Part shown: piece after piece, positions 1 through 64,000 of the stretch
Numbering within the stretch: the first letter of the stretch is position 1
How the letters are laid out: each line of letters starts with the position of its first letter
Sequence record: PP355091.1
Origin: Escherichia phage 235Ecol030PP
Reading direction: 5' to 3' (one strand)
DNA: 64,000 nt
The notes under the pieces: generated by a model
The model's database searches: none
Told to the model about the DNA's origin: nothing
The model's input: the letters and a program-made list of their open reading frames with translations, nothing else
Translations under genes and position numbers: made by a program

Positions 1-1
1 T

Positions 2-2108
<2,107 letters not shown>

Positions 2109-2136
2109 TATTAAAGCATATTAAAGAGGATTAAAA

Positions 2137-4116
2137 ATGACTTTATTATCTCCGGGCATTGAGCTCAAAGAAACTACGGTTCAAAGCACCGTGGTTAATA
2201 ACTCTACTGGTACAGCAGCTTTGGCCGGTAAATTCCAGTGGGGTCCTGCTTTTCAGATTAAACAGGTTACAAATGAAGTAGATTTAGTTAATACTTTTGG
2301 TCAACCAACCGCTGAAACTGCTGACTATTTTATGTCTGCGATGAATTTCTTGCAGTACGGAAATGACTTACGAGTAGTTCGTGCTGTTGATAGAGATACC
2401 GCTAAAAACTCATCTCCGATTGCCGGTAATATTGAATACACAATTTCTACCCCAGGTAGTAACTACGCAGTTGGAGATAAAATCACGGTCAAATATGTTT
2501 CAGATGCTATTGAAACTGAAGGTAAAATTACTGAAGTAGACGTAGATGGAAAAATTAAGAAAATTAATATTCCTACTGCAAAAATTATCGCTAAAGCTAA
2601 AGAAGTCGGTGAATATCCAGCACTAGGTTCTAACTGGACTGCGGAAATTTCTTCATCTTCCTCTGGTTTAGCTGCAGTAATAACTCTTGGAAAAATTATT
2701 ACTGATTCTGGTATTTTATTAGCTGAAATTGAAAATGCTGAAGCTGCTATGACAGAGGTTGGCTTTCAAGCAAATCTCGAAAAATACGGAATTCCAGGAG
2801 TAGTAGCGCTTTATCCAGGCGAATTAGGCGATAAAATTGAAATTGAAATAGTATCTAAAGCTGACTATGCAAAAGGAGCTTCTGCATTACTCCCAATTTA
2901 TCCAGGTGGTGGTACTCGTGCATCTACTGCCAAAGCAGTGTTTGGATATGGACCACAAACTGATTCACAGTACGCTATTATAGTTCGTCGCAATGATGCT
3001 ATTGTTCAAAGTGTTGTTCTTTCAACTAAGCGTGGTGAAAAAGATATTTACGATAGTAACATCTATATCGATGACTTTTTCGCAAAAGGTGGTTCAGAAT
3101 ATATTTTTGCAACCGCACAAAACTGGCCAGAAGGCTTCTCTGGAATTTTAACTCTGTCTGGTGGATTATCATCAAATGCTGAAGTAACAGCAGGAGATTT
3201 GATGGAAGCTTGGGACTTCTTTGCTGACCGTGAATCCGTTGATGTTCAACTGTTTATTGCGGGTTCTTGTGCCGGTGAATCTTTAGAAACAGCATCTACT
3301 GTCCAAAAACACGTCGTTTCAATTGGGGATGCTCGCCAAGATTGCTTAGTATTGTGCTCACCACCGCGTGAAACTGTAGTTGGAATTCCTGTAACCCGTG
3401 CTGTTGATAACTTAGTCAATTGGAGAACTGCGGCAGGTTCATACACTGATAATAACTTTAATATCAGTTCAACCTATGCAGCAATTGATGGTAACTACAA
3501 GTATCAGTATGACAAATATAATGATGTGAATCGTTGGGTTCCATTAGCAGCTGATATTGCTGGTTTATGCGCAAGAACTGATAACGTATCTCAGACTTGG
3601 ATGTCTCCAGCTGGTTATAATCGTGGTCAGATTCTTAACGTTATTAAACTTGCTATTGAAACTCGCCAGGCTCAGCGCGACCGTTTATACCAAGAAGCTA
3701 TCAACCCGGTAACCGGTACAGGTGGTGATGGTTACGTATTGTATGGTGATAAAACAGCTACTTCTGTTCCTTCTCCATTTGATCGTATTAACGTTCGTCG
3801 TCTGTTTAATATGTTGAAAACGAATATCGGACGTAGTTCAAAATATCGTTTGTTCGAATTAAACAACGCGTTTACTCGTTCATCATTCCGCACAGAAACT
3901 GCCCAGTACTTACAGGGAATTAAAGCTCTCGGTGGAATTTATGAATATCGTGTAGTTTGCGATACAACAAATAATACTCCGTCAGTAATTGATAGAAATG
4001 AGTTTGTTGCAACATTCTACATCCAACCGGCTCGCAGTATAAATTATATCCAACTTAATTTCGTCGCAACGGCTACTGGTGCAGATTTCGATGAGTTAAC
4101 TGGTCTTGCTGGTTAA
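2137..4116 (+). CDS. 18: contractile tail sheath protein
   Basis: 659 aa as T4 gp18; AGAGGA SD; TATAAATA late promoter upstream. Confidence 0.96.
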   Translation: MTLLSPGIELKETTVQSTVVNNSTGTAALAGKFQWGPAFQIKQVTNEVDLVNTFGQPTAETADYFMSAMNFLQYGNDLRVVRAVDRDTAKNSSPIAGNIEYTISTPGSNYAVGDKITVKYVSDAIETEGKITEVDVDGKIKKINIPTAKIIAKAKEVGEYPALGSNWTAEISSSSSGLAAVITLGKIITDSGILLAEIENAEAAMTEVGFQANLEKYGIPGVVALYPGELGDKIEIEIVSKADYAKGASALLPIYPGGGTRASTAKAVFGYGPQTDSQYAIIVRRNDAIVQSVVLSTKRGEKDIYDSNIYIDDFFAKGGSEYIFATAQNWPEGFSGILTLSGGLSSNAEVTAGDLMEAWDFFADRESVDVQLFIAGSCAGESLETASTVQKHVVSIGDARQDCLVLCSPPRETVVGIPVTRAVDNLVNWRTAAGSYTDNNFNISSTYAAIDGNYKYQYDKYNDVNRWVPLAADIAGLCARTDNVSQTWMSPAGYNRGQILNVIKLAIETRQAQRDRLYQEAINPVTGTGGDGYVLYGDKTATSVPSPFDRINVRRLFNMLKTNIGRSSKYRLFELNNAFTRSSFRTETAQYLQGIKALGGIYEYRVVCDTTNNTPSVIDRNEFVATFYIQPARSINYIQLNFVATATGADFDELTGLAG

Positions 4117-4132
4117 TACGGTGCATTCTAAA

Positions 4133-4150
4133 GGCCTGTTTCGGCAGGCC
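4133..4150 (+). other. stem-loop after gene 18 (GGCCUG / CAGGCC)
   Basis: Perfect 6-bp palindrome; no U-tract. Confidence 0.5.
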
Positions 4151-4151
4151 A

Positions 4152-4159
4152 TATAAATA
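4152..4159 (+). promoter_or_regulatory. late promoter TATAAATA upstream of gene 19 (distal)
   Basis: Exact TATAAATA. Confidence 0.6.
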
Positions 4160-4210
4160 CACTATATCCTTAATTCTTTAATTCTATATGCCCTAGGTTA
4201 AACATAGGGA

Positions 4211-4218
4211 TATAAATA
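4211..4218 (+). promoter_or_regulatory. late promoter TATAAATA upstream of gene 19 (proximal)
   Basis: Exact TATAAATA 15 nt before ATG; leader would be very short. Confidence 0.5.
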
Positions 4219-4232
4219 CTACAGAGGCTAAT

Positions 4233-4724
4233 ATGTTTGTAGATGATGTAACACGAGCGTTTGAATCTGGTGATTTTGCTCGACCTAACTTATTCCAAGT
4301 AGAAATTTCTTATCTTGGACAAAATTTTACGTTTCAATGTAAAGCCACTGCTTTACCAGCTGGTATTGTAGAAAAAATTCCAGTCGGATTTATGAACCGT
4401 AAAATTAACGTAGCAGGCGATCGTACATTCGATGACTGGACTGTTACAGTAATGAACGATGAGGCACATGATGCTCGCCAGAAGTTCGTTGATTGGCAAA
4501 GCATTGCTGCGGGACAAGGAAACGAAATTACTGGTGGAAAACCTGCAGAGTATAAAAAGAGCGCTATCGTTCGTCAATATGCTCGTGACGCTAAAACAGT
4601 AACAAAAGAAATTGAAATTAAAGGTCTGTGGCCTACTAACGTGGGTGAACTTCAATTAGATTGGGATTCAAACAATGAAATCCAAACCTTTGAAGTAACT
4701 CTTGCTCTCGATTATTGGGAATAA
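4233..4724 (+). CDS. 19: tail tube protein
   Basis: 163 aa as T4 gp19; follows sheath gene; late promoters upstream. Confidence 0.94.
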   Translation: MFVDDVTRAFESGDFARPNLFQVEISYLGQNFTFQCKATALPAGIVEKIPVGFMNRKINVAGDRTFDDWTVTVMNDEAHDARQKFVDWQSIAAGQGNEITGGKPAEYKKSAIVRQYARDAKTVTKEIEIKGLWPTNVGELQLDWDSNNEIQTFEVTLALDYWE

Positions 4725-4729
4725 AATGA

Positions 4730-6381
<1,652 letters not shown>

Positions 6382-6382
<1 letters not shown>

Positions 6383-6627
6383 TGGAAGGTTTAATTGAAG
6401 CTATTAAATCAAACGACCTCGTAGCCGCTCGTAAATTATTTGCTGAAGCCATGGCTGCAAGAACGATTGATTTAATTAAAGAAGAAAAAATCGCTATCGC
6501 TCGTAATTTCTTAATCGAAGGTGAAGAACCTGAAGACGAGGATGAAGATGAAGATGATGACGAAGATAGCGATGATAAAGACGACAAAAAAGACAAAGAC
6601 TCTGACGAAGACGAGGATGATGAATAA
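6382..6627 (+). CDS. 67: prohead core protein with acidic C-terminal tail
   Basis: 81 aa, [13 protein letters not shown]..., poly-Asp/Glu tail; ATGA overlap with gene 20 stop. Confidence 0.85.
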
Positions 6628-7052
6628 TGCTTCTGATCCCTGAAACTCATGAATTAGTTCTCGAGAATGTCGAAGCACTTATTCCTGAAGCACAGGGTCG
6701 CTTTGACGAATTGTCTTCTGCTTTAAATAAAGACGATATAAATACAATTGTCGAGAATATGCTTGATGATGAATCTGATTTAGCAGTTGCATTAGCTTCT
6801 ATTAATGAAAACATGCCGTTAAATGAATTCATTGTTAAGCACGTTTCAGCTCGTGGTGAAATTACTCGCACTAAAGACCGCAAAACGCGTGAACGAAATG
6901 CATTTCAAACCACTGGGCTGTCTAAAGCAAAACGTAGACAAATTGCTCGTAAAGCTACCAAAACGAAGATTGCCAATCCAGCAGGTCAATCTCGTGCTCA
7001 GCGTAAGCGTAAAAAAGCTCTTAAACGCCGTAAAGCATTAGGATTAAGCTAA
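6627..7052 (+). CDS. 68: prohead core protein
   Basis: 141 aa, basic C-terminus; position between 67 and 21. Confidence 0.82.
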
Positions 7053-7690
7053 TGAATGAACCCCAATTACTAATTGAAACTTGGGGTCAACCTGGCGAAA
7101 TTATTGATGGCGTACCAATGCTTGAATCCCATGATGGAAAAGACTTAGGTTTAAAACCGGGTTTATACATCGAAGGAATATTCATGCAAGCGGAAGTTGT
7201 CAATAGAAATAAACGTCTTTATCCAAAACGTATATTAGAAAAAGCGGTAAAAGACTATATTAATGAGCAAGTTTTAACTAAACAAGCTCTCGGAGAATTA
7301 AATCATCCTCCACGCGCTAATGTTGACCCGATGCAAGCCGCTATCATTATAGAAGATATGTGGTGGAAAGGAAATGACGTATACGGACGAGCTCGTGTTA
7401 TTGAAGGTGACCATGGTCCTGGAGATAAATTAGCAGCTAATATTCGTGCCGGATGGATTCCAGGAGTTTCTTCTCGTGGATTAGGTTCATTGACTGACAC
7501 AAATAAAGGTTATCGTATCGTAAACGAAGGATTCAAATTAACTGTAGGTGTTGATGCAGTATGGGGTCCAAGTGCTCCAGATGCATGGGTAACTCCTAAG
7601 GAAATTACCGAATCACAGACGGCGGAAGCCGATACAAGTGCCGATGACGCCTATATGGCTCTCGCAGAGGCCATGAAAAAAGCGTTATAA
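7052..7690 (+). CDS. 21: prohead core protease
   Basis: 212 aa as T4 gp21; synteny. Confidence 0.92.
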   Translation: MNEPQLLIETWGQPGEIIDGVPMLESHDGKDLGLKPGLYIEGIFMQAEVVNRNKRLYPKRILEKAVKDYINEQVLTKQALGELNHPPRANVDPMQAAIIIEDMWWKGNDVYGRARVIEGDHGPGDKLAANIRAGWIPGVSSRGLGSLTDTNKGYRIVNEGFKLTVGVDAVWGPSAPDAWVTPKEITESQTAEADTSADDAYMALAEAMKKAL

Positions 7691-7693
7691 ATA
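7686..7693 (+). promoter_or_regulatory. late promoter TATAAATA for gene 22
   Basis: Exact TATAAATA about 28 nt before ATG. Confidence 0.7.
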
Positions 7694-7720
7694 TTATTAT
7701 CTAAACAACAGGACTACAAA

Positions 7721-8530
7721 ATGCTTAAAGAACAACTGATTGCCGAAGCGCAGAAAATTGATGCTTCCGTTGCTCTTGATAGTATTTTCGAATCAGTTAA
7801 TATTTCTCCGGAAGCAAAAGAAACTTTCGGCACTGTATTCGAAGCTACCGTCAAGCAGCACGCCGTTAAATTAGCTGAATCTCATATCGCTAAAATTGCT
7901 GAAAAAGCAGAAGAAGAAGTAGAAAAAAATAAAGAAGAAGCCGAAGAAAAAGCTGAGAAGAAAATCGCTGAGCAAGCTTCTAAATTCCTTGACCATCTTG
8001 CAAAAGAATGGCTCACTGAAAATAAATTAGCAGTAGATAAAGGCATCAAAGCCGAACTGTTTGAATCCATGCTTGGTGGATTGAAAGAGCTCTTCGTTGA
8101 ACACAACGTTGTTGTTCCAGAAGAATCAGTTGATGTTGTAGCTGAAATGGAAGAAGAACTGCAAGAACACAAAGAAGAATCAGCTCGTCTGTTCGAAGAA
8201 CTCAATAAGCGTGACGCATATATCAATTATGTGCAGCGTGAAGTGGCATTGAGCGAAAGTACTAAAGATCTGACTGAGTCTCAAAAAGAAAAAGTCTCTG
8301 CTCTGGTCGAAGGTATGGATTATTCAGATGCATTCTCAAGTAAATTGAGTGCAATCGTAGAAATGGTGAAGAAATCTAATAAAGATGAAAGCACTATTAC
8401 TGAGAGTATAAATACTCCTGATACTGAAGCAGCCGGACTGAATTTCGTCACTGAAGCTGTAGAAGATAAATCTGCACAAGGTGCAGAAGATATTGTAAGT
8501 GTATATGCGAAAGTCGCATCTCGTTTCTAA
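7721..8530 (+). CDS. 22: prohead core scaffold protein
   Basis: 269 aa, acidic coiled-coil composition; late promoter 7686-7693. Confidence 0.92.
   Translation: MLKEQLIAEAQKIDASVALDSIFESVNISPEAKETFGTVFEATVKQHAVKLAESHIAKIAEKAEEEVEKNKEEAEEKAEKKIAEQASKFLDHLAKEWLTENKLAVDKGIKAELFESMLGGLKELFVEHNVVVPEESVDVVAEMEEELQEHKEESARLFEELNKRDAYINYVQREVALSESTKDLTESQKEKVSALVEGMDYSDAFSSKLSAIVEMVKKSNKDESTITESINTPDTEAAGLNFVTEAVEDKSAQGAEDIVSVYAKVASRF
8407..8414 (+). promoter_or_regulatory. candidate late promoter for gene 23, inside the 3' end of gene 22
   Basis: Exact TATAAATA about 135 nt upstream of gene 23 ATG. Confidence 0.45.
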
Positions 8531-8548
8531 TTTTAAAGGTTAACACAA

Positions 8549-10114
8549 ATGACTATCAAAACTAAAGCTGAACTTTTGAACAAATGGAAGCCATTACTGG
8601 AAGGTGAAGGCCTGCCGGAAATCGCTAATAGCAAGCAGGCTATTATCGCTAAAATCTTCGAAAACCAGGAAAAAGATTTCGAAGTATCCCCTGAATATAA
8701 AGACGAGAAAATCGCTCAGGCATTTGGTTCTTTCTTGACCGAAGCTGAAATTGGTGGTGACCACGGTTATAATGCTACCAACATCGCTGCAGGTCAGACT
8801 TCTGGCGCAGTAACTCAGATTGGCCCAGCTGTTATGGGTATGGTACGTCGTGCTATTCCTAACCTGATTGCTTTCGATATTTGTGGTGTTCAGCCGATGA
8901 ACAGCCCGACTGGCCAGGTATTCGCGCTGCGCGCAGTATATGGTAAAGATCCAATCGCTTCCGGTGCTAAAGAAGCATTCCACCCAATGTATGGTCCAGA
9001 TGCAATGTTCTCTGGTCAGGGTGCTGCTAAGAAATTCGCTGCTTTGAAAGCAAGTGATACTCTTGAAGTCGGAACTATTTACACTCACTTCTTCCAAGAA
9101 ACTGGTACAGTATATCTGCAAGCTACAGCAGCTAAACAAATTGATTCAGGCGCATCTGACGCAGACAAATTAGATGCTGAAATTAAGAAACAAATGGAAG
9201 CTGGTGTACTGGTAGAAATCGCTGAAGGCATGGCTACTTCTATCGCTGAACTTCAGGAAGGTTTCAATGGTTCTACCGATAACCCATGGAATGAAATGGG
9301 CTTCCGTATCGATAAACAAGTTATCGAAGCTAAATCTCGCCAGCTGAAAGCTGCTTACTCTATCGAATTAGCACAAGACCTCCGCGCTGTTCACGGTATG
9401 GATGCTGATGCTGAACTGTCTGGTATTCTGGCTACCGAAATCATGCTGGAAATCAACCGCGAAGTTGTTGATTGGATTAACTACTCCGCACAGGTTGGTA
9501 AATCTGGTATGACCCTGACTCCGGGTTCTAAAGCTGGTGTATTCGACTTCCAGGATCCAATTGATATTCGTGGTGCTCGCTGGGCGGGTGAATCCTTTAA
9601 AGCTCTGTTGTTCCAGATTGACAAAGAAGCAGTTGAAATTGCTCGTCAGACCGGTCGTGGTGAAGGTAACTTCATTATCGCTTCCCGTAACGTAGTTAAC
9701 GTTCTGGCTTCAGTTGATACAGGCATTTCTTATGCTGCACAGGGTCTGGCTACCGGCTTCAACACTGATACTACCAAGTCAGTATTTGCTGGTGTTCTGG
9801 GTGGTAAATACCGTGTATATATCGACCAGTATGCTAAACAGGATTATTTCACTGTAGGTTATAAAGGTCCGAACGAAATGGATGCTGGTATTTACTATGC
9901 TCCATATGTAGCTCTGACTCCGCTGCGTGGTTCCGATCCGAAGAACTTCCAACCGGTAATGGGATTCAAAACTCGTTACGGTATCGGTATCAACCCATTT
10001 GCAGAATCCGCTGCTCAGGCTCCGGCTTCTCGCATCCAAAGCGGTATGCCTTCTATTCTGAATAGCCTTGGTAAAAACGCTTACTTCCGCCGTGTATATG
10101 TTAAAGGTATCTAA
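8549..10114 (+). CDS. 23: major capsid protein
   Basis: 521 aa, MTIKTKAELLNKWKPLLEGEG...; matches remembered T4 gp23. Confidence 0.97.
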   Translation: MTIKTKAELLNKWKPLLEGEGLPEIANSKQAIIAKIFENQEKDFEVSPEYKDEKIAQAFGSFLTEAEIGGDHGYNATNIAAGQTSGAVTQIGPAVMGMVRRAIPNLIAFDICGVQPMNSPTGQVFALRAVYGKDPIASGAKEAFHPMYGPDAMFSGQGAAKKFAALKASDTLEVGTIYTHFFQETGTVYLQATAAKQIDSGASDADKLDAEIKKQMEAGVLVEIAEGMATSIAELQEGFNGSTDNPWNEMGFRIDKQVIEAKSRQLKAAYSIELAQDLRAVHGMDADAELSGILATEIMLEINREVVDWINYSAQVGKSGMTLTPGSKAGVFDFQDPIDIRGARWAGESFKALLFQIDKEAVEIARQTGRGEGNFIIASRNVVNVLASVDTGISYAAQGLATGFNTDTTKSVFAGVLGGKYRVYIDQYAKQDYFTVGYKGPNEMDAGIYYAPYVALTPLRGSDPKNFQPVMGFKTRYGIGINPFAESAAQAPASRIQSGMPSILNSLGKNAYFRRVYVKGI

Positions 10115-10128
10115 TCTTTGACGATTTA

Positions 10129-10146
10129 AGGGACCTTCGGGTCCCT
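10129..10146 (+). terminator. intrinsic terminator after gene 23 (UUCG tetraloop, U-rich tail)
   Basis: AGGGACC TTCG GGTCCCT then TTAGTTGTTTTT. Confidence 0.7.
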
Positions 10147-10162
10147 TTAGTTGTTTTTATGG

Positions 10163-10170
10163 TATAAATA
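10163..10170 (+). promoter_or_regulatory. late promoter TATAAATA for gene 24
   Basis: Exact TATAAATA about 28 nt before ATG, just after the gene 23 terminator. Confidence 0.7.
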
Positions 10171-10197
10171 AATCATATAAACCAAAAGGAAAGCGCA

Positions 10198-11481
10198 ATG
10201 GCTAAAATCAACGAACTTCTGCGCGAATCAACCACAACGAATAGCAACTCAATCGGTCGCCCAAATCTCGTTGCTTTGACTCGCGCTACCACTAAATTAA
10301 TATATTCTGACATTGTAGCAACGCAAAGAACTAATCAACCTGTTGCTGCTTTTTATGGTATCAAATACCTTAACCCAGACAATGAATTTACATTTAAAAC
10401 TGGTGCTACTTATGCTGGCGAAGCTGGATATGTAGACCGAGAACAAATCACAGAATTAACAGAAGAGTCTAAATTAACTCTCAATAAAGGCGATTTATTC
10501 AAATATAATAATATCGTTTATAAAGTATTAGAAGATACACCATTTACTGATATTGAAGAAAGCGATTTAGAATTAGCTCTTCAGATTGCAATTGTTCTTT
10601 TAAAGGTTCGTCTATTTTCTGACGCAGCGTCAACAAGCAAATTTGAAAGCTCTGATAGCGAAATTGCGGATGCTAGATTCCAGATTAATAAATGGCAAAC
10701 CGCAGTTAAATCTCGTAAACTTAAAACTGGCATCACAGTTGAATTAGCGCAAGATTTAGAAGCAAATGGATTCGATGCTCCTAATTTCTTGGAAGATTTG
10801 CTTGCAACTGAAATGGCAGATGAAATCAATAAAGATATTCTGCAGTCTTTGATTACAGTATCAAAACGTTATAAAGTTACAGGAATTACTGATACTGGAT
10901 TCATTGATTTGAGTTATGCATCTGCACCTGAAGCTGGTCGTTCATTATATCGAATGGTATGTGAAATGGTTTCGCATATCCAAAAAGAATCAACTTATAC
11001 AGCAACGTTCTGTGTTGCTTCAGCTCGTGCTGCTGCGATTCTTGCTGCATCAGGTTGGTTAAAACATAAACCAGAAGATGATAAATATCTTTCACAAAAT
11101 GCCTACGGGTTCTTAGCTAATGGTTTACCTCTTTATTGCGATACTAACAGCCCATTAGATTATGTAATCGTCGGTGTGGTAGAAAATATTGGCGAAAAAG
11201 AAATTGTTGGATCAATTTTCTATGCTCCGTATACAGAAGGTCTTGACTTAGATGACCCTGAACATGTAGGCGCATTTAAAGTTGTTGTTGATCCAGAAAG
11301 CTTACAACCGTCTATCAGTTTATTAGTTAGATATGCTTTATCAGCAAATCCTTATACCGTAGCAAAAGATGAAAAAGAAGCAAGAGTAATTGATGGTGGA
11401 GACATGGATAAAATGGCGGGTCGTTCAGATTTGTCTGTTTTATTAGGTGTTAAGCTACCAAAAATTATTGTTGATGAATAA
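10198..11481 (+). CDS. 24: capsid vertex protein
   Basis: 427 aa, gp23 paralogue; late promoter 10163-10170. Confidence 0.94.
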   Translation: MAKINELLRESTTTNSNSIGRPNLVALTRATTKLIYSDIVATQRTNQPVAAFYGIKYLNPDNEFTFKTGATYAGEAGYVDREQITELTEESKLTLNKGDLFKYNNIVYKVLEDTPFTDIEESDLELALQIAIVLLKVRLFSDAASTSKFESSDSEIADARFQINKWQTAVKSRKLKTGITVELAQDLEANGFDAPNFLEDLLATEMADEINKDILQSLITVSKRYKVTGITDTGFIDLSYASAPEAGRSLYRMVCEMVSHIQKESTYTATFCVASARAAAILAASGWLKHKPEDDKYLSQNAYGFLANGLPLYCDTNSPLDYVIVGVVENIGEKEIVGSIFYAPYTEGLDLDDPEHVGAFKVVVDPESLQPSISLLVRYALSANPYTVAKDEKEARVIDGGDMDKMAGRSDLSVLLGVKLPKIIVDE

Positions 11482-11484
11482 AAC

Positions 11485-11506
11485 AAAGGGACCTTTCGGT
11501 CCCTTT
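11485..11506. terminator. bidirectional terminator between gene 24 (+) and rnlB (-)
   Basis: AAAGGGACC TTTC GGTCCCTTT then TTTAT. Confidence 0.7.
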
Positions 11507-11510
11507 TTAT

Positions 11511-12515
11511 TTAACTTACCAATTCAATCCAAGCTGGACGAAGTACATCTTGCACCATTTTAACTAATTCCTTTTTAATCAAAGAAGGATTATCCGCTTG
11601 AGTTAGAGTAATACCTTCACGAGAAGTTTCTTCCAAAATATCTTGAACAGTTAGTCCCATCACCTTTCCAAAATCTTTTGGACCAATTTCGCCAATTTTA
11701 GAAATAACGTTATTTACCCGGTTCAGTGTAACGTAACAAGCTAAAATTCCTACCAATTTGTTATCAGCTTCTGATAGCTCAACTTTAGCTTTAATAGGCT
11801 TATCAGACTTTTTCTTTTCACTAAATTTAGAATTCTTGCATTTGATGGCTACACGATTGCGATTAGGCAGCCAAGAAGGATAACAAGGTTTCAATACATA
11901 TCCTTCAGCGGTAAATACTTCGCCTTTGGCTTCAGCTTTCCAAACACATTTGTTAGCGTCAATTAAACCTGCATTATCTACGGTAAAATTATAAGACGGA
12001 ACAACAGAATCCAAATCATTTGGAAGTTTAATAAGATCTTCAAATTTACCGCGACCTAAAAGTGGAGCCATTTTAAATTTAAATGTATTACAAAACGATT
12101 CCATCATGTAATCATCAACATAAGTTACATCACCACTTTCGGTAGTGACAATAATGTCAAATACATAAAAATCTTTATCGCCATAATCAACATTCTTCTG
12201 AATGCCAGGTCCAGCGAATTCGCCAAAGACTTGATAAGACACAATCGCTGAGGTTTCCATAATATCTTGTACTGCTTCGATAGAATCAGCGTAATTCTTT
12301 AGAATAATTTCATACCCAAAGAAATCTTCAGCAGGAAGAATAGGACCAGTACGTTTAGCGCAAGTTACTTTATCGCGCTCAATAATCAATGAGAAATTTG
12401 TGCCGTGAATCTTTTCACGAGCTACCCACTCCCCACCAGTCAATCCCAAGCTATAAAGTTTTTCAATAAATTTAGAGTTGTAATGATTTTCAAGACTGCT
12501 ATACTTTTTAAACAT
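11511..12515 (-). CDS. rnlB: RNA ligase 2
   Basis: 334 aa, nucleotidyltransferase lysine motif KIHGTN; T4 position after gene 24. Confidence 0.9.
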
Positions 12516-12524
12516 AATTAATCC

Positions 12525-12803
12525 TCAAAATGTAATTTCTAACCAATCACCATCACGCTGATCACTATTGACTTTAAAGCTGAATCCTTCTTTTCTCAGC
12601 CAATCACCAATTTCTTCAGTAATCAATTTATCACGAGCAATACAATAATAATTAAAATGTGTTTTACCTTGTTCAGCTGCTTTATTAGCAAGTTCCGAAA
12701 AATCTTTAATAAAACACTCTAGCTTAAACTGTTTACTTTTGAATGCTTTTTCGCGTAATTGATTAGCAAAAGATTCATTTTCATAAAGATCATACTGTTC
12801 CAT
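12525..12803 (-). CDS. hypothetical protein (position of T4 24.2)
   Basis: 92-aa ORF, ATG start, packed between rnlB and next ORF. Confidence 0.55.
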   Translation of the reverse strand: MEQYDLYENESFANQLREKAFKSKQFKLECFIKDFSELANKAAEQGKTHFNYYCIARDKLITEEIGDWLRKEGFSFKVNSDQRDGDWLEITF

Positions 12804-13005
12804 TTTTCACCTTTTTATTGATATGTCTTTTTCTATAGACAACTTTTTCTCGAGTTTCAAATTTATTTTTAGCAGTCATAGCTCGAGCCCATAATACAGC
12901 CACTTCTTTTGCCTGTAAGTTTAATTCACGAGCAATTTCAATGAATGACTTTCCAGACTCATGAAGAGTAAACACCACAACCTCAGTTCTCATAATCAAT
13001 CTCAT
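12790..13005 (-). CDS. hypothetical protein (position of T4 24.3)
   Basis: 71-aa ORF, ATG start. Confidence 0.5.
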   Translation of the reverse strand: MRLIMRTEVVVFTLHESGKSFIEIARELNLQAKEVAVLWARAMTAKNKFETREKVVYRKRHINKKVKNGTV

Positions 13006-13073
13006 GTTATCGAGTTGGTGCCATTATATACATCATTTTCTGATTGTGTTTTGTGTGCTTTCAAAATGAAGAA

Positions 13074-13089
13074 AGGGGCCGAAGCCCCT
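13074..13089 (-). terminator. terminator after hoc (UUCG loop on minus strand)
   Basis: Minus strand AGGGGC UUCG GCCCCU then UUUCUUCAUUUU. Confidence 0.6.
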
Positions 13090-13094
13090 TATGA

Positions 13095-14513
13095 TTATGG
13101 ATAGGTATAGATGATACCAGTTTCTAAAGCAGTTTTATGAATGATGTATCCATTACGCGATTCTTGAACATCAACTTCTGGATAGTCTTTCATCATCTTC
13201 TGAAGAGTGTAACGATGCAGGTAGTATTTACTATCTGGATCTTCAGTTTTCCAATCTTTACCTTCTTCGGTCATTTTTTGGATTTCATCCATAACCCACC
13301 AACCGCACCAGATATAAGCTGAAGTACGGTGTGGAAGAGGATGAACATAAGGCAATTCACCTTTTGGTTCCGGAGCAACTTTATCAGTTACCTGAACTTG
13401 ACCTGTTGTTTTAACTGTTTTGCTATCATAGTCAGTTGCTGTAACGACAGCAGTAACTTCAATAGTTTGACTTCCAACAGATGAGGTATCGACAGTATAT
13501 ACGTTAGTTGACCCTTCTACAGGAGAAGAATCTTTCTTCCATGAGTAAGTAATTTGTGCTGCTTCAGGTGCGCCAGTAACATTAGCAGTAAATGTAGCCG
13601 AAGCATCTTTCTGAACGTTAATAGAAGGAGGAGTCAATGTAACCTGTGGATTCATTGTCTTCTTATTAACCGTTAATGATACTTCATTCGAAGTAACTTC
13701 CTTTTCATTGTAATTTTCTGCAGTTACTTGGGCTACGCATTTAATTCTTTTTACTCCACTTGTAGTTGGAGTATAGCTAAATGTAGAGTTAGTTTCTCCA
13801 CTAATTTGAGAATCATCTACATACCATTTATATGTAGCAGACGCTCCATCAGGTTGAGAAACTAAAGCAGCAGTAAATTGAACCGGGGTTCCAATTACTC
13901 CTGCTGGAGGACTATCAGGAGTTACTGCCAAAGTAGTTGTCTGCTCCTTTTTATTAACAGTCAGTGATACTTCATTAGAAGTAACGCTTAGTGCATCATA
14001 ATCTGTCGCGGTTACTTGAGCTACACACTTAATTTTTTTAACTCCGCTTGTGGCAGGAGTGTAATTGAATGTAGCGCTAGTTGCTTCGTCCACAGGAGAA
14101 CCGTCAACGTACCATTGATACGTAGCAGATGCACCTGATGGCTGTGAAGCTAAAGCAGCAGTAAATTCAATAGCTGTTCCGATTACTCCAGCGTCAGGGC
14201 TATTAGGAGTTACAGCTAAGGTAGTCGTTTGTGTCTTATTTTGAACTGTGATAGTTGTACTAATTTCAGCTGTTTCGGGACTACTATCGGCAACTTGATT
14301 TGTTGCAACTACTTTAATAGTCTTTTGACCGGCAGGTCCTTTTAATACATAATTAAAAGTTGCTGACGTTTCTTCCTGTTGAGCACCGTCTACAGTCCAA
14401 ACATATGTAATAGGTCCATCTCCAGTTTGACCACTGGGTGTAGCAGTAAACTGCTGAGTCTGATCTATAACTCCAGTAGGTGTTTTAGGAGTTATATCAA
14501 CTGTAAAAGCCAT
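13095..14513 (-). CDS. hoc: outer capsid decoration protein Hoc with an extra tandem Ig-like domain
   Basis: 472 aa; N-terminus MAFTVDITPKTPTGVID and C-terminal capsid-binding region match T4 Hoc; internal 96-aa unit present twice. Confidence 0.9.
   Translation of the reverse strand: MAFTVDITPKTPTGVIDQTQQFTATPSGQTGDGPITYVWTVDGAQQEETSATFNYVLKGPAGQKTIKVVATNQVADSSPETAEISTTITVQNKTQTTTLAVTPNSPDAGVIGTAIEFTAALASQPSGASATYQWYVDGSPVDEATSATFNYTPATSGVKKIKCVAQVTATDYDALSVTSNEVSLTVNKKEQTTTLAVTPDSPPAGVIGTPVQFTAALVSQPDGASATYKWYVDDSQISGETNSTFSYTPTTSGVKRIKCVAQVTAENYNEKEVTSNEVSLTVNKKTMNPQVTLTPPSINVQKDASATFTANVTGAPEAAQITYSWKKDSSPVEGSTNVYTVDTSSVGSQTIEVTAVVTATDYDSKTVKTTGQVQVTDKVAPEPKGELPYVHPLPHRTSAYIWCGWWVMDEIQKMTEEGKDWKTEDPDSKYYLHRYTLQKMMKDYPEVDVQESRNGYIIHKTALETGIIYTYP
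13659..14234 (-). repeat. tandem duplication (2 x 288 bp) inside hoc encoding two consecutive Ig-like domains
   Basis: Protein units TQTTTLAVTPNSP...SLTVNKK and EQTTTLAVTPDSP...SLTVNKK, about 75 percent identical. Confidence 0.8.
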
Positions 14514-14522
14514 AAGTTATCC

Positions 14523-15203
14523 TTATTTTAATGTTACGAAAGAAGAATTGCGTGTTTCACGAATTAGAACTGATCCGTCACGATTAATGTAGTAAATTAA
14601 GCTAAATAAAGTTTGGTGTGCTGACGCGTGTTCAAAACTAGTTGGATGAGATTTCCAATCAGGAGTTTCAGCGATCCATTGATAAATCCACCAAGGAACC
14701 GTACAGAATCCTGGATTTTTCCCCAATAATTGAAGATTCGGACTAAAGTTTTCCGGAAGAGTAAATACAGACGGCTTTTCAGATTCAATAATCTCAGCTA
14801 CAGCCTGTTCGAATTTTTCTTCAACAAAAGGAGTATCTTCAATCAAAACATCGGTATTTTCAGGAATTTTATCCGTTTCTACTACTTCAATTTTAATGTC
14901 AGATTTAACAGGAGAATCAATCAGAAGTGCTGCTTCTGGATTGACTTCTTCATCGTCATATTTTAACCCCTCTGCAGCATCAGCAGCATCAATTAAGTCT
15001 TTAATAGATAACCCATCAGTCTCTGGCATAGGTTCACTAGCGAGCTTCTGGAGGGCTTCTTCAATATCAGCAACGATATTATCAAAAGATTTATTCTTTT
15101 TGACCTTTATACCAAACTGTTCAGCGTATTCAGCTAATTTAGCTTTAGCTTCTTTGTTATCATCAAGAGCCTTCAGCTCTGCAATATAATCTTTATCTAT
15201 CAT
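14523..15203 (-). CDS. inh: inhibitor of prohead protease
   Basis: 226 aa acidic protein between hoc and uvsW as in T4. Confidence 0.7.
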   Translation of the reverse strand: MIDKDYIAELKALDDNKEAKAKLAEYAEQFGIKVKKNKSFDNIVADIEEALQKLASEPMPETDGLSIKDLIDAADAAEGLKYDDEEVNPEAALLIDSPVKSDIKIEVVETDKIPENTDVLIEDTPFVEEKFEQAVAEIIESEKPSVFTLPENFSPNLQLLGKNPGFCTVPWWIYQWIAETPDWKSHPTSFEHASAHQTLFSLIYYINRDGSVLIRETRNSSFVTLK

Positions 15204-15216
15204 AATATTTCCTCAG

Positions 15217-15224
15217 TATAAATA
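15217..15224 (+). promoter_or_regulatory. late promoter TATAAATA for uvsW
   Basis: Exact TATAAATA about 30 nt before uvsW ATG. Confidence 0.65.
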
Positions 15225-15253
15225 TAGATATATTTATTACATGGTATTTAGAC

Positions 15254-16765
15254 ATGACTGACATTAAAGTACATTTTTATGATTTTAGTCACGTGAGAAT
15301 TGATTGTGAAGAAAGTACATTTCATGAACTCCGTGATTTCTTTAGCTTTGAAGCTGATGGGTATCGTTTTAATCCGAAGTACAGATATGGCCACTGGGAT
15401 GGACGAATCCGTCTTTTAGATTATAATCGTCTTCTTCCATTCGGCTTAGTCGGGCAAATTAAAAAGTTCTGTGATAACTTTGGCTATAAAGCCTGGATTG
15501 ACCCACAAATTAATGAAAAAGAAGAATTATCAAGAAAAGATTTTGATGAATGGCTTTCTAAATTAGAAATCTATTCAGGAAATAAAAGAATTGAACCACA
15601 CTGGTATCAAAAAGATGCAGTGTTCGAAGGATTAGTTAATCGTCGTAGAATTCTTAATCTTCCAACATCTGCAGGTAAATCTTTAATTCAAGCTTTGCTT
15701 GCGCGATATTATTTGGAAAATTATGAAGGTAAAATTCTTATCATTGTTCCAACAACTGCTCTGACAACTCAGATGGCTGATGACTTCGTCGACTATCGTC
15801 TATTCAGTCATGCAATGATAAAGAAAATTGGTGGCGGAGCATCAAAAGATGATAAATATAAAAATGATGCACCAGTCGTTGTTGGTACATGGCAAACTGT
15901 AGTTAAACAACCGAAAGAATGGTTCTCACAGTTTGGAATGATGATGAATGATGAATGCCATCTTGCTACAGGAAAAAGTATTTCATCCATCATATCAGGA
16001 TTAAATAACTGCATGTTTAAATTTGGTCTATCAGGTTCATTACGTGATGGCAAAGCCAATATCATGCAGTACGTTGGAATGTTTGGTGAAATATTTAAGC
16101 CAGTAACGACTTCTAAATTAATGGAAGATGGACAAGTAACTGAGTTAAAAATTAATAGTATTTTTCTTCGCTATCCCGATGAGTTCACTACTAAATTAAA
16201 GGGAAAAACTTATCAAGAAGAAATAAAAATTATTACTGGGCTCAGTAAAAGAAATAAATGGATCGCTAAATTAGCTATTAAGCTTGCACAAAAAGATGAA
16301 AACGCTTTTGTCATGTTTAAACATGTATCGCATGGTAAAGCTATTTTCGATTTAATTAAAAATGAATACGATAAAGTTTATTACGTATCAGGGGAAGTTG
16401 ATACCGAAACCCGCAACGTAATGAAAACCTTAGCTGAAAATGGTAAAGGAATAATTATAGTAGCTAGTTATGGTGTATTTTCTACTGGTATTTCAGTTAA
16501 AAATCTGCATCATGTTGTTTTAGCGCACGGCGTTAAATCAAAAATCATTGTATTACAAACAATCGGTCGTGTATTACGTAAGCATGGTTCTAAAACAGTC
16601 GCAACAGTCTGGGACCTCATAGATGACGCGGGCGTCAAGCCAAAATCTGCTAATACGAAAAAGAAATATGTTCATTTGAACTATCTTTTAAAACACGGCA
16701 TTGATCGTATTCAGCGTTACGCAGATGAAAAATTTAATTACGTAATGAAAACAGTCAATTTATAA
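15254..16765 (+). CDS. uvsW: UvsW DNA/RNA helicase
   Basis: 503 aa, begins MTDIKVHFYDFSHVRIDCEE, helicase motifs (PTSAGKS, DECH). Confidence 0.95.
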   Translation: MTDIKVHFYDFSHVRIDCEESTFHELRDFFSFEADGYRFNPKYRYGHWDGRIRLLDYNRLLPFGLVGQIKKFCDNFGYKAWIDPQINEKEELSRKDFDEWLSKLEIYSGNKRIEPHWYQKDAVFEGLVNRRRILNLPTSAGKSLIQALLARYYLENYEGKILIIVPTTALTTQMADDFVDYRLFSHAMIKKIGGGASKDDKYKNDAPVVVGTWQTVVKQPKEWFSQFGMMMNDECHLATGKSISSIISGLNNCMFKFGLSGSLRDGKANIMQYVGMFGEIFKPVTTSKLMEDGQVTELKINSIFLRYPDEFTTKLKGKTYQEEIKIITGLSKRNKWIAKLAIKLAQKDENAFVMFKHVSHGKAIFDLIKNEYDKVYYVSGEVDTETRNVMKTLAENGKGIIIVASYGVFSTGISVKNLHHVVLAHGVKSKIIVLQTIGRVLRKHGSKTVATVWDLIDDAGVKPKSANTKKKYVHLNYLLKHGIDRIQRYADEKFNYVMKTVNL

Positions 16766-16779
16766 GGGCTTCGGCCCTT
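16764..16779 (+). other. UUCG hairpin between uvsW and uvsW.1
   Basis: AAGGGC TTCG GCCCTT overlapping the SD of uvsW.1. Confidence 0.5.
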
Positions 16780-16790
16780 TGGAGAAAAAG

Positions 16791-17021
16791 ATGTTACTAG
16801 GATTTAAACAATTTCTTTATGAAGCTTCTATTGATGAATTTATGGGTAAAATTGCCTCTTGTCAAACATTAGAAGGTTTAGAAGAACTTGAAGCTTATTA
16901 CAAGAAAAGAGTCAAAGAAACTGAATTAAAAGATACTGATGACATCTCAGTCAGAGATGCTTTGGCAGGAAAAAGAGCTGAATTAGAAGATTCAGACGAT
17001 GAAGTAGAAGAAAGCTTTTAA
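16791..17021 (+). CDS. uvsW.1: small acidic protein downstream of uvsW
   Basis: ATG 16791 with GGAG SD (76 aa); the ORF-track start 16779 is TTG. Confidence 0.65.
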   Translation: MLLGFKQFLYEASIDEFMGKIASCQTLEGLEELEAYYKKRVKETELKDTDDISVRDALAGKRAELEDSDDEVEESF

Positions 17022-17030
17022 ATTAAAAAA

Positions 17031-17053
17031 GGCCCAACCAAAAAGGAAGGGCC
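17031..17053 (-). terminator. candidate terminator after the uvsY.-2-like ORF
   Basis: GGCCC ... GGGCC imperfect hairpin followed by UUUUUU on minus strand. Confidence 0.4.
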
Positions 17054-17076
17054 AAAACTATAGACTAAAGGTCACA

Positions 17077-17244
17077 CTATAGCAAAAGTTGTGTTTCATT
17101 TAATTGTTCTTCAGAACTTTCTGAAACTGGTAGTTCTTTAATGTAATTATAGCAAGGCCCAGGATGTACAGGACCTTTGTCTGTTTCAACAACCAATGCA
17201 GAATCGATTGGAGTTTTACAGACAACACAAATCTTATCTGACAT
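17077..17244 (-). CDS. small Cys-rich protein (position of T4 uvsY.-2)
   Basis: Start moved to ATG 17244 (MSDKICVVCK, GGAGA SD, 55 aa); late promoter 17270-17277. Confidence 0.55.
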   Translation of the reverse strand: MSDKICVVCKTPIDSALVVETDKGPVHPGPCYNYIKELPVSESSEEQLNETQLLL

Positions 17245-17269
17245 GATTGTCTCCTTTTGAATATAGTAA

Positions 17270-17277
17270 TATTTATA
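17270..17277 (-). promoter_or_regulatory. late promoter (minus strand) upstream of the uvsY.-2-like ORF
   Basis: Plus strand TATTTATA. Confidence 0.5.
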
Positions 17278-17367
17278 AACCCATTTTAATCCGCATTTCT
17301 TGTACACGGATTAAGCAAGCTTCCATCTCTGCTAATAGTCGAAATACTTCTTTACAATCTGTCATAT

Positions 17368-17595
17368 TTACCCCATATCTCTCATATGCATATCAATGCC
17401 CATATCTTTAGAATAAAAATATTCATCAAGATATCCGGCAAATTTTCCTTTAATATAAAGTACATCTTCACCGCACGGGTGGTCGGCCAGGATACGAATA
17501 TCCTGACGCTTAAGATTATGCTTTTTCATCAAGAATTGAATCTCAGTTTCAAATTCTTCTTCATAATTAAAAGCATCATCAATGCTATATCTCAT
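17368..17595 (-). CDS. hypothetical protein (position of T4 uvsY.-1)
   Basis: 75-aa ORF abutting uvsY stop. Confidence 0.55.
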   Translation of the reverse strand: MRYSIDDAFNYEEEFETEIQFLMKKHNLKRQDIRILADHPCGEDVLYIKGKFAGYLDEYFYSKDMGIDMHMRDMG

Positions 17596-18008
17596 TATTT
17601 TCCAGCCTCAAATGCTCGCATGTCTTGAATGTGCTTAATAGCAAATCCACGTGATTTAATAGCATCAAGAGCTCCGCTACAGAAATCTAATAAAATCCCC
17701 CAATATTGTAATGAAGTATCAACCTTTAAAACATCCTTATCGGCTGATAGAACTGTCTTCATTTCTGATTTCTCATAACGATCCATACTAAATTCATCAC
17801 CATCTCCTCGTCCCGAGTAGTAGTCTAATTTAGCTTTAAGAGCAACTTTTTTCTGCGCGTCAATTCTAAGCATTTCCTTTTTAATACTTGAATGCTTATT
17901 GAGCCATTTACTATATAACATCACATTATTAGCTGCTTCATACTGTAATTTAGTCGAATCTATAAACACATCTTTCTTCAATTCTTCTTGAAGATCTTCT
18001 AATCTCAT
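17595..18008 (-). CDS. uvsY: recombination mediator UvsY
   Basis: 137 aa as T4 UvsY; MotA-type middle promoter upstream. Confidence 0.92.
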   Translation of the reverse strand: MRLEDLQEELKKDVFIDSTKLQYEAANNVMLYSKWLNKHSSIKKEMLRIDAQKKVALKAKLDYYSGRGDGDEFSMDRYEKSEMKTVLSADKDVLKVDTSLQYWGILLDFCSGALDAIKSRGFAIKHIQDMRAFEAGK

Positions 18009-18048
18009 ATTGTTCTCTATTCAATTGTTATTGGATGGACTTAGATTC

Positions 18049-18076
18049 ATTATACCACGTTTATACGTGAAGCATT
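18049..18076 (-). promoter_or_regulatory. MotA-dependent middle promoter for uvsY
   Basis: Minus strand TAATGCTTCA (MotA box, 18068-18076), 13 nt, TATAAT (18049-18054). Confidence 0.55.
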
Positions 18077-18473
18077 ATACTCTATTACTGGAAGCCAGTT
18101 GCAGTTTTATCTGCTCAATATCATCAGGGTTATCGATGACCGAAAAGCGTATTTCTACTATCAGAGTATAATCATCATAAACTGGTATCACATTAACTGA
18201 TAATTTATCAATACGTGGCTCATAGTTTCTTACTGCGCTTTCAATATTGCGCTCAACTGTGTCAGCAGTAAGAGGAGTCATATTTTCAAAAAGCTGGTCT
18301 GATAAATCACATCCAAATTCAGGGTCAAACGGTCTTGAACCTTTTCTTGTTGTAATAATTCCCAAAAGACTGTTTTTAATTGACCTTAATCCAAGTGATC
18401 TTGAAACGTCTTTGTTCCAATCCATTTTCATTTCCGGGTCAATATCAGAATAAAGCTTATTAATATTTGCCAT
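18075..18473 (-). CDS. 25: baseplate wedge protein
   Basis: 132 aa as T4 gp25. Confidence 0.92.
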   Translation of the reverse strand: MANINKLYSDIDPEMKMDWNKDVSRSLGLRSIKNSLLGIITTRKGSRPFDPEFGCDLSDQLFENMTPLTADTVERNIESAVRNYEPRIDKLSVNVIPVYDDYTLIVEIRFSVIDNPDDIEQIKLQLASSNRV

Positions 18474-19099
18474 TATAGTAACTCAAAGAACTCTTTGAGA
18501 CCTCTTATTACGTGAGCATGGGTTTTTCCACACTCTGGACATTTAATTGGAACAGCCAAATAAACGGTAGGCTTTAAAAGCATATCTTTTATAGCTACAA
18601 TATCTGACTCTGTGATGATAGAATATAAATCTTCTAGTTCCTTTTCATTTAAGTCTTCAACTGGAATGCTTTCCCCGTTAGCATGAATCGTTTCTATGCA
18701 TGATACTATCATGTGGGCTATATTTTTATCATCAAAAATTTTAGGGTATCGGAATTTAATTTTAATGTCACCCAGTGTATACCAGAGGTCTTCTGGTGCA
18801 TCTATTTGTGTATGTAATAGATTTATATGGGTTGGTATTTCAGTTCCACAGGTGCACTTCCAGGAGTTTTCGTGATTAACTTCGCCGAGAGAATGTGCCC
18901 ATAAATGAATCAGCAGTAGTTCTGATTCTTGGCGGTTTAAATCTTTTGCATTTGTGCAGTCTTTGATTAGCTTTTTAACAATTACTTCTACAGAACCATT
19001 ATTTTTGGCAGTAATAAGTTCTAGATATTCTTTAAGCGTGAATGCGCGACAATTGATTATTTTAGAACCAACTCTCACATCAAATTTGTATTCATACAT
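18473..19099 (-). CDS. 26: baseplate hub protein
   Basis: 208 aa; GGAG SD; late promoter on minus strand at 19121-19128. Confidence 0.88.
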
Positions 19100-19120
19100 A
19101 TTTAGCTCCTTTATTTATCA

Positions 19121-19128
19121 TATTTATA
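19121..19128 (-). promoter_or_regulatory. late promoter (minus strand) for genes 26/25
   Basis: Plus strand TATTTATA, 22 nt from gene 26 ATG. Confidence 0.65.
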
Positions 19129-19132
19129 AATA
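19125..19132 (+). promoter_or_regulatory. late promoter for gene 51 operon
   Basis: TATAAATA overlapping the divergent minus-strand copy. Confidence 0.65.
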
Positions 19133-19149
19133 GAATAAAAGGAGCATCT

Positions 19150-19899
19150 ATGGCAAACATTATTCGTTGTAAATTACCAGATGGTGTTCATCGTTTTAAA
19201 CCATTTACGGTAGAAGATTATCGAGATTTTTTGTTAGTTCGAAACGATATAGAACATCGGTCACCACAAGAACAAAAAGAAATAATTACTGATTTAATTG
19301 ATGATTATTTTGGAGACTATCCGAAGACTTGGCAACCATTTATATTTTTGCAGGTATTTGTAGGGTCAATAGGTAAAACTAAAGTACCGGTCACATTTAT
19401 ATGTCCAAAATGTAAAAAAGAAAAGACAGTTCCATTTGAAATATATCAAAAAGAATTAAAGGAACCTGTTTTTGATGTAGCTAATGTTAAAATTAAATTA
19501 AAGTTTCCTTCTGAGTTTTATGAAAATAAAGCAAAGATGATTACTGAAAATATTCATTCTGTTCAAGTAGATGAAATTTGGTATGATTGGAAGGAAATTA
19601 GCGAATCAAGTCAAATAGAACTTGTTGATGCCATCGAGATAGAAACATTAGAAAAAATTCTCGATGCAATGAATCCTATTAATTTAACTCTACATATGTC
19701 ATGCTGTAATAAGTATGTAAAAAAATACACTGATATAGTAGATGTGTTTAAGCTATTAGTTAACCCAGATGAGATATTTACTTTTTATCAAATTAATCAC
19801 ACACTCGTAAAAAGTAATTATAGCTTAAATTCAATAATGAAAATGATTCCTGCTGAGCGCGGATTCGTATTAAAACTGATTGAGAAGGATAAACAATAA
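19150..19899 (+). CDS. 51: baseplate hub assembly protein
   Basis: 249 aa, divergent from gene 26 as in T4. Confidence 0.88.
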
Positions 19900-21074
19900 T
19901 GAGTATGTTGCAACGCCCCGGATATCCAAATCTCAGCGTTAAATTATTTGATAGCTACGACGCTTGGAGTAATAATAGATTTGTTGAATTAGCTGCTACT
20001 ATTACCACATTAACTATGCGGGATTCTCTTTATGGCCGAAATGAAGGAATGCTGCAGTTTTATGATTCTAAAAACATCCATACAAAAATGGATGGAAATG
20101 AAATAATTCAGATTTCTGTAGCTAATGCAAATGATATTAATAATGTTAAAACACGAATTTATGGATGTAAGCATTTTTCCGTGTCAGTAGATTCAAAAGG
20201 TGATAACATCATTGCTATTGAATTGGGAACTATTCATTCTATAGAAAATCTTAAATTTGGTAGACCATTTTTCCCTGATGCAGGTGAATCTATAAAAGAA
20301 ATGCTTGGCGTCATTTATCAAGACCGCACATTATTAACTCCAGCAATAAATGCTATAAATGCTTATGTTCCTGATATTCCATGGACTAGTACATTTGAAA
20401 ATTATTTGTCCTATGTAAGAGAAGTTGCTCTAGCTGTAGGAAGTGACAAATTTGTATTTGTATGGCAAGACATCATGGGAGTTAACATGATGGACTATGA
20501 TATGATGATAAATCAAGAACCATATCCAATGATTGTCGGTGAGCCATCTTTAATAGGTCAATTTGTCCAAGAATTAAAATACCCATTAGCATATGATTTC
20601 GTTTGGTTGACTAAATCGAATCCTCACAAACGTGACCCAATGAAAAATGCTACTATCTATGCTCATTCATTTTTAGATTCTTCATTGCCAATGATTACTA
20701 CGGGAAAGGGCGAAAACTCTATTGTAGTGTCAAGGTCAGGTGCTTATTCTGAAATGACTTATAGGAATGGATATGAAGAAGCTATTCGTCTTCAAACTAT
20801 GGCACAATATGACGGTTATGCTAAATGTTCTACTGTCGGTAATTTTAACTTGACTCCTGGTGTTAAAATTATTTTTAATGATAGTAAAAACCAATTTAAA
20901 ACAGAATTTTACGTTGATGAAGTTATCCATGAATTATCCAATAATAATTCAGTAACTCATCTATATATGTTCACTAATGCAACGAAACTGGAAACAATAG
21001 ACCCAGTTAAGGTTAAAAATGAATTTAAATCTGATACTACCACTGAAGAAAGTAGTTCTTCCAATAAGCAATAA
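19899..21074 (+). CDS. 27: baseplate hub protein
   Basis: 391 aa as T4 gp27. Confidence 0.92.
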
Positions 21075-21552
21075 AGAAGTTTCTATTCCTAAAATGGGTC
21101 TTAAACATTATAACATTTTAAAGGATGTTAAAGGTCCTGATGAAAATTTAAAACTTCTTATTGATTCTATATGTCCGAATTTGTCACCAGCAGAAGTTGA
21201 TTTCGTTTCTATTCATTTATTGGAATTTAATGGAAAGATTAAATCTCGTAAAGAAATAGATGGCTATACTTATGACATTAATGATGTTTATGTATGCCAA
21301 AGATTGGAATTTCAATACCAAGGAAATACATTTTATTTTAGACCTCCTGGAAAATTTGAACAATTTTTAACGGTGAGCGATATGTTATCTAAATGCTTGC
21401 TTAAGGTCAACGATGAAGTTAAAGAAATTAATTTTCTTGAGATGCCAGCATTCGTTTTAAAATGGGCAAATGATATTTTTACAACTTTAGCAATTCCTGG
21501 CCCTAATGGTCCAATAACTGGAATTGGCAATATTATTGGATTATTTGAATGA
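21019..21552 (+). CDS. 28: baseplate hub distal protein
   Basis: 177 aa as T4 gp28; overlaps gene 27 by 56 nt in another frame. Confidence 0.82.
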
Positions 21553-23321
21553 AAAAGCCACAAGAAATGCAAACGATGCGTAGAAAAGTTATTTCAGATA
21601 ATAAACCAACACAGGAAGCGGCTAAATCCGCTTCCAATACTTTATCTGGACTTAATGATATATCTACGAAATTGGATGATGCTCAAGCTGCTTCTGAATT
21701 AATAGCTCAAACTGTCGAAGAAAAATCGAATGAAATAGTTGGAGCAATTGGTAACGTAGAAAGCGCAGTGAGTGATACTACTGCCGGTTCTGAGTTAATT
21801 GCTGAAACTGTCGAAATTGGCAATAATATTAATAAAGAAATCGGTGAATCACTCGGAAGCAAATTAGATAAATTAACGAGTTTATTAGAACAAAAAATTC
21901 AGACAGCTGGAATTCAACAAACAGGAACCAGTTTAGCCACAGTTGAAAGCGCTATTCCTGTTAAAGTCGTTGAGGATGATACTGCTGAATCTGTGGGTCC
22001 TTTATTACCGGCTCCCGAAGCAGTTAATAATGATCCTGACGCTGATTTTTTCCCTACCCCTCAACCAGTTGAACCCAAACAAGAATCGCCAGAAGAAAAA
22101 CAGAAAAAAGAAGCATTTAACTTAAAATTATCTCAAGCTTTAGATAAATTAACAAAGACTGTTGATTTTGGATTTAAGAAATCCATTTCAATTAGTGATA
22201 AAATATCAAGCATGTTATTTAAGTACACCATAAGTGCTGCTATTGAAGCTGCTAAAATGACTGCAATGATATTGGCTGTTGTTGTTGGAATAGACCTTTT
22301 GATGGTTCATTTTAAATACTGGTCAGATAAATTTTCAAAAGCCTGGGATTTATTTAATACTGACTTTACTAAATTCTCTAGCGAAACCGGAACATGGGGT
22401 CCTTTATTACAGAGCATCTTTAGTTCTATTGATGAAATTAAAAAATTCTGGGAAGCGGGAGATTGGGGTGGATTGACAGTAGCTATTGTTGAAGGGCTTG
22501 GAAAGGTTCTTTATAATTTAGGAGAACTTATTCAATTAGGTATGGCTAAATTATCTGCTGCAATTCTTCGAGTCATTCCTGGCATGAAGGATACTGCTGA
22601 TGAAGTAGAAGGAAGAGCACTAGAAAATTTCCAAAATTCTACTGGAGCATCTCTCAATAAAGAAGACCAGGAAAAAGTTGCAAATTATCAAGATAAACGA
22701 ATGAACGGAGACCTTGGTCCGATAGCAAAAGGATTAGATAAAATTGCTAATTGGAAAACTCGTGCATCTAATTGGATTCGTGGTGTAGATAATAAAGAAG
22801 CACTAACTACCGACGAAGAGCGTGCAGCAGAAGAAGAAAAATTAAAGCAGCTTTCACCGGAAGAAAGAAAAAATGCTTTAATGAAGGCTAATGAAGCCCG
22901 TGCCGCAATGATTCGCTTTGAAAAATATGCTGATTCAGCTGATATGAGTAAAGACTCAACGGTTAAATCAGTTGAAACTGCCTATGAAGACCTTAAAAAA
23001 CGGATGGATGACCCGGATTTAAACAATTCACCGGCAGTTAAAAAAGAACTTGCTGCTAGATTTTCTAAAATTGATGCTACTTATCAAGAGCTCAAGAAAA
23101 ATCAGCCTAATGCCAAACCTGAAACTTCTGCTAAATCGCCAGAAGCGAAACAGGTCCAGGTTATTGAAAAGAACAAAGCACAGCAAGCTCCTGTTCAGCA
23201 AGCATCTCCTTCAATCAATAATACTAATAATGTTATTAAGAAAAATACTGTCGTTCATAATATGACACCCGTAACGAGCACAACTGCTCCTGGTGTATTT
23301 GGCGCGACTGGAGTTAATTAA
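21549..23321 (+). CDS. 29: baseplate hub / tail length determinant
   Basis: 590 aa as T4 gp29; ATGA overlap with gene 28. Confidence 0.92.
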   Translation: MKKPQEMQTMRRKVISDNKPTQEAAKSASNTLSGLNDISTKLDDAQAASELIAQTVEEKSNEIVGAIGNVESAVSDTTAGSELIAETVEIGNNINKEIGESLGSKLDKLTSLLEQKIQTAGIQQTGTSLATVESAIPVKVVEDDTAESVGPLLPAPEAVNNDPDADFFPTPQPVEPKQESPEEKQKKEAFNLKLSQALDKLTKTVDFGFKKSISISDKISSMLFKYTISAAIEAAKMTAMILAVVVGIDLLMVHFKYWSDKFSKAWDLFNTDFTKFSSETGTWGPLLQSIFSSIDEIKKFWEAGDWGGLTVAIVEGLGKVLYNLGELIQLGMAKLSAAILRVIPGMKDTADEVEGRALENFQNSTGASLNKEDQEKVANYQDKRMNGDLGPIAKGLDKIANWKTRASNWIRGVDNKEALTTDEERAAEEEKLKQLSPEERKNALMKANEARAAMIRFEKYADSADMSKDSTVKSVETAYEDLKKRMDDPDLNNSPAVKKELAARFSKIDATYQELKKNQPNAKPETSAKSPEAKQVQVIEKNKAQQAPVQQASPSINNTNNVIKKNTVVHNMTPVTSTTAPGVFGATGVN

Positions 23322-23329
23322 GGAATAAT

Positions 23330-24424
23330 ATGGCAATTGTTAAAGAAATAACTGCTGATTTAATTAAAAAGTCCGGTGAGAAAATTTCAGCTGGACAGAG
23401 TACTAAATCAGAAGTAGGAACTAAAACATACACAGCCCAGTTTCCAACTGGGCGTGCTAGTGGTAATGACACTACAGGGGACTTCCAGGTAACAGATCTA
23501 TATAAGAATGGATTATTATTTACTGCATACAATATGTCATCTAGGGATTCTGGAAGTCTTAGATCGATGAGATCTAACTACTCTTCTTCATCTTCGAGTA
23601 TTTTACGTACAGCCAAAAACACTATTAGTAGTACAGTATCAAAACTATCAAATGGATTAATATCAAATAATAATTCAGGAACAATAAGTAAAGCTCCTAT
23701 CGCAAACATTCTTTTACCGAGATCTAAATCTGATGTTGATACATCAACACATAGATTTAATGATGTTCAAGAAAGCCTTATCAGTAGAGGCGGAGGTACT
23801 GCTACTGGTGTGCTAAGTAATATTGCTTCAACCGCAGTATTTGGGGCACTGGAAAGTATAACACAAGGTATAATGGCTGATAATAATGAACAGATTTATA
23901 CGACAGCCAGAAGTATGTATGGTGGTGCTGAAAATAGAACTAAAGTGTTTACATGGGATTTAACTCCACGTTCAACAGAAGATTTAATGGCTATTATTAA
24001 TATCTATCAATATTTTAACTATTTTTCTTACGGTGAAACGGGTAAATCTCAATATGCTGCTGAAATAAAGGGGTATTTAGATGATTGGTATCGTTCTACG
24101 TTAATTGAACCTTTATCTCCGGAAGACGCAGCTAAAAATAAAACACTATTTGAGAAAATGACATCGAGTTTAACTAACGTTCTAGTAGTTTCAAACCCGA
24201 CAGTTTGGATGGTGAAAAACTTTGGCGCAACATCTAAGTTTGATGGAAAAACGGAAATATTTGGTCCATGCCAAATACAGAGCATCAGATTTGATAAAAC
24301 ACCTAATGGTAACTTTAACGGATTAGCTATTGCTCCAAACCTCCCTAGTACATTTACTCTCGAGATTACTATGAGAGAAATTATCACGTTAAACCGTGCT
24401 TCTTTATATGCGGGGACTTTTTAA
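23330..24424 (+). CDS. 48: baseplate tail tube cap
   Basis: 364 aa; synteny. Confidence 0.9.
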   Translation: MAIVKEITADLIKKSGEKISAGQSTKSEVGTKTYTAQFPTGRASGNDTTGDFQVTDLYKNGLLFTAYNMSSRDSGSLRSMRSNYSSSSSSILRTAKNTISSTVSKLSNGLISNNNSGTISKAPIANILLPRSKSDVDTSTHRFNDVQESLISRGGGTATGVLSNIASTAVFGALESITQGIMADNNEQIYTTARSMYGGAENRTKVFTWDLTPRSTEDLMAIINIYQYFNYFSYGETGKSQYAAEIKGYLDDWYRSTLIEPLSPEDAAKNKTLFEKMTSSLTNVLVVSNPTVWMVKNFGATSKFDGKTEIFGPCQIQSIRFDKTPNGNFNGLAIAPNLPSTFTLEITMREIITLNRASLYAGTF

Positions 24425-25389
24425 TGTATTCTTTAGAGGAATTTAATAATCAAGCAATAAACGCAGATTTCCAACGTAATAATATGTTTAGCTGCGTTTT
24501 TGCAACAACTCCATCAACTAAAAGCTCTTCGTTGATAAGTTCAATTAGCAACTTTTCTTATAATAACTTGGGCCTAAATTCAAATTGGTTAGGATTAACT
24601 CAAGGTGATATTAATCAGGGAATTACCACGCTAATTACAGCTGGCACACAAAAACTGATAAGAAAATCAAGGGTTAGTAAATATCTTATTGGTGCCATGA
24701 GTCAACGCACAGTTCAAAGTTTATTAGGCTCATTTACAGTTGGTACATATTTAATTGACTTCTTTAACATGGCATATAACTCATCTGGATTGATGATATA
24801 CTCTGTAAAAATGCCAGAGAATAGATTATCCTATGAAACTGACTGGAACTATAATTCTCCTAATATTCGTATAACTGGGAGAGAATTAGACCCTTTGGTT
24901 ATTTCATTTAGAATGGATTCAGAAGCTTGTAACTATCGTGCAATGCAAGACTGGGTTAACGCTGTTCAAGACCCAGTAACTGGACTGCGTGCTTTGCCAC
25001 AAGATGTCGAGGCAGATATTCAGGTTAATCTTCATTCTCGTAATGGATTGCCTCATACTGCGGTGATGTTCACCGGATGCATTCCAATATCAGTGAGCGC
25101 TCCTGAGCTATCATATGATGGAGATAACCAAATAACTACATTTGATGTTACTTTTGCGTACAGAGTGATGCAGGCTGGAGCAGTTGATAGGCAAGCTGCG
25201 CTTGAATGGCTTGAATCTGCTGCTATAAATGGTATTCAAAGCGTTCTCGGAAATAGTGGAGGTGTTACTGGACTATCTAATTCGCTTTCACGACTCAGTA
25301 GATTAGGTGGAACTGCAGGAAGCATTTCAAACATTAATACTATGACAGGAATTGTCAATTCGCAAAGTAAAATATTAGGAGCAATATAA
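24424..25389 (+). CDS. 54: baseplate tail tube initiator
   Basis: 321 aa; ATGA overlap with gene 48. Confidence 0.9.
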   Translation: MYSLEEFNNQAINADFQRNNMFSCVFATTPSTKSSSLISSISNFSYNNLGLNSNWLGLTQGDINQGITTLITAGTQKLIRKSRVSKYLIGAMSQRTVQSLLGSFTVGTYLIDFFNMAYNSSGLMIYSVKMPENRLSYETDWNYNSPNIRITGRELDPLVISFRMDSEACNYRAMQDWVNAVQDPVTGLRALPQDVEADIQVNLHSRNGLPHTAVMFTGCIPISVSAPELSYDGDNQITTFDVTFAYRVMQAGAVDRQAALEWLESAAINGIQSVLGNSGGVTGLSNSLSRLSRLGGTAGSISNINTMTGIVNSQSKILGAI

Positions 25390-25392
25390 CAA

Positions 25393-25412
25393 TGGGGACC
25401 TTTCGGTCCCCA
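25393..25412. terminator. bidirectional terminator between gene 54 (+) and alt.-3-like ORF (-)
   Basis: TGGGGACC TTTC GGTCCCCA then TATTTTTATTT. Confidence 0.65.
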
Positions 25413-25417
25413 TATTT

Positions 25418-25708
25418 TTATTTACGGAATGAAATGAAAGCAGCAACTGAAGCAACTAAACTGTCTTCAATATAAACTTCAATTTTTACCGGAGCTTCTG
25501 ACTCAAATTTACCTGTTACTACACCCTGAAAAATACTTTCAGTCTGTTCTGGCTTTGAAAAATTTTCAGAAGGAAAAATTCCAAACTTTTTATCTGTTCC
25601 GAAAATTTTGATAAATTCATCATAAACCGCTTCGTTAAAAGCATTATCAGCAGGAATAACGCCTTCAACTACAAGTTCTTGACCTAAAAAGCGTAAAGAA
25701 GATTTCAT
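25418..25708 (-). CDS. hypothetical protein (position of T4 alt.-3)
   Basis: 96-aa ORF, GAGGA SD, directly downstream of a conserved early promoter. Confidence 0.6.
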   Translation of the reverse strand: MKSSLRFLGQELVVEGVIPADNAFNEAVYDEFIKIFGTDKKFGIFPSENFSKPEQTESIFQGVVTGKFESEAPVKIEVYIEDSLVASVAAFISFRK

Positions 25709-25715
25709 TTTGTGT

Positions 25716-25769
25716 TCCTCATGTTATGTCAGTAAGACTACTATAACACAACACGAGGGACTTGTAAAC
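25716..25769 (-). repeat. 54-bp early promoter/leader repeat, copy 1
   Basis: Differs at 2 of 54 positions from the copy at 39555..39608. Confidence 0.85.
25740..25769 (-). promoter_or_regulatory. early promoter: -35 GTTTAC, 18-nt spacer, extended -10 TGtTATAGT
   Basis: Minus strand GTTTACAAGTCCCTCGTGTTGTGTTATAGT, then GAGGA SD and alt.-3-like ORF. Confidence 0.65.
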
Positions 25770-25904
25770 TACATTTTGAACTTTTTAGTACGCGTAATAG
25801 GCATGCGTCGATTTTATACTGTTTCATTGTTTGAAGAGCAGTATCAAAACAGCATTAATGACACCAATTGGATTTCCACCCAAGTTTTTAAGCTTAACTA
25901 ATGA

Positions 25905-26128
25905 TAGTTTCTCATTAACACCTATCATTACGATATGCATCATTTTGTCGCCTGGTTTAACGTTTTATCTGTATCACCGCCAGAGGTGTATGTACAAAAT
26001 CTAAATCCAGGAAGCACGCTTTCTTCGCCGGCTTGAATAGCAAAAATTTGAGGTATTTTATGCTTAGGATTTAAGTTAACAACCGGCGCCGAAGCGCCGT
26101 CAAATAATTATGTAATAAGTTCCATGAT
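25905..26128 (-). pseudogene. decayed duplicate of the 5' end of alt (region of T4 alt.-1/alt.-2)
   Basis: Minus strand reads ATG GAA CTT ATT ACA TAA ..., parallel to alt start MELITELFDE...NLNPKKKIPQIF, with a stop at codon 6 and later frameshift; begins 3 nt after the alt stop. Confidence 0.6.
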
Positions 26129-28177
26129 TTATCCTTGAACGAACTTGTAAGGCATGTTTGCAATATCTATGCAAGACGCAATAATTCCAAGAGATGATTC
26201 TACTTTCTGTTTAACATTTGATGAAACAAATGATGCAAAGTCAACTCTATCTTCTATATCACCTGTCATTGTAACCAATTCACCAGTTTCCATTAAATGG
26301 TCTCCGTCATAGATTACCGATTCGGTGAGTTCTTCTGTGGTCATAACTTCAGCTTGAATAAGCTTGTTGTTAGTTCTAACTGTTCCATCGTTGTAAGATG
26401 CATCGGTTATTTTATTAACTTTGACCATTAATCCACGTGGCAAAATGACTTCCATTTCATTTGAAGGCGCTAAACTTCCACCGGGTAAAACAACATTGAC
26501 CTTATCAGCCCCAGTAATAACCCATCCAATTCCAACTAAATTATCGCTAGAATTTACTAGTCCTTCATCAGTTTTATCAATAGAAACACTTAGACGCTTT
26601 TCGTCTGGTAAAACACCTATAGATGAATCAGTCATCCAAGTACCAAAAATATTTGGATATAATGATGTTGACACAAAGTTTCTAAAATAAAAAACTCGAT
26701 TTTTTACCATTGCTTCATATATTGAAGGTAACATTCGTTGTGAACGATACAAAGTAATACCTTTTGGTAATCGTTCACCATTTTTAAAGGCTGAATCTAA
26801 ATTATCAATGGCTTGTTCTATTTCAGGTGCTGTTAAAATACTTGTACGCTCATCTGGATTATATAATCCCAAAAGAGCATTATTTATGTCTACATATCCT
26901 GAACCTACATATTCACGAATTCCGCGTTTTTGCGCTGGCGTGTATTTAGATGAATCTTTATTTTCGACTATAGGATGTAATGACCATCCAGCGGTAAGAG
27001 CATATCCACGTAATTCTCTTCGAATAATCTTTGTTTTTATTGCATTCCAAGAATTTTGTACTAACTCATTTGCAGCATCTTGGTTTAAATGCGAATGTCT
27101 GTTAATATTTCTTTCAAACCAGGCACCTTTATATTTTTCTAAAGTATCATCGACGATAGAAGCAATAGTTTCTAAAGTTTTTATTGAAGTAATAGATTCT
27201 TTTCGTAATTTTTCTAAAGCTTTATTTTTTATTTCTGCATTAATAATGGATTCTTTATCTTCAGGAATTATAGAAGCTTCTCTGAATGCCATCCCAGCTG
27301 TAACACTGCTAAGAGCATTCTCTAGTGCAAATCCTGAAGTAGAAATTACCGTTAATTCATTAGAATCAGAAATTAAAGGCGCGTCCGCTGGTTTATTTAA
27401 TTCTGCCGCTGAAGCCTCAAATTTTTGAAACATCGGTGTTTCAAATCTAGAAGATTCCAATGACTGACTTTGTGCAATTGCTCTACGGGAAATTTTAACT
27501 TTAACGATTACAGCTTGGTCAGAACGTTTATCATTTTCTTGCGCAATAGATGCTGCAATTGCCTCATTTTTAGTTACTTGGGCTCCAGTATCTTTATTGA
27601 TATAAACATCACCGACCTTCGATTCAACTTTAGTAAAGAGCTCGGTACTAATTTCCGGAACTCCTGGAATGTCTTCTAGTGATACATTTTTGCGATGTAT
27701 AAGAATATATGCATACTTTTTATCATAATCCCAGAGTTCCTTAAGAAGGACGTATCTGCCACCTGAACGACTACGGATAAGTCTATCAGCAATAACTTGA
27801 ATTTGTCGAGCTTGACCAGCGGTTTTAGACTTAAGAATACGAAGCATACAGGCATCAATTTTATACTGACGCATCGTTTGCATTGCAACAGTAAAAACTG
27901 AATTGATATAATTAATTGGGCTTGGACCAAGACCTTTCAATTTAGCAATTGAACCTTTAGCGGTTAATGTAAAAGGAACAATATGCATCATTTTATCGCC
28001 CATCTTTAAATCACGATTAGTATCACCTCCAGATGTATAGGTACATAAACGAAAGCCTGGTTGTTCAATTGCGTCATCAACATGAACTGAAAAAATTTGC
28101 GGTATTTTCTTCTTTGGATTTAAGTTTGTAATCGGAAGAGTAGTATCTTCGTCAAATAATTCTGTAATTAGTTCCAT
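26129..28177 (-). CDS. alt: ADP-ribosyltransferase Alt (virion-packaged)
   Basis: 682 aa from second ATG (GAGGA SD spacing); TATTTATA on plus = late promoter on minus at 28203-28210. Confidence 0.9.
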   Translation of the reverse strand: MELITELFDEDTTLPITNLNPKKKIPQIFSVHVDDAIEQPGFRLCTYTSGGDTNRDLKMGDKMMHIVPFTLTAKGSIAKLKGLGPSPINYINSVFTVAMQTMRQYKIDACMLRILKSKTAGQARQIQVIADRLIRSRSGGRYVLLKELWDYDKKYAYILIHRKNVSLEDIPGVPEISTELFTKVESKVGDVYINKDTGAQVTKNEAIAASIAQENDKRSDQAVIVKVKISRRAIAQSQSLESSRFETPMFQKFEASAAELNKPADAPLISDSNELTVISTSGFALENALSSVTAGMAFREASIIPEDKESIINAEIKNKALEKLRKESITSIKTLETIASIVDDTLEKYKGAWFERNINRHSHLNQDAANELVQNSWNAIKTKIIRRELRGYALTAGWSLHPIVENKDSSKYTPAQKRGIREYVGSGYVDINNALLGLYNPDERTSILTAPEIEQAIDNLDSAFKNGERLPKGITLYRSQRMLPSIYEAMVKNRVFYFRNFVSTSLYPNIFGTWMTDSSIGVLPDEKRLSVSIDKTDEGLVNSSDNLVGIGWVITGADKVNVVLPGGSLAPSNEMEVILPRGLMVKVNKITDASYNDGTVRTNNKLIQAEVMTTEELTESVIYDGDHLMETGELVTMTGDIEDRVDFASFVSSNVKQKVESSLGIIASCIDIANMPYKFVQG

Positions 28178-28202
28178 CATATCCTCTCTAGTGTGTTTAT
28201 TC

Positions 28203-28210
28203 TATTTATA
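28203..28210 (-). promoter_or_regulatory. late promoter (minus strand) for alt
   Basis: Plus strand TATTTATA about 25 nt upstream of alt start. Confidence 0.6.
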
Positions 28211-28215
28211 AAATT

Positions 28216-28233
28216 AAAGGCCCGAAGGCCTTT
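28216..28233 (-). terminator. terminator after ligase-distal ORF (UUCG loop on minus strand)
   Basis: Minus strand AAAGGCC UUCG GGCCUUU then AAUUUUAU. Confidence 0.55.
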
Positions 28234-28420
28234 AGTAATCTAGCGGTAAGAGAGTACGATATATTTCAAACTTTGGTCCTTTTTCATAGGCATCAAATGT
28301 TTCTGTGAATTTATTATAAGCGTATGCATCTACAAATTCGAGAATGACTTGTGATACAGAAGTAGAAACATCTCCACCTTCTTTTTGAGCAATGACAATT
28401 GTTTCTAAGTAAGCTTTCAT
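28232..28420 (-). CDS. hypothetical 62-aa protein
   Basis: ATG overlaps ligase stop (ATGA); hairpin at its 3' end. Confidence 0.5.
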   Translation of the reverse strand: MKAYLETIVIAQKEGGDVSTSVSQVILEFVDAYAYNKFTETFDAYEKGPKFEIYRTLLPLDY

Positions 28421-29880
28421 AGACCAGTTACCTCATGAAAATCACCAAATACATCTTCGAATGTATTAGCTTTAGTTTTATCTTCGCGTAAACGAATCGC
28501 AATCGGAAGAAATAATTTAACGTAATCAGTGCGGCCATCAGATTTTAACCAACCGTTGCATTCGCACTCTAGAATTTTTCCAATATAATAATTTTGGTTT
28601 TCCATAATGCGAGTACGGTCAAGTTCATGCGATTTTACACCGGCTTTATCTTTTAAGCCTGAACCAGCATTTACCTTAATTTTTCCACACTCTGACTCAA
28701 GAATAAATCCACCTGCTTTAGTAGGGTCTTTACGGTGAGGATAAATTCCTACAATTTTTAAATCAACATCAATTACTTCTTTAAATTTATAGAGATTTTT
28801 TGAACGAGCATTTTCCCATAATCCATCGATATTTTTGAGAATAATACCTTCAAGACCTTGGTCAATATACTTTTTATAAATTACCTTAGCTTCATCTAGG
28901 TTATTTACTACCTGGTTTTCAATTAAAATTACTTTATCATAGCCTGATGTCATTTGTTCTAGTTTAGAAAAACGTACATCATACTTTAAACGAAATGCAG
29001 GAAGACCATATATTTCTACTAATGGAACATAATCCCAGACCTGAAACTTCATGCATTGTGCTTCTTTTTCAGAAATGGTTCCCTTTAAAGATTTATTAGC
29101 GATTCCATTAGAAGTAGTACGTGATTCAGCTACTTCGGCGAATTCTTTGGCTTTACTAATTTCAGGATAAGCATCAAAAAGAAAATCTAGGCCTTCTGGC
29201 TCCTTTTTAACTTGCTCATGGTATACCAATTCGCCATCAATTAACACGCCTTCTGGATGAATCTGGCGGGCTTCAGTGGTCATTTTGATTAATTCTTCCT
29301 TAAGAAGATCTAATCCTAGATATTCATTACCGGCTCGTGATAAAAGACGAACATCATCTAATTCATCACCTCTGACTTCGGCAAAGCACCGAGCCCCATC
29401 AGCTTTTAACTGAGCAAAGGCTGGAAATTTGATATTCTTATTAATGCCTTTTTCATCATAAGAACTTGCAAGCATTTGAGGTTGTTCAGGAATTAAACCT
29501 GGCCAAACTTTGTTTGCAATAGATACTGAAGCACCACATTCAAGGTCTCGCATCATCACTCGACGCAAAACTTCAACATCATCTTTTTTACCGTCAGTAA
29601 TATATCCAGTTAATTCCTCAATTGCCACATTTCCAGTCAATTTCCGAGTAGCTAATGTGAATTCAATGAAGTCAAGCATATCGGTAAGAGTCAACATTCC
29701 AAAACTCTGGGTAGCAATACCAGGTTTAGGCCATTTCTTGATATAATACTGCAACCCACGAGAATAAGTCAGACGATATACTCGTTTAAGCAATTCATTA
29801 TCTTTATTCTTTTCAAGAATTGCTTGCTTCTGCTTAGTTGAACCAATAGATGCTATTTCGTTCAGAATTTTAAGAATCAT
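28417..29880 (-). CDS. 30: ATP-dependent DNA ligase
   Basis: 487 aa as T4 ligase; adenylation motif KADGAR. Confidence 0.95.
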   Translation of the reverse strand: MILKILNEIASIGSTKQKQAILEKNKDNELLKRVYRLTYSRGLQYYIKKWPKPGIATQSFGMLTLTDMLDFIEFTLATRKLTGNVAIEELTGYITDGKKDDVEVLRRVMMRDLECGASVSIANKVWPGLIPEQPQMLASSYDEKGINKNIKFPAFAQLKADGARCFAEVRGDELDDVRLLSRAGNEYLGLDLLKEELIKMTTEARQIHPEGVLIDGELVYHEQVKKEPEGLDFLFDAYPEISKAKEFAEVAESRTTSNGIANKSLKGTISEKEAQCMKFQVWDYVPLVEIYGLPAFRLKYDVRFSKLEQMTSGYDKVILIENQVVNNLDEAKVIYKKYIDQGLEGIILKNIDGLWENARSKNLYKFKEVIDVDLKIVGIYPHRKDPTKAGGFILESECGKIKVNAGSGLKDKAGVKSHELDRTRIMENQNYYIGKILECECNGWLKSDGRTDYVKLFLPIAIRLREDKTKANTFEDVFGDFHEVTGL

Positions 29881-30146
29881 TATTCATCCTTCAGAGTTTG
29901 GTTTACAGCTCTATTATAAATCAATTCATCATTAAGCTCAGTCAAAGACTTATGATATGTGGTTCTAACTTTATTTCCTTGCATCCAGTGCTTGATATAA
30001 ATGAAACCTTGCTCTACGCATTTTTTAAAAATTCGTTCGTCTTTTTGAGATCGGAATTCTGGATTGCATCTAAAAAATTGATTTACGTGACCGTAATCAC
30101 GTGTAGTATTACCTTCATTTTCATAAATAGTGTGAACAACAAACAT
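29880..30146 (-). CDS. hypothetical 88-aa protein (T4 30.x cluster)
   Basis: ATG start, abuts ligase start. Confidence 0.55.
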   Translation of the reverse strand: MFVVHTIYENEGNTTRDYGHVNQFFRCNPEFRSQKDERIFKKCVEQGFIYIKHWMQGNKVRTTYHKSLTELNDELIYNRAVNQTLKDE

Positions 30147-30985
30147 TAGAATGCTCCTTGGAAAATATTATCACCACAAGTAGGTCTATTATACAAATAC
30201 TCTATACCGCCGGGTTTAATATAGTTCCATGTCTGAAACGGATGTGTCTGATATGGATGATATAGATGATTATAAGGATTAAATCCAGGAGTTCTCCAGG
30301 TAGTGTTCCAAGGAAAAGAATCGTTTTTAATCATCTTTTCAATTACATCTTTTATAGCTTTTTCACTATCAAAACTTTCTTTATTTTCCTTTGGTGAAAA
30401 AAGCTTATTCTCTACATCGTTCCATGTATAAACTCGCTGAGCAGTTTTTGGAATACTGTCACGTTCCCCTCGAGCCATCCAATAAACAGGAACACTTAAT
30501 ATTTCACTCGCGTGATCGCAGTGGTGAGCGAGATCGTCAATATAACAAATTACGTTATATTTCTCTTTTGCCTTTTTGAACAACTCTTCTTTTGAAGAAT
30601 CATGACCACACATCAGTACTTCTGAGAAGGCACCAGGAAAAAGAGCATTCAAATTAAATTGACGATTCAGCAGAGCGTCAATAGAATCACCCAATGCTGT
30701 AACAGCTACAAAATTATAATCTTCTTTTAATTTGTTAATTACACACAGGGCATCTTTATATGGCGACAAGTAACGAATAAAATCTGAACGATTGTATTTT
30801 TCAATTAACTTGACGCCAAGTTCTTCATCACAATTAAAAAGTTTACCAGGAGAAATAAATTTTTCATCTTGGATCATTTTTAAAATATGTTCCAACGGAA
30901 GATTATATTTCTGAGCAAAATAAGGAAGGCCTGATTGCCAGCTTAAACATACTCCATCAATATCAGTTAAAATAGTAGGCTTCAT
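30146..30985 (-). CDS. 279-aa protein with N-terminal HAD-like hydrolase signature (T4 30.2-like)
   Basis: N-terminal LTDIDGV resembles HAD motif I DxDG(T/V); later YIDD motif. Confidence 0.6.
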   Translation of the reverse strand: MKPTILTDIDGVCLSWQSGLPYFAQKYNLPLEHILKMIQDEKFISPGKLFNCDEELGVKLIEKYNRSDFIRYLSPYKDALCVINKLKEDYNFVAVTALGDSIDALLNRQFNLNALFPGAFSEVLMCGHDSSKEELFKKAKEKYNVICYIDDLAHHCDHASEILSVPVYWMARGERDSIPKTAQRVYTWNDVENKLFSPKENKESFDSEKAIKDVIEKMIKNDSFPWNTTWRTPGFNPYNHLYHPYQTHPFQTWNYIKPGGIEYLYNRPTCGDNIFQGAF

Positions 30986-31440
30986 AGAGAGTCTCTTAAT
31001 AGGTTTAACACATCAATAAATTCAGCTTCGGTTAGTATTGTATCATCTTTTGTTAGACCACTAGCCATGCTGTGCTTCAAAACTTTTCCTTTCGAGGCTT
31101 GTAATGCATCACGAAAGCCCTTGTTTTGGATCGCTGCTTCAAAATATGCATTTGTGTATAATTCTTTCCACGCCGGGGAGTATCTTGAAAACGGAACTCC
31201 AAGCCAGAAGAGGGTCCCACGGTCCTGAGCTCTAGCATAAGACCTTCCAGCTTGTTGGGCGGCAAGCCCGGATAACCCAAATATACGACGTTGTTGTTCA
31301 ACATTTTTCACCTTGCACCCTTGGAGGAATCCTTCAAGACCTCCAAATTGAATACCATCCATAACGAAAGGCCATTGGGCGAAATTACTTAATGCACATG
31401 ATGGCCACCTAAAATTGCTTCTAATCTCTAACTCAGACAT
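30982..31440 (-). CDS. NADAR / YbiA-like (DUF1768) domain protein (T4 30.3-like)
   Basis: LSNFAQWPFVMDG and following region resemble E. coli YbiA FSNFAAWPIKVDG; start set to ATG 31440 (track start is TTG). Confidence 0.6.
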   Translation of the reverse strand: MSELEIRSNFRWPSCALSNFAQWPFVMDGIQFGGLEGFLQGCKVKNVEQQRRIFGLSGLAAQQAGRSYARAQDRGTLFWLGVPFSRYSPAWKELYTNAYFEAAIQNKGFRDALQASKGKVLKHSMASGLTKDDTILTEAEFIDVLNLLRDSL

Positions 31441-31639
31441 TTTCAATGCTTATAATTTCAACATCAGCCCAATGACCATAGCAAGGAAGACAAAATTCAA
31501 CTGGCCAGTTAGGGTCCTTTTCTAATATAATAGACTCAACTCGTGGTTCTTCATGTTCATCAGTATATGGATTTTTATCTGTTACTTTATATGTGACCTT
31601 AATGTACTGAATTCCAAAAATCTTATTAATTATATTCAT
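31433..31639 (-). CDS. hypothetical 68-aa protein
   Basis: ATG start, packed ORF. Confidence 0.45.
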   Translation of the reverse strand: MNIINKIFGIQYIKVTYKVTDKNPYTDEHEEPRVESIILEKDPNWPVEFCLPCYGHWADVEIISIENV

Positions 31640-31833
31640 ACTAATTCCTTTAATCCGTAAATAGGAGATAATTCATCACCCATACGAAGGTCTTCATTTC
31701 CATCTACCCAGGAAACAATATAAGCCTCTTTTATTTGAATACCACTCCATTTAAATGGAGGTAGAACCTTAGAAATTAATCCAGGTATACCAACTCCCTT
31801 TAATTCAACAGTTTGACCTAAAAAGAATTTCAT
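31636..31833 (-). CDS. hypothetical 65-aa protein
   Basis: ATG start, ATGA-type overlap. Confidence 0.45.
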   Translation of the reverse strand: MKFFLGQTVELKGVGIPGLISKVLPPFKWSGIQIKEAYIVSWVDGNEDLRMGDELSPIYGLKELV

Positions 31834-32120
31834 TAGAACCTCATCTGAAAACCGTGCGATTTAACATTACCGCCATTAATATCAGAACTATTAATTTCAC
31901 GTGCAATTGAAGGGTCAATGTCAATTTCACGATTGAGTTTAGTGATAGCTAAAGTATCGCGCCCATTTACAGTACGAAACTCTAAAGGACAAACCACATC
32001 AACGTAGTTTTTAATCGATTCGCTAGTAGGTTGCAAATGTGCAGGAAGGTCTTTAGGTGCCTTTGAGAAAACAACTTCACAGAAATTTTTGCGGGTATCA
32101 AAATAAGTAGTCATAAACAT
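31833..32120 (-). CDS. hypothetical 95-aa protein
   Basis: ATG with GAGGA SD; UUCG hairpin just upstream. Confidence 0.5.
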   Translation of the reverse strand: MFMTTYFDTRKNFCEVVFSKAPKDLPAHLQPTSESIKNYVDVVCPLEFRTVNGRDTLAITKLNREIDIDPSIAREINSSDINGGNVKSHGFQMRF

Positions 32121-32136
32121 AATATTTTCCTCAATA

Positions 32137-32152
32137 GGGGGCCGAAGCCCCT
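32137..32152 (-). other. intercistronic UUCG hairpin
   Basis: Minus strand GGGGC UUCG GCCCC just upstream of the SD of ORF 31833..32120. Confidence 0.5.
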
Positions 32153-32161
32153 CATTTTATT

Positions 32162-32527
32162 TTAAATATCAAATTCGTTAAGAACTACATCAAAGATTGC
32201 TTCAAGATGCTCAGGTTTAGCTCTGTTACTCAGAATATGACGAATCCAAGTTTTAACCAAAAGCTTGCGATTAACGCCATTCCAGCAAGGATGAGTCCCT
32301 AAATCGCGTTGACGAAAATCATCATCCAGAGCGATTTTGAAGTTTGAACCTTCCATTGTGATTGAAACCGTGATTCCATTTTCAAATCGCATATAAACGT
32401 AATTAGGAGTCATATACTGCTCAATTTCGCATACTGATCCATTTTGATGTTTCCAAAGGCAAATAGTATCAATAGAACCTGCAATACCATTAGAAACATA
32501 TTTACGTTCAAAGTTGATGTAGTTCAT
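32162..32527 (-). CDS. hypothetical 121-aa protein
   Basis: Start moved to ATG 32527 (GGAG SD; track start is TTG); early promoter upstream. Confidence 0.5.
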   Translation of the reverse strand: MNYINFERKYVSNGIAGSIDTICLWKHQNGSVCEIEQYMTPNYVYMRFENGITVSITMEGSNFKIALDDDFRQRDLGTHPCWNGVNRKLLVKTWIRHILSNRAKPEHLEAIFDVVLNEFDI

Positions 32528-32563
32528 TTTATTCTCCAAGATGTTTAATTGCGGTACAGGTAT

Positions 32564-32592
32564 ATAATATCATATCCTGTACCAAAGTAAAC
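32564..32592 (-). promoter_or_regulatory. early promoter: GTTTAC, 17 nt, TGaTATTAT, bracketed by an 8-bp inverted repeat
   Basis: Minus strand GTTTACTTTGGTACAGGATATGATATTATATACCTGTACC. Confidence 0.55.
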
Positions 32593-32596
32593 TATT

Positions 32597-32965
32597 TTAT
32601 GCAACTTTAATCCAATTATCTAAATTTAATTCACCTTTGGCTTTCATTTTTTCAATCAAGAGGTCAGCGGTAATACGACCATTTTGATACCACGTAACAT
32701 CTTCAGAGTAACCAGTTTCTTTATCTTCATAAGTCTCGCAGCGAATTTTACCAAGAATCAAAGTTTTTAATTCGTATGTATCTCCAGTAAAAAAGTTAGT
32801 TAACATTATTTTCCAAGAGAAATCATCAGAAGGACCTTCAGGAGTCATACAATCTACGAATTCAAATTGTTCTTTGTATAAGTGCCACTGAAGTTCTTTA
32901 GTTTCGATAGCTTTATAGCCGTCGTGATCTTTACCTTTGATGTATGAGTTAAGATTGATTTTCAT
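32597..32965 (-). CDS. hypothetical 122-aa protein
   Basis: ATG, GGAG SD, early promoter upstream. Confidence 0.55.
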   Translation of the reverse strand: MKINLNSYIKGKDHDGYKAIETKELQWHLYKEQFEFVDCMTPEGPSDDFSWKIMLTNFFTGDTYELKTLILGKIRCETYEDKETGYSEDVTWYQNGRITADLLIEKMKAKGELNLDNWIKVA

Positions 32966-32992
32966 TTTATTCTCCTTTGTTTGTGTAAGATA

Positions 32993-33022
32993 ATACTATC
33001 ACAAAGGAACCATACTGTAAAC
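32993..33022 (-). promoter_or_regulatory. early promoter: GTTTAC, 18 nt, TGaTAGTAT
   Basis: Minus strand, about 30 nt upstream of ORF 32597..32965. Confidence 0.55.
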
Positions 33023-33051
33023 AACTTTATGCAATCTTTGGAAAATAAAAA

Positions 33052-33071
33052 AGGACTCCCGAAGGAGTCCT
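33052..33071 (-). terminator. terminator after the small basic ORF (UUCG loop, U-tract)
   Basis: Minus strand AGGACUCC UUCG GGAGUCCU then UUUUUUAUUUU. Confidence 0.65.
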
Positions 33072-33075
33072 TAAC

Positions 33076-33294
33076 TTATGCTTTCTGCTTACCAAAACGA
33101 GAAGCATCATCTCGAAGAACCGCACGTGCTCGGCGCATGATCTTCTCAACAGTTTGATTGATACGAGAGTTCGACCCACGCTTGTAGCCAGCGCGTTTAG
33201 AATCACCAACTTTCTTTTCAACTGCTTTCTTTGCTTTAGCTTGTTTTGCCATTATAAATTCTCTTTTAAATGAAAATGCAGGACTTATTGGCAT
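33076..33294 (-). CDS. small very basic protein (72 aa, or 58 aa from internal ATG 33252)
   Basis: Lys/Arg-rich ORF followed by UUCG terminator; weak SD for both candidate starts. Confidence 0.4.
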   Translation of the reverse strand: MPISPAFSFKREFIMAKQAKAKKAVEKKVGDSKRAGYKRGSNSRINQTVEKIMRRARAVLRDDASRFGKQKA

Positions 33295-33539
33295 TGCCTG
33301 CGCAAGCCCTCAAGGGGAACATAGGTTTTGAATATTTACCGACAGGATAACCATAAACCTCGTCATCATACCACCAAGACTTACACAGATAACACTTTTC
33401 TGACGCATGATAGTAACATTCAAGAGGTACACCGTAAAACTGCCGGGGTCTTAAAACTATAATGATTCGCAAATCATTAATCAGACAGTTCGACGGCTCC
33501 TCGATTTAGCTCACACTAAGGCAGTGAATCTCCAATAAA

Positions 33540-33788
33540 TTACTTCAGTGTTACCACAAAGTGACGAACTGCTTTTCGTGCAGCAGAAGCCAAAGGCTTA
33601 GCATATTTAAGTTCATCTTTTTCCTGAAGCTCAGCAGCTAATGCAGTTTGAGCAGGATTCAGATGTTTGAAATAACGCAGGATTTCAAGAGCTTCGGCTT
33701 CAACATCAATAGATGCGCCATAGTTTTCGTGACCATTATTCCATGCGTTTCGTTGCAGTTCAAGAGCGTGTTGTAATTGTTTAATCAT
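33540..33788 (-). CDS. rIII: lysis inhibition accessory protein RIII
   Basis: 82 aa, adjacent to gene 31 as in the T4 map. Confidence 0.7.
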   Translation of the reverse strand: MIKQLQHALELQRNAWNNGHENYGASIDVEAEALEILRYFKHLNPAQTALAAELQEKDELKYAKPLASAARKAVRHFVVTLK

Positions 33789-33927
33789 TTAAAAATTCTC
33801 GTTAGAGATTAAAACTCGGTAGTCACGTTCTTCTGAATTTCATCTTCTTTCGACAGATCTCTCAGTTGTAGACTACCACATAGAATTGTTCGGTTAACTT
33901 ATTATTCCGACACCCAATTCATATTAT

Positions 33928-33935
33928 TATTTATA
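33928..33935 (-). promoter_or_regulatory. candidate late promoter (minus strand) between 31 and rIII
   Basis: Plus strand TATTTATA at the 3' end of gene 31. Confidence 0.3.
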
Positions 33936-34271
33936 TCACTTATAAAGACACGGAATAGCTTTATAGTGACAAGTAACGAATTTTTGTTTAATTTCTTTTG
34001 GCTGCTTAAGACCCAGAGCTACAAAAGGATGCGGAACGTTTCGAATTTGACCAACTGGAAGAGAAGTCAAATCACCAACTTCACAAAAACCTTCAGGAAC
34101 ATCAGGACCGACAGAGTGAATTACACACAGTTCAGGAACTTCACCTTGAACACGTTTACCGATAATAAGTCCTGATTCTGTAACTTCTTCATCACCGGCT
34201 TGTGCAGGTTCAGAAACTAAAATAACATATTCACCGACAGCACGAATTGGTAGCTGTTGTACTTCAGACAT
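33936..34271 (-). CDS. 31: co-chaperonin (GroES analogue)
   Basis: 111 aa as T4 gp31. Confidence 0.9.
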
Positions 34272-34327
34272 CGTTTTTCCTTTTTGTTAACAGATGAATT
34301 AATAATAACAAATAATTCTTAAAGCAT

Positions 34328-34636
34328 TTATTTACCAATAAATTGGAGCAAATGCTCAACTTTCATACCATTAACGGAAATCAATTTGTCAATAGAAAAA
34401 CCTCGCCACGCACCAAGTTCAACATCAAATACTGGAACCATATCAGTAGATTCTTTCCTAGTAGATTCCGTCAATTTACCAGTTTGCATGGTTGGCATAA
34501 AGTCTGCATCACGAGTACCTTTCATAACACGAATAGTACCATCAGACTTTTCAAAAACTACGCTTGAAACACCCATGGACAATTTAGTTTTCAAAATTTC
34601 ACGAATTGCTACTTTTTGTTCAGTCGTCAGTTTCAT
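34328..34636 (-). CDS. hypothetical 102-aa protein (position of T4 31.1)
   Basis: ATG start, synteny. Confidence 0.5.
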   Translation of the reverse strand: MKLTTEQKVAIREILKTKLSMGVSSVVFEKSDGTIRVMKGTRDADFMPTMQTGKLTESTRKESTDMVPVFDVELGAWRGFSIDKLISVNGMKVEHLLQFIGK

Positions 34637-34873
34637 TTATTTACCTATTACAGTTTTAATATGAGTTGTTCCACGTTCTTTAAGAGTGGAAAGTAATTTT
34701 TGGCATTTTTCTAAATCAGATTTCCAACTATATGGTCTATCAATACTAGTCCAATCAGTTTTATAATACTGTTTCCATTTAGAGAAAAAATATTTCTTAT
34801 ACTCTACAGCAAACGAGATGTTCTCATTAGAATAAGAACTAATTGCTGTGAGCTTTACCAAACGAAATTTCAT
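34637..34873 (-). CDS. hypothetical 78-aa protein (position of T4 31.2)
   Basis: ATG start, synteny. Confidence 0.45.
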   Translation of the reverse strand: MKFRLVKLTAISSYSNENISFAVEYKKYFFSKWKQYYKTDWTSIDRPYSWKSDLEKCQKLLSTLKERGTTHIKTVIGK

Positions 34874-35454
34874 TATTCACCACAGAATTCGTTGATATTT
34901 TCCCAGTTTAACTTATTCAAGTTTTTCTTAGGAACATTAAACACTTCAATACCTGCATTTCGCAGAATATCATCCCAGCCAGGTTTATTTTTATCGTATG
35001 TTTCGCAATAAACCAGTTTTTTAATTCCAGACTGAGCTATCGCTTTTGCGCAATCCGGACAAGGAGAAAGTGTTACATACATAGTAGCACCTTCAATAGA
35101 AGAACCATTTCGTGCAGCAAACAAAATTGCATTTAGTTCAGCATGAATTTCATTTTTAGATGACCATTCCGAGTGAGCACTACGGTGTTCTTTCGCCAAG
35201 ACAAAACGATCAGTTGAACCAAATGATACGCATTCAGGCTTATGACCTTGAATGATAGTATGTTTAGGCTTATTCAACAACCAACCTTGCTCAGCAGCAT
35301 AATCACAACAGTTCACACCCCCTGCGGGTGAACCATTATACCCAGTAGAAATAATACGTCCATTCTTTTCAATTACTGCTCCTACCTTCCAGGAGCAACA
35401 TTTTGATTCCTGCGATACTAAATATGCAATTTGAAGTACTGTACTCGCTTTCAT
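34873..35454 (-). CDS. cd: dCMP deaminase
   Basis: 193 aa; zinc motifs HAELNAI and SPCPDCAKAI. Confidence 0.93.
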   Translation of the reverse strand: MKASTVLQIAYLVSQESKCCSWKVGAVIEKNGRIISTGYNGSPAGGVNCCDYAAEQGWLLNKPKHTIIQGHKPECVSFGSTDRFVLAKEHRSAHSEWSSKNEIHAELNAILFAARNGSSIEGATMYVTLSPCPDCAKAIAQSGIKKLVYCETYDKNKPGWDDILRNAGIEVFNVPKKNLNKLNWENINEFCGE

Positions 35455-35789
35455 TTCATAATCACCAGATAAGCAGATTTAGCAGTTTCAACACGATAAA
35501 TTTCGTGACGAAGTTTAGTTATACTTTTAATAACAGAACTAATTATATTCTGCCCATCTTTAAAGCGGTTTTTCTTATCAATAAAAACTGCGCCAGTCAT
35601 CTTTTTGTGAAGCTCAACTGGATACTTCGTCACAATAATAGCATCATACGCAGAAGGATGAATACTATTCACTAGAGTATCATTCATTAAAGTTATTCTA
35701 ATGAACTTTGCTGTTTCAGAGTCAAGCGCTCTATGATCACCAGTATCGTTTTCAAGACAATTATCAATTATATCAGTTAAATTCATCAT
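35451..35789 (-). CDS. hypothetical 112-aa protein (cd-pseT cluster)
   Basis: ATG start, overlaps cd start. Confidence 0.5.
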   Translation of the reverse strand: MMNLTDIIDNCLENDTGDHRALDSETAKFIRITLMNDTLVNSIHPSAYDAIIVTKYPVELHKKMTGAVFIDKKNRFKDGQNIISSVIKSITKLRHEIYRVETAKSAYLVIMK

Positions 35790-36022
35790 AGTACGCCATA
35801 CACCCTTTGTGCTTCAACTAATCCATCAAAATCCAATTTGAGATGTGTTATTTGATCGCCATCGCCTGGATTCACAATTACTAATACTGAGCGAGGAGTT
35901 TCGGTAATAACACGAACCGATGTTTCAGGAAATCGTTCAGAAACCTTATTTACTAATTCCTGTGCAAATAGTTTAACTTTTTCTTGGAATTCTTTAACAG
36001 TAATTGGTTTTTCGCTTAGCAT
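35786..36022 (-). CDS. hypothetical 78-aa protein (cd-pseT cluster)
   Basis: ATG start, packed. Confidence 0.45.
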   Translation of the reverse strand: MLSEKPITVKEFQEKVKLFAQELVNKVSERFPETSVRVITETPRSVLVIVNPGDGDQITHLKLDFDGLVEAQRVYGVL

Positions 36023-36543
36023 GTTGATCCTAGCTCCTTACTTTCAACATTTTTAACTAATTTGACAGAAACTAATTCAGCATCTTGAGTAATCATTACC
36101 GGACCTTCTTCATACTCTTCAAGATATTCTAGAGCTTTCTTTTTAGCTTCTTCCTTCGTATCAGTTTGAGCATAGATATAAAACATACAACCAGTAATAC
36201 CTACTACTTTCCACTTAATTTCTTTATCAGCTTTAATTTCAAATTTACTGACAGAATCATCTTTTTGAACTTCTTCGAAAAAAGAATATTCTAACATATA
36301 AGCAATTGAAAATAACGGGCTATCTTTATAGGATTCGCCCATTACATCAATAGCTTTATACCAGCAGTCATCAATTTCGCGTTTAATGCTAATAACATTT
36401 TTCGCAGGATCTATTTTTACTTTAAATGAATTTTCCCCAATAAACTGGGCAATTCGTTTATTAGCCCCGCAAGTTTCATTAAAAATATCTTTATACCCAG
36501 TTTTAAAGCGATAAACCTTATCTTCTTCAAACCATTCGCTCAT
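36016..36543 (-). CDS. hypothetical 175-aa protein (cd-pseT cluster)
   Basis: ATG, GAGGA SD, early promoter 36574-36603 upstream. Confidence 0.55.
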   Translation of the reverse strand: MSEWFEEDKVYRFKTGYKDIFNETCGANKRIAQFIGENSFKVKIDPAKNVISIKREIDDCWYKAIDVMGESYKDSPLFSIAYMLEYSFFEEVQKDDSVSKFEIKADKEIKWKVVGITGCMFYIYAQTDTKEEAKKKALEYLEEYEEGPVMITQDAELVSVKLVKNVESKELGSTC

Positions 36544-36573
36544 TTCAATTTCCTCATTTGTTTTGGTAGAGCC

Positions 36574-36603
36574 ATAATATCACAACTCTACCGTAAAGTA
36601 AAC
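36574..36603 (-). promoter_or_regulatory. early promoter: GTTTAC, 18 nt, TGaTATTAT, bracketed by a 7-bp inverted repeat
   Basis: Minus strand GTTTACTTTACGGTAGAGTTGTGATATTATGGCTCTACC. Confidence 0.55.
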
Positions 36604-36605
36604 CA

Positions 36606-36881
36606 TTAAATCGCTTTAAATTCTGCAGTTTGAGATTCAAAACGAATGTCGCCTTTGATAACTAGCTCAGCATCAAGACCGAATACGACAATGATATGCG
36701 CTGACCCAGGATACAGTTGAATAACAACAGAATCCACCTGGTCTGGAAGCAAAGTATTCAATACATGAGTCACTTGAGCGTGGATTCGAAGCTCAGCTGC
36801 GTTATCAAGTTTTTCAAACATATTATTAGCGATAATTTGGCTAAACACTACTTCTACGATTTTAGAGTAAGTCGGAAACAT
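36606..36881 (-). CDS. hypothetical 91-aa protein (cd-pseT cluster)
   Basis: ATG start. Confidence 0.45.
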   Translation of the reverse strand: MFPTYSKIVEVVFSQIIANNMFEKLDNAAELRIHAQVTHVLNTLLPDQVDSVVIQLYPGSAHIIVVFGLDAELVIKGDIRFESQTAEFKAI

Positions 36882-36883
36882 AT

Positions 36884-37084
36884 TTACCTCACATAATTTT
36901 CTTCAAGCCAATTAATAACATCCAACGCATTATCAAAAGTTGAACCATCTACTTTATCTTCTGTTTCATAATCAAGAACATCTAAGCCTACTCTTCCATC
37001 AACAATAGGCCATAAACAAAATAGATATTTCTTTTCTTTTTCAATTTTATCACAAAGACGATAAATCTTTTCTATATTATTCAT
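36884..37084 (-). CDS. hypothetical 66-aa protein (cd-pseT cluster)
   Basis: ATG start. Confidence 0.45.
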   Translation of the reverse strand: MNNIEKIYRLCDKIEKEKKYLFCLWPIVDGRVGLDVLDYETEDKVDGSTFDNALDVINWLEENYVR

Positions 37085-37273
37085 AAGTTTTCCATGGTAA
37101 AGGCAGTTTAGTTTTCTTTACTGTTAGTTCAATATCAGGATTCTTTTCTCTTAATTTAAGACATTCCTCCCAAGCTCTGATTTCACTAGTGAATACACAA
37201 AATTGCCCATTACTAGTACCAACTAAACCACTATTTACAATAATAATAGCCCAAGTTTCATGGTGCCAAGCCA

Positions 37274-37274
<1 letters not shown>
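37077..37274 (-). CDS. hypothetical 65-aa protein
   Basis: Start set to ATG 37274, which shares a nucleotide with the pseT stop (TAATG). Confidence 0.4.
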
Positions 37275-38179
<905 letters not shown>

Positions 38180-38407
38180 CTATTTTTTCTCAACCAGTGA
38201 TTGAATATAATTATGCAAGTCTTTAGATGCTTTACCCCACTTATTTTGGTATTCATTTTTAAGATTAGCACGTGATTGAGCTAATAAAACATCATTAGTT
38301 GGAGGTAAAGATTCTAACCGCTGAATCTGGCGTCCATAAATCATTGCAGCCATCTCGGATTCATAAATCAATCCTTTGAGATGTTCAAATTGATGCCATG
38401 AAATCAT
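38180..38407 (-). CDS. hypothetical 75-aa protein (position of T4 pseT.1)
   Basis: ATG start. Confidence 0.45.
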   Translation of the reverse strand: MISWHQFEHLKGLIYESEMAAMIYGRQIQRLESLPPTNDVLLAQSRANLKNEYQNKWGKASKDLHNYIQSLVEKK

Positions 38408-38703
38408 TTACATTTATCCTCTTTTAACTCTTGACGATAATAACATATCATAGTTTTCTGGTCATGTACATATCGTTTTACATCATTAAGCCAAATACGA
38501 AATTCCTGGGAATCTTCAAATGGCATACCGACCCAAGCTTTACCATCGATAACTTTAACTTGCCAAGATAGTTTAGCTTCATCATATGACTTTATTTGCA
38601 CAGGCCAATTAGGATGAACTGTTTCTTTCTTTACTTCTAGAGGCTTTGTCGAACAACCAACTAGAAGACCAATAGATAATATTACTGCTGATAGTTTAAT
38701 CAT
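38404..38703 (-). CDS. predicted lipoprotein (position of T4 pseT.2)
   Basis: Signal peptide with lipobox LLVGC (MIKLSAVILSIGLLVGCSTK). Confidence 0.55.
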   Translation of the reverse strand: MIKLSAVILSIGLLVGCSTKPLEVKKETVHPNWPVQIKSYDEAKLSWQVKVIDGKAWVGMPFEDSQEFRIWLNDVKRYVHDQKTMICYYRQELKEDKCK

Positions 38704-39053
38704 TTAGAAAGGTCCTGGATGTCTTCTGCGAACTTGTTGAAGGAGTTGTTGATTTGTTTTTCAACCAATCCTGGCTTATGAGCCACCACATCCGCCTTCT
38801 TTGCGTCTTTGCGCAGTTTTTCATTTTCACGCTCAATAGCAGCAATTGCCTCACGATTTTTATTATTCATCGCATCAATATAATTATACTGAATTCGCAA
38901 ATTATTTAATGCTAAGGCGTTTTCATTGGCCGTTTTTGTAATTTCAGTAACTGATGTTTCTAATCTTTCTACCTTATTTTTTAAAATAATAGATGTTCCG
39001 CCAAATGCTATTACAAGTAATAGCAATCCAGCTGTAAAATTACTTACATGCAT
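38700..39053 (-). CDS. predicted membrane protein with N-terminal TM helix (position of T4 pseT.3)
   Basis: Hydrophobic segment FTAGLLLLVIAFGGTSIIL, then coiled-coil-like region. Confidence 0.5.
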   Translation of the reverse strand: MHVSNFTAGLLLLVIAFGGTSIILKNKVERLETSVTEITKTANENALALNNLRIQYNYIDAMNNKNREAIAAIERENEKLRKDAKKADVVAHKPGLVEKQINNSFNKFAEDIQDLSK

Positions 39054-39550
39054 AAAGTTTTAATAACCTCTACAATATCGTCTTGAGAAAGACCGTTAAT
39101 TAAAATATGATGTTCAGCTGGAGATTTAGAAATTTTAAAGCATGCCTCAACATCTTCTGCCATATCCGATGCGCTACGATTTGGATTACTAATTCCAAGA
39201 CGATGTTTTCCCGTCAAAGGATTAACGATGATATAGCATTTACAATTATTGATATGAACATTAGGTTGAGTCTGATTAATGAACACATCACAATCATATT
39301 TCGCAAGCTGATTTTCTAAAAAGACTTTCATCTCCTCAACTGCATCAGGAAGCATATCACGGGCTTGCTCAAGACGACGATTTCGATATTCTTTAATGGT
39401 CGTTTTCCGCTTGACTTGCTTAGCTAAATCTTTCTTAAGATCGGTGATATATCCAACTCGACGATTTCCTTTAAATACAGAAATCCCATCTGTAGTATCA
39501 CCGTATGCTTCAACGACCATTTCAGTAGTAATAAGCTGTAAATCCATCAT
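39044..39550 (-). CDS. alc: Alc, host transcription elongation inhibitor
   Basis: 167/168 aa (two adjacent ATGs after GAGGA); directly downstream of conserved early promoter; T4 position. Confidence 0.75.
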   Translation of the reverse strand: MMDLQLITTEMVVEAYGDTTDGISVFKGNRRVGYITDLKKDLAKQVKRKTTIKEYRNRRLEQARDMLPDAVEEMKVFLENQLAKYDCDVFINQTQPNVHINNCKCYIIVNPLTGKHRLGISNPNRSASDMAEDVEACFKISKSPAEHHILINGLSQDDIVEVIKTLCM

Positions 39551-39554
39551 AAAG

Positions 39555-39608
39555 TCCTCATGTTATGTCAGTAAGTCTACTGTAACACAACACGAGGGAC
39601 TTGTAAAC
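39555..39608 (-). repeat. 54-bp early promoter/leader repeat, copy 2
   Basis: TCCTCATGTTATGTCAGTAAGTCTACTGTAACACAACACGAGGGACTTGTAAAC. Confidence 0.85.
39579..39608 (-). promoter_or_regulatory. early promoter for alc: -35 GTTTAC, 18 nt, TGtTACAGT
   Basis: Near-identical copy of the 25740-25769 element. Confidence 0.65.
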
Positions 39609-39611
39609 AGC

Positions 39612-41199
<1,588 letters not shown>

Positions 41200-41206
41200 A
41201 ATAAAA

Positions 41207-41222
41207 TGGGCCTTGCGGCCCA
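41207..41222 (-). terminator. hairpin between nrdB stop and denA start
   Basis: Minus strand UGGGCC GCAA GGCCCA then UUUUAUU. Confidence 0.55.
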
Positions 41223-41226
41223 CTCC

Positions 41227-41729
41227 TTAAAAGTATTTTTTAAAACTCATCATAACTTTATCATCAACATCATTATCAATCTGTGCAACAAGATAAGATG
41301 ACAGTTCTACTTCTTGCGGCGCGGATTGAACATTATCAGAATTAAGATATTCACGAATCCAAGGATATGGATGTTTAACCGGAGCATCAGTAATTGGGCA
41401 TGGAAGACCGCACTGTTTCATACGAGATACAGTTAAGTAATCAATAAAGCTCCACATGCTATTTGTATTTAATCCAGGAACATCGCCATCTTTAAATAAA
41501 TGAACTGCCCAATCTTTTTCTTGGCGGTTAACTTCCATGAAAATATCAACTGCTTCTTGTTCACACTCTTGAGCAATTTTAACCCATTCATCGCCATCAG
41601 TGCCAAGTTGAAGTTGACGAATAATATATTGAGTGCCTTTAAGGTGAAGCTGCTCATCACGTGCAATGAACTTCATAATTTTGGCATTACCTTCCATGAT
41701 TTCCATGTTCTTATGGAAGTTAAAGGTAC
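41227..41729 (-). CDS. nrdB: ribonucleotide reductase small subunit, exon 2
   Basis: R2 C-terminal sequence (NMEIMEGNAKIMKFIARDEQLHL...); 3' splice junction inferred after intron terminal G at 41730. Confidence 0.82.
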
Positions 41730-42818
41730 CGTATGTTCGATTGAGCTCGCTAATTCTCAACCCGTTCTCTTATGAACTGCTACATATTACTATGCAGACC
41801 AGACTATATCACAATCCCAGAGGGATTCTCCCCATTTCGAGTCGCTTGACCCTACGTCCGAAGACTAGTCGTTGAACCTTGCTTTGCAATTGTCGCCGTG
41901 CCATCGTTTATATGTTGATGGTGATAAATCTTTCTTATCACAATATGGACAATTCAATTGAATTCTATTTGGATTTAATTTACATCTGTCATTATGTTTT
42001 AGATAAAATCCAGGACCTTTACCAATGTGACCGCAGAAATCACATGTGATTTCTTTTTGTGCAGGATGGGTCCCGTTCTTAACCATTTCTAATGTTTTTG
42101 CTGATGTTCTTTTCTTATGGTCTTCTGACAAGAAATGATGCGAACCGTCATTTACCCGTTTTGATTGAGTTTCTGACTGCATTTTACCACCGCAAAATAC
42201 ATGAGTACCTTCTTTTATAGCTGCAATATTGCGTTCTTTAACTTTTGCAATATGCTCAGCTTGTTGAAAATTATGTATACCTAATGCAACTCTATTTAAA
42301 TTAGATTTACGCTGTATTTCACCGTCTAAAAGATGAAATGTACCATTTTCTATCTTAGATTTAATAGAGGCAATATTTTTAGCTCGTACTTCAGGAATAT
42401 TAAAAATCTGGATTTCTCTAGATTTTGCGGCTTTAGAAGCTAATTCAGAAATTTCTTCAGGAGAATATTTCATTCTAAGCTTTATAGCATGACAAGCCTG
42501 GTAATCTTTTTGAGCTAAATGTATATCATAATGTTCCTGTATAGAAAGGCACATCAAATTATCTAAATCATTATTTTCACGGTTACCGTCTTTATGATGG
42601 ATTTCGTATGTTCTTCCATCAGAATCTTTAGGTATAGGTCCGTTAGCATCTATCCAAATTTTTCTATAGTTCAATTGTGCATCCTCTTAAAAGTATAATC
42701 ATATTCATATTATACTAATTAAAGGTGCAAGCAAAACCTTGGCTGCTAGTTTTCCATAAAGGACTTTCCAGCAATTAAAGGAGTTTTCGATAAACGTTAC
42801 CGTTTAAAGGCGCATTTT
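41730..42818 (-). mobile_element. group I self-splicing intron in nrdB (1089 nt) carrying a homing endonuclease ORF
   Basis: Interrupts conserved R2 motif; 5' junction GCGT|AAAATGCGCC allows P1 pairing GCGU/GCGC with G.U; 3' end ...GAACATACG parallels td intron end ...GAACATAATG. Confidence 0.82.
41865..42674 (-). CDS. I-TevIII: intron-encoded HNH homing endonuclease, full length
   Basis: 269 aa; HNH motif EIHHKDGNRENNDLDNL; C-terminal Cys/His zinc-finger-like CDFCGH...CPYCDKK; apparent TTG start 7 nt after GAGGA. Confidence 0.8.
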   Translation of the reverse strand: MNYRKIWIDANGPIPKDSDGRTYEIHHKDGNRENNDLDNLMCLSIQEHYDIHLAQKDYQACHAIKLRMKYSPEEISELASKAAKSREIQIFNIPEVRAKNIASIKSKIENGTFHLLDGEIQRKSNLNRVALGIHNFQQAEHIAKVKERNIAAIKEGTHVFCGGKMQSETQSKRVNDGSHHFLSEDHKKRTSAKTLEMVKNGTHPAQKEITCDFCGHIGKGPGFYLKHNDRCKLNPNRIQLNCPYCDKKDLSPSTYKRWHGDNCKARFND

Positions 42819-43494
42819 ACGCAAAAGATACATAAAAACGAATAGCTTCCAATGCGTTGATTACATGAAGGCAAAGATAAAGAGATTTCATTAGTGCTCG
42901 TTTAGCTTCGGCTTCTTGTTTAATAGCTCGGTTTAAACGAAAGACGGCATCAGGAGATTCTTTAGCTAATTCTACAAATTCTTTAGCATTTTCCCATTCA
43001 CGGGTCTTCTTAAGAACATCATCATAATAGCGACCGATAGATTCAGCACGTTTCATGATAGCTTCATCTAATACAATCTCATCAAATACCTTAGCAGGGT
43101 CATTGAACAAGTTACGCATGATATGGGTATATGAACGACTGTGAATAGTTTCGCTAAAAGTCCATGTTGCTACCCATGTATCAAGGCTTGGATCTGAAAT
43201 CAATGGCATAAGCACAGCAGACGGTGCACGCCCCTGGATGGAGTCTAACAATGACTGGTATTTTAAGTTATTGATAAATATAGATTTTTGATGTTCTGGG
43301 AGCTTATTAAACTGTGCAGCATCCATCATCAAGTTTACTTCTTCCGGACGCCAGAAAAATGAGAGCGAACGTTCAATAAGTTCTTCAAATACCTTATGTC
43401 GTTGAATATCATAACGTGCAATTCCAAGACCTGAACCGAAGAACATAGGTTCTGTTAAAACATCAACTGGATTTGTATTAAAAACTGTGCTCAT
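42819..43494 (-). CDS. nrdB: ribonucleotide reductase small subunit, exon 1
   Basis: 225 codons plus 1 nt, ends ...AIRFYVSFA; last exon base is the T of the in-frame TAA. Confidence 0.85.
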
Positions 43495-43545
43495 AATTTT
43501 TCCTCTTAGTTAATAGATAGTGACTCGTCCATGAGTCAAATTATA

Positions 43546-45810
43546 TCATAATTTACAGGATGAACAATCTTCAGCTTTTGGAGTTTCTATTTCATAATCA
43601 TCAGTACCAGAACCATCACGGGTATTATGATAATAGAAATTTTTAATGCCATAATACCATCCGTATAGCATGTCATCAATCATTATTGACATTGGAACCT
43701 TGCCTTTAGGGAAGATTTGGGGGTCATAGTATGTATTCGCTGAAGCTGATTGACATACCCATTTCAGCATAATAGCTACCTGCGTAAGATAAGGTTTATT
43801 ACCTTTCTTAGCTAATTTCCACGTATAATCATATAGGTCTATGTTATGCTCAATATTGGGCACGACTTGATTAAAGGAGCCCTCTTTTGATTCTTTAACA
43901 GAGACTGGTCCACGTGGAGGCTCGATACCGTTTGTACTGTTAGAAACTTGGGAAGATGACTCACATGGCATAAGTGCTGATAATGTGCTATTACGGATGC
44001 CAAAGAGCTTAAGGTCTTCCCGCAGCGCCGACCAGTCACAAACGTATTTTGGAGCTGCGATTTGGTCAATCTTTTTATTGTACCAGTCGATAGGTAATTC
44101 GCCTCGAGACCAACGAGTGTCTGAATAATATTCGCAAGGTCCTTTTTCTTTGGCGAGCTTAATGGATGCTTTAATGAGTCCATACTGTAATCTCTCAAAT
44201 AGTTCATGTGTTAAATCGTTAGCATCTTCATAAGAAGCAAAGTTACTTGCCAGCCAAGCCGCATAGTTGGTAACACCTACACCGAGGTTACGACGCTTTT
44301 TAGCTTTTTCTGCTTCAGGAACTGGATATCCTTGGTAATCCAAAAGATTATCAAGAGCACGAACTTGAACTTCTGCCAATTCATTAATTTTATCTTGGTC
44401 TTGCCAGTCAAAATTGTCTAATACGAAGGCAGAGAGAGTACAGAGCCCAATTTCAGCATCAGGGCTATTCACATCATTTGTTGGAATAGCAATTTCACAA
44501 CACAAGTTACTCTGGCGAATAGGCGCCTTTTCACGAATAAACGGAGTATAGTTATTCGTATTATCAATGAACTGCACATAAATCCTTGCTGTTCCTGAGC
44601 GTTCAGTCATGAGCAATTCAAATAGTTCACGGGCTTTAATACGCTTTTTACGAATATTAGGGTCTTTTTCTGCTGCTTCGTATAATTCACGGAAACGGTC
44701 TTGGTCTTTAAAATAAGAATAATAAAGCTCGCCACTCATTTCATGCGGACTGAACAAAGTAATGTAATCGTTCTTTCCGAATCGTTCCATCATCAAATCA
44801 TTCAGCTGAACACCATAATCCATATGACGAATGCGGTTTTCTTCTACGCCTTTGTTATTTTTCAAAACGAGAAGATTTTCAACTTCCAAATGCCAAATAG
44901 GATAATAAGCAGTAGCAGCGCCGCCACGAATTCCACCCTGTGAGCATGATTTAACTGCAGTCTGAAAATGTTTCCAAAAAGGAATAACACCGGTATGACG
45001 CACTTCACCCATGCCAATCTTAGAACCTTCGGCACGAATCATACCTACGTTAATTCCAATTCCAGCGCGTTTAGAGATATATTCAACAATTGAAGCGGAA
45101 GCCTTATTGATAGACTTCAATGAATCTCCTGCCTCAATAACAACACATGAACTAAACTGTCGAGTCGGAGTACGGCAACCAGCCATAATAGGAGTTGGCA
45201 ATGAAATCTGTCGAGTAGATACTGCTTCATAAAAACGAATAACATGTTTTAATCTATCAACAGGTTCATCTTGATGCAATGCCATTCCAATAGTCATAAA
45301 TGCAAACTGTGGAGTTTCATAAATTTGACCAGTGGTTTTATCTTTAACTAAATATTTTTCTTTTAATTGCATCGCCCCGGAATAAGTAAATTCCATATCC
45401 CGTTCGTGCTTAATTTTTGATTCTAAAAATGTAATTTCTTCTGCTGAATATTTTGACAATAATTCAGGGTCATATTTACCTTCATTTACACAGTAAGAAA
45501 TATGGTCAATAAATGAACGTGGTTCATACTGCCCATAAACATGCTTACGAAGAGCGAACATTAAACAGCGTGCAGCTACATATTGATAATCAGGCTCTTC
45601 AACCGAAATAGAATTCGCAGCGGCCTTAATGACAATAGTCTGAATATCATCAGTTGTCATTCCATCACGGAGATAAGATTTAATATTTTCATATAATTCA
45701 TAAGGATCTACTGATGTTCCTTCAGCTGCCCAAGATAAAACTTTAATAATTTTTTGTGGGTCAAAGCTCTGAGAAACACCACTACTTTTGATAACATTAA
45801 TTAATTGCAT
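43546..45810 (-). CDS. nrdA: ribonucleotide reductase large subunit
   Basis: 754 aa as T4 NrdA; class I RNR sequence. Confidence 0.95.
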   Translation of the reverse strand: MQLINVIKSSGVSQSFDPQKIIKVLSWAAEGTSVDPYELYENIKSYLRDGMTTDDIQTIVIKAAANSISVEEPDYQYVAARCLMFALRKHVYGQYEPRSFIDHISYCVNEGKYDPELLSKYSAEEITFLESKIKHERDMEFTYSGAMQLKEKYLVKDKTTGQIYETPQFAFMTIGMALHQDEPVDRLKHVIRFYEAVSTRQISLPTPIMAGCRTPTRQFSSCVVIEAGDSLKSINKASASIVEYISKRAGIGINVGMIRAEGSKIGMGEVRHTGVIPFWKHFQTAVKSCSQGGIRGGAATAYYPIWHLEVENLLVLKNNKGVEENRIRHMDYGVQLNDLMMERFGKNDYITLFSPHEMSGELYYSYFKDQDRFRELYEAAEKDPNIRKKRIKARELFELLMTERSGTARIYVQFIDNTNNYTPFIREKAPIRQSNLCCEIAIPTNDVNSPDAEIGLCTLSAFVLDNFDWQDQDKINELAEVQVRALDNLLDYQGYPVPEAEKAKKRRNLGVGVTNYAAWLASNFASYEDANDLTHELFERLQYGLIKASIKLAKEKGPCEYYSDTRWSRGELPIDWYNKKIDQIAAPKYVCDWSALREDLKLFGIRNSTLSALMPCESSSQVSNSTNGIEPPRGPVSVKESKEGSFNQVVPNIEHNIDLYDYTWKLAKKGNKPYLTQVAIMLKWVCQSASANTYYDPQIFPKGKVPMSIMIDDMLYGWYYGIKNFYYHNTRDGSGTDDYEIETPKAEDCSSCKL

Positions 45811-46127
45811 AAGTCCTCAACTTGAAAATCGTCTTTAAACAATCGGTTAACTATATGAGCTATTATATCACCATGACACGGCTTTGGTTTACATGTGCAT
45901 CCTAGCCTCATTCCACGTAAAGGCTCTAAATGTGCTTTAGTTATTTCTCCGGATTTAATTCGACGTATAAAATCTTTTTTGAATAATTCAATGGCAGCCT
46001 CCCGGCTGCCAGCATCTTTACCGACGTAATTCCCCCAAAATGTACCACGGTGAATATTAACATCAAAGTCGGATTTGTATTTATTCACTACCCGGCATAG
46101 ACGGCCCGCGCGGTGATAATTCGGCAT
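45801..46127 (-). CDS. hypothetical 108-aa protein with Cys/His cluster (position of T4 nrdA.1)
   Basis: ATG start; [12 protein letters not shown] motif. Confidence 0.5.
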
Positions 46128-46344
46128 ATTGTTTTTCCGTTAAAACAGTAATATCGTAGTAACAGTCAGAAGAAGTTTTAACTGTGGAAATTTTATTATC
46201 AAAATACTCACGAGTCATTTTATGAGTATAATATTTTTTGCCATAAATGATAATAGGCTGATTTGGTCCTGGAACTTCTAACTCGCTTGGGTTAGGAAGT
46301 GTAAAAAGAACGGCACCAGAAGTATCTTTAAATCGTAAAATCAT
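46081..46344 (-). CDS. hypothetical 87-aa protein (position of T4 nrdA.2)
   Basis: ATG overlaps td stop (ATGA). Confidence 0.5.
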
Positions 46345-46652
46345 ATTGCCATTTTCCCTTTAATTGCTGGATGCGATTCATAATTTTCAAGGATAAAATC
46401 TTTCGGTTTCATGTATTCAGTTAACCAGTAAAGCTGTGTTTCGGTGTCACAATTTCCAAACTCTATAGGCCAATCAATTTTAAGTTCACACAGTTCTTTA
46501 GGCTCACGACGTAAAATTTCTTTACATTGTTCTACGTGATTCATATAGATATGAGTATTACCACCGGAAAATATCAAATCTCCCGGAATAAGATTACACA
46601 TCTTAGCTACAATATGAACTAACGTAGCATATGATGCAATATTAAATGGAAG
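46341..46652 (-). CDS. td: thymidylate synthase, exon 2
   Basis: Begins [25 protein letters not shown] after intron terminal G (46653); 103 codons. Confidence 0.9.
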
Positions 46653-46971
46653 CATTATGTTCAGATAAGGTCGTTAATCTTACCCCGGAATTATATCCAG
46701 CTGCATGTCACCATGCAGATCAGACTATATCTTCAACTTGTTAAAGCAAGTTGTCTATCGTTTCGAGTCACTTGACCCTACTCCCCAAAGGGATAGTCGT
46801 TAGGCATTTATGTAGAACCAATTCCATTATCAGATTTTACACGGTAAGTAACTAATCCTGATGAAATTATTAAAGGGTAGTCCTACAATTTAGCACGGGA
46901 TTGTCTACTAGAGAGGTTCCCCGTTTAGATAGATTACAAGTATAAGTCACCTTATACTCAGGCCTCAATTA
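46653..46971 (-). ncRNA. td group I intron, ORF-less (319 nt)
   Basis: 5' end TAATTGAGGCCTGAGTATAAGGTGACTTATAC and 3' end ...GATTAACGACCTTATCTGAACATAATG match remembered T4 td intron ends; no room for an I-TevI ORF. Confidence 0.88.
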
Positions 46972-47519
46972 ACCCAAGAAAACATCTACTGATCGTTGAT
47001 ACCACTGCAAATCCAAATAACCATTACGCACATTAAACTGATAGAACATATGACAAGGTGGTAATGCCATATATTTAAGTTCAGCTGGATTCCACGCAGA
47101 AACAATTTGACGCCTATCATTTGGCAGTTTTTTAATACGATCAATAACTTCTATAATTTGATCTACACCACCAAAATCACGCCACTGTTTTCCATAAATT
47201 GGACCAAGTTCACCGCTATGGTATCCTAAATCTTTTGCTTGATTTTCGTAATTTTCATCCCAAACTGTTTTGCCTTGGATTAACGAATCATGTTGAATTA
47301 ATCGCAAATCATTGACATTTGTGCTTCCCGATAAAAACCAAAGCAGCTCAGCAATGCAAGCTTTCCAGGCGAGCTTCTTAGTTGTTACTGCAGGAAAACC
47401 TTTAGTTAAATCCCAGCGTAATTTAGTACCGAACAAAGCAATTGTTCCTGTGCCTGTTCGGTCATCGGTTTCGTAGCCATTTTCCAGGATATCTTTAATT
47501 AAAAATTGGTATTGTTTCA

Positions 47520-47520
<1 letters not shown>
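46972..47520 (-). CDS. td: thymidylate synthase, exon 1
   Basis: Start set to ATG 47520 (MKQYQ...; track start is TTG); 183 codons ending ...VFLG; 183+103 = 286 aa as T4 TS. Confidence 0.9.
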
Positions 47521-48549
<1,029 letters not shown>

Positions 48550-48559
48550 ATTATTTTCC

Positions 48560-48802
48560 TTAAACAGACTTTTTCACAATTTTCCAATCAGCTTTAAACT
48601 GTTCAACGTCAGAATGGTAAATCCAAAATCCTGCGCTTTCTCCGTCTTCATAAAGAGGACATCCATCGCATTCATCTTCCCATCCCATATCACGTAAAAG
48701 ATGTTCAGCTTTTTCAACAAGTTCAGAATCTTTACCGATGATATTAAAATACCATTTACCTCTAACTTCTGAATCTTTGATGCTCTGGCGTTGTAATCTC
48801 AT
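48560..48802 (-). CDS. hypothetical 80-aa protein (frd-32 cluster)
   Basis: ATG start; CDGC motif. Confidence 0.45.
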   Translation of the reverse strand: MRLQRQSIKDSEVRGKWYFNIIGKDSELVEKAEHLLRDMGWEDECDGCPLYEDGESAGFWIYHSDVEQFKADWKIVKKSV

Positions 48803-48862
48803 TTTATTCTCCTCAGTAGTTGATAGGGTAATAGTATCACACTACTACCCTGTTGTAAACAA

Positions 48863-49123
48863 TTATTTTTGAATTTTATCGAGCCACTTACCAAGCTTAA
48901 TCATTTCTTTAGTAGCCTTTTCCATACTTCTGAACTTAACCAATAGAGGATAGGTATCGACACCCATAACTAAACTGGTTACAAGACTGTGTTCACCCAC
49001 AAGCCATAACGAATACGTTTGAATATCGAGTCCGTAATTTCTGTCTTTATGGACCCGTACACCCATCACTTCAAATTTCTCACTAGCTTTTTCTACCGCA
49101 TCCAGGAAATCATCTTTAGTCAT
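48863..49123 (-). CDS. hypothetical 86-aa protein (frd-32 cluster)
   Basis: Start set to ATG 49123 (AAGG SD), 2 nt after the upstream ORF stop. Confidence 0.4.
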   Translation of the reverse strand: MTKDDFLDAVEKASEKFEVMGVRVHKDRNYGLDIQTYSLWLVGEHSLVTSLVMGVDTYPLLVKFRSMEKATKEMIKLGKWLDKIQK

Positions 49124-49124
49124 A

Positions 49125-49511
49125 TTAGGCCTTAAAAGTTTTTCGCAAAAGTTCAATGATTTCATCTACATTGTTTTCGTCAACAATGCAGTGAATTTTT
49201 GTTACGCCAGAAACCTTGTCTTTGACTTCATCCTCTTCAGAAGTTGGTTCTTTATATTCGCGGAAACAATAAAACTCTTCTTCACTAAGTTCAAAATAAT
49301 CATCACCCATACCATCATCATTATAGATTTCACCGTTAGCACAAATGATTTCGGTTACATAATCAAAGCCATCTAAACTTGATATTGATTTAACTTCAAA
49401 CCAACCACCATTTTCTTGAATGATGCCGACCATATTAGCATTTGATGAACTAATATCAATGAAAGATTTAATACGGTGTGGATTTAACTCGTATTTTTTG
49501 CCGATTTCCAT
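49125..49511 (-). CDS. hypothetical acidic 128-aa protein (frd-32 cluster)
   Basis: Start set to ATG 49511 (GAGGA SD); hairpin upstream. Confidence 0.45.
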   Translation of the reverse strand: MEIGKKYELNPHRIKSFIDISSSNANMVGIIQENGGWFEVKSISSLDGFDYVTEIICANGEIYNDDGMGDDYFELSEEEFYCFREYKEPTSEEDEVKDKVSGVTKIHCIVDENNVDEIIELLRKTFKA

Positions 49512-49556
49512 TTTGATTTTCCTCATTTTAATAGGGGCTTAATAGCCCCTTGATAA

Positions 49557-49784
49557 TTATTGTTCAATCAATCCCATGTAAAATTCTGCGTCTTCAGAAT
49601 CCATACCATCACAATATTCATTAGCCATAAAGCGGGTGAGGTCTTCAAGAGGACCTTCAATAACGATTTGAATACTCCAAAACTTAGAATCTTGTACACT
49701 TGTGATACTAAGTTCAGGATAACGATTACGAATAATTTCTTCAATATATTCAAAATCAACGATGTCAATATCAACTTTAGCCAT
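49557..49784 (-). CDS. hypothetical acidic 75-aa protein (frd-32 cluster)
   Basis: ATG start. Confidence 0.45.
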
Positions 49785-49889
49785 ATTGTTTTCCTCTTTA
49801 ATCGTCAGCAGTATTGCCGATAGTTGTATAGTACCATAGAAGAACAGGGATGTAAACCGTTTTGTGAAAAAAATTTTGAAATAAAAAAA

Positions 49890-49907
49890 GGGACCTCTAG
49901 GGTCCCC
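49890..49907 (-). terminator. terminator after gene 32
   Basis: Minus strand GGGACC CUAGA GGUCCC then UUUUUUUAUUU. Confidence 0.65.
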
Positions 49908-49929
49908 AATTAATTAGTAATATAATCTA

Positions 49930-50835
49930 TTAAAGGTCATTCAAAAGGTCATCCAGGTCCGTGTCATCAGCACTAGATGAACTGCCAGAGCTTGAGCTCA
50001 TAAAATCATCTTCAGTTTTTGTATTGAAGTCATCAACATTGAATGCATCCAAATCATCAGCAACTTTATCAGCTTTCTTAGCAGCAGTTGCAGCGGCACC
50101 GCCCATCACAGCAGTTCCCATAACTTGACCGAATTTAGTGCTCAGTTCTTCAAATGATTTGAATTTATCTTTAGAAGTCATTTCAGAAAGGTCAACCATT
50201 TGTTCGAACAGTTCTTTCTGGAAAGATTCATCATCAATGTTTGGAATCGCAGATTGATTCAGGAATTTAGATTCATCGTAGTTACTAAATCCAGAAACTT
50301 GTTTAACTTTCAGTACAAAGTTAGCACCTTCCCACGGACAAGTTACATCAACTGGAGTTTCACCCATTTCAACATCAACCGCAATCATCGCGTTGATTTT
50401 ATCCCAGATTTTCTTACCGAAACGATATTTAAATACTTTACCTTCATTTTCTGGAGCAGCTGGGTCTTTTACTACAAGAATGTTAGCCCAGTAAGAAGTT
50501 TTACGTTTAACAAGACTGTACTCTTTATTGTCAGTGTTGTACAGATCATTTTTACTGATGTATTGACATACTGGACAAGAATCGTAATCACCGTGGGTAG
50601 ATGAACACGTTTCAATATACCATTTGCCATTTTTCTTGAAACCATGATTTACAAGAATTGCAAATGGTGCTTGTTCATCATTTTTAGACGGAAGAAAACG
50701 AATTACTGCTTGACCGTTACCCGCATTATCGAGTTTCAGTTTCCACTCGCCTTTATCTTCAGAAGAAAAACCTTTATTGCCATTCAGTTTAGCCATTTGT
50801 GCAGCGAGTTCAGCAGTAGATTTACGTTTAAACAT
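49930..50835 (-). CDS. 32: single-stranded DNA-binding protein
   Basis: 301 aa as T4 gp32; zinc ligands (H..C..C..C); acidic Ser-rich C-terminus. Confidence 0.96.
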
Positions 50836-50918
50836 TTTTATTTCCTTTTTAATTTAATTAACAGTTGGTGCTATGACGATGTATGACCTCATAGCTGGTC
50901 AGTGAGATAATTATAATC
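50836..50918 (-). promoter_or_regulatory. gene 32 mRNA leader / translational operator region
   Basis: A/U-rich UUAAA repeats (TTAATTAAATTAAAAAGGAAATAAAA) before ATG, preceded by GC-containing structured segment; gp32 autoregulation is established for T4. Confidence 0.5.
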
Positions 50919-50926
50919 TATTTATA
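50919..50926 (-). promoter_or_regulatory. late promoter (minus strand) for gene 32
   Basis: Plus strand TATTTATA about 84 nt upstream of gene 32 ATG. Confidence 0.55.
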
Positions 50927-50934
50927 ATAAGCAA

Positions 50935-51588
50935 TTAATACTTGCAAGATTTCACAGTTTCAATGAAAACATTTTTAGCTTTCTGTGAATCAATATTTAA
51001 AATTTTTCTATAAGCCTTTAACTTTATAGAATAATTATTCCAGACTAAATTATCAGTCTGTTCATCATGTTTATCAATTATATTTAAAAACGAATCAAGC
51101 AAGATAAACGTCTCAAACGAAATTATATTCGATTGTAGAAGTTTAAAAATATAACTTGACTGAACTTTTGGATTATATTCAAAAATTTCTTTAAAAGCAG
51201 AAACTTCAACTTTTTTACTAAAATAGTAAATATTGCGAATATCTTCTTCAAACTTAAATTTAATTTGCTTTAAGCGTCCGATATATTCACGATAAAACAC
51301 AAGTGCATCAGCGTCAGAGATGTCACCAATCCAAGCATCTTGGTTAGCAACAAGATTGCTTATAAAGATTAAAGCAAGTTCCTTTAATTTATATTTTTCT
51401 GATAACTTCTGGAAAAAATACTTATCCCTTCGCTTTTGATAAGCGGCATCAGACACCCGCATGCACCAATTATACTTAATAACATCATACTTTCCATTCA
51501 TATGCTGTTTTATCATTAAGTATAATTTATAAACTGATTTACCATCAATGTATCTTTCACCACCAGCAGGCATGCGGAGTTTAATCAT
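50935..51588 (-). CDS. 59: helicase loader
   Basis: 217 aa as T4 gp59. Confidence 0.9.
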   Translation of the reverse strand: MIKLRMPAGGERYIDGKSVYKLYLMIKQHMNGKYDVIKYNWCMRVSDAAYQKRRDKYFFQKLSEKYKLKELALIFISNLVANQDAWIGDISDADALVFYREYIGRLKQIKFKFEEDIRNIYYFSKKVEVSAFKEIFEYNPKVQSSYIFKLLQSNIISFETFILLDSFLNIIDKHDEQTDNLVWNNYSIKLKAYRKILNIDSQKAKNVFIETVKSCKY

Positions 51589-51923
51589 AGTAGAAAATCT
51601 AATGTATTAGTTTTTTCACAACGAACAACAGAAGGACGTAAAAGATTTTCGTCAATAGCTTCTGACTGAATTTTTTCAATTATACCCGAAGGAATAAATT
51701 TAGCAAATTGAGTTTCAGGAATAGAGTTTTCTTCCAAGAATGCTGTCGTAGCTTCAAGATAACTCATTCCAAACTCTTCTACCATTTTTTCAATAATAAA
51801 TCCGTTTTCTTGACGGTCAAGAAGCTTTGCTATTTCATCCTTTTCTTTCTTGATTGAAAGTTCTTTTTCTGAAAGACCGGTCTCATCGACCGGACGAATA
51901 TCATTTAGAGAAAACTGTGTCAT
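51585..51923 (-). CDS. 33: late transcription co-activator
   Basis: Start set to ATG 51923 (112 aa as T4 gp33; track start is TTG). Confidence 0.85.
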   Translation of the reverse strand: MTQFSLNDIRPVDETGLSEKELSIKKEKDEIAKLLDRQENGFIIEKMVEEFGMSYLEATTAFLEENSIPETQFAKFIPSGIIEKIQSEAIDENLLRPSVVRCEKTNTLDFLL

Positions 51924-52170
51924 AAAGTTCAACTACCTCTTCAGTTTCAGCTTCAAACACATCACGGTTATCTTTATGATACAAAGCTAATAGACGATTA
52001 AACATCTTACCATCAACGCCAAGTTCATCTTTGGCACGAATTCGAATATCTTTAATCAGTTCATTATAACCGGAAATTTTCAGTTTATGATCAGATGCTT
52101 CTTTAATAAATTTAGCCAAGTCTTCGCCATGGATAGCTTCATCAAATTCAACCATTTCTTTTTTAGCCAT
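51901..52170 (-). CDS. dsbA: dsDNA-binding protein
   Basis: 89 aa; T4 position between rnh and 33. Confidence 0.8.
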   Translation of the reverse strand: MAKKEMVEFDEAIHGEDLAKFIKEASDHKLKISGYNELIKDIRIRAKDELGVDGKMFNRLLALYHKDNRDVFEAETEEVVELYDTVFSK

Positions 52171-52178
52171 TATTCACC

Positions 52179-53096
52179 TCAAAATTCATTAATGCTATTA
52201 GTTAATTTAGAAAGACCCGCTTTTACAAAATATGAATAAATTTTGCCACGCGGTGGTAATTTATATGAATTATAGTAATTCACAATGTTTGAAGCAATAT
52301 TATCAGGAATATAATCAAAATCAATTAGAACTAAATTTTCTTTATAACGATTATATTCAGATTCAGTGAGAAGCACCTTAGCTTGCTCACGATCATTAGC
52401 AATAGCTTCAACGATTGAAGTTTTCATTGAAGGAGTTCGTTCACCTTCAACTCTGGTAAACCAAAAGTCAGATCGTACTTTAACTGAAGCAACGTTATCC
52501 TTTTTGTCGCCTTTAAGGATTTTAGTCATACAGTCAATTTCAGCAGAACCGCTTTTAATTTTAACCCATTTCTTATGCATCGGTGACCATTGCTTAACAT
52601 TTGGATATTTGTGAAGCTGTGTAAAGTCACCATCCGATGAAATGATTAAAATCTTGTGTCCTTCTAAAGAGAACTTTTTAACAAGAACAGCAATGTGGTC
52701 ATCTGCTTCATACTTATCAATATCCATAACAATGTATGGCATATAAGCTTTCAATTCATCTATAACTTTATGGCTGGATTCAAAATAACCTTCCCAGTCC
52801 CAAGTAGATTCTTCTCGTGCTTTTCCACGGTTTTTCTTGTAATAGTAAGCAAAATCACGACGCCAATATCCAGATTTCGCGTTATCAATACACAGCACAA
52901 TTTTAGTGTATCCAAGCGTTTTTGCTTTTTTGACATTAAACTTAATTGAGTTCAATATCAAATGACGAACCATTGATAAATTAATTTTTTCTTTATCCGG
53001 GAAGTTTACTAGAGCAGTTGAAAGCGCAATTTGACTAAAGTCAATTAAGCAGATTCCTTCTTTGTAATCTTCATCCAACATCATTTCTAAATCCAT
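52179..53096 (-). CDS. rnh: RNase H (5'-3' exonuclease / flap endonuclease)
   Basis: Start set to ATG 53096 (MDLEMM, 305 aa, GAGG SD; track start is TTG). Confidence 0.9.
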   Translation of the reverse strand: MDLEMMLDEDYKEGICLIDFSQIALSTALVNFPDKEKINLSMVRHLILNSIKFNVKKAKTLGYTKIVLCIDNAKSGYWRRDFAYYYKKNRGKAREESTWDWEGYFESSHKVIDELKAYMPYIVMDIDKYEADDHIAVLVKKFSLEGHKILIISSDGDFTQLHKYPNVKQWSPMHKKWVKIKSGSAEIDCMTKILKGDKKDNVASVKVRSDFWFTRVEGERTPSMKTSIVEAIANDREQAKVLLTESEYNRYKENLVLIDFDYIPDNIASNIVNYYNSYKLPPRGKIYSYFVKAGLSKLTNSINEF

Positions 53097-53125
53097 ATGA
53101 ACCTCGTTCAATTAGTGAGATTTCT

Positions 53126-53155
53126 ATTATATACTATCTAAATCTTAAAGTAAAC
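53126..53155 (-). promoter_or_regulatory. early promoter for rnh: GTTTAC, 18 nt, TATAAT
   Basis: Minus strand GTTTAC...TATAAT about 23 nt upstream of rnh ATG with GAGG SD. Confidence 0.55.
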
Positions 53156-53158
53156 AGG

Positions 53159-53166
53159 TATAAATA
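53159..53166 (+). promoter_or_regulatory. late promoter TATAAATA for gene 34
   Basis: Exact TATAAATA about 35 nt before ATG. Confidence 0.7.
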
Positions 53167-53200
53167 CTTATTATTGAAAACACAATAGGAGCCCGGGAGA

Positions 53201-56200
53201 ATGGCCGAGATTAAAAGAAAGTTCAGAGCAGAAGATGGTCTGGACGCAGGTGGCGATAAAATAATCAACGTAGCTTTAGCTGATCGTACCGTAGGAACTG
53301 ACGGTGTTAACGTTGATTACTTAATTCAAGAAAACACAGTTCAACAATATGATCCAACTCGTGGATATTTAAAAGATTTTGTAATCATTTATAATAATCG
53401 TTTTTGGGCAGCAACGGATGATATTCCAAAACCTGCTGGAAATTTTAATAGAATTCGTTGGAAAGCATTACGTACTGATGCTGTATATACAACCGTATCA
53501 TCTGGACCATATCAATTAAAATCCGGAGAAGCAATTTCAGTAGATACATCAGTTGGCAATGACATTGAGTTTACTTTACCACCTTCTCCGCTTGATGGAG
53601 AAACCGTAATAATTCAAGATATCGGTGGAAAACCTGGCATAAATCAGGTTAAAATAAATTCTTCAAATCAGAGTATTGTCAATTTTAGAGGTGAACAGGT
53701 ACGTTCAGTTTTAATGACTCATCCAAAGTCACAGATGGTATTCATTTTTAATAATCGTTTGTGGCAAATGTATGTTGCTGATTATAGCAGAGAAGCTGCG
53801 ATTGTTACTCCATCGACTGCATATCAAGCACAATCTAATGATTTTATCGTGCGTAGATTTACTTCCGCTGCGCCGATTAATGTTAAGCTTCCAAGATTTG
53901 CTAATCATGGCGATATTATTAATTTCGTCGATTTAGATAAATTAAATCCACTTTATCATACAATTGTCACGACATATGATGAAACGACGTCAGTGCAAGA
54001 AGTTGGAACTCATTCCATTGAAGGCCGTACAACGATTGACGGTTTCTTGATGTTTGATGATAATGAGAAATTGTGGAGATTGTTTGACGGGGATAGTAAA
54101 GCACGTTTACGTATTATAACAACTAATTCTAATATTCGTCCAAATGAAGAAGTCATGGTGTTTGGTGCGAATAATGGAACACCCCAAACAATTGAACTTC
54201 AGCTTCCGACTGATATTTCTGTTGGTGATACTGTCAAAATTTCCATGAATTACATGAGAAAAGGACAAACAGTTAAAATCAAAGCTGCAGGTGAAGATAA
54301 AATTGCTTCTTCAGTTCAATTGCTGCAATTCCCAAAACGTTCAGAATATCCGCCTGAAGCTGAATGGGTAAAAGTTCAAGAATTAGTTTTTAATGGTGAA
54401 ACTAATTATGTTCCAGTTTTGGAGCTTGCTTATATTGAAGATTCTGATGGAAAATATTGGGTTGTACAGCAAAACGTTCCAACTGTAGAAAGAGTAGATT
54501 CTTTAAATGATTCTACTAGAGCAAGATTAGGCGTAATTGCTTTAGCTACACAAGCTCAAGCTAATGTCGATTTAGAAAATTCTCCACAAAAAGAATTAGC
54601 AATTACTCCAGAAACGTTAGCTAATCGTACTGCTACTGAAACTCGTAGAGGTATTGCAAGAATAGCAACTACTGCTCAAGTGAATCAGAACACCACATTC
54701 TCTTTTGCTGATGATATTATCATTACTCCTAAAAAGCTGAATGAAAGAACTGCTACAGAAACTCGTAGAGGTGTTGCTGAAATTGCTACGCAGCAAGAAA
54801 CTAATGCAGGTACTGATGATACTACAATCATTACTCCTAAAAAGCTTCAAGCTCGTCAAGGTTCTGAATCATTATCTGGTATTGTAACTTTTGTATCTAC
54901 TGCAGGTGCTACTCCAGCTTCTAGTCGTGAATTAAATGGTACAAATGTTTATAATAAAAACACTAATAATTTAGTTGTTTCGCCTAAAGCTTTGGATCAG
55001 TATAAAGCTACGCCTACTCAACAGGGTGCAGTAATTTTAGCAGTTGAAAGTGAAGTAATTGCTGGACAAAGTCAGCAAGGATGGGCAAATGCTGTTGTAA
55101 CGCCAGAAACGTTACATAAAAAGACATCAACTGATGCAAGAATTGGTTTAATTGAAATTGCTACACAAAGTGAAGTTAATACAGGAACTGACTATACTCG
55201 TGCAGTCACTCCTAAAACTTTAAATGACCGTAGAGCAACTGAAAGTTTAAGTGGTATAGCTGAAATTGCTACACAAGTTGAATTCGACGCAGGCGTCGAC
55301 GATACTCGTATCTCTACACCATTAAAAATTAAAACTAGATTTAATAGTACTGATCGTACTTCTGTTGTTGCTCTATCTGGATTAGTTGAATCAGGAACTC
55401 TCTGGGACCATTATACCCTTAATATTCTTGAAGCAAATGAGACACAGCGTGGTACACTTCGTGTAGCTACACAAGTTGAAGCTGCTGCAGGAAAATTAGA
55501 TAATGTTTTAATAACTCCTAAAAAGCTTTTAGGTACTAAATCTACTGAAGCACAAGAAGGTGTTATTAAAGTTGCAACTCGGTCTGAAACTGTAACTGGA
55601 ACGTCAGCAAATACTGCTGTATCTCCAAAAAATTTAAAATGGATTGTGCAGAGTGAACCTACTTGGGCAGCTACTACTGCGATAAGAGGTTTTGTTAAAA
55701 CCTCATCTGGTTCAATTACGTTCGTTGGTAATGATACGGTAGGTTCAACACAGCCATTAGAATCATATGAGAAAAATGGTTATGCAGTATCACCATATGA
55801 ATTAAATCGCGTATTAGCAAATTATTTGCCATTAAAAGCAAAAGCTGTAGATAGTAATTTATTAGATGGTCTAGATTCGCTCCAGTTCATTCGTAGGGAC
55901 ATTGCACAAACAGTTAATGGTTCACTAACCTTAACCCAACAAACGAATCTGAGTGCCCCTCTTGTATCATCTAGTACTGCTGCATTCGGTGGATCAGTTT
56001 CAGCAAATAGTACATTAACTATTTCTAATACTGGAACGGCAACTCGTCTGATTTTTGAGAAAGGACCTCAAACTGGAACAAACCCAGCTCAAACGATGAC
56101 AGTCAGAGTGTGGGGAAATCAATTTAGTGGGGAATCAGACACAACACGTTCTACCGTATTTGAAGTTAGTGATGAAACGTCTAGTCATTTTTATTCTCAG

Positions 56201-57070
56201 CGTAATAAAGCTGGAAATATAACATTTAATATTAACGGTACAGTAACACCGATAAATGTTAATGCTTCAGGAACATTGAATGCAAATGGTGTAGCAACAT
56301 TTGGTAATTCAGTCACTGCAACTGGTGAAATTATTTCTCGAAGCGCAAATGCTTTCCGTGCTATTAACGGAAATTATGGATTCTTTATTCGTAACGCTGG
56401 TAATGACACCTATTTTATGCTCACTGCAGCCGGTGATCAGAGCGGTGGATTTAATGGATTACGCCCTTTAGCTATTAATAATCAGTCCGGTCAAGTAACG
56501 ATTGGTGAAAGCTTAATCATTGCAAAAGGTGCTACTATAAGTTCGGGTGGTTTGACTGTTAACTCGAGAATTCGTTCTCAGGGTACTAAAACCTCTGATT
56601 TATATACCCGTGCGCCAACATCTGATACTGTAGGATTCTGGTCAATTGATATTAACGATTCAGCCACTTATAATCAATTCCCTGGTTATTTTAAAATGGT
56701 TGAAAAAACTAATGAAGTGACTGGACTTCCATATTTAGAACGTGGTGAAGAAGTTAAATCTCCTGGTACATTGACTCAGTTTGGTAACACACTTGATTCT
56801 CTTTACCAAGATTGGATTACTTATCCAACAACTCCAGAAGCGCGTACAACTCGTTGGACGCGTACATGGCAGAAAACTAAAAATTCTTGGTCAAGTTTTG
56901 TTCAGGTATTTGATGGAGGTAACCCTCCTCAACCTTCGGATATAGGAGCAATCCCATCTGATAATGGAATAATAGGTAATCTTACTATTCGTGATTTCTT
57001 ACGAATTGGTAATGTTCGCATTATTCCTGACCCAGTGAATAAAACTGTTAAATTTGAATGGGTTGAATAA
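53201..57070 (+). CDS. 34: long tail fibre proximal subunit
   Basis: 1289 aa as T4 gp34; internal repeated motif TP(K/E)(K/T)L..R(T/A)ATE..G(I/V)AEIAT. Confidence 0.95.
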   Translation: MAEIKRKFRAEDGLDAGGDKIINVALADRTVGTDGVNVDYLIQENTVQQYDPTRGYLKDFVIIYNNRFWAATDDIPKPAGNFNRIRWKALRTDAVYTTVSSGPYQLKSGEAISVDTSVGNDIEFTLPPSPLDGETVIIQDIGGKPGINQVKINSSNQSIVNFRGEQVRSVLMTHPKSQMVFIFNNRLWQMYVADYSREAAIVTPSTAYQAQSNDFIVRRFTSAAPINVKLPRFANHGDIINFVDLDKLNPLYHTIVTTYDETTSVQEVGTHSIEGRTTIDGFLMFDDNEKLWRLFDGDSKARLRIITTNSNIRPNEEVMVFGANNGTPQTIELQLPTDISVGDTVKISMNYMRKGQTVKIKAAGEDKIASSVQLLQFPKRSEYPPEAEWVKVQELVFNGETNYVPVLELAYIEDSDGKYWVVQQNVPTVERVDSLNDSTRARLGVIALATQAQANVDLENSPQKELAITPETLANRTATETRRGIARIATTAQVNQNTTFSFADDIIITPKKLNERTATETRRGVAEIATQQETNAGTDDTTIITPKKLQARQGSESLSGIVTFVSTAGATPASSRELNGTNVYNKNTNNLVVSPKALDQYKATPTQQGAVILAVESEVIAGQSQQGWANAVVTPETLHKKTSTDARIGLIEIATQSEVNTGTDYTRAVTPKTLNDRRATESLSGIAEIATQVEFDAGVDDTRISTPLKIKTRFNSTDRTSVVALSGLVESGTLWDHYTLNILEANETQRGTLRVATQVEAAAGKLDNVLITPKKLLGTKSTEAQEGVIKVATRSETVTGTSANTAVSPKNLKWIVQSEPTWAATTAIRGFVKTSSGSITFVGNDTVGSTQPLESYEKNGYAVSPYELNRVLANYLPLKAKAVDSNLLDGLDSLQFIRRDIAQTVNGSLTLTQQTNLSAPLVSSSTAAFGGSVSANSTLTISNTGTATRLIFEKGPQTGTNPAQTMTVRVWGNQFSGESDTTRSTVFEVSDETSSHFYSQRNKAGNITFNINGTVTPINVNASGTLNANGVATFGNSVTATGEIISRSANAFRAINGNYGFFIRNAGNDTYFMLTAAGDQSGGFNGLRPLAINNQSGQVTIGESLIIAKGATISSGGLTVNSRIRSQGTKTSDLYTRAPTSDTVGFWSIDINDSATYNQFPGYFKMVEKTNEVTGLPYLERGEEVKSPGTLTQFGNTLDSLYQDWITYPTTPEARTTRWTRTWQKTKNSWSSFVQVFDGGNPPQPSDIGAIPSDNGIIGNLTIRDFLRIGNVRIIPDPVNKTVKFEWVE

Positions 57071-57078
57071 GAGGTATT

Positions 57079-58194
57079 ATGGAAAAATTTATGGCAGAGT
57101 TTGGACAAGGATATGTCCAAACGCCATTTTTATCGGAAAGCAATTCAGTAAGATATAAAATAAGCATAGCGGGTTCTTGCCCGCTTTCTACAGCAGGTCC
57201 ATATGTTAAATTTCAGGATAATCCTGTCGGAAGTCAAACATTTAGTGCAGGTCTTCATTTAAGAGTTTTTGATCCTTCTACGGGAGCATTAGTTGATAGT
57301 AAGTCATATGCTTTTTCTACTTCAAACAATACAACATCTGCCGCTTTTGTCAGTTTCATGAATTCTTTGTCAAACAATAGACTTGTTGCTATATTAACTA
57401 GCGGAAAGGTTAATTTTCCTCCTGAAGTGGTATCTTGGTTAAGGGGAGCAGGAACTTCAGTTTTTCCATCAGATTCAGTATTGTCAAGATTTGACGTGTC
57501 ATATGCTGCTTTTTATACTTCTTCTAAAAGAGCTATTGCATTAGAGCATGTTAAACTAAGTAATAGAAAAAGCACAGATGATTATCAAACTATTTTAGAT
57601 GTTGTATTTGATAGTTTAGAAGACGTCGGAGCTACGGGATTTCCTAAAAGAACATATGAAAGTGTCGAGCAATTTATGTCTGCGGTTGGAGGAACTAATA
57701 ATGAAATTGCGCGATTGCCAACTTCAGCTGCGATAAGTAAATTATCTGATTATAATTTAATTCCTGGAGATGTTCTTTATCTTAAAACACAGCTATACGC
57801 CGATGCCGATTTACTTGCTCTTGGAACTACAAATATATCTATCCGTTTTTATAATGAATCGAATGGATATATTTCCTCGACACAAGCTGAATTTACCGGG
57901 CAAGCTGGGTCATGGGAATTAAAGGAAGATTATGTAGTTGTTCCTGAAAATGCAGTAGGATTTACGATATATGCACAAAGAACTGTCCAAGCAGGTCAAG
58001 GCGGCATGAGAAATTTAAGCTTTTCTGAAGTATCAAGAAATGGCGGCATTTCAAAACCTGCAGAATTTGGCGTCAACGGTATTCGCGTTAATTATGTCTG
58101 CGAATCGGCTTCACCTCCAGATATAATGGTACTTCCTACACAAGCCTCTTCTAAAACTGGCAAAGTGTTTGGGCAAGAATTTAGAGAAGTTTAA
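57079..58194 (+). CDS. 35: long tail fibre hinge protein
   Basis: 371 aa; synteny. Confidence 0.9.
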   Translation: MEKFMAEFGQGYVQTPFLSESNSVRYKISIAGSCPLSTAGPYVKFQDNPVGSQTFSAGLHLRVFDPSTGALVDSKSYAFSTSNNTTSAAFVSFMNSLSNNRLVAILTSGKVNFPPEVVSWLRGAGTSVFPSDSVLSRFDVSYAAFYTSSKRAIALEHVKLSNRKSTDDYQTILDVVFDSLEDVGATGFPKRTYESVEQFMSAVGGTNNEIARLPTSAAISKLSDYNLIPGDVLYLKTQLYADADLLALGTTNISIRFYNESNGYISSTQAEFTGQAGSWELKEDYVVVPENAVGFTIYAQRTVQAGQGGMRNLSFSEVSRNGGISKPAEFGVNGIRVNYVCESASPPDIMVLPTQASSKTGKVFGQEFREV

Positions 58195-58199
58195 ACTGA

Positions 58200-58217
58200 G
58201 GGAGCCTTCGGGTTCCC
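58200..58217 (+). terminator. terminator after gene 35 (UUCG loop)
   Basis: GGGAGCC TTCG GGTTCCC (one G.U) then TTTTTC. Confidence 0.6.
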
Positions 58218-58225
58218 TTTTTCTT

Positions 58226-58233
58226 TATAAATA
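58226..58233 (+). promoter_or_regulatory. late promoter TATAAATA for gene 36
   Basis: Exact TATAAATA after hairpin, about 24 nt before ATG. Confidence 0.65.
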
Positions 58234-58256
58234 ATATTAAAATAAAGGGGCATACA

Positions 58257-58907
58257 ATGGCTGATTTAAAAGTAGGTTCAACTGTAGGTGGATCTGTCAT
58301 TTGGCATCAAGGAAATTTTCCATTGAATTCAGCCGGTGACGATGTACTCTACAAATCATTTAAAATATATTCAGAATATAATAAACCACAGGCAGCTGAT
58401 AACGATTTCGTTTCTAAAGCTAATGGTGGTACTTACGCCGGTCCAATTACTATTAATTACGGGGTAAATAGTTATCTTCAATTAAGTAATAATGAAACCC
58501 CTATTCGAATTCGTTCTGGTGGCGGTACCGGTAATACTCTTGTAGTTGGCGGCTCTTCCGGCGGTATTAGTTTTAGACCTGCAGGTAGTGAAATCACTAC
58601 TGGACAAATTACGATTACGCCAGAAGGTTTGACAACATTTACCAAAGCTGTAACGGCTCCATCTGTAACTGTTACATCTACTCCTTCCGCAGCATCTGAT
58701 GTTACTCGTAAAGATTATGTTGATGGAGCAATAAATACTGTTACGGCAAATGCGAATTCTAGAGTTTTGCGTAAAGGTGACACCATGACAGGTAATTTAA
58801 CAGCGCCAAACTTTTTCTCGCAGAATCCTGCATCTCAACCTTCACACGTTCCACGATTTGACCAAATCGTAATTAAGGATTCTGTTCAAGATTTCGGCTA
58901 TTATTAA
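58257..58907 (+). CDS. 36: long tail fibre distal connector
   Basis: 216 aa; late promoter 58226-58233. Confidence 0.9.
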
Positions 58908-58915
58908 GAGGACTT

Positions 58916-61885
58916 ATGGCTACTTTAAAACAAATACAATTTAAAAGAAGCAAAACTGCAGGTCAACGTCCTGCTGCTTCAGTATTAGCCGAAGGTGAAT
59001 TGGCTATAAACTTAAAAGATAAAACAATTTTCACAAAAGATGACTCAGGTAGTGTTATAGAATTAGGTTTAAAATATGGAGGAACAATTGATGGTTCTTT
59101 AACTGTTAATGGAAACATAATTGGAAATTTAACAGGTAACGCTGCAACCGCAACGAAATTAAAAACAGCACGAAAGATTAATGGTATATCTTTTGATGGG
59201 TCAAAGGACATTACCCTAACTCCATCTGACATAAATGTCAATAGCACAACATTTATAAAAAATAATGGCGAATTACCTACTGATGCTAATTTAGATACGT
59301 ATGGGCCCATTGAAGAATATCTTGGTGTTTGGTCGAAATCTACTTCAACAAATGCGCAACCAGCAAATAAATTCCCAGAAGAAAATGCCGTAGGTGTACT
59401 AGAAGTATTTGTGGCCGGCCAATTTGCTGGCACTCAGCGTTATACTGTTCGGTCTGGTAACGTTTATATCCGTTCTTTATCTGCGAAATGGAATGGCGTA
59501 GATGGTCCATGGGGTCCGTGGCGCAATATTCAAACTGGCACACGTCCACTATCAACTACACTAGACTTGAATACTTTAGGTGATGCTTCTCATTTTGGGT
59601 TATGGCGAAATAGTTCAAGTTCCATTGCATCATTTTCTCGAAATTACCCAGAAGAAGGTGGTCTCGCGCAAGGTCTTTTAGAAGTTTATGAAGGTGGTAA
59701 CTATTCTCGCACGCAACGTTATACTACCCGAATGGGTGTTGTATATGTTCGTTGTCTTGCTAGTGCATGGGATCCAGAAGCTCCGAATTGGGGACCGTGG
59801 CAACAAGTAGGTATGGTTACTCCAAACACATTCTATGACGGGGATCTTAATAATTTTCGTTCTCCTGGCTTGTATAACATTTTAGGGACTGATGCCGTTA
59901 TTAACCGTCCAGTTGCAGAAGGTGTTCCGGTTGAGATGACCGGATTGCTTGAGGTTAAACAGCGTGCTTCCGGTGGCGCTATTTTCCAACGTTTCACTAC
60001 CGCAGGAACGGGTGCAACTACGCGATCTCGCGTGTTTGAACGTGCAATGACAAATAATATCTGGGGAAATTGGTACGAAGTATATACGTCCTATTCTATG
60101 CCAATTACTTTGGGTATGGGTGGTATTAAAACTCAATTAGCGGAGCTAGATTGGCAAACATTTGATTTTGTTCCTGGTAGTATGTTTAGCGTTCCTTTGA
60201 ACAAAATAAAGAACATGCCAGCAAATATGAATTGGGGCACGATTGACGGAAACTTGATTATGTTTTCTGTCGGTCCTAGCGAACACACCAGCACAGGACG
60301 TACTGTTCAGGTTTGGCGTGGTACTGTATCCCAGACAAACTACCGTTATTTTGTCGTTCGTGTGTTCGGTAATTCTGGAAATAGAACTTGCACAGTTCGT
60401 CGTGTTGTTCTTGAAGATGGTCGCCACACATGGACAGCTCAACAAGATTTTAATGGTGCTGTTAACTTTGGTAGTTCAACAACGTTTAAATCAACTACAA
60501 CATTTAATACAGAAGTTAAATTCCGCTCATCTAATGCTTTCCGTATGACCGCTGGTAATTATGATGTTATTTGGCGTAATGATGGTGGCAGTTTTTATCT
60601 ACTTTCTACTGACGAGAATGATAAAGATGGGCAGTGGAACACCAATCGACCTATCACTTATGGATTGAGTTCTGGTACTCTTAACTTAGGTGGTAAAAGT
60701 AGCGGAAATGCTCTTGCATTAGAACGAGATTCGCTTGCCGCGCATTTTAGTGGTGATGTTAATATTAAAGTTGGTTATTTAACCTTTAATTCTGGGCGAT
60801 TAAATTCTCGCGATTACTTCCGGTTTAACCATTGGGGTGATAGCAATAACGCTCGTGATAACATTATTCAGTTAGAAGATAGCAAAGGCGCTCATTTTTC
60901 CACTGAACGTACTTTAGCGACTGGTGCAATTAAAACTAAATTCTTTGGTGAAGTTGAATCAACTGGTCGATTGACTATTAAACGTCCGGGTGATGCTATT
61001 GTATTATCGACTACAGCCAGCAACGCTTTGCATATTCGTGGTGACGTAGACGGGACTGGTAACTGGTATATTGGCAAGGGTGGTGCTGATAATGGATTAG
61101 CGTTCTATAGTTATGCTACTAATGCTGGTGTATACATTACAAACGGAGGGGATATCGCGCTAAGTCCAAAAGGCGTCGAAATGGCTCATGTCAATAACGT
61201 TCGATTCTATGTTCATGGTGAACGTTGGACCGCTAGTCAGCCAGGTGATTGGGGTAGTCAGTGGCAAGTGGAAGCGCCAATATTCGTCGATCATGGTTAT
61301 GTTTCACCTGATTGTTATTATCCAATTATTAAAGGAAGAAGTTTAATCACCAATCAAGGGTATAGCACCGCTGTTGACTTTGGTCTTCGTCGTGTCCCTA
61401 ACAATTGGGGACAAGCAATCATTCGCGTTGGATCTGCGGAGAACTCGCCAGCGGCTGGTCATCCTCAAGCTGTATTCGAGTTCCATCATGATGGTACTTT
61501 CTATTCTCCTGGTAATGGTAACTTTAACGATGTGTATATTCGTTCCGATGGTCGTCTTAAGATTAATAAAAAAGAGCTAGAAAACGGAGCACTTGAAAAA
61601 GTATGCCGACTGAAAGTTTATACATACGATAAGGTTAAGTCTATTAAAGACCGTAGTGTTATTAAACGTGAAGCTGGTATTATTGCTCAGGATCTTGAAA
61701 AAGAGCTACCAGAAGCTGTATCTAAAGTTGAAGTTGATGGATCTGATGTTCTGACAATTTCTAACTCGGCAGTGAATGCTCTTTTAATTAAGGCTATTCA
61801 GGAAATGAGTGAAGAAATTAAAGAATTGAAAACTCCTTTCTTTACTAAAATTGCTCGCAAAATTAGTAAATATTTTAAATTCTAA
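58916..61885 (+). CDS. 37: long tail fibre distal subunit with C-terminal chaperone/autoprotease-like domain
   Basis: 989 aa; begins [20 protein letters not shown]; C-terminal SDGRLK...[14 protein letters not shown] block. Confidence 0.92.
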
Positions 61886-61891
61886 CAACAA

Positions 61892-61906
61892 GGGGGAAAT
61901 GCCCCC
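61892..61906 (+). other. G5/C5 stem-loop between genes 37 and 38
   Basis: GGGGG AAATG CCCCC then TTT. Confidence 0.45.
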
Positions 61907-61921
61907 TTTGGAGTATAAATT

Positions 61922-62719
61922 ATGGCAGTAGTTGGAGTTCCTGGCTGGATTGGAAGTTCAGCCGTAAATGAAACAGGACAGCGCTGGATGAGTCAAGCGG
62001 CTGGTCAATTAAGATTGGGTGTTCCTTGCTGGATGAGTCAATTTGCAGGTCGTTCACGAGAAATTATTCATACTGTAGGAGCAAACCACAATTTTAATGG
62101 TCAGTGGTTCCGAGATAGATGTTTTGAGGCAGGTAGTACACCTATTGTATTCAATATTGTTGGTGATATTGTTTCTTATTCTAAAGATGTTCCTTTATTC
62201 TTCATGTACGGGGATACACCAAATGAATATGTTCAGTTAAATATTATTGGCGCTCATATGTGGGGTAGAGGTGGACAAGGTGGATGGACTCATTCCGGTG
62301 GAGATGGTAATGGACAACAAGGCGGGCATTGTATTCAAAACGACATTGGTGGACGATTAAGAATTAACAATGGTGGAGTAATCTGTGGTGGCGGAGGCGG
62401 TGGTGGCGGCATTGCTTACCGTGTTCACTCAGGGGCAAACTGGCAAGATATTGGTGGTGGCGGCGGAAGACCATTTGGCCCAGGTGGTGGCGGTGGTTAC
62501 TCAGGTGGCGCAGCTTCATACGTCGCCCCAGGAGGTGGTTACCAATACGGAAATGCTCACTCTGGCCAGGGCGGCGATGCCGGAGGAAATGGACAAAATG
62601 CCTGGTCTGATGGTGGTAAAGTTCTAAAGGTTGGTGCAGGAGGAGCAGCAGGTTATGCTGTCATAGGATCTGCTCCAACTTGGCAAAATGTTGGAGTAAT
62701 ATATGGTCCAAGAGTATAA
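61922..62719 (+). CDS. 38: T2-type receptor-recognising adhesin with glycine-rich motifs
   Basis: 265 aa; begins [15 protein letters not shown]; poly-Gly blocks (GGGGGGGG, GGGGG) separating variable segments. Confidence 0.85.
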
Positions 62720-62750
62720 TTTTGAATAAATACCCCTAAAAGGAGGGTCT

Positions 62751-63407
62751 ATGGCAGCACCTAGAATATCATTTTCGCCCTCTGATATTCTATTTGGTGT
62801 TCTAGATCGCTTGTTCAAAGATAACGCTACCGGGAAAGTTCTTGCTTCCCGGGTAGCTGTCGTAATTCTTTTGTTTATGATGGCGATTGTTTGGTATAGG
62901 GGAGATAGTTTCTTTGAGTACTATAAGCAATCAAAGTATGAAACATACAGTGAAATTATTGAAAAGGAAAGAAATGCACGCTTTGAATCTGTCGCCCTGG
63001 AACAACTCCAGATAGTTCACATATCATCTGAGGCAGACTTTAGTGCGGTGTATTCTTTCCGCCCTAAAAACTTAAACTATTTTGTTGATATTATAGCATA
63101 TGAAGGAAAATTACCTTCAACAATAAGTGAAAAATCACTTGGAGGATATCCTGTTGATAAAACTATGGATGAATATACAGTTCATTTAAATGGACGTCAT
63201 TATTATTCCGACTCAAAATTTGCTTTTTTACCAACTAAAAAGCCTACTCCCGAAATAAACTACATGTACAGTTGTCCATATTTTAATTTGGATAATATCT
63301 ATGCTGGAACGATAACCATGTACTGGTATAGAAATGATCATATAAGTAATGACCGCCTTGAATCAATATGTGCTCAGGCGGCCAGAATATTAGGAAGGGC
63401 TAAATAA
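62751..63407 (+). CDS. t: holin
   Basis: 218 aa as T4 T; N-terminal TM segment VAVVILLFMMAIVWY; follows gene 38. Confidence 0.9.
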   Translation: MAAPRISFSPSDILFGVLDRLFKDNATGKVLASRVAVVILLFMMAIVWYRGDSFFEYYKQSKYETYSEIIEKERNARFESVALEQLQIVHISSEADFSAVYSFRPKNLNYFVDIIAYEGKLPSTISEKSLGGYPVDKTMDEYTVHLNGRHYYSDSKFAFLPTKKPTPEINYMYSCPYFNLDNIYAGTITMYWYRNDHISNDRLESICAQAARILGRAK

Positions 63408-63680
63408 TTATTTGTTCGTATACATCTCTAGATATCGATATACACCCTCAAAACCCTCGTTGAATTCGTCGATGAGGGTTTTCTTATCTTCTTGAGTTAA
63501 TTCAGAAACAATTTTACGGAATGAATTCTGATTTAATTTTCTACCTTCATGCGTTACTCCAATCTCATTCAGAAATGCAATAAAATTAGAACGATTTTCA
63601 ACAATATCTTCTCTGGAAAATTTAATCAAAATAGACGCAACAGTAATAATTTCACGAACTGTATCAATGTTTTTATTCAT
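63408..63680 (-). CDS. asiA: anti-sigma-70 factor
   Basis: 90 aa, begins MNKNIDTVREIITVASILIKF; convergent with t. Confidence 0.9.
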   Translation of the reverse strand: MNKNIDTVREIITVASILIKFSREDIVENRSNFIAFLNEIGVTHEGRKLNQNSFRKIVSELTQEDKKTLIDEFNEGFEGVYRYLEMYTNK

Positions 63681-63693
63681 TAACTATACCACT

Positions 63694-63845
63694 CAATTAG
63701 TTGACTTTGTTATAATATCATCAGACGCTTGATTTGTAAACTGGTCTGTGTTATTTTCTTCAAAAATTTTTTCTACGAATTCCTTGAACGACTTACGTTC
63801 CTGAGCTACATTATGCTCGATTACCTTTTCAAGATTATGACTCAT
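63694..63845 (-). CDS. small 50-aa ORF (not in ORF track)
   Basis: ATG at 63845 overlaps stop of upstream ORF (ATGA); MSHNLEKVIEHNVAQERKSF... Confidence 0.3.
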
Positions 63846-64000
63846 TCGAAATAATCTTCAATTTCATAATCATGGACATAAATCATTATAGTTTTTAATA
63901 CATCATCAATACTTTTTCCTGGAGCTGGAATTACGTAAAAATACCCTGCTTTTGAGAGGTCTTTATAAGTTCCAATCAAGAAATCATTATTCTCAAGATG
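63842..64000 (-). CDS. 3' end of a CDS whose start lies beyond the window
   Basis: Minus-strand frame open from window edge to TGA at 63842-63844. Confidence 0.4.
   Translation of the reverse strand, partial: HLENNDFLIGTYKDLSKAGYFYVIPAPGKSIDDVLKTIMIYVHDYEIEDYFE

Follow-up and report, generated by a model that had tools for sequence, protein, structure and literature searches.

An intact hoc gene with two tandem domain-2 units in Escherichia phage 235Ecol030PP belongs to an old and widespread allele class of T4-like phages

Results

The window analysed here, a stretch of 64,000 nucleotides from Escherichia phage 235Ecol030PP (PP355091.1), carries on its minus strand an open reading frame at 13095..14513 that encodes 472 amino acids plus a stop codon (ORF list), corresponding to a protein with a predicted mass of 50.8 kDa and a pI of 4.73. 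It lies downstream of inh and upstream of 24.3, 24.2 and rnlB on the same strand, which is the position of the hoc locus, and the gene order rnlB-24.2-24.3-hoc-inh-uvsW is shared with T4, RB27 and AR1. Over its first 25 kb, the window shares about 97% identity with many Tequatrovirus genomes, among them KK4, vB_EcoM_F1 and RB27. A Shine-Dalgarno-like AAGGA (14520..14524, minus strand), read off the sequence, is situated 6 nt before the hoc ATG and overlaps the inh stop codon. A terminator-like, GC-rich hairpin, AAGGGGCTTCGGCCCCTT, with a T-rich tail follows 4 nt past the hoc stop codon (13073..13090, minus strand; consensus scan and sequence), and a terminator is annotated at the matching position in phages NBG2 and fPS-90. 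No exact copy of the T4 late-promoter core, TATAAATA, was found in the region just upstream of inh-hoc on the minus strand; the nearest exact copy is located at 15217-15224 on the plus strand and faces uvsW. Across the whole window, this core occurs 18 times as compared to 8.5 expected occurrences, and none of 100 shuffles reached 18. The homing-endonuclease gene segE is absent between inh and uvsW (15204-15253), as it is in RB27; it is present between these genes in T4 and AR1. The gene 24.3 homologue (12790-13005, minus strand) encodes 71 aa, the same length as in AR1; its counterparts in T4 and RB27 have 56 and 67 aa, respectively.

The reading frame is very probably an intact hoc of a Tequatrovirus (T4-like coliphage) that encodes four Ig-like domains and a C-terminal domain. 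The protein matched the PDB chains of T4 Hoc (5vf3, 8t1x, 8t9r, 9mkb, and 9mof, all of 376 aa) by phmmer with an E-value of 6e-211, and the alignment extends to the last residue. Its pI is nearly that of T4 Hoc (4.74) and falls within the acidic range of about 4 to 5; acidity is a trait of Hoc homologues emphasised previously (PMC10385173). Pfam models PKD, BiPBP_C, Ig_3, and I-set matched over the repeat and the domain that follows it, and AlphaFold2 (50-sequence alignment) predicted four beta-sandwich domains with pLDDT values mostly above 90. Together with Foldseek, which retrieved multi-Ig strings (Dscam, Sidekick, ICAM-5, adhesins) and the Hoc of phage RB49 (3shs, E-value 1.6e-10) from the PDB, these predictions describe an N-terminal string of Ig-like domains of the PKD/I-set type, as is typical of Hoc. 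The confidence of the AlphaFold2 model applies per domain only (pTM 0.54).

Domain 1, the N-terminal Ig-like domain (aa 1-93, 14235..14513), was modelled as a beta-sandwich with a pLDDT of about 90-95 and is identical to T4 domain 1 at 69 of 93 residues. It is followed by two copies of a domain-2 unit, here termed copy A (aa 94-189, 13947..14234), which is extra as compared to T4 and was recognised by Tandem Repeats Finder, alignment, Pfam (BiPBP_C/PKD), and AlphaFold2 (pLDDT 89-96), and copy B (aa 190-285, 13659..13946), which has a Pfam PKD match at residues 195-267 and a pLDDT of 93-96. The fourth Ig-like domain, domain 3 in T4 numbering (aa 286-378, 13380..13658), has Ig_3 and I-set matches at residues 289-356 and predicted strands at 290-376, and is identical to T4 domain 3 at 84 of 96 positions. 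The capsid-binding domain at the C terminus (aa 379-472, 13098..13379) was assigned by homology with T4 Hoc and was poorly modelled (pLDDT 35-65). Its last 91 residues are identical at 88 positions (dN 0.014) to the T4 capsid-binding domain, which comprises about residues 281-376 of T4 Hoc. The residues H395 and R396 are invariant across the alignment of 50 homologues and are equivalent to His299 and Arg300 of T4, which contact gp23 (PMC10385173). All features lie on the minus strand.

Tandem Repeats Finder reported a period of 288 nt in 2.0 copies (13659-14225, 75% matches, score 638), and the two full units occupy 13659-14234, i.e., exactly residues 94-285. Copies A and B align in register and without indels, with 70 of 96 amino acids and 210 of 288 nucleotides identical (73% each), a two-unit repeat that is far beyond chance. 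T4 hoc (NC_000866, 110187-111317) has 1131 nt and 376 codons and is thus exactly one unit shorter; alignment of the two proteins leaves one clean gap of 96 aa, with 86% amino acid identity elsewhere. An earlier note on this DNA had proposed, from the letters and the open reading frames, that this Hoc is one Ig-like domain longer than that of T4, that residues 94-189 and 190-285 are two copies of one unit, and that the regions on either side are T4-like. The comparison bears out each of these points: the reference T4 Hoc has 376 aa and a single domain-2 unit, the flanking domains are conserved as given above, and both units were matched by Pfam and confidently modelled by AlphaFold2 as Ig-like beta-sandwiches with the same strand pattern.

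Synonymous divergence was compared among the units of the window phage, 310Ecol104PP, RB27, UGKSEcP2, which has three units, and T4 (AR1 was left out of this table). Within the window gene, copies A and B differ with a dS of 1.19 and a dN of 0.19 (dN/dS 0.16); 44 of their 78 mismatches over 288 nt fall on codon position 3. Copy A has a dS of 0.07-0.24 to the first-position units in the other four phages of the comparison and of 0.98-1.19 to the B units. Across the multi-unit phages in the table, dS was 0.07-0.34 between A units, 0.00-0.38 between B units, and 0.94-1.34 between A and B units in every comparison. The single unit of T4 is closer to B units (dS 0.27-0.33) than to A units (dS 0.69-0.85). 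In the direct comparison, T4 domain 2 is identical to window copy B at 83 of 96 amino acids and 251 of 288 nucleotides (dS 0.33), and to copy A at 80 of 96 amino acids and 234 of 288 nucleotides (dS 0.75). T4 domain 2 is hence the orthologue of copy B, as anticipated in the earlier note, and copy A is the unit absent from T4. These values identify A and B as old paralogues that have not been homogenised. They predate the split of the window phage, 310Ecol104PP, RB27, UGKSEcP2, AR1, and T4, and both units are under purifying selection.

The two copies differ mainly in their loops. Of the 26 amino acid differences between A and B, 17 lie outside the predicted strands, which is an enrichment (Fisher p 0.023), and column entropy among 128 distinct units was 0.59 outside strands versus 0.26 within them. 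As a separate observation, the otherwise B-like domain 2 of T4 (L001 2752-3039) contains near its 3' end a patch of 54 nt, encoding the loop TATDYDALS, that is identical to window copy A (13947-14234). It looks like a gene-conversion or recombination patch.

A megablast search with the window hoc matched 678 phage records. The query was fully covered in all of the 40 best matches, nearly all of which span exactly 1419 nt, and in a sample of 60 records taken at even steps down the ranking, 22 span 1419-1425 nt and about 30 have a T4-like span of about 1131 nt. Query coverage of at least 80% is unusable for counting two-copy genes, because both copies of the query align to the one unit of a single-copy gene, which then scores 100%. 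This statistic was replaced by the span in the record and by a tblastn search in which the query was a peptide of 58 aa across the A/B junction (E-value of at most 1e-10, one HSP across the junction). A single HSP crossed the intact junction in 245 phage records from GenBank, with RB27, AR1, Yersinia phage PST, and slur03 among them; in single-copy hoc genes, such as those of T4, T2, RB51, and RB7, only the 3' two-thirds of the peptide were matched. The window gene shows the arrangement that defines the two-unit variant, i.e., an A-type and then a B-type unit of 96 aa, joined as ...SLTVNKK|[TE]QTTTLAVTP... Among the best 120 protein clusters (90% identity), 79 have 376 aa, 29 have 472 aa, 8 have 568 or 570 aa, and 4 have other lengths; among the Tequatrovirus-type hoc genes of GenBank phage records, about 40% specify four or five Ig-like domains. 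The junction records and the length census show that a five-domain Hoc is common and already annotated. The rarity of the 472-aa Hoc implied by the earlier note does not hold: it is an old, ordinary and widespread allele class (RB27, AR1, PST) that is already known, deposited and annotated as hoc.

Tandem repeats in general are a known source of assembly error. It is nevertheless barely conceivable that the repeat in this genome is a mis-joined or expanded product of sequencing or assembly. Specific support for such an artefact was not found, the reading frame is intact, and RB27 hoc has the same 1419 nt and the same two-unit architecture. Between the copies, 78 of 288 positions are different, so that reads map unambiguously. 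This divergence (27%), the intact frame, and the junction shared by 245 separately deposited records rule an artefact out. A recent duplication private to the 235Ecol030PP lineage, which would make its Hoc unique, has practically no probability either. The nearest hoc in the phage collection, that of 310Ecol104PP, is only 97.2% identical at the nucleotide level (97.5% at the amino acid level), i.e., the exact window allele is absent from the collection. However, the A-B dS of 1.19 speaks for an old duplication, in line with the diverged DNA repeat described in the earlier note, and a private origin is refuted by the orthologous A and B units of RB27, 310Ecol104PP, and UGKSEcP2 and by the 245 junction records.

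When the domain-2 units of 117 cluster representatives and the window protein were classified, they proved to be mosaics in which a small number of discrete loop types are combined. Central loops are of type A (SPV.EATSATF), B (SQVGGETNSTF) or C (SLVDGETTTTFNYTPTTVGAKTV), and the F-G loop reads DYDALS, ENYNEKE, DYDAKT, DYD[AT]KE or DDYNAKE. The units of the 38 multi-copy representatives follow the order A, B, C in the arrangements A-B, A-C, B-C, and A-B-C, except for a few that include b/a hybrid units, a single A-A, and a further one whose second unit is unclassified; the orders B-A, C-A, and C-B do not occur among the 38. Of the single-copy genes, 35 carry a central loop of type A, 32 of type B, 5 of type C, and 6 a hybrid loop. 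The same small set of discrete segment types recurs in different combinations from allele to allele, which points to recombination and suggests that domain 2 is, as judged from these sequences, a cassette array of one to three copies that is reshuffled by recombination.

Concentration of allelic variation at a limited set of loop positions would also be expected if the two units were the variable and template repeats of a diversity-generating retroelement (DGR), but hypermutation of this type is, as judged from the comparison of the repeats, extremely improbable here. Both repeats are coding units of one open reading frame, and the alleles share few discrete, shuffled segment types. The differences are not confined to template adenines, as they would be in a DGR target. 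Instead, all four bases are represented among the mismatches in each copy, and together with the share at third codon positions and the dN/dS of 0.16 this indicates ordinary divergence rather than adenine-specific mutagenesis.

Discussion

The window hoc and T4 hoc (NP_049793, 376 aa) are the same gene at the same locus and on the same strand, and both encode acidic proteins. T4 Hoc differs in lacking copy A and is 96 aa shorter (40.4 versus 50.8 kDa). In contrast, the proteins of RB27 (AIT74544), 310Ecol104PP (WLY86368), AR1 (YP_009167995), PST, and about 240 further records have 472-474 aa and the same succession of domain 1, copies A and B, domain 3, and the C-terminal domain as the window protein. 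The gene has 1419 nt in the window phage, RB27 (KM607000), and 310Ecol104PP and 1425 nt in AR1, with the same neighbours, and the A and B units of the window gene are by dS orthologous to those of RB27, 310Ecol104PP, and UGKSEcP2. Differences from the Hoc proteins of 310Ecol104PP (97.5% amino acid identity) and RB27 (88.8%) are allelic only and include loop segments that are shuffled differently, e.g., RB27 copy B ends with DDYNAKE and window copy B with ENYNEKE. The Hoc proteins of 568-570 aa from UGKSEcP1, UGKSEcP2, and metagenomic relatives have the same domains 1 and 3, the same C-terminal domain, and the same cassette family and order, but additionally possess a third, C-type unit with the SLVDGETTTTFNYTPTTVGAKTV loop, which the window phage lacks. 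Eight such three-unit proteins are among the best 120 clusters of the protein collection (P0001-P0008), and the hoc of UGKSEcP2 (L004 1006-2718) has 1713 nt and encodes units A, B, and C within a string of five Ig-like domains and a capsid-binding domain.

Variation in the number of Ig-like domains in Hoc is an already published principle. About 650 Hoc homologues keep the overall architecture with 1 to 10 Ig-like domains, 10 in Serratia phage Muldoon and 1 or 2 in others (PMC10385173). The RB49 protein (3shs) is about 18% identical to the window protein in a structural alignment and had no phmmer match at an E-value below 0.001. Among RB49 and the wider Hoc-like proteins domain number varies between genera, whereas the variation described here is a polymorphism within one genus. 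Our literature search recovered the general variation in Ig number (PMC10385173) and a variant lacking domain 3 (PMC11853027), but no specific account of a Tequatrovirus Hoc with 472 aa or four Ig-like domains, no description of a within-genus copy-number polymorphism of domain 2, and no functional data on any 472-aa (two-unit) Hoc.

Most likely, this Hoc functions as a capsid-anchored adhesion or dispersal fibre that is one Ig domain longer than that of T4. Given the 97% identity of the binding domain, the protein would be placed on the capsid as a non-essential, monomeric decoration protein, with the C-terminal domain binding one Hoc molecule at the centre of each gp23 hexamer, i.e., 155 per capsid. 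The Ig-like domains would then project outward as an acidic fibre. T4 Hoc is a fibre of 180 Angstrom in which three Ig-like domains are set on a capsid-binding domain at the C terminus (Fokine and colleagues, PMC10385173). That a longer Hoc projects further from the capsid can reasonably be inferred: if the length of the T4 fibre over its four domains is extrapolated linearly, one further domain would add 4-5 nm and yield a fibre of about 22-23 nm as compared to 18 nm in T4. However, T4 Hoc has been proposed to adopt a horseshoe (bent) shape (PMC10385173), so that an additional domain does not necessarily lengthen the fibre in proportion. The Hoc of a T4-like phage without domain 3 (three-domain variant) binds MUC2 fucose via domain 2 (Fu and colleagues, PMC11853027). 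A two-unit Hoc would put two non-identical domain-2 surfaces on show, which could mediate weak adhesion to glycans, mucus, and bacterial surfaces or contribute to particle dispersal.

Changes in the number of units (one, two or three) within the phage population most likely result from unequal homologous recombination between the conserved ends of the units. The ordered units and the dS values fit with an old ordered array in which copy number changes in this way, and from which T4 is possibly reduced. The proposal that the multi-copy array is ancestral and the three-Ig Hoc of T4 a deletion derivative concerns the direction of change only, not the identity of the feature, and in our judgement has a little less than an even chance of being correct. 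Synonymous divergence between A and B is about three to five times that of orthologous units and flanking domains (dS 0.94-1.34 versus 0.15-0.38), a fixed order of A, B, and C is the expectation for deletions from an ordered array, and single-copy alleles carry A-, B-, C-type or hybrid central loops. The same pattern, however, would arise if old, divergent single-copy alleles had been joined by unequal crossover and the product then spread by recombination, and the cluster representatives are phylogenetically non-independent. Moreover, the T4 unit is B-like with an A patch near its 3' end and not the chimera with an A start and a B end that a simple A/B deletion would leave. It is tempting to extend the model of an old, ordered A-B-C array to one that is continually reshuffled, of which T4 is a reduced form, and in which the reach, avidity or glycan specificity of capsid adhesion in the gut is tuned by the number and type of cassettes; we offer this only tentatively, as a proposal somewhat more prone to be wrong than right.

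For the window itself the significance is small, as its hoc is an ordinary allele of a frequent length variant that is found in many deposited genomes, such as RB27 (accession from 2014), AR1, and PST. Cassette polymorphism within the genus is of modest interest for comparative genomics and does not constitute a new kind of system. It does mean that T4 is not a safe default for Hoc architecture when annotating T4-like phages, engineering Hoc display or comparing mucus adherence. The natural one-, two-, and three-cassette alleles also provide a ready-made series for studying the effect of fibre length or domain-2 valency on adhesion.

Several database records of hoc are themselves irregular. 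The gene seems to be fragmented or frameshifted in some of them: that of T2 (PV958097) is annotated in three pieces over a span of 1117 nt, and the two-unit hoc of OR887633 and MZ501066 is split into two CDSs. Such records may represent pseudogenes or sequencing errors. Apparent mislabels were encountered as well. Two Hoc homologues (P0028 and P0072) carry the name 'endonuclease' and are listed for Shigella sonnei and Bacillus cereus, and MG010123, a 32-kb record of 'Staphylococcus phage SAJK-IND', carries a hoc that is 93% identical to that of the window.

Follow-up and report, generated by a model that had tools for sequence, protein, structure and literature searches.

A 12-bp palindrome between the divergent baseplate genes 26 and 51 of Escherichia phage 235Ecol030PP is a very probable bidirectional T4-type late promoter

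In the 64,000-nucleotide stretch of DNA from Escherichia phage 235Ecol030PP that was analysed (PP355091.1; referred to as the window), the short intergenic region between the divergent genes 26 and 51 was found to contain the perfect 12-bp palindrome TATTTATAAATA at positions 19121–19132. Judged from its sequence and conservation, this palindrome is very probably a bidirectional T4 late promoter, composed of two exact gp55 boxes on opposite strands with their first four bases shared. The box TATAAATA of the predicted gene 51 promoter (P51), corresponding to -13 to -6 in the convention of PMC1524935, is located on the plus strand at 19125–19132, and that of the predicted gene 26 promoter (P26), likewise corresponding to -13 to -6, is located on the minus strand at 19121–19128 (read 19128→19121). 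Both conform with the consensus in 8/8 positions and overlap by 4 bp at 19125–19128, where the first four bases of each box read TATA. The palindrome itself has no strand and would form the common core of the proposed bidirectional promoter.

The palindrome is flanked by two baseplate transcription units running in opposite directions. Gene 26 (baseplate hub, 208 aa; 18473–19099, minus strand) is the first gene of the leftward unit and is followed by gene 25 (18075–18473, minus strand), which overlaps the end of gene 26. Gene 51 (baseplate hub assembly catalyst, 249 aa; 19150–19899, plus strand) is the first gene of the rightward unit and is followed by gene 27 (19899–21074, plus strand) and then gene 28, with overlapping ends in the 51-27-28 run. 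With the gene 26 start codon ending at 19099 and gene 51 beginning at 19150, the gap (19100–19149) measures exactly 50 nt, and the local order on the plus strand is ...cat ATTTAGCTCCTTTATTTATCA TATTTATAAATA GAATAAAAGGAGCATCT atg.... A comparison over 1551 bp revealed an identity of 98.9% to the best-matching records and of 98.7% to T4 records, the sequence of the 50-nt gap being identical to that of T4. In the T4 record, the same two ORFs are genes 26 and 51, with genes 25 and uvsY on one side and gene 27 on the other. The initial annotation, which had described TATAAATA on both strands of the 12-mer with a 4-nt overlap, in a 50-nt gap between divergent genes named 26 and 51, is borne out by the positions of the two boxes, by the ORF ends at 19099 and 19150, and by the CDS annotations of the T4 records that are 98.7% identical in this region. 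Because of the same identity to T4, the genes of the gp55/gp33/gp45 late transcription machinery would be expected in this phage.

Three terminator-like hairpins with T-rich tails were observed on the plus strand at 18318–18339, 18482–18499 and 18780–18798, antisense to genes 25 and 26, compared with 0.5 expected from shuffles.

In T4 late promoters, an 8-bp box precedes the start by about one helical turn and an A/T-rich segment lies downstream; they lack a -35 element and give rise to late transcripts in either direction; about 50 T4 late sites have been listed, not all of which are proven to be active in vivo (PMC2988020). With the box spanning -13 to -6 (PMC1524935), the start of the 51-27-28 transcript is predicted at the A in position 19138 on the plus strand, yielding a 12-nt leader (AAAGGAGCATCT), and the start of the 26-25 transcript at the A in position 19115 on the minus strand, yielding a 16-nt leader (AATAAAGGAGCTAAAT). 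The predicted starts flank the palindrome back to back at a distance of 23 bp, so that the predicted mRNAs would have no sequence in common. Each predicted start falls just upstream of the Shine-Dalgarno sequence of its own gene, which is GGAG at 19141–19144 on the plus strand for gene 51 and GGAG at 19105–19108 on the minus strand (CTCC on the plus strand) for gene 26, and both boxes are separated from their ATGs with the Shine-Dalgarno sequence in between. The six bases 3' of the boxes are GAATAA on the plus strand and TGATAA on the minus strand, each being A/T in 5/6 positions. As in T4-type late promoters, each box is an exact match lying a short distance upstream of a baseplate hub gene on the same strand and is followed by A/T-rich DNA; as in bidirectional promoters, the melting elements overlap on opposite strands and the predicted starts lie on either side.

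On the minus strand, a one-mismatch box, GATAAATA, is additionally present at 19112–19119; a single nucleotide separates it from the exact P26 box upstream, and the first bases of the two 8-mers are 9 nt apart. Transcription initiated from this sequence would begin within the Shine-Dalgarno sequence of gene 26. GATAAATA is restricted to the Tequatrovirus gap and is absent from the other genera compared.

Counting of exact TATAAATA boxes in the whole window gave 18 copies, compared with 8.5 expected, and this number was reached in 0/100 shuffles. The majority of these boxes (12/18) sit in intergenic positions 14–34 nt upstream of an ORF start on the same strand, and the box-to-ATG spacings at the palindrome, 17 nt for gene 51 and 21 nt for gene 26, are within this pattern. 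Between positions 18000 and 21600, no exact TATAAATA box besides the palindrome pair was found on either strand. The 12-mer TATTTATAAATA is present in a single copy in the window, where the shuffle expectation is 0.08 copies and at least one copy was obtained in 8/100 shuffles; on its own, this single occurrence is weakly significant. A chance origin of TATTTATAAATA was rejected because the 12-mer is conserved across genera, and not by this weak window statistic.

Elsewhere in the window, two exact TATAAATA boxes are located on the plus strand at 4152–4159 and 4211–4218, 59 nt apart and upstream of a 163-aa ORF (4233–4724); they may be tandem late promoters. By its size and its place after a 659-aa ORF, the 163-aa ORF is probably gene 19 (tail tube).

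For the analysis of conservation, relatives were picked by gp51 protein similarity alone, from 73% down to 28% identity, with representatives from different genera, and the 26/51 gap was read in each. The exact 12-mer was present in 11/13 genus-level representatives with divergent genes, the lowest gp51 identity among the carriers being 35% (Proteus phage PM2). Carriers were found in Tequatrovirus, Mosigvirus, Karamvirus, Jiaodavirus, Gaprivervirus, Marfavirus, Winklervirus, Dhakavirus, Serratia phage 4S, Bragavirus (Proteus) and Hadassahvirus (Acinetobacter). Among them, the remainder of the 26/51 gap has diverged, except for both Shine-Dalgarno sequences: that of gene 51 is GGAG or GAGG at the same place in all relatives, and that of gene 26 is kept in relatives. 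A second sample, obtained by a gp51 profile search of IMG/VR, comprised 33 distinct gaps with divergent genes 26 and 51, and the exact 12-mer was present in 28 of these.

Alignment of 29 distinct sequences on the palindrome yielded an anchored profile, in which the 12 palindrome positions are invariant by construction, since the exact 12-mer was required. Information content drops to 0.1–0.8 bits in the four or five flanking positions to the left and right, which are nearly random. The sixth position outward, corresponding to the predicted +1, is T on the left (A on the minus strand) and A on the right, in 26/29 sequences on both sides. Within these 29 sequences, no conserved -35 element was found, and the positions past the box are unconserved except for a run of A around +1. 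Such symmetric +1 conservation would be hard to explain without use of both orientations. With both arms and both predicted +1 positions conserved across genera, both orientations appear to be under selection.

Junctions deviating from the palindrome were also informative. In the Krischvirus-type gap of 69 nt, the palindrome is broken, and TATAAATA on the plus strand is accompanied by a separate ACTAAATA on the minus strand; because this palindrome-less lineage has a separate box for each strand, both directions seem to need a promoter. Aeromonas phages of the 44RR type have a shorter palindrome, TATTTAAATA, at 26/51, and in an IMG/VR lineage (L178) the palindrome is replaced by boxes that face each other in the order TATAAATA-N7-TATTTATA. 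Every sampled junction with divergent genes has its own box for each direction. Pseudotevenvirus and Slopekvirus have a rearranged gene order, 54>51>26>25, with all four genes on the same strand, and neither a divergent gap nor the palindrome is present.

In Pseudotevenvirus Banach (L014 1174–1200) and Slopekvirus VAC66 (L015 1173–1200), the sequence upstream of gene 51 has no late-promoter box and instead contains a G+C-rich hairpin followed by a T run, GGGGCGAAAGCCCCTTTT, which looks like a terminator.

The invariance of the 12-mer would also be expected under a dimeric DNA-binding protein, and perfect dyad symmetry is a usual trait of operators bound by dimers. The main or an additional role of the palindrome might be to bind a dimeric protein of phage or host origin that regulates both baseplate units, such as T4 DsbA, which is reported to bind A/T-rich sites overlapping two late promoters (PMC2988020). 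We consider this reading very unlikely. All conserved bases are covered by the two consensus boxes, and conservation stops at the box edges. For DsbA, binding with micromolar affinity is reported, and its gene is dispensable (PMC2988020). Furthermore, variant lineages track their own late consensus, as evident from Aeromonas phage Aeh1 with TATTTAGCTAAATA and its consensus CTAAATA, which fits a promoter and not a fixed operator.

It is highly improbable that only one orientation is a promoter, the other box having arisen incidentally because TATAAATA is nearly symmetric and the gene downstream of it being expressed from elsewhere. Partial symmetry comes cheap, since the first four bases of the motif are self-complementary, but full symmetry costs four extra specific bases per arm, and it is the full 12-mer that has been kept across genera. 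On either side of the palindrome the predicted +1 A has been retained, the region from 18000 to 21600 offers no further exact box from which the remaining gene could be served, and lineages without the palindrome have a separate box per direction; each of these observations argues for the bidirectional late promoter instead.

An early or middle bidirectional sigma-70 promoter with TATAAA/TATAAT-like -10 hexamers is barely conceivable. Symmetric -10 elements are described in bacteria, where the enriched distances between starts include 23 bp (Warman et al., bioRxiv 10.1101/2020.01.31.928960), but a consensus scan of 2 kb revealed 10 sites compared with 10.5 expected, and a sigma-70 promoter was rejected with matches at this chance level and none on the palindrome. 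The neighbouring genes are, moreover, baseplate (late) genes, and T4 early and middle transcripts are all of one polarity (PMC2988020), which would render a rightward sigma-70 unit anomalous.

A structural RNA or terminator was rejected, as a modest hairpin (19085–19165, both strands; -14.7 and -13.0 kcal/mol, z ~ -2.3) arises only in hypothetical read-through RNA and the predicted transcripts carry one arm each. In such read-through RNA across the gap, GCUCCUUU would pair with AAAGGAGC and bury the ribosome site, a pairing that is possible because the two Shine-Dalgarno sequences face each other. A resembling scheme of ribosome-site burial in read-through RNA is known for T4 lysozyme and soc.

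A bidirectional late promoter at 26/51 is already known: public sources contain both its prediction and its annotation. Scarlato, Storlazzi, Gargano and Cascino, in Virology of 1989 (171:475), reportedly mapped overlapping promoters for divergent transcription of the T4 baseplate gene cluster. The GenBank record of phage Lutter (MT682714) contains two 8-bp 'promoter' features (locus L001 1222–1229, minus strand, and 1226–1233, plus strand) that equal the halves of the homologous palindrome. For RB69, the late promoters Pl:118620(+) and Pl:118672(-) were predicted by Nolan et al. 2006 (PMC1524935, Additional File 5); the RB69 26/51 gap, in which gene 26 starts at 118622 and gene 51 at 118670, contains both of them and the same 12-mer. 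Promoter features are absent from the feature table of the T4 reference record AF158101. Genes 25, 26 and uvsY are reported to belong to overlapping transcription units (Gruidl et al. 1991). Together with the exact boxes, their spacing to the ATGs and their conservation, the MT682714 features and the RB69 prediction speak in favour of the proposal, made in the initial annotation, of two overlapping divergent gp55-type late promoters, predicted for 26-25 and 51-27-28, respectively.

Comparison with the T4 P26/P51 pair revealed an identical gap, identical genes and box positions and the same 4-bp overlap, with no promoter differences; the only distinction is that the present phage is a close relative of T4 and not T4 itself. 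In Aeromonas phage Aeh1 (NC_005260, L139 404–417), the 14-bp palindrome TATTTAGCTAAATA contains two back-to-back copies, one per strand, of CTAAATA, the late consensus of that phage. This is the location for which Nolan et al. 2006 (PMC1524935) predicted the divergent promoters Pl:122785(+)/Pl:122835(-). Unlike at the 26/51 site, the flanking genes are gp4 and gp48, and the 7-mers abut without overlapping. The T4 gene 4/gene 53 junction is similar in that divergent late genes are separated by a short gap of 47 nt with an exact TATAAATA per strand, but its geometry is the opposite: the boxes, located on both strands at L137 5350–5372 (AF158101 77349–77371), face each other in the order TATAAATA-GATAATA-TATTTATA, so that the predicted starts cross and the leaders overlap by ~5 nt. 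It is this facing arrangement that lineage L178 shows at 26/51.

Symmetric -10 elements often drive divergent transcription in bacteria (Warman et al., bioRxiv 10.1101/2020.01.31.928960), and by analogy the 26/51 site can be regarded as the gp55 counterpart of such bidirectional promoters. Both have a near-palindromic melting element on both strands with starts on either side, and the 23-bp spacing predicted here is an enriched class among the bacterial promoters, where 18 bp is the commonest. The sigma factor differs, the T4 site using gp55 and an 8-bp box without a -35 element, and, unlike the bacterial promoters, the T4 late promoter has as its activator a sliding clamp that tracks along the DNA and follows a polarity rule. 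Reciprocal stimulation in the bacterial system works via sigma-70 R451 and position -18, for which no gp55 counterpart has been demonstrated.

In uncultured T4-like phages of IMG/VR, the same 12-mer together with two Shine-Dalgarno sequences was also observed between other divergent late structural genes (L022, L024, L052, L027 and about nine similar loci, L050, L077 and L073). The gene pairs include a gp4-like head closure protein with a gp48-like baseplate tail tube cap, a head-tail adaptor with a 233-aa protein, and a tail tube with a tail-tube-like protein. These loci derive from a pattern scan that required both Shine-Dalgarno sequences and is biased by construction, so that no frequency can be read from it; conservation frequencies were taken from the gp51-anchored sample instead.

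For the proposed mechanism, E. coli RNA polymerase with gp55 and gp33, activated by the gp45 sliding clamp, would open the DNA outward from the dyad centre in either direction, with a rightward start at about 19138 giving the 51-27-28 transcript and a leftward start at about 19115 giving the 26-25 transcript. In the open complex as determined by cryo-EM, the DNA is melted from -12 to +2 (PMC7892883). By this rule, the melted span would be 19126–19139 for P51 and 19114–19127 for P26, with an overlap at 19126–19127 at the dyad centre. The activated complex reaches further upstream, gp33 being near -35 to -39 and gp45 beyond (PMC2988020), and a polymerase at either promoter would cover the start of the other. 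Since the melted regions overlap and the activated complex would cover the opposite start, simultaneous occupancy of P26 and P51 is very unlikely, and competition of the 26-25 and 51-27-28 operons at one site is plausible on steric grounds.

Late activation follows the nicked strand, with the clamp at the upstream end of the complex (PMC2988020). According to this polarity rule, oppositely oriented clamps would serve P26 and P51, and a clamp of given orientation probably activates one direction only, the choice being set by the orientation of the arriving clamp. The competition idea, as put forward in the initial annotation, gives a partial picture, for it leaves out the clamp-orientation rule, which predicts different gp45 populations for each direction. 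Since activation by the gp45 clamp is limited to the promoter with the loading site on its non-transcribed strand, the palindrome could be imagined as an orientation switch, at which either 26-25 or 51-27-28 would fire per clamp visit, never both, the choice being made by the daughter duplex or nicked strand from which the clamp originates; we regard this idea as tentative and rather doubtful.

For T4 itself, nothing new is added by these data, which provide a textbook-style case of a short, near-symmetric element serving two operons from a 12-bp core; the breadth of conservation and the recurrence at other divergent late pairs are tidy additions and not surprises. The 26/51 site is a clean natural substrate for promoter-interference and clamp-polarity tests. 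The orientation switch, if true, would make the ratio of the two hub-assembly operons dependent on replication geometry, and it might explain why most T4-like genera have settled on the geometry with a 4-bp overlap, and not on a looser spacing, and why this geometry is found again at other divergent late pairs. Kept together with both predicted start positions from coliphages to phages of Acinetobacter, Proteus and Serratia, the 12-mer can be used as a reliable annotation signature for bidirectional late promoters, which makes the comparison of modest use.

Follow-up and report, generated by a model that had tools for sequence, protein, structure and literature searches.

The window analysed here, a stretch of 64,000 nucleotides from Escherichia phage 235Ecol030PP (PP355091.1), comes from a Tequatrovirus with about 98% identity to T4. 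Two near-identical 54-bp cassettes, recognised by sequence match, lie on its minus strand: copy A (25716..25769) precedes alt.-3 (25418..25708, minus strand; 96 amino acids, DUF5498), and copy B (39555..39608) precedes alc (39044..39550, minus strand; Pfam ALC). Read along the minus strand, copy A (25769..25716) is GTTTACAAGTCCCTCGTGTTGTGTTATAGTAGTCTTACTGACATAACATGAGGA, and copy B (39608..39555) is the same sequence except for T27C and T33A, the first of which turns its -10 element from TATAGT into TACAGT. An earlier note on this DNA had described a near-identical repeat with two differences in 54 positions, about 13.8 kb apart in direct orientation, and both statements hold: a search allowing three mismatches returned exactly these two sites in the window and no match in 100 dinucleotide-preserving shuffles, and the copies are direct repeats separated by 13,839 bp from start to start. 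They form the sole long, high-identity intergenic repeat family of the window. The likeness begins precisely at the G of GTTTAC and ends at the last A of GAGGA, and the flanks are unrelated. Copy A stands 7 nt upstream of the alt.-3 ATG (25708); downstream of copy B, alc has two ATGs, 39550 at a distance of 4 nt and 39547 at 7 nt, the second being the one at which the T4 annotation begins. The Alt.-3 and Alc proteins have no similarity in BLASTP; a duplication reaching into the coding regions was considered from the resemblance of ELVVEG to EMVVEA and rejected as not homologous, given the BLASTP result and the different Pfam families.

Both loci are syntenic and conserved across genera, and in both the cassette lies downstream of another gene on the same strand. 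The late gene alt (26129..28180, minus strand) is preceded by a terminator followed by its late-promoter motif (together 28203..28234, minus strand; terminator 28215-28234, motif TATAAATA 28203-28210), from which a late read-through transcript would start, cross copy A and enter alt.-3. The unit formed by alt and alt.-3 ends at a bidirectional terminator between gene 54 and alt.-3 (25392..25413, both strands). Between alt and copy A is a decayed second copy of alt (25770..26128, minus strand; the alt.-1/alt.-2 region), which is intact in many relatives, its stop codon TAG there overlapping the G of GTTTAC. An origin of copy A at an alt' deletion junction was rejected, as phages with the intact second alt carry the same cassette from its stop codon. 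At the other locus, transcripts of rnlA (gene 63; 39612..40736, minus strand) would read into copy B, and the terminator scan called no terminator between the two.

Each cassette carries a -35 element GTTTAC (25764-25769 in copy A, 39603-39608 in copy B), an extended -10 TG (25747-25748 and 39586-39587), a -10 hexamer (TATAGT, 25740-25745; TACAGT, 39579-39584), a +1 predicted at about 25733 and about 39572, and a Shine-Dalgarno sequence (SD) GAGGA (25716-25720 and 39555-39559), all on the minus strand. The gap from GTTTAC to TGtTAYAGT, given earlier as 18 nt, is 15 nt; counted as far as the hexamer TATAGT it is 18 nt, in sigma-70 notation TTTACA-17-TATAGT. Written in this way, copy A (TTTACA-17-TATAGT, 25768..25740) scores 10/12 and copy B (TTTACA-17-TACAGT, 39607..39579) 9/12, with TG present in both. 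The arrangement is that of T4 early promoters (UP, -35 GTTTAC, TGn and -10; Hinton 2010, PMC2988021), with GTTTAC(A), 17-nt spacing, TGn, TAnnnT and early genes downstream. The late-promoter motif TATAAATA occurs in neither cassette; the promoter is of the early sigma-70 type, and in the record of Yersinia phage fPS-65 the alc copy bears no more than the label 'predicted early promoter'. In T4, alt.-3 and alc belong to the early class by RNA as well as by protein, and alt, directly upstream of alt.-3, is late (PMC9697503). With sigma-70 matches at both sites and early T4 orthologues, the description of the repeat as an early promoter plus leader is right as far as it goes. Exact start sites are predictions from the sequence; no T4 start-site maps or transcript 5'-end data for these sites were found in the literature searched. 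Unlike ordinary T4 early promoters, which share the polymerase-contact positions only, the two copies are alike throughout.

The earlier note took spacer and leader as separate elements, and a hairpin joining them was missed. Folding indicates that in each copy they pair with each other as the arms of a single 18-bp RNA hairpin, the 5' arm being the -35/-10 spacer together with the -10, and the 3' arm the leader together with the SD. In copy A the 5' arm (cassette positions 12-31; 25739..25758, minus strand) holds an anti-SD CCUC, and the 3' arm (positions 36-53; 25717..25734, minus strand) includes GAGG of the SD; the arms of copy B are at 39578..39597 and 39556..39573 (minus strand). The 54-mers fold with -22.0 kcal/mol (z -5.4) in copy A and -23.3 kcal/mol (z -4.7) in copy B, and the read-through RNAs of the two copies with -23.3 and -28.6 kcal/mol (z -4.1 and -4.7). 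RNA beginning near the predicted +1 is unstructured (-1.8 to -2.5 kcal/mol, z about 0). The antisense strand reaches only -12.8 and -15.3 kcal/mol (z about -2.4), a loss of 8-9 kcal/mol, because three G-U pairs become C-A mismatches. Relative to the predicted start site, the probability that the SD pairs with nucleotides upstream of it is 1.0 in both copies, a value reached with none of 100 shuffled spacers at alc and two of 100 at alt.-3. Since spacer and leader are arms of one SD-burying hairpin, they are conserved together. The suggestion that the two genes may share post-transcriptional control is thereby supported and made concrete.

The position of the promoter within this fold gives the hairpin a possible function. 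The 5' arm contains the -10, while the predicted +1 is cassette position 37, in the apical loop or on its 3' side; therefore, an mRNA from the cassette's own promoter would lack the masking arm, and read-through RNA would have its SD buried. Polymerase starting at this promoter would begin in the loop and make an mRNA with the 3' arm alone and a free SD. A transcript arriving from upstream, namely late alt mRNA at copy A or rnlA-containing RNA at copy B, would carry both arms and fold the SD into the stem, and such a stem would be expected to block 30S binding. This geometry suggests translational gating: translation of alc and alt.-3 probably depends on transcripts from their own promoters alone, because the hairpin hides the ribosome-binding site on upstream transcripts. 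We consider it somewhat more probable than the reverse (about 0.55) that the unit is a self-contained cassette in which a strong early promoter is combined with a hairpin that restricts downstream translation to mRNA from that promoter.

Masking of this kind is not a general property of early promoters, a possibility that was rejected since only three of the eight early-promoter sites of the window show it; the spacer is complementary to its own SD at copy A, copy B and a third cassette in front of gene 30.8 (32963..33022, minus strand). The latter has the same design and an unrelated sequence: its spacer UUCCUUUG (33002-33009, minus strand) pairs with the SD CAAAGGAG (around 32972-32977, minus strand), with a fold z of -2.1. 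A further candidate at 49784 was not accepted, for although its SD is masked with a probability of 0.99, eight of 100 shuffled spacers equal it. At the gathering score no Rfam 15 family matches at the cassettes; the only Rfam 15 match in the window is a group I intron at 46701-46981.

Hairpins that mask an RBS until an internal promoter relieves the block are known from T4 e, soc, 49 and I-TevI, and also from mobE and segB (PMC3014915). In e, soc, 49 and I-TevI, the SD and/or the AUG is in a helix on long transcripts, and a promoter in or beside the helix gives a translatable short mRNA (PMC3014915). The cassettes share this geometry, their 5' arm preceding the predicted +1 and their 3' arm holding the SD. 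In those genes, however, the internal promoter is late (gp55) and it is early read-through RNA that the hairpin silences, whereas the cassettes have an early sigma-70 promoter whose own spacer and -10 form the masking arm. At alt.-3 the RNA that would be silenced is late, and the temporal logic is therefore reversed. Neither alc nor alt.-3 nor 30.8 is among the hairpin genes named in that review (PMC3014915), and nothing relevant to an alc hairpin was found in the literature searched; it may have been described elsewhere.

The second relative is the PeSL cassette of T4-type phages, a repeated unit of early promoter, stem-loop, SD and start codon that serves as a site of homologous exchange (Arbiol 2010, PMC2839356; Comeau 2014, PMC4122927). 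Copies A and B are likewise one conserved unit of promoter, stem-loop, SD and start, and they likewise recombine, as judged from shared haplotypes. In the 2010 definition the stem-loop lies between or over the promoter boxes (PMC2839356), and the stem here overlaps the -10; in the 2014 figure legend, in contrast, the T4/PST stem-loop is just upstream of the promoter (PMC4122927). PeSL stem-loops are described as terminators or attenuators with short G/C-rich stems, whereas the present stem spans from spacer to SD and lacks a U-run. PeSLs also flank variable ORFans in hyperplastic regions, unlike the two copies here, which are the only ones and stand at syntenic conserved genes. The cassettes would belong with both known kinds, the hairpins of the e, soc and I-TevI type and the PeSL cassettes.

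The design in front of alc is also present in about nine other genera, with different and compensating sequences. The spacer is kept as an anti-SD arm at alc in Gelderlandvirus, Karamvirus, Jiaodavirus, Dhakavirus, Winklervirus, Marfavirus and the Enterobacter CIP9 lineage (z -3.5 to -5.8), and the stem ends exactly on the SD in eight to nine lineages. In an ungapped alignment of five sequences, 94.3% of cells pair, compared with at most 54% when partners are slid, four pairs change on both sides, and none of 500 shuffles matches the covariation score. Eleven distinct non-T4 cassettes, in an alignment that was fitted to the model structure and so leans towards pairing, give 93.9% paired against 31-48%, and 11 of 14 pairs changed on both sides against 1-6. 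The T4-genus copies were left out of these covariation counts because the model-based alignment placed them in the wrong register (i+j = 65 versus 60-62). The T4-genus stem is 3-4 nt further downstream than the stems of other genera. A covariance model built without any T4 sequence detects both T4-genus copies at 31-39 bits. A second match of this model in Marfa (L018 8541-8602, 39 bits) was not counted, as it is driven by promoter sequence and its z is 0.16. The design is not universal. The alc cassettes of Mosigvirus (RB69) and Muldoonvirus are without the long hairpin, as are the native alt.-3 cassettes of RB69, Melville and Marfa (z about 0); at alt.-3, the design is confined to the T4 genus. 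In Tegunavirus and Kanagawavirus, an equally strong spacer-to-leader hairpin stops 3-7 nt before the SD, and therefore SD burial cannot be the sole property selected.

The last observation favours the strongest of the other explanations, an attenuator or RNA-end element of the PeSL type, in which the hairpin would stop or trim transcription of rnlA or alt, or stabilise the 3' ends of their mRNAs; the downstream gene would then be transcribed from its own promoter alone and the overlap with the SD would be secondary. Stem-loops between or over the promoter boxes of RB49 and phi1 PeSLs have been shown as terminators or attenuators (PMC2839356). Alt.-3 protein in T4 levels off by mid-infection (PMC9697503), which fits an attenuator equally well, and the supplement of that time course consists of expression classes and protein intensities, quantities in which gating and termination cannot be separated. 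However, a T/U run after the stem is lacking in both copies and in the other genera: the sequences after the two stems are GAGGAACACAAAAUG and GAGGACUUUAUG, the tails taken in the intrinsic-terminator check are AACACAAAAUG and ACUUUAUGAUG, and the scan, which called the true terminators nearby, called none at the cassettes. The precise ending of the stem on the SD in eight to nine lineages likewise speaks against an attenuator, and the canonical terminator at 25392-25413 already closes the unit after alt.-3. An attenuator is thus the less favoured reading and, in our view, unlikely. Processing of the stem as an RNase III site was also considered and rejected, since the stems of 11-14 bp in other genera are too short.

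Another reading takes the proximity of the upstream stop codon as its starting point. With the SD masked on polycistronic RNA, ribosomes that terminate on the preceding ORF, be it rnlA or the second copy of alt, could melt the base of the stem, and translation of alc and alt.-3 would then be proportional to that of the upstream gene instead of being silenced. The SD does sit in the outermost base pairs of the stem. In several genera the stop codon of the preceding gene is 8-14 nt away from the stem, and in Marfa-like phages, Kanagawa, Winkler, Dhaka and Tegunavirus, as in alt' of the T4 genus, it is a TAG that shares the G of GTTTAC and leaves only 8-11 nt to the stem. In T4, however, the rnlA stop codon is at least 14 nt from the pairs that hold the SD, and the stem of the T4 genus is shifted downstream by 3-4 nt; the second alt copy has decayed in T4 and in the window while the cassette is unchanged; and Alt.-3 protein does not rise late while alt is translated. 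Such translational coupling appears quite improbable.

Within the T4 genus, the cassette pair is carried by all 499 Tequatrovirus records, at 997 places and with two copies in each genome, and the record search found it in no other genus. Substitutions occur at positions 16, 27, 29, 32, 33, 34 and 40 only, which are in the loop, a bulge or the apical stem or are G-U to A-U changes, and the lower stem holding the SD is invariant. As Tequatroviruses differ by 2-3% overall, the 0-4 differences per 54 bp would need no special constraint, and the copies could be a plain promoter duplication that has had little time to diverge, with an incidental hairpin. The z-scores of -4.7 to -5.4, the strand asymmetry and the avoidance of the lower stem by substitutions argue against this, and so, above all, does the conservation of the hairpin in its place, through compensatory changes, across about nine further genera; we regard an incidental hairpin as very improbable. 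Least probable of all is a DNA-level palindrome, either an operator for a dimeric regulator or a cruciform tuning promoter firing or shut-off, since, although the repeat is centred on the -10/+1 and the shut-off of T4 early promoters is not fully understood (PMC3014915), the three G-U pairs serve the sense-strand RNA only, wobble pairs outnumber A-C mismatches on the sense strand of the 11-cassette alignment, and the arms are wholly different between genera with no conserved half-site.

Returning to the self-contained cassette, its likely history can be described as follows. The design would be ancestral in front of alc, kept by compensatory changes across genera, and the native hairpin-less alt.-3 cassette may have given way to one of the alc type in the ancestor of the T4 genus. 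The direction of copying, from alc to alt.-3, is suggested by parsimony only, the T4 cassette being about equally similar to the alc and alt.-3 cassettes of RB69. The near-identity of the copies would then be kept by selection on promoter and stem, plus occasional gene conversion. Haplotype A29+A32 is present at both loci in PP01 and UFV06 and at alt.-3 only in Nami and pSe_SNUABM_01, and A33, which some genomes have at alc, is at alt.-3 in RB5; at the level of the sequence records, this sharing of multi-site haplotypes shows gene conversion between the copies.

It had been proposed that the repeats could support deletion of the region between them. The copies do exchange sequence, but a viable deletion phage is excluded because gene 30 (DNA ligase) and gene 31 (GroES-like co-chaperone), which lie in the interval, are essential. 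In PP500713.1, a GenBank 'complete genome', the two copies form the ends of the sequence and the 15.8 kb between them is missing; since deletion of an essential interval cannot be viable, this record is most likely an assembly collapse. As a practical matter, the 54-bp repeat can collapse assemblies in this way.

A wider and more tentative proposal, to which we would give a little less than an even chance, is that the Tevenvirinae have a conserved class of 'self-insulating' early cassettes, in which the anti-SD strand is at once the 17-nt spacer of a sigma-70 promoter and a gene is translated only from its own promoter in any transcription unit, a mirror image of the late-promoter hairpins of e, soc and I-TevI. 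Such cassettes would be portable: the T4 genus would have put the alc version on alt.-3, the last gene on the late alt mRNA, making it early-only, and gene conversion would still move variants between the sites. The cassettes of 30.8 in the T4 genus and gp206 in Melville would be independent versions.

Selection would act on the spacer of such a promoter in two ways, on its spacing as DNA and on its base-pairing as RNA, and a dual-use spacer is relevant to models of promoter strength and to insulated synthetic expression cassettes. The pair at alc and alt.-3 may also provide a concrete, datable case in which a regulatory cassette was moved from one gene to another and gene conversion afterwards homogenised the copies, in support of the idea of PeSLs as mobile modules. 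If the gating is true, it would explain how the early gene alt.-3 can stand at the end of an abundant late mRNA without late synthesis, and how Alc, a transcription-termination factor, is confined to the immediate-early burst. It would then be an early-promoter counterpart to the T4 rule of unequal translatability among overlapping transcripts.

Two near-identical 54-bp copies of one cassette are present in the window, which comes from a Tequatrovirus with about 98% identity to T4; T4 itself also carries both. Copy A (25769..25716, minus strand) reads GTTTACAAGTCCCTCGTGTTGTGTTATAGTAGTCTTACTGACATAACATGAGGA, and copy B (39608..39555) differs from it only by T27C and T33A. The earlier note's count of 2 differences in 54 positions and its direct orientation at 13.8 kb are thus both borne out, the exact spacing being 13,839 bp. 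The similarity starts at the G of GTTTAC and stops at the last A of GAGGA, and the flanks are unalignable. A search of the window allowing up to three mismatches returned just these two copies (0 matches in 100 shuffles), and a repeat search found no other intergenic repeats of similar length and identity there. Elsewhere the window holds a 288-nt tandem duplication (13659-14234; two copies, 73% identity, repeat family D1) and a group I intron (46701-46981, minus strand; Rfam RF00028, 73.8 bits) whose position fits the nrdB intron of T4-like phages.

With gene assignments taken from the T4T annotation, copy A is directly upstream of alt.-3 (25418-25708), and upstream of copy A are alt and a decayed second alt copy (alt.-1/alt.-2). 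Copy B lies within the 61 nt that separate rnlA (gene 63) from alc. The Alt.-3 and Alc proteins have no BLASTP match to each other and belong to different families (DUF5498 and ALC, respectively); since they are unrelated, the duplicated unit is purely regulatory. Each copy fits the pattern of a sigma-70 promoter with extended -10 (TTTACA-17-TA(T/C)AGT with TG before it), and this motif, together with the expression class of the downstream genes, supports their reading as early promoters. Published T4 time courses class alt.-3 and alc as early at both the RNA and the protein level, and alt, the next gene upstream of alt.-3, as late (PMC9697503). Since alt.-3 is early although alt is late, it must have its own early promoter, for which copy A is the sole candidate.

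The spacer and the leader of the cassette are complementary, and the 54-mer RNA folds as an 18-bp hairpin (positions 12-25 with 40-53 and 28-31 with 36-39) with a 2-nt bulge and a 4-nt loop. The promoter spacer and the -10 hexamer form the 5' arm; the leader forms the 3' arm, with GAGG of the Shine-Dalgarno (SD) sequence in the outermost pairs. Shared post-transcriptional control of the two genes, as the earlier note had proposed, is therefore supported in a specific form, a spacer-leader hairpin with the SD in its stem, which that note had missed. The sense strand folds at -22.0 kcal/mol (z -5.4) in copy A and -23.3 kcal/mol (z -4.7) in copy B, and in an 86-nt read-through context at -23.3 (z -4.1) and -28.6 kcal/mol (z -4.7). 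The antisense strand folds more weakly (-12.8 kcal/mol, z -2.3, and -15.3 kcal/mol, z -2.5) because three G-U pairs turn into C-A mismatches, which points to a structure acting as RNA in the gene direction and not to a DNA palindrome. The leader of both copies also contains an AUG (cATGAGGA; cassette positions 48-50 onward; 25718-25722 and 39557-39561) opening a mini-ORF of 4-5 codons, which ends at a UGA overlapping the real start codon (AAAUGA and UUAUGAUG). The alc cassettes of RB69 and Marfa have ACG in place of this AUG, which is therefore probably incidental.

The +1 predicted from the usual 7-nt distance to the -10 is cassette position 37 (25733 and 39572), on the 3' side of the hairpin loop, and RNA starting there is unstructured (-2.5 kcal/mol for A and -1.8 kcal/mol for B, z about 0). 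Since this +1 lies beyond the loop, mRNA from the cassette's own promoter would carry the 3' arm only and its SD would be free; transcripts from upstream would carry both arms, and their SD would be masked. At alt, a terminator (28215-28234) is directly followed by a late-promoter motif, TATAAATA (28203-28210), and a bidirectional terminator (25392-25413) ends the unit after alt.-3. The terminator scan called none between alt and copy A, so that late alt mRNA probably crosses copy A with a masked alt.-3 SD; it also called none between rnlA and alc. The best-fitting reading, to which we give a probability of roughly 55%, is that the hairpin allows the downstream gene to be translated only from the cassette's own promoter. 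Its main rival is an attenuator like the promoter-early stem-loop (PeSL) cassettes of T4-type phages. In the T4 time course, Alt.-3 protein is seen from the second time point and reaches a plateau by mid-infection (PMC9697503), which fits translation from the own promoter only and equally fits termination at the stem. The stem has no U-run and so does not qualify as an intrinsic terminator.

The hairpin itself is not peculiar to T4. Among alc loci drawn from IMG/VR and GenBank phages (about 14 genus-level lineages), the common layout runs from GTTTAC through a 17-nt spacer (the 5' arm), TGnTAnnAT and a loop to a 3' arm with the SD at its end. Each lineage with the SD in the stem has arm sequences of its own: Gelderlandvirus (TCTCCGTTTAGTT / AACCAAACGGAGA), Jiaodavirus (ATCCTCATCAG / CTGATGAGGAT), Dhakavirus (TCTCCTCAT / ATGAGGAGA), Winklervirus (CCTCATTTCGTTG / TAACGAAATGAGG), Marfavirus and one relative (CCTCGTTTGTT / AACAAACGAGG), the Enterobacter phage CIP9 lineage (TCCCATTTTGTTG / CAACAAAATGGGGA), and Karamvirus, which has the same layout. 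In the non-T4 lineages these hairpins have z from -3.5 to -5.8. An ungapped MAFFT alignment of five same-register alc sequences has 94.3% of cells paired, versus 31-54% with slid partners, and four pairs altered on both sides; its covariation score was reached by 0 of 500 shuffles. A covariance model built from these five, with no T4 sequence in it, detects the two copies with 31-39 bits in all Tequatrovirus loci. When 11 distinct non-T4 cassettes were aligned to the model, 93.9% of cells were paired (31-48% slid) and both sides had changed in 11 of 14 pairs (1-6 slid); being fitted to the model, this alignment favours pairing, yet the controls remain far below it. The existence and conservation of the hairpin are therefore well supported. 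Other lineages depart from the layout: in Tegunavirus and Kanagawavirus an equally strong hairpin stops 3-7 nt short of the SD; in Gaprivervirus a terminator and a promoter accompany a shorter stem that masks the SD; and in Mosigvirus (RB69) and Muldoonvirus the SD is free and the sole stem is a small one inside the spacer. In Gaprivervirus loci (VR25, L016 15452-15685; L008/L027), alc is also separated from the promoter cassette by a 77-aa ORF that carries the annotation 'inhibitor of host transcription'; the tblastn match to Alc extends over 739 nt in that place, suggesting that the 5' end of alc has been partially duplicated.

The gene order 54 / alt.-3 <- alt ... alc <- rnlA is kept across the genera compared. 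Native alt.-3 cassettes (RB69, VR25, Melville, Marfa) have a small spacer-internal stem and a free SD (z about 0). In these and in the RB69 and Muldoonvirus alc cassettes, the stem within the -35/-10 spacer covaries around a conserved (A/T)GGA(A/T) loop and resembles the RB49-type PeSL stem-loop. Examples are CACC-AAGGAA-GGTG, CATCC-ATGGAA-GGATG, CCACA-CGG-ATGTGG, GCAC-AAGGAA-GTGC and AACC-ATGGAA-GGTT, found in RB69 (L015, upstream of 551 and 13314), VR25 (L016, of about 547), Melville (L017, of 513), Marfa (L018, of 502) and the comparison loci L038/L039 (around 540-600). The 54-mer occurs at 997 places in 499 phage records: essentially all tequatroviruses have it twice, and no other phage has it. 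In the simplest history, whose direction follows parsimony, the ancestor of the T4 genus would have exchanged its native alt.-3 cassette for one of the alc type. In Aplg8, PP01, Nami, UFV06, RB5 and fPS-65 both alt genes are intact and the cassette begins at the stop codon of the second; therefore, the replacement would have been independent of second-alt decay. Remnants of the second alt lie at 25770-26128 in the window, where repeat families D10 and D13 link them to the 5' end of alt (28023-28180) at a distance of 2,052 bp; the remaining sequence runs ...TMKQYKIDACLLRVLK... and then skips to the last codons (KFKM*) right before the cassette.

The eight early-promoter-like sites directly preceding an ORF in the window were scanned with shuffled spacers as control. 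In three of them the SD is fully paired to pre-TSS nucleotides beyond shuffled spacers, with the observed pairing matched by 0/100 shuffles at alc, 2/100 at alt.-3 and 0/100 at gene 30.8. The 30.8 cassette (32963-33022, minus strand), upstream of gene 30.8 (32597-32965), is unrelated in sequence to the 54-mer; its spacer UUCCUUUG pairs with its own SD CAAAGGAG (z -2.1), and a strong terminator (33051-33072) precedes it. Melville has a promoter-embedded anti-SD hairpin, CTCCGTTGTAT / ATACAACGGAG (L017 6016-6086, z -5.3), upstream of CPT_Melville_206. The design thus recurs independently and is not universal. Another early-promoter-like site (49782-49857, minus strand), a weak hit of the covariance model at 17.8 bits, has its SD paired upstream (P 0.99), but 8 of 100 shuffled spacers match it and it was not counted.

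Inhibitory structures at the initiation regions of e, soc, 49, I-TevI, mobE and segB were reviewed in 2010, the block being relieved in each by a late promoter (PMC3014915). That review's list does not include alc, alt.-3 or 30.8, although the element may have been mentioned in older T4 literature. In the 54-bp cassettes, by contrast, the relieving promoter is an early one, and the masking arm is made of that promoter's spacer and -10. For a repeated unit that combines promoter, stem-loop and SD and mediates exchange, PeSL is the nearest parallel; however, PeSL stems are described as terminators flanking variable ORFans (PMC2839356, PMC4122927). The 54-mer does not occur, as PeSLs do, in many copies in hyperplastic regions, and it matches no family in an Rfam search. 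The cassette is classified as a variant on the known RBS-masking hairpins of T4 and PeSL cassettes.

Among 17 copies from 10 T4-genus genomes, only positions 16, 27, 29, 32, 33, 34 and 40 vary; the -35 and the SD-holding lower stem are invariant. G to A at 16 turns G-U into A-U. T to C at 27, the third -10 base, lies in the bulge, where the C is able to pair with G40. G to A at 29 turns the -10 into an exact TATAAT and makes the apical stem of 4 bp weaker, the various changes at 32-34 are in the loop, and G to A or T at 40 affects the pair beside the bulge. PP01 and UFV06 carry the A29+A32 double variant at both loci, whereas Nami and pSe_SNUABM_01 carry it at alt.-3 only; A33 occurs in the alc copy of three genomes and in the alt.-3 copy of RB5. 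An identical multi-site haplotype at two paralogous sites indicates ectopic exchange, i.e. gene conversion, so the copies are recombinationally active. The suggestion that they could support deletion of the region between them holds as far as recombination goes, but not for a viable deletion: the interval contains alc, the spanins, pseT, cd, 31, rIII, 30 and alt, and the phage cannot survive without genes 30 and 31, so that only a defective genome could carry such a deletion. PP500713.1 (loci L053 and L054; 152,184 bp, labelled a complete genome) starts with the 54-mer followed by alt.-3 and ends with rnlA followed by an identical 54-mer, which is the junction predicted for a deletion between the copies. 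It is without the entire alc-to-alt interval (about 15.8 kb), essential genes 30 and 31 included; therefore, it is most likely a repeat-bounded contig from assembly collapse and not a real deletion. The 54-mer pair is an assembly hazard.

Follow-up and report, generated by a model that had tools for sequence, protein, structure and literature searches.

The alt.-1/alt.-2 locus of a T4-type phage: a stump very probably left by deletion within a full-length second Alt paralogue

The T4 records NC_000866 and AF158101 carry two small open reading frames, alt.-1 (61 aa) and alt.-2 (67 aa), at 123065..123450, next to the gene for the ADP-ribosyltransferase Alt. A note in the T4 record explains them as an old duplication of the first part of alt which has since acquired a stop codon, and they are likewise listed as a paralogous duplication of alt by Nolan 2006 (PMC1524935). 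The same locus is present in the sequence analysed here, a stretch of 64,000 nucleotides of record PP355091.1 (Escherichia phage 235Ecol030PP, a T4-type phage of the Tequatrovirus group), hereafter referred to as the window. The question raised by this locus is what the alt-like sequence was before it decayed, by which event it was formed, and whether the elements embedded in it, including a prominent RNA hairpin, retain a function in the absence of an intact reading frame.

The genes of the region are located on the minus strand in the order DNA ligase (28417..29880), alt.1 (28232..28420), alt (26129..28180), the alt-like sequence (hereafter uniformly called the stump) and alt.-3 (25418..25708), and the alt/alt.-3 block is convergent with gp54 and gp48 of the plus strand. 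The ORF list and a match to the Pfam family PF03496 (E 8e-35) identify alt as an intact Alt ADP-ribosyltransferase gene of 683 aa, counted from the first ATG. Its start is a double one (ATGATG at 28175..28180), T4 alt being annotated as a 2,049-nt CDS (682 codons), and the true start is presumably at the second ATG (28177), as this one matches the MELITE of T4 and RB18. A scan placed the upstream limit of the alt transcription unit at 28195..28234 (minus strand), where the stop of alt.1 overlaps with a UUCG terminator hairpin (28234..28215), after which comes the late-promoter motif TATAAATA (28210..28203); the Lutter record has an annotated terminator and promoter at the colinear positions. 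At the other end, alt.-3 is an intact gene of 96 aa according to the ORF list and the T4 annotation. Between it and the convergent gp54 lies a 9-bp palindromic hairpin, ATGGGGACC TTTC GGTCCCCAT (25392..25413), which scored as terminator-like on both strands, and e11/2 has terminators annotated on both strands at the colinear site. Two plus-strand ORFs spanning the stump (63 and 57 aa, TTG starts) were set aside as mechanical ORFs, with no support for either.

The stop codon of alt (TAA, 26131..26129) is followed by the spacer ATC (26128..26126) and, at 26125, by an alt-like ATG from which the stump reads ATG GAA CTT ATT ACA TAA TTA TTT GAC. In a local nucleotide alignment the stump is 76% identical to the 5' end of alt in 208 aligned columns, and a TBLASTN search of the stretch with Alt gave a match of E 8e-32 covering Alt residues 1-118 in three segments that lie in three reading frames. 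The similarity to the 5' end of alt is thus beyond chance, and the observations on which the sequence-only reading of this DNA was built, namely the alt-like start 3 nt past the alt stop, the TAA at codon 6 and the palindrome at 26099..26084, are all present in the sequence. That reading had put the length of the copy at about 220 nt (to 25905), which is too short: the homology to alt goes on to about 25780, that is for roughly 346 nt. On the basis of TBLASTN, of a nucleotide identity of about 95-97% to the first ~353 nt of intact paralogues and of colinearity with T4, the stretch 25780..26125 (minus strand) is assigned as the 5' part of a second Alt paralogue (codons 1 to ~118), equivalent to T4 alt.-1 plus alt.-2 and in the state of a pseudogene.

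Several lesions interrupt the stump. The nonsense codon TAA at codon 6 (26108..26110, minus strand) stands where T4, e11/2, N2 and every intact paralogue have GAA, and it is common to the window, JEP6, Lutter, AV119, FL12, F1 and HY03 (7 of the 12 stumps). Alignment further reveals a run of four A at 25963..25966 (minus strand), five in the intact paralogues, which causes the -1 frameshift responsible for the split between alt.-1 and alt.-2 in T4, and a run of four T at 25846..25849 (minus strand), five in T4 phage and in all 21 other aligned sequences, which causes an extra -1 frameshift. The single later frameshift proposed earlier is thus present but is one of several, the A-run, the T-run and an out-of-frame junction at 25788..25780 each disturbing the frame. 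As judged from the ORF list and the T4 annotation, the equivalent of alt.-2 is cut to an ORF of 39 aa (25824..25943, minus strand) from the 67 aa of T4. Both ORFs of T4 (61 and 67 aa) are lost in the window, the former being halted at codon 6 and the latter shortened to 39 aa, and no protein of any length is expected from its stump.

The origin of the stump becomes apparent from its relatives. A sensitive BLASTN search with the 359-nt stump as the query retrieved 549 phage records. Most of these align to bases 1-349 of the stump at 93-97%, and the aligned region belongs to a CDS whose annotation is that of a full-length Alt-like ADP-ribosyltransferase. In RB18, pSs-1 and T2 (accessions YP_010067078, YP_009111014 and XUQ82853, respectively) a gene of 685 aa begins 3 nt past alt and is followed by alt.-3. 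Its product shares 41% identity with Alt from end to end and carries the ART catalytic domain (PF03496) at residues 416-620, the domain of Alt being at 375-615; this domain is absent from the stump, which holds residues 1 to ~118 only. The body of the paralogue, which is missing from the window, was found in 407 phage records, near full length in 402 of them, and the contiguous deleted (T4-type) arrangement in about 90 records. Two Alt paralogues in Tequatroviruses are also mentioned elsewhere (PMC13600099). No more diverged copies of the paralogue 5' end were detected by TBLASTN between ~90% and ~63% identity, the next matches being Alt itself, and a search of IMG/VR for the same 5' end yielded 8 loci only. 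The proposal that the stump is a decayed tandem duplicate of the 5' end of alt is therefore only partly borne out: the sequence is indeed a decayed alt-like copy in tandem with alt, but it is the stump of a separate paralogue of 685 aa and 41% identity to Alt.

Another configuration of the locus was observed in ECML-134, which has one alt-type gene (3084..5144 in the numbering of the compared ECML-134 stretch). This gene is chimeric, its first ~430 nt being 98-100% identical to RB18 alt and the remainder 93-100% identical (per 100-nt window) to the second paralogue of RB18, which suggests an unequal crossover of tandem copies with loss of the catalytic body of Alt and of the hairpin, and thus a third configuration of the locus.

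Comparison with an intact relative defines the event that separates the two states. Global alignment of the window to RB18 gave two blocks with a gap of 1,699 nt between them, and a 9-bp direct repeat, CTAAAAAGT, occurs at both breakpoints. The 5' breakpoint in RB18 reads ...CGCGTA followed by CTAAAGAGT, the latter being CTAAAAAGT in pSs-1 and T2, where the repeat is perfect; the 3' breakpoint reads ...GGAATGT followed by CTAAAAAGTTCAAAATGTAG, which represents the last codons of the paralogue and its stop. One copy of the repeat survives in the window, out of frame, as the junction at 25780..25788 (minus strand), with 1,699 bp gone. The adjoining nucleotides 25769..25779 (minus strand), as identified by alignment, are the 3' terminus of the paralogue including its original TAG stop (25771..25769), again out of frame, and together with the repeat they form a tail of ~20 nt. 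All 12 deleted-type sequences have one and the same junction. Since the stump thus retains both ends of a whole gene, the event is fixed as a deletion and not a partial duplication, and because the deletion is out of frame (3n+1), alt.-2 of T4 stays open beyond the old stop and extends as far as the -10 region of the promoter of alt.-3. This promoter, an early-type one (25740..25768, minus strand; TTTACA, 17-nt spacer, TG-TATAGT) detected by a consensus scan with 10/12 matches, has a colinear counterpart annotated as a promoter in the Lutter record, and its sequence is also found 3' of the intact paralogue in RB18. It sits in the original spacer between the paralogue and alt.-3, just beyond the old paralogue stop, and belongs to alt.-3 and not to the stump.

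To follow the decay after the deletion, 22 sequences comprising 10 intact paralogues and 12 stumps were aligned. Over the first 351 nt, all 10 intact paralogues are free of lesions. Among the stumps, N2 shows no lesion beyond the deletion and retains a single ORF of 128 aa; the nonsense codon is the sole further lesion in AV119 and FL12; the A5 to A4 frameshift is the sole one in T4, e11/2 and two IMG/VR viral contigs (IMGVR_c and IMGVR_d); JEP6 and Lutter combine the two; and to these two lesions F1 adds a 9-nt deletion, HY03 a 7-nt duplication and the window the T5 to T4 change. All four combinations of the nonsense codon and the A-run shift thus occur among N2, AV119, FL12, T4 and the window with one shared junction, a four-gamete pattern which implies either that T-even genomes have recombined within ~150 nt or that the mutations have recurred.

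Substitutions were scored in the ancestral reading frame. Variants confined to the stumps are 2 synonymous to 9 nonsynonymous, against 34 to 3 for the rest (Fisher p = 6e-6), which is the signature of a pseudogene and shows selection to be relaxed relative to the intact orthologues. Other marks of a pseudogene were also found, in that the gene is intact in relatives at the same position, while the catalytic domain has been lost and a nonsense codon and frameshifts have appeared. Taken on its sequence, the stretch is therefore very probably a pseudogene, namely what one deletion and subsequent decay have left of the 5' part of a second Alt paralogue that once had its full length. The 128-aa stump ORF of N2 leaves room for a residual role, which may have been short-lived, straight after the deletion. 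Public annotation of the stump is inconsistent: in HY03 and others it appears as a 'hypothetical protein', as an 'RNA polymerase-ADP-ribosyltransferase' for a 67-aa fragment, or under no feature.

Other explanations of the stump may be weighed against these data. A partial tandem duplication, in which only the first part of alt was copied and then decayed, was favoured by the sequence-only reading, is stated in the T4 record note and is compatible with the listing in Nolan 2006, and it would account for the resemblance of the stump to the 5' end of alt only. Yet the identity of the stump to the 5' end of the full-length paralogue (93-97%) far exceeds that to alt (only ~76%), the last ~20 nt and the stop of the paralogue are retained with the breakpoints in a 9-bp direct repeat, and the paralogue, being 41% identical to Alt along its whole length, cannot have grown from a 350-nt stub; this origin is considered extremely improbable. 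Scarcely more credible is the view that the stump still encodes functional small proteins Alt.-1 and Alt.-2, for example N-terminal Alt-like peptides targeted to the capsid. Open frames of 61 and 67 aa in T4 and of 128 aa in N2, together with a Shine-Dalgarno sequence (AAGGA) and an ATG that are intact in all sequences, speak for such a function, but the first frame of the window ends at codon 6 and its second is frameshifted to 39 aa, the nonsense codon is found in 7 of 12 stumps with 9-nt and 7-nt indels in others, and the stump-specific substitutions are predominantly nonsynonymous (2:9).

The T-run lesion of the window might also be a homopolymer sequencing error, being a single-base change in a T5 run for which the window stands alone among the 22 aligned sequences. 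Against this, the separately deposited PD112 matches the stump at 99.7% over the same 359-nt length and has an annotated CDS of 120 nt labelled Alt.-2, equal in length to the shortened ORF of the window; going by the equal match and CDS lengths, and not by a base-by-base inspection of the PD112 sequence, the T-run shift is probably common to both, and an error is thought unlikely. The assignment of the stump as a pseudogene by deletion holds with or without the T-run lesion, because the deletion, the nonsense codon and the A-run shift remain.

The most conspicuous element within the stump is a hairpin at 26084..26099 (minus strand), located 29 nt past the alt stop and recognised from the sequence and by folding, with a perfect 6-bp all-G/C stem, a UUCG loop and C(UUCG)G closure (CGGCGC-TTCG-GCGCCG). 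In its context the hairpin is predicted with 6 G-C pairs in both the minimum-free-energy and the centroid structures. It does stand in place of the Alt residues EDTTLPIT, as had been noted, but the suggestion that a terminator-like element had invaded dead sequence does not hold, since all 10 intact paralogues carry the hairpin in frame, where GAC GGC GCT TCG GCG CCG encodes D-G-A-S-A-P; the hairpin is therefore older than the deletion and the decay and not a product of the latter. Its context in the window, beyond the codon-6 stop, is effectively non-coding, while in most phages it lies inside a translated ORF (in frame in RB18 and T2). It falls in an N-terminal patch between '(L/V)FD' and 'NL(N/K/T)P', the sole patch varying in length and sequence among all the Alt homologues examined, and could therefore be tolerated at little cost to the protein. 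The spacer between alt and the paralogue is only 3 nt. At the position in alt that corresponds to the hairpin there is a weak inverted repeat of 5 bp (GAAGA/TCTTC), which is not stable, its 111-nt context folding at -6.9 kcal/mol with z = +0.17, and which was judged to be a chance occurrence.

Hairpins of the C(UUCG)G class, counted from a stem length of 5 bp upwards, show an enrichment of about 60-fold in the window (7 observed against 0.11 expected from dinucleotide shuffles). The other six, at 10128..10147(+), 16764..16779(+), 13073..13090(-), 28215..28234(-), 32138..32151(-) and 33051..33072(-), all lie 0-13 nt past a same-strand stop codon. In the stump hairpin no U-tract follows the stem, which is succeeded by GTTGTTAA (the tail being GTTGTTAACT), and it was not flagged by the terminator scan, which needs at least 5 T in 8 nt; a U-tract is also missing at two of the other six (16764 and 32138). 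Judged by these features, the stem-loop would be stable, but the absence of a U-tract weighs against an intrinsic terminator, a role that is at most putative. A scan of 25300..28500 against Rfam gave nothing near any family threshold, and a literature search brought up no mapping of T4 transcript 3' ends and nothing of use on UUCG hairpins or Term-seq. The hairpin is invariant in 22 of 22 sequences, but this conservation is uninformative because the flanks are nearly invariant too (9 variable columns in alignment columns 13-110, or about 1.5 predicted per 16 nt), and a covariation test has no power because the divergence is under 7%.

Whether this hairpin has a function of its own is the more delicate question. 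It may be an accident of coding Gly-Ala-Ser-Ala-Pro in a hypervariable linker of the paralogue: G-A-x-A-P is palindromic at the nucleotide level, with 4 of 6 pairs fixed by first and second codon positions, the probability of a 6-bp stem given the peptide is 0.12, a U-tract and covariation are wanting, and the Dhakavirus paralogues do without such a hairpin. When the UUCG loop is included, however, the probability given the peptide DGASAP and the codon usage of this phage falls to 0.003, wherever the peptide leaves a choice a rare G/C-ending codon is used, the hairpin class is strongly enriched with all its other members at gene ends on the coding strand, and the position is only 29 nt past the alt stop. 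Although an accident is a distinct possibility, if short of an even one, several of these results, together with the spacer hairpin between tandem alt genes in 44RR, point to selection on the hairpin at the nucleotide level. With no more than moderate confidence, and by analogy with the other UUCG hairpins of the genome, it may be regarded as a gene-end hairpin of the late alt transcript that would stabilise its 3' end or serve as a weak terminator or attenuator. It is more tentatively proposed that the hairpin could be a functional RNA element selected inside the second alt gene, in a hypervariable linker in which any peptide would be tolerated, that it would serve there as a marker or stabiliser of the alt mRNA 3' end and govern the ratio of Alt to its paralogue, and that it outlived its host gene. 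If that is true, alt.-1/alt.-2 persists in T4 partly as the carrier of an alt 3'-end element and not for a protein.

The preferred account of the locus, deletion within a second gene, may accordingly be outlined as a series of putative steps. The ancestor would have had a full-length second Alt-type ADP-ribosyltransferase gene in tandem directly after alt. A single deletion of 1,699 bp between 9-bp repeats, probably by a slipped-strand or microhomology-mediated route, would have removed paralogue codons ~119 to ~679, including the whole ART domain, and fused the first ~353 nt out of frame to the last ~20 nt. Once the gene was dead, later lesions would have piled up in combinations differing from phage to phage, whereas two cis elements older than the deletion, the C(UUCG)G hairpin and the early promoter of alt.-3, are probably still at work.

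The locus and its description as a duplication of alt are already known and are ordinary; the refinement is that the stump is the deletion remnant of a full-length paralogue and that the hairpin is older than the death of the gene. The significance lies mainly in annotation, as the 'hypothetical proteins' alt.-1 and alt.-2 in hundreds of T4-like records would be fragments of a pseudogene, and the duplication note of the T4 record should read as a deletion remnant of a second Alt paralogue. Laboratory T4 represents the minority state, most Tequatroviruses, T2 included, carrying two full-length Alt-type ADP-ribosyltransferases, and this matters for studies of phage ADP-ribosylation in which T4 is taken as representative. 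The locus also offers a natural series for the fate of tandem paralogues, namely a pair that is still intact, a microhomology deletion followed by decay in steps, and a chimera from unequal crossover, a series that is unlikely to surprise a specialist.

The closest known system is alt.-1/alt.-2 of T4. As had been supposed from the sequence, the two share one locus: the comparison with the region downstream of T4 alt is colinear, and the 359-nt stump is 97.8% identical to the Tequatrovirus T4 record KJ477686. The two have the same alt/alt.-3 interval, junction, A-run frameshift and hairpin and are separated by few substitutions and one 1-nt gap, and by position, identity and colinearity the stretch is best regarded as the orthologue of T4 alt.-1/alt.-2. 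The window differs in the additional TAA at codon 6 and the T-run shift, which ruin both T4 ORFs. The intact paralogue of other Tequatroviruses is orthologous to the window in its first ~353 nt and last ~20 nt (about 93-97% nucleotide identity), and shares the position 3 nt after alt and the embedded hairpin, but it encodes 685 aa with an ART domain, whereas the window is without codons ~119-679.

The hairpin resembles the C(UUCG)G gene-end hairpins of the T4 type, reportedly described by Tuerk et al. in 1988, in its C-G pair closing a UUCG loop, its G/C-rich stem, its presence on the transcribed strand and its location shortly past a stop codon. It differs from them in lying 29 nt past the stop (0-13 nt in the others) without a U-tract, and in being situated within the CDS of the next gene in most relatives instead of in a spacer.

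Tandem alt arrays are found in other Straboviridae as well, in UGJNEcP3 with three copies (910..6393), in JS98 with alta and altb (910..5124) and in 44RR (2971..6384), all in the numbering of the compared stretches. Dhakavirus has 2-3 tandem alt genes followed by alt.-3, and Biquartavirus has tandem alt genes also, so that the tandem arrangement must be old, alt in more than one copy being widespread among the Straboviridae. The arrays of JS98, UGJNEcP3 and 44RR share with the present locus the head-to-tail arrangement of Alt paralogues with spacers of 0-30 nt, but their copies are intact and lack the embedded UUCG hairpin, none of the tandem alt genes of Dhakavirus or Biquartavirus having a comparable hairpin within its coding sequence. 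In 44RR, an ordinary G/C hairpin lies instead in the 29-nt spacer that separates two tandem alt genes.

What the first reader, a model, noticed from the sequence alone, without database searches (positions are those of the whole stretch)
30982..31440. NADAR / YbiA-like domain protein in the ligase-proximal ORF cluster
The 152-aa product shares LSNFAQWPFVMDG and following blocks with E. coli YbiA (FSNFAAWPIKVDG). NADAR proteins are linked to reversal of ADP-ribosylation, including DarT-type DNA ADP-ribosylation used in anti-phage defence. A phage copy in the same early region as Alt (an ADP-ribosyltransferase) suggests a counter-defence or ADP-ribose processing role. The neighbouring 279-aa ORF (30146..30985) has a HAD-like DIDGV motif.
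Basis: partly seen in the sequence, partly recalled or inferred. Interest (0 to 1): 0.55.

Follow-up and report, generated by a model that had tools for sequence, protein, structure and literature searches.

The report
T4 AdfN, a known anti-DarTG1 NADAR enzyme

Summary
The ORF is real: 30982..31440, minus strand, 152 aa. It differs at 1 of 152 residues (I125M) from phage T4 gp30.3, and it sits in T4's gene order alt–alt.1–30–30.1–30.2–30.3–30.4.

Pfam places it in PF08010 (Phage_30_3, E=2e-70), not in PF08719 (NADAR), even at E≤10. Deeper tests confirm NADAR:
- Profile–profile comparison with the YbiA family gives 97.3% probability, E=1.8e-11.
- In a PDB fold search, the only confident hits of an AlphaFold model (pLDDT 93) are the three solved NADARs.
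- E36, K43 and the subfamily-specific H123 are conserved.

The function is published. gp30.3 = AdfN, a guanine-specific DNA ADP-ribosylglycohydrolase that counters DarTG1 (Mol Cell 2023; Toxins 2024; Nat Commun 2025; a T4 transposon screen).

Caveats:
- AdfN does not rescue DarT1 toxicity in uninfected cells.
- alt and 30.2 are dispensable for its function.
- gp30.2 is a genuine HAD-fold protein, but it tracks the ligase gene, not the NADAR.

One residual open point is whether the overlapping upstream gene 30.4 helps AdfN or its transposon phenotype is only polar.

The parts
30982..31440 (-). adfN (T4 gene 30.3): a 152-aa single-domain NADAR-fold DNA ADP-ribosylglycohydrolase, phage gp30.3 subfamily
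   Evidence: ORF. Pfam PF08010 E=2.2e-70. 151/152 identical to T4 gp30.3. AF2 model pLDDT 93. The only confident Foldseek PDB hits are 2b3w, 8bau and 8bat. hhalign against the YbiA family gives 97.3% probability, E=1.8e-11.
31333..31335 (-). Codon for Glu36, a catalytic glutamate. E36A abolishes AdfN function in the published work.
   Evidence: GAA read. Invariant in the 61-sequence (A1) and 60-sequence (A2) family alignments. Aligned to YbiA E48. Mutagenesis in PMC11257639.
31312..31314 (-). Codon for Lys43, a catalytic lysine. K43A abolishes function in the published work.
   Evidence: AAG read. Conserved in at least 90% of the family. Aligned to YbiA K55. Mutagenesis in PMC11257639.
31072..31074 (-). 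Codon for His123, in the last beta-strand (E120-123). This is the residue that marks the phage gp30.3 NADAR subfamily; the YbiA family has Glu and the DarT1-linked NADARs have Asp.
   Evidence: CAC read. Invariant in the family. Strand assignment. Subfamily rule from PMC11125620 and PMC11543638. hhalign places H123 opposite YbiA H126, next to E125, so the exact register is uncertain by one residue.
30985..31029 (-). Codons 138-152, covering the C-terminal helix (residues 138-151). It is intact here. Loss of the last 15 residues by a frameshift inactivates the RB69 copy.
   Evidence: Helix 138-151 in the model. Full-length match to T4. RB69 truncation in PMC11257639.
31433..31440 (-). 8-nt overlap between the end of gene 30.4 and the start of 30.3 (AATGTCTGA). 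There is no Shine-Dalgarno-like sequence upstream, so translational coupling is likely.
   Evidence: Junction sequence printed; ORFs. Insertions in 30.4 lower fitness under DarTG1 (log2FC -1.79, adjusted p 0.014).
31433..31639 (-). Gene 30.4, 68 aa, no known domain. It lies directly upstream of adfN and overlaps it.
   Evidence: no Pfam hit; phrog_2042, function unknown; T4 annotation.
30982..30985 (-). ATGA overlap between the adfN stop codon and the 30.2 start codon
   Evidence: Read (plus strand tcat at 30982..30985); ORF coordinates.
30146..30985 (-). Gene 30.2, 279 aa. Residues 1 to about 195 form a HAD-superfamily fold resembling 5'(3')-deoxyribonucleotidases, followed by a C-terminal tail of about 80 residues predicted to be disordered. 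It is a neighbour of adfN, not a functional part of it.
   Evidence: HAD motifs conserved: D8xD10GV, T96, K132, D150-D151. Model pLDDT above 90 for residues 1-190. 103 PDB matches at E<=0.001, and all 50 listed are HAD-superfamily folds. Dispensable under DarTG1.

Best explanation
The ORF is the adfN gene (T4 gene 30.3) of a T4-like Tequatrovirus.

Its product is a free-standing NADAR-fold enzyme. When the host's DarT1 toxin ADP-ribosylates guanine bases in single-stranded phage DNA and so blocks replication, AdfN hydrolyses the N-glycosidic bond between the guanine and the ADP-ribose. This clears the adducts and lets replication proceed. Catalysis uses Glu36 and Lys43 from the conserved E-x(3)-Q-x(2)-K helix, probably together with His123 from the last strand.

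AdfN neither binds nor inhibits DarT1. It does not act on the thymine adducts made by DarT2. It is effective only during infection by a T-even phage.

Shown here:
- identity with T4 gp30.3;
- the NADAR fold and homology;
- conservation of the catalytic residues and an intact C-terminus.

Taken from the literature for the 99%-identical T4 protein: the enzymatic activity, the anti-DarTG1 phenotype and the specificity.

Inferred: that the I125M variant in this window behaves the same way.
For: Identity and synteny:
- 151/152 identical to T4 gp30.3.
- The gene order alt, alt.1, 30, 30.1, 30.2, 30.3, 30.4... matches T4.
- The region is 98.8% identical to Tequatrovirus genomes.

NADAR homology and fold:
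- The family profile hits only YbiA (2b3w) among all PDB sequences, E=0.005.
- hhalign of the gp30.3 family against the YbiA family gives 97.3% probability, E=1.8e-11, over 125 columns. It pairs E36 with YbiA E48 and K43 with K55.
- The AF2 model has pLDDT 93 and pTM 0.88.
- Its only Foldseek PDB matches with probability >=0.99 are YbiA 2b3w (E=5.8e-5, TM 0.68), P. nicotianae NADAR with ADP-ribose (8bau) and G. lovleyi DarT1-linked NADAR (8bat). Everything else has probability <=0.07.

Catalytic residues:
- E36 and H123 are invariant and K43 is conserved in at least 90% of the 61-sequence (A1) and 60-sequence (A2) family alignments.
- All 15 T-even-type copies examined keep E36, K43, H123 and a full-length ORF.

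Literature:
- T4 and T2 deleted for adfN lose about 4 logs of plaquing on DarTG1 hosts.
- Ectopic AdfN restores RB69 plaquing, while the E36A and K43A mutants do not.
- Purified AdfN removes ADP-ribose from DarT1-modified DNA (PMC11257639 and PMC11825919).
- T4 gp30.3 hydrolyses guanosine-ADPr but not thymidine-ADPr in vitro (PMC11125620).
- In the independent T4 transposon screen, 30.3 insertions fall from 261.0 to 0.7 (log2FC -7.25, adjusted p 0) under DarTG1. They are unchanged under DarTG2 (+0.03).
Against: - Pfam's NADAR model PF08719 does not match the protein, even at E<=10. NCBIfam has no match either. Direct phmmer against PDB sequences does not find a NADAR.
- Identity to solved NADARs is only 15-18%.
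- No activity was measured for this exact I125M sequence.
- AdfN fails to rescue DarT1 toxicity in uninfected cells in two studies, so the in vivo mechanism has an unexplained requirement.
- hhalign aligns H123 with YbiA H126 rather than with E125, so the claimed His-for-Glu replacement is not resolved at single-residue register by my data.
Confidence: 0.93

Rival explanations
1. It is a housekeeping YbiA-type N-glycosidase. In this view it destroys reactive riboflavin-pathway intermediates, a metabolite damage-control role, and does not act on DNA.
For: The E. coli gene is annotated 'N-glycosidase YbiA'.
Against: - The protein lacks features that are invariant in the YbiA family. The T-E-N-D-x-Y-W-G-D-G-G block falls in a gap in the profile alignment.
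- It belongs to a separate subfamily marked by His123.
- The T4 orthologue is conditionally essential only under DarTG1, and it hydrolyses guanine-ADPr DNA.
- The literature places phage AdfN closest to DarT1-linked NADARs, not to YbiA.
Confidence: 0.02
2. Its main role is to process the phage's own ADP-ribosylation. It would reverse or trim the protein or RNA modifications made by Alt, ModA or ModB. That would explain its position near alt.
For: alt lies 2.8 kb downstream on the same strand. Iyer et al. 2022 note that NADARs of T4-like phages are encoded alongside ADP-ribosyltransferases.
Against: - Insertions in alt (log2FC -0.01), modA (+0.11) and modB (+0.13) have no effect under DarTG1. 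Insertions in 30.3 have no fitness cost without DarTG1.
- Alt is within 6 kb in only 15 of 80 gp30.3-type loci.
- Tested NADARs act on base-linked (guanine) ADP-ribose.
- L003 carries an identical 30.3 but an alt only 71% identical, so the two genes are not inherited as a unit.
Confidence: 0.03
3. It degrades soluble ADP-ribose-derived immune signals or by-products, such as cyclic ADPR isomers or ADPr-1''-phosphate, rather than DNA adducts. Iyer et al. 2022 proposed this as the general role of phage NADARs.
For: The proposal is in PMC9503650. The family is very large, with 1,676 clusters at 50% identity, and it occurs in many genomic contexts. Some members may therefore have other substrates.
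Against: For the T4 orthologue, the DNA-adduct activity and the DarTG1-specific phenotype are shown directly. No evidence of activity on soluble signals was found in the papers read. It could still be a secondary activity.
Confidence: 0.02

Closest known systems
AdfN (anti-DarT factor NADAR) = bacteriophage T4 gp30.3; Pfam PF08010 Phage_30_3
   Same: 151 of 152 residues are identical. It has the same length, the same genomic position between 30.4 and 30.2, the same catalytic residues E36, K43 and H123, and an intact C-terminal helix.
   Different: There is a single conservative substitution, I125M, in the low-confidence loop just after the last strand (pLDDT block 121-130 = 78). The same protein sequence occurs in IMG/VR contig UViG_3300045988_128797.
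DarG1: the DarT1-associated NADAR antitoxin (BC4488 subfamily; G. lovleyi 8bat, E. coli C7 NADAR)
   Same: It shares the NADAR fold and the same chemistry, hydrolysis of guanine-linked ADP-ribose on ssDNA. According to the literature it is the closest NADAR clade.
   Different: - There is no adjacent darT gene.
- The N-terminal extension is absent: 152 aa against 189-219 aa for the solved proteins.
- It has His where DarG1 has the catalytic Asp.
- It cannot replace DarG1 in uninfected cells.
E. coli YbiA (PF08719 NADAR; PDB 2b3w)
   Same: It is the best structural match (TM 0.68, E=5.8e-5). It shares the [LF]SNFA-WP---DG and E-x(3)-Q-x(2)-K motifs. YbiA also hydrolyses guanosine-ADPr in vitro.
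   Different: - Identity is 18% overall.
- It does not reach Pfam PF08719.
- It lacks the invariant YWGDGG block and the family-defining Glu.
- YbiA is a chromosomal housekeeping N-glycosidase located between rhlE and dinG.
Other phage anti-DarT factors: AdfA (T4 gp61.2) and AdfM (T4 Tk.4, a macrodomain)
   Same: They are encoded by the same phage and serve the same purpose, countering DarTG. AdfM is likewise proposed to remove the adduct enzymatically.
   Different: AdfA binds DarT1 and has no enzymatic domain. AdfM has a macrodomain fold and is directed at the thymine adducts of DarT2.

Membership tests
NADAR superfamily | [quoted passage not shown] | tested here: met
   AF2 model with pLDDT 93. 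The only Foldseek PDB hits with probability >=0.99 are the three solved NADARs 2b3w, 8bau and 8bat; the next hit has probability 0.05.
NADAR superfamily | Match to the Pfam NADAR model PF08719 above its gathering score | tested here: not met
   No PF08719 hit, even at E<=10. The protein belongs instead to PF08010. Some relatives hit both models: P0083, P0346 at E=3.8e-4, and several YbiA-family proteins.
NADAR superfamily | Statistically significant sequence homology to bona fide NADARs at profile level | tested here: met
   hhalign of the gp30.3 family against the YbiA family gives 97.3% probability, E=1.8e-11, 125 columns. The family HMM hits 2b3w as the sole PDB match, E=0.005.
NADAR superfamily | Conserved catalytic Glu and Lys in the E-x(3)-Q-x(2)-K helix (E88/K95 in E. 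coli C7 NADAR) | tested here: met
   E36 is invariant and K43 is conserved in at least 90% of sequences. They align to YbiA E48 and K55.
NADAR superfamily | Guanine-ADP-ribose glycohydrolase activity | not testable with these tools
   Published for the 99%-identical T4 protein. Not measured for this sequence.
Phage gp30.3 / AdfN subfamily (PF08010) | Match to PF08010 above its gathering score | tested here: met
   235.3 bits against a cut-off of 36, E=2.2e-70, covering model positions 1-138 of 138.
Phage gp30.3 / AdfN subfamily (PF08010) | Histidine in the last strand, in place of the Glu (YbiA family) or Asp (BC4488 family) | tested here: met
   H123 is invariant across the family and lies in strand 120-123. 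The rule is stated. The register relative to the YbiA Glu is not resolved better than +/-1 residue.
Phage gp30.3 / AdfN subfamily (PF08010) | Full-length C-terminal helix (its loss inactivates the RB69 copy) | tested here: met
   152 aa, with helix 138-151 predicted and an end-to-end match to T4.
Phage gp30.3 / AdfN subfamily (PF08010) | Confers resistance to DarTG1 during infection | not testable with these tools
   Shown for T4 and T2, but not for this phage.
DarG1-type antitoxin (DarT1-associated NADAR) | Encoded in an operon with a darT1 toxin gene | tested here: not met
   The flanking genes are 30.4 (no domain) and 30.2 (HAD). The only ADP-ribosyltransferase nearby is Alt, of the exoenzyme-toxin type.
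DarG1-type antitoxin (DarT1-associated NADAR) | Catalytic Asp in the last strand, plus an N-terminal extension | tested here: not met
   His123 sits at that site. The PF08010 match begins at residue 11, and the model's first strand is at residues 3-6 of 152. The literature confirms that the extension is missing.
YbiA family (riboflavin-intermediate N-glycosidase) | Invariant E-H-T-x-x-D-x-Y-W-x-D-G-G block, including the family Glu | tested here: not met
   This block is invariant in the 35 YbiA-family sequences. It is absent or gapped in the gp30.3 family in the profile alignment.
HAD superfamily (for the neighbouring gene 30.2) | Four catalytic motifs (DxDx[TV]; S/T; K/R; DD) on a Rossmann-like core | tested here: met
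   D8, D10, G11 and K132 are invariant, and T96 and D150-D151 are conserved in at least 90% of sequences. There are 103 PDB fold matches at E<=0.001, and all 50 listed are HAD-superfamily folds. The best target-normalised TM-scores (0.63-0.71) go to 5'(3')-deoxyribonucleotidase-like proteins. No Pfam or NCBIfam model matches it.

The most novel reading that the evidence does not exclude
The published work leaves one open problem. AdfN needs an unknown T-even-encoded 'potentiating factor' to work in vivo.

In the rows of the T4 transposon table for DarTG1 that I read (genes 26 to the end), the only significant gene besides 30.3 is 30.4 (log2FC -1.79, adjusted p 0.014). This 68-aa ORF lies directly upstream in this window (31433..31639), and its stop codon overlaps the adfN start.

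The most novel reading not excluded is that gp30.4 is that helper, for example by stabilising or localising AdfN, and that its phenotype is not merely a polar effect.

Polarity remains the more likely explanation, for three reasons:
- adfN has no Shine-Dalgarno sequence of its own.
- The effect is partial.
- Gene 30.5 upstream also trends down, at -3.00, though not significantly.

gp30.2 is excluded as the helper (log2FC -0.12, 71 sites).
Probability: 0.1. Interest if true: 0.5.

Novelty: already known. Interest (0 to 1): 0.15.

Why it matters
For annotation, it matters that this ORF can be named. Public phage records still label it 'hypothetical protein', and PHROGs lists its family as unknown function. 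It should be called adfN, a guanine-specific DNA ADP-ribosylglycohydrolase and anti-DarTG1 counter-defence factor.

For method, the case shows that a negative Pfam NADAR hit would have wrongly refuted a correct idea, because the phage subfamily sits in a separate Pfam family.

Scientifically, nothing new is established about AdfN itself. The useful by-products are these:
- gp30.2 is a real HAD-fold enzyme linked to the DNA ligase gene rather than to AdfN.
- Published transposon data exclude gp30.2 and Alt as AdfN partners.
- The same data leave only 30.4 as a non-essential candidate for the unidentified potentiating factor.

Tried and rejected
1. Direct HMM tests for NADAR failed. This covers Pfam at E<=10, NCBIfam and phmmer against PDB sequences. 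I treat these as false negatives, given.

2. I tested gp30.2 as an obligate partner or potentiating factor of AdfN. The idea came from the ATGA overlap and from adjacency that is conserved in T4-like loci down to 42-48% identity. I rejected it on three grounds:
   - About 60 of 80 gp30.3-type loci lack 30.2 within 6 kb.
   - Only 36 of 76 gp30.2 loci have a gp30.3-type gene, whereas 72 of 76 have the ligase.
   - Insertions in 30.2 are neutral under DarTG1.

3. I tested a functional link to Alt and rejected it.

4. The promoter scan meant to support 'early gene' status was no better than shuffled sequence.

5. I examined domain fusions of family members for functional context. They are heterogeneous: GDSL lipase, BspA-type LRR, LGT and FtsW-like. 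Some are probably gene-call fusions, so they were not informative.

6. I asked whether the internal ORF 30.3' is a selected overlapping gene. The frame stays open in 14 of 15 copies. However, the ATG is often lost, and third-position divergence in the 30.3 frame is the same inside the overlap (25-27 of 76) as outside it (24-33 of 76). There is no support for selection.

7. A literature search for 'gp30.2' found nothing.
Full report

Yes. A minus-strand ORF runs from 31446 (TTG) or 31440 (ATG) to a stop codon at 30982. It is also the start that T4's annotation uses for the orthologous gene.

The motif LSNFAQWPFVMDG is at residues 17-29. I translated E. coli K-12 ybiA from the genome. BLASTP aligns the window protein's residues 17-70 to YbiA residues 29-83, with 19/57 identities and a pairwise E of 8e-6.

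The other elements of the observation also check out:
- The 279-aa neighbour at 30146..30985 starts MKPTILTDIDGV.
- Alt (Pfam ADPrib_exo_Tox, E=8e-35) lies at 26129..28180 on the same strand.
- The ATP-dependent DNA ligase (E=1e-32) lies at 28417..29880 on the same strand.

**2. What genome is this?**

The region 29800-32200 is 98.8% identical to Tequatrovirus (T4-like) phage genomes, and 684 phage records match it. The gene order alt, alt.1, 30, 30.1, 30.2, 30.3, 30.4, 30.5... is exactly that of T4.

The protein differs from T4 gp30.3 at one position, I125M. It is 100% identical to a copy in an IMG/VR contig.

**3. Is it a NADAR?**

It reports no match to PF08719 'NADAR', even at E<=10. NCBIfam has no match. 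PHROGs lists the family as unknown function. Single-sequence phmmer against PDB sequences finds no NADAR.

Three more sensitive and independent tests all say NADAR:

- **Family profile against PDB sequences.** A profile built from 61 family members has exactly one hit with E<=10 among 177,635 PDB sequences. That hit is YbiA (2b3w), at E=0.005, over the motif region.
- **Profile–profile comparison.** The gp30.3 family (60 sequences) against a YbiA family alignment (35 sequences) gives 97.3% probability and E=1.8e-11 over 125 columns. It pairs E36 with YbiA E48 and K43 with YbiA K55.
- **Fold search.** An AlphaFold2 model (pLDDT 93, pTM 0.88) was searched against the PDB. The only three matches with probability >=0.99 are the three solved NADARs. 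These are YbiA 2b3w (E=5.8e-5, TM 0.68), P. nicotianae NADAR bound to ADP-ribose (8bau) and the G. lovleyi DarT1-linked NADAR (8bat). The fourth hit has probability 0.05.

Bridging sequences also exist. P0083, P0346 and several YbiA-family proteins match both Pfam models.

The family is large. An exhaustive profile search finds 1,676 representatives at 50% identity with E<=0.001.

**4. Catalytic competence of this copy**

E36 and H123 are invariant, and K43 is conserved in at least 90% of the family. Their codons can be read directly in the window:

| Residue | Codon | Window coordinates |
|---|---|---|
| E36 | GAA | 31335-31333 |
| K43 | AAG | 31314-31312 |
| H123 | CAC | 31074-31072 |

H123 lies in the last predicted strand, residues 120-123. 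The literature gives this position as the subfamily marker. It is Glu in the YbiA family, Asp in DarT1-linked NADARs and His in phage gp30.3 proteins.

One caveat applies. hhalign places H123 opposite YbiA H126, next to E125. My data therefore do not fix the register better than one residue.

The C-terminal helix (138-151) is intact. This matters because the RB69 copy is inactive after losing its last 15 residues.

All 15 T-even-type copies I compared keep the full ORF and all three residues.

**5. What it does: already published**

- Schuller et al. (Mol Cell 2023, PMC11543638) showed that NADARs hydrolyse guanine-linked ADP-ribose made by DarT1, and noted the phage subfamily with His.
- Toxins 2024 (PMC11125620) expressed T4 gp30.3. 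It removes guanosine-ADPr but not thymidine-ADPr from ssDNA in vitro, and it does not rescue DarT1 toxicity in cells.
- Johannesman et al. (bioRxiv 2024; Nat Commun 2025;16:1598) found gene 30.3 by crossing RB69 with T2 and T4, and renamed it adfN. Their results are:
  - Deleting it from T4 or T2 costs about four logs of plaquing on DarTG1 hosts.
  - Ectopic AdfN rescues RB69, but the E36A and K43A mutants do not.
  - Purified protein removes ADP-ribose from DarT1-modified DNA.
  - It does not bind DarT1, and it does not counter DarTG2.
- An independent T4 transposon screen (HIDEN-SEQ, bioRxiv 2025) agrees. In its supplementary table for DarTG1, 30.3 insertions fall from 261.0 to 0.7 (log2FC -7.25, adjusted p 0). 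They are unchanged under DarTG2 (+0.03). The sheet header was located, and the rows were read.

**6.

*Alt.* Adjacency to alt is T4-lineage synteny, not a functional coupling.
- Insertions in alt (-0.01), modA (+0.11) and modB (+0.13) are neutral under DarTG1.
- Only 15 of 80 gp30.3-type viral loci have Alt within 6 kb.
- One locus with an identical 30.3 has an alt only 71% identical.
- T4's annotation describes Alt as a capsid-packaged protein. I could not support 'early region' from the sequence.

*gp30.2.* The HAD remark is right.
- The four HAD motifs are conserved: D8xD10GV, T96, K132 and D150-D151.
- Residues 1-190 are modelled at pLDDT above 90.
- There are 103 PDB matches at E<=0.001, and all 50 listed are HAD-superfamily folds. 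The best target-normalised TM-scores go to 5'(3')-deoxyribonucleotidase-like proteins.
- No Pfam or NCBIfam model detects it.

gp30.2 is nevertheless not AdfN's partner, despite the ATGA stop/start overlap.
- About 60 of 80 NADAR loci lack it.
- Only 36 of 76 gp30.2 loci have a gp30.3-type gene, whereas 72 of 76 have the ligase immediately downstream.
- Insertions in 30.2 are neutral under DarTG1 (log2FC -0.12, p 0.61, 71 sites).

**7. What remains open**

The published paper rules out DNA modification as the reason AdfN works only in T-even infections. T4-GT7, which has unmodified DNA, is still protected. The authors propose an unidentified T-even factor.

In the DarTG1 transposon table I read the rows from gene 26 to the end. 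The only other significant gene there is 30.4 (log2FC -1.79, adjusted p 0.014). In this window, the 30.4 stop codon overlaps the adfN start (AATGTCTGA), and adfN has no Shine-Dalgarno-like sequence.

A polar effect on adfN translation is therefore the simplest explanation. A genuine helper role for gp30.4 is not excluded, and I give it about 10%. If the factor is not 30.4, the screen implies that it is essential or redundant.

**8. Verdict**

The feature is a known gene with a known mechanism, so novelty is 'already known' and interest is low. The practical outcome is a better annotation: adfN rather than 'hypothetical protein'. There is also a caution against using a single Pfam family hit as a refutation test.

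Noticed in passing
window 31077..31304 (-): A 75-codon ORF lies inside adfN in the +1 frame. It corresponds to T4's annotated gene 30.3' ('internal translation in a different reading frame') and matches phrog_14037. The frame stays free of stop codons in 14 of 15 T-even-type copies. However, its ATG is often replaced (ATT, ATC or ACG), and third-position divergence of the adfN frame is the same inside and outside the overlap. I see no sign that it is under selection.
   Followed up: partly
window 30146..30985 (-), and loci L083-L161: gp30.2 is a HAD-fold protein that no Pfam or NCBIfam model detects. In 72 of 76 viral loci it sits immediately upstream of the DNA ligase gene, even at 36-45% identity. 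This is a far tighter linkage than its linkage with adfN. HAD phosphatases include DNA 3'-phosphatases such as the T4 Pnkp phosphatase domain (my own knowledge). A role in end-healing or nucleotide handling connected with ligation is therefore worth testing. The gene is non-essential in T4 on K-12.
   Followed up: partly
window 30146..30390 (-), gp30.2 residues ~200-279: The C-terminal ~80 residues of gp30.2 are predicted to be disordered (pLDDT below 50) and are missing in many homologues of about 200 aa. Several diverged long forms nonetheless share a short terminal motif, roughly G-x-G-I-E-Y-L-x-R-Q-P-T (here KPGGIEYLYNRPTCG). It looks like a short linear interaction motif, but its partner is unknown.
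   Followed up: no
window 31433..31639 (-): Gene 30.4 (68 aa, no known domain) is the only gene other than adfN that is significant in the rows of the published T4 transposon table for DarTG1 that I read. Its log2FC is -1.79 with adjusted p 0.014, and it is unaffected under DarTG2. The preprint's main text does not discuss it in the passages I read. This is either polarity on adfN or a helper function.
   Followed up: partly
window 33072..33051 (-) and 28234..28215 (-): Two strong terminator-like hairpins on the minus strand (AAGGACTCCTTCGGGAGTCCTT+T-run and TAAAGGCCTTCGGGCCTTTA+T-run) bracket the gene string 30.8 to alt.1. This suggests that the string, which includes adfN and the ligase, is one transcription unit separate from alt.
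   Followed up: no
loci L003-L014 and L045 compared with window 26129..33000: The region shows a mosaic pattern. Contig L003 is 97-100% identical to the window from 30.7 through alt.1, but only 71% identical in alt and 39% in 30.8. Other phages show the reverse: 98-99% in alt, or 89-95% in 30.8. Recombination breakpoints therefore flank the 30.7 to alt.1 block.
   Followed up: no
proteins P0205-P0352: The gp30.3-type NADAR domain is found in 1,676 clusters at 50% identity. Many of these proteins are 250-560 aa long. Some have tandem NADAR repeats (P0205, three stretches). Others carry fusions to BspA-type leucine-rich repeats or GDSL lipases. The fusions to LGT and FtsW-like membrane proteins may be gene-call artefacts. 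This diversity reaches well beyond T4-like phages.
   Followed up: partly
window 30982..31440 (-), as annotated in public records: Most deposited Tequatrovirus genomes, including the RefSeq T4 record, still annotate this gene as 'hypothetical protein', although its function was published in 2023-2025.
   Followed up: yes
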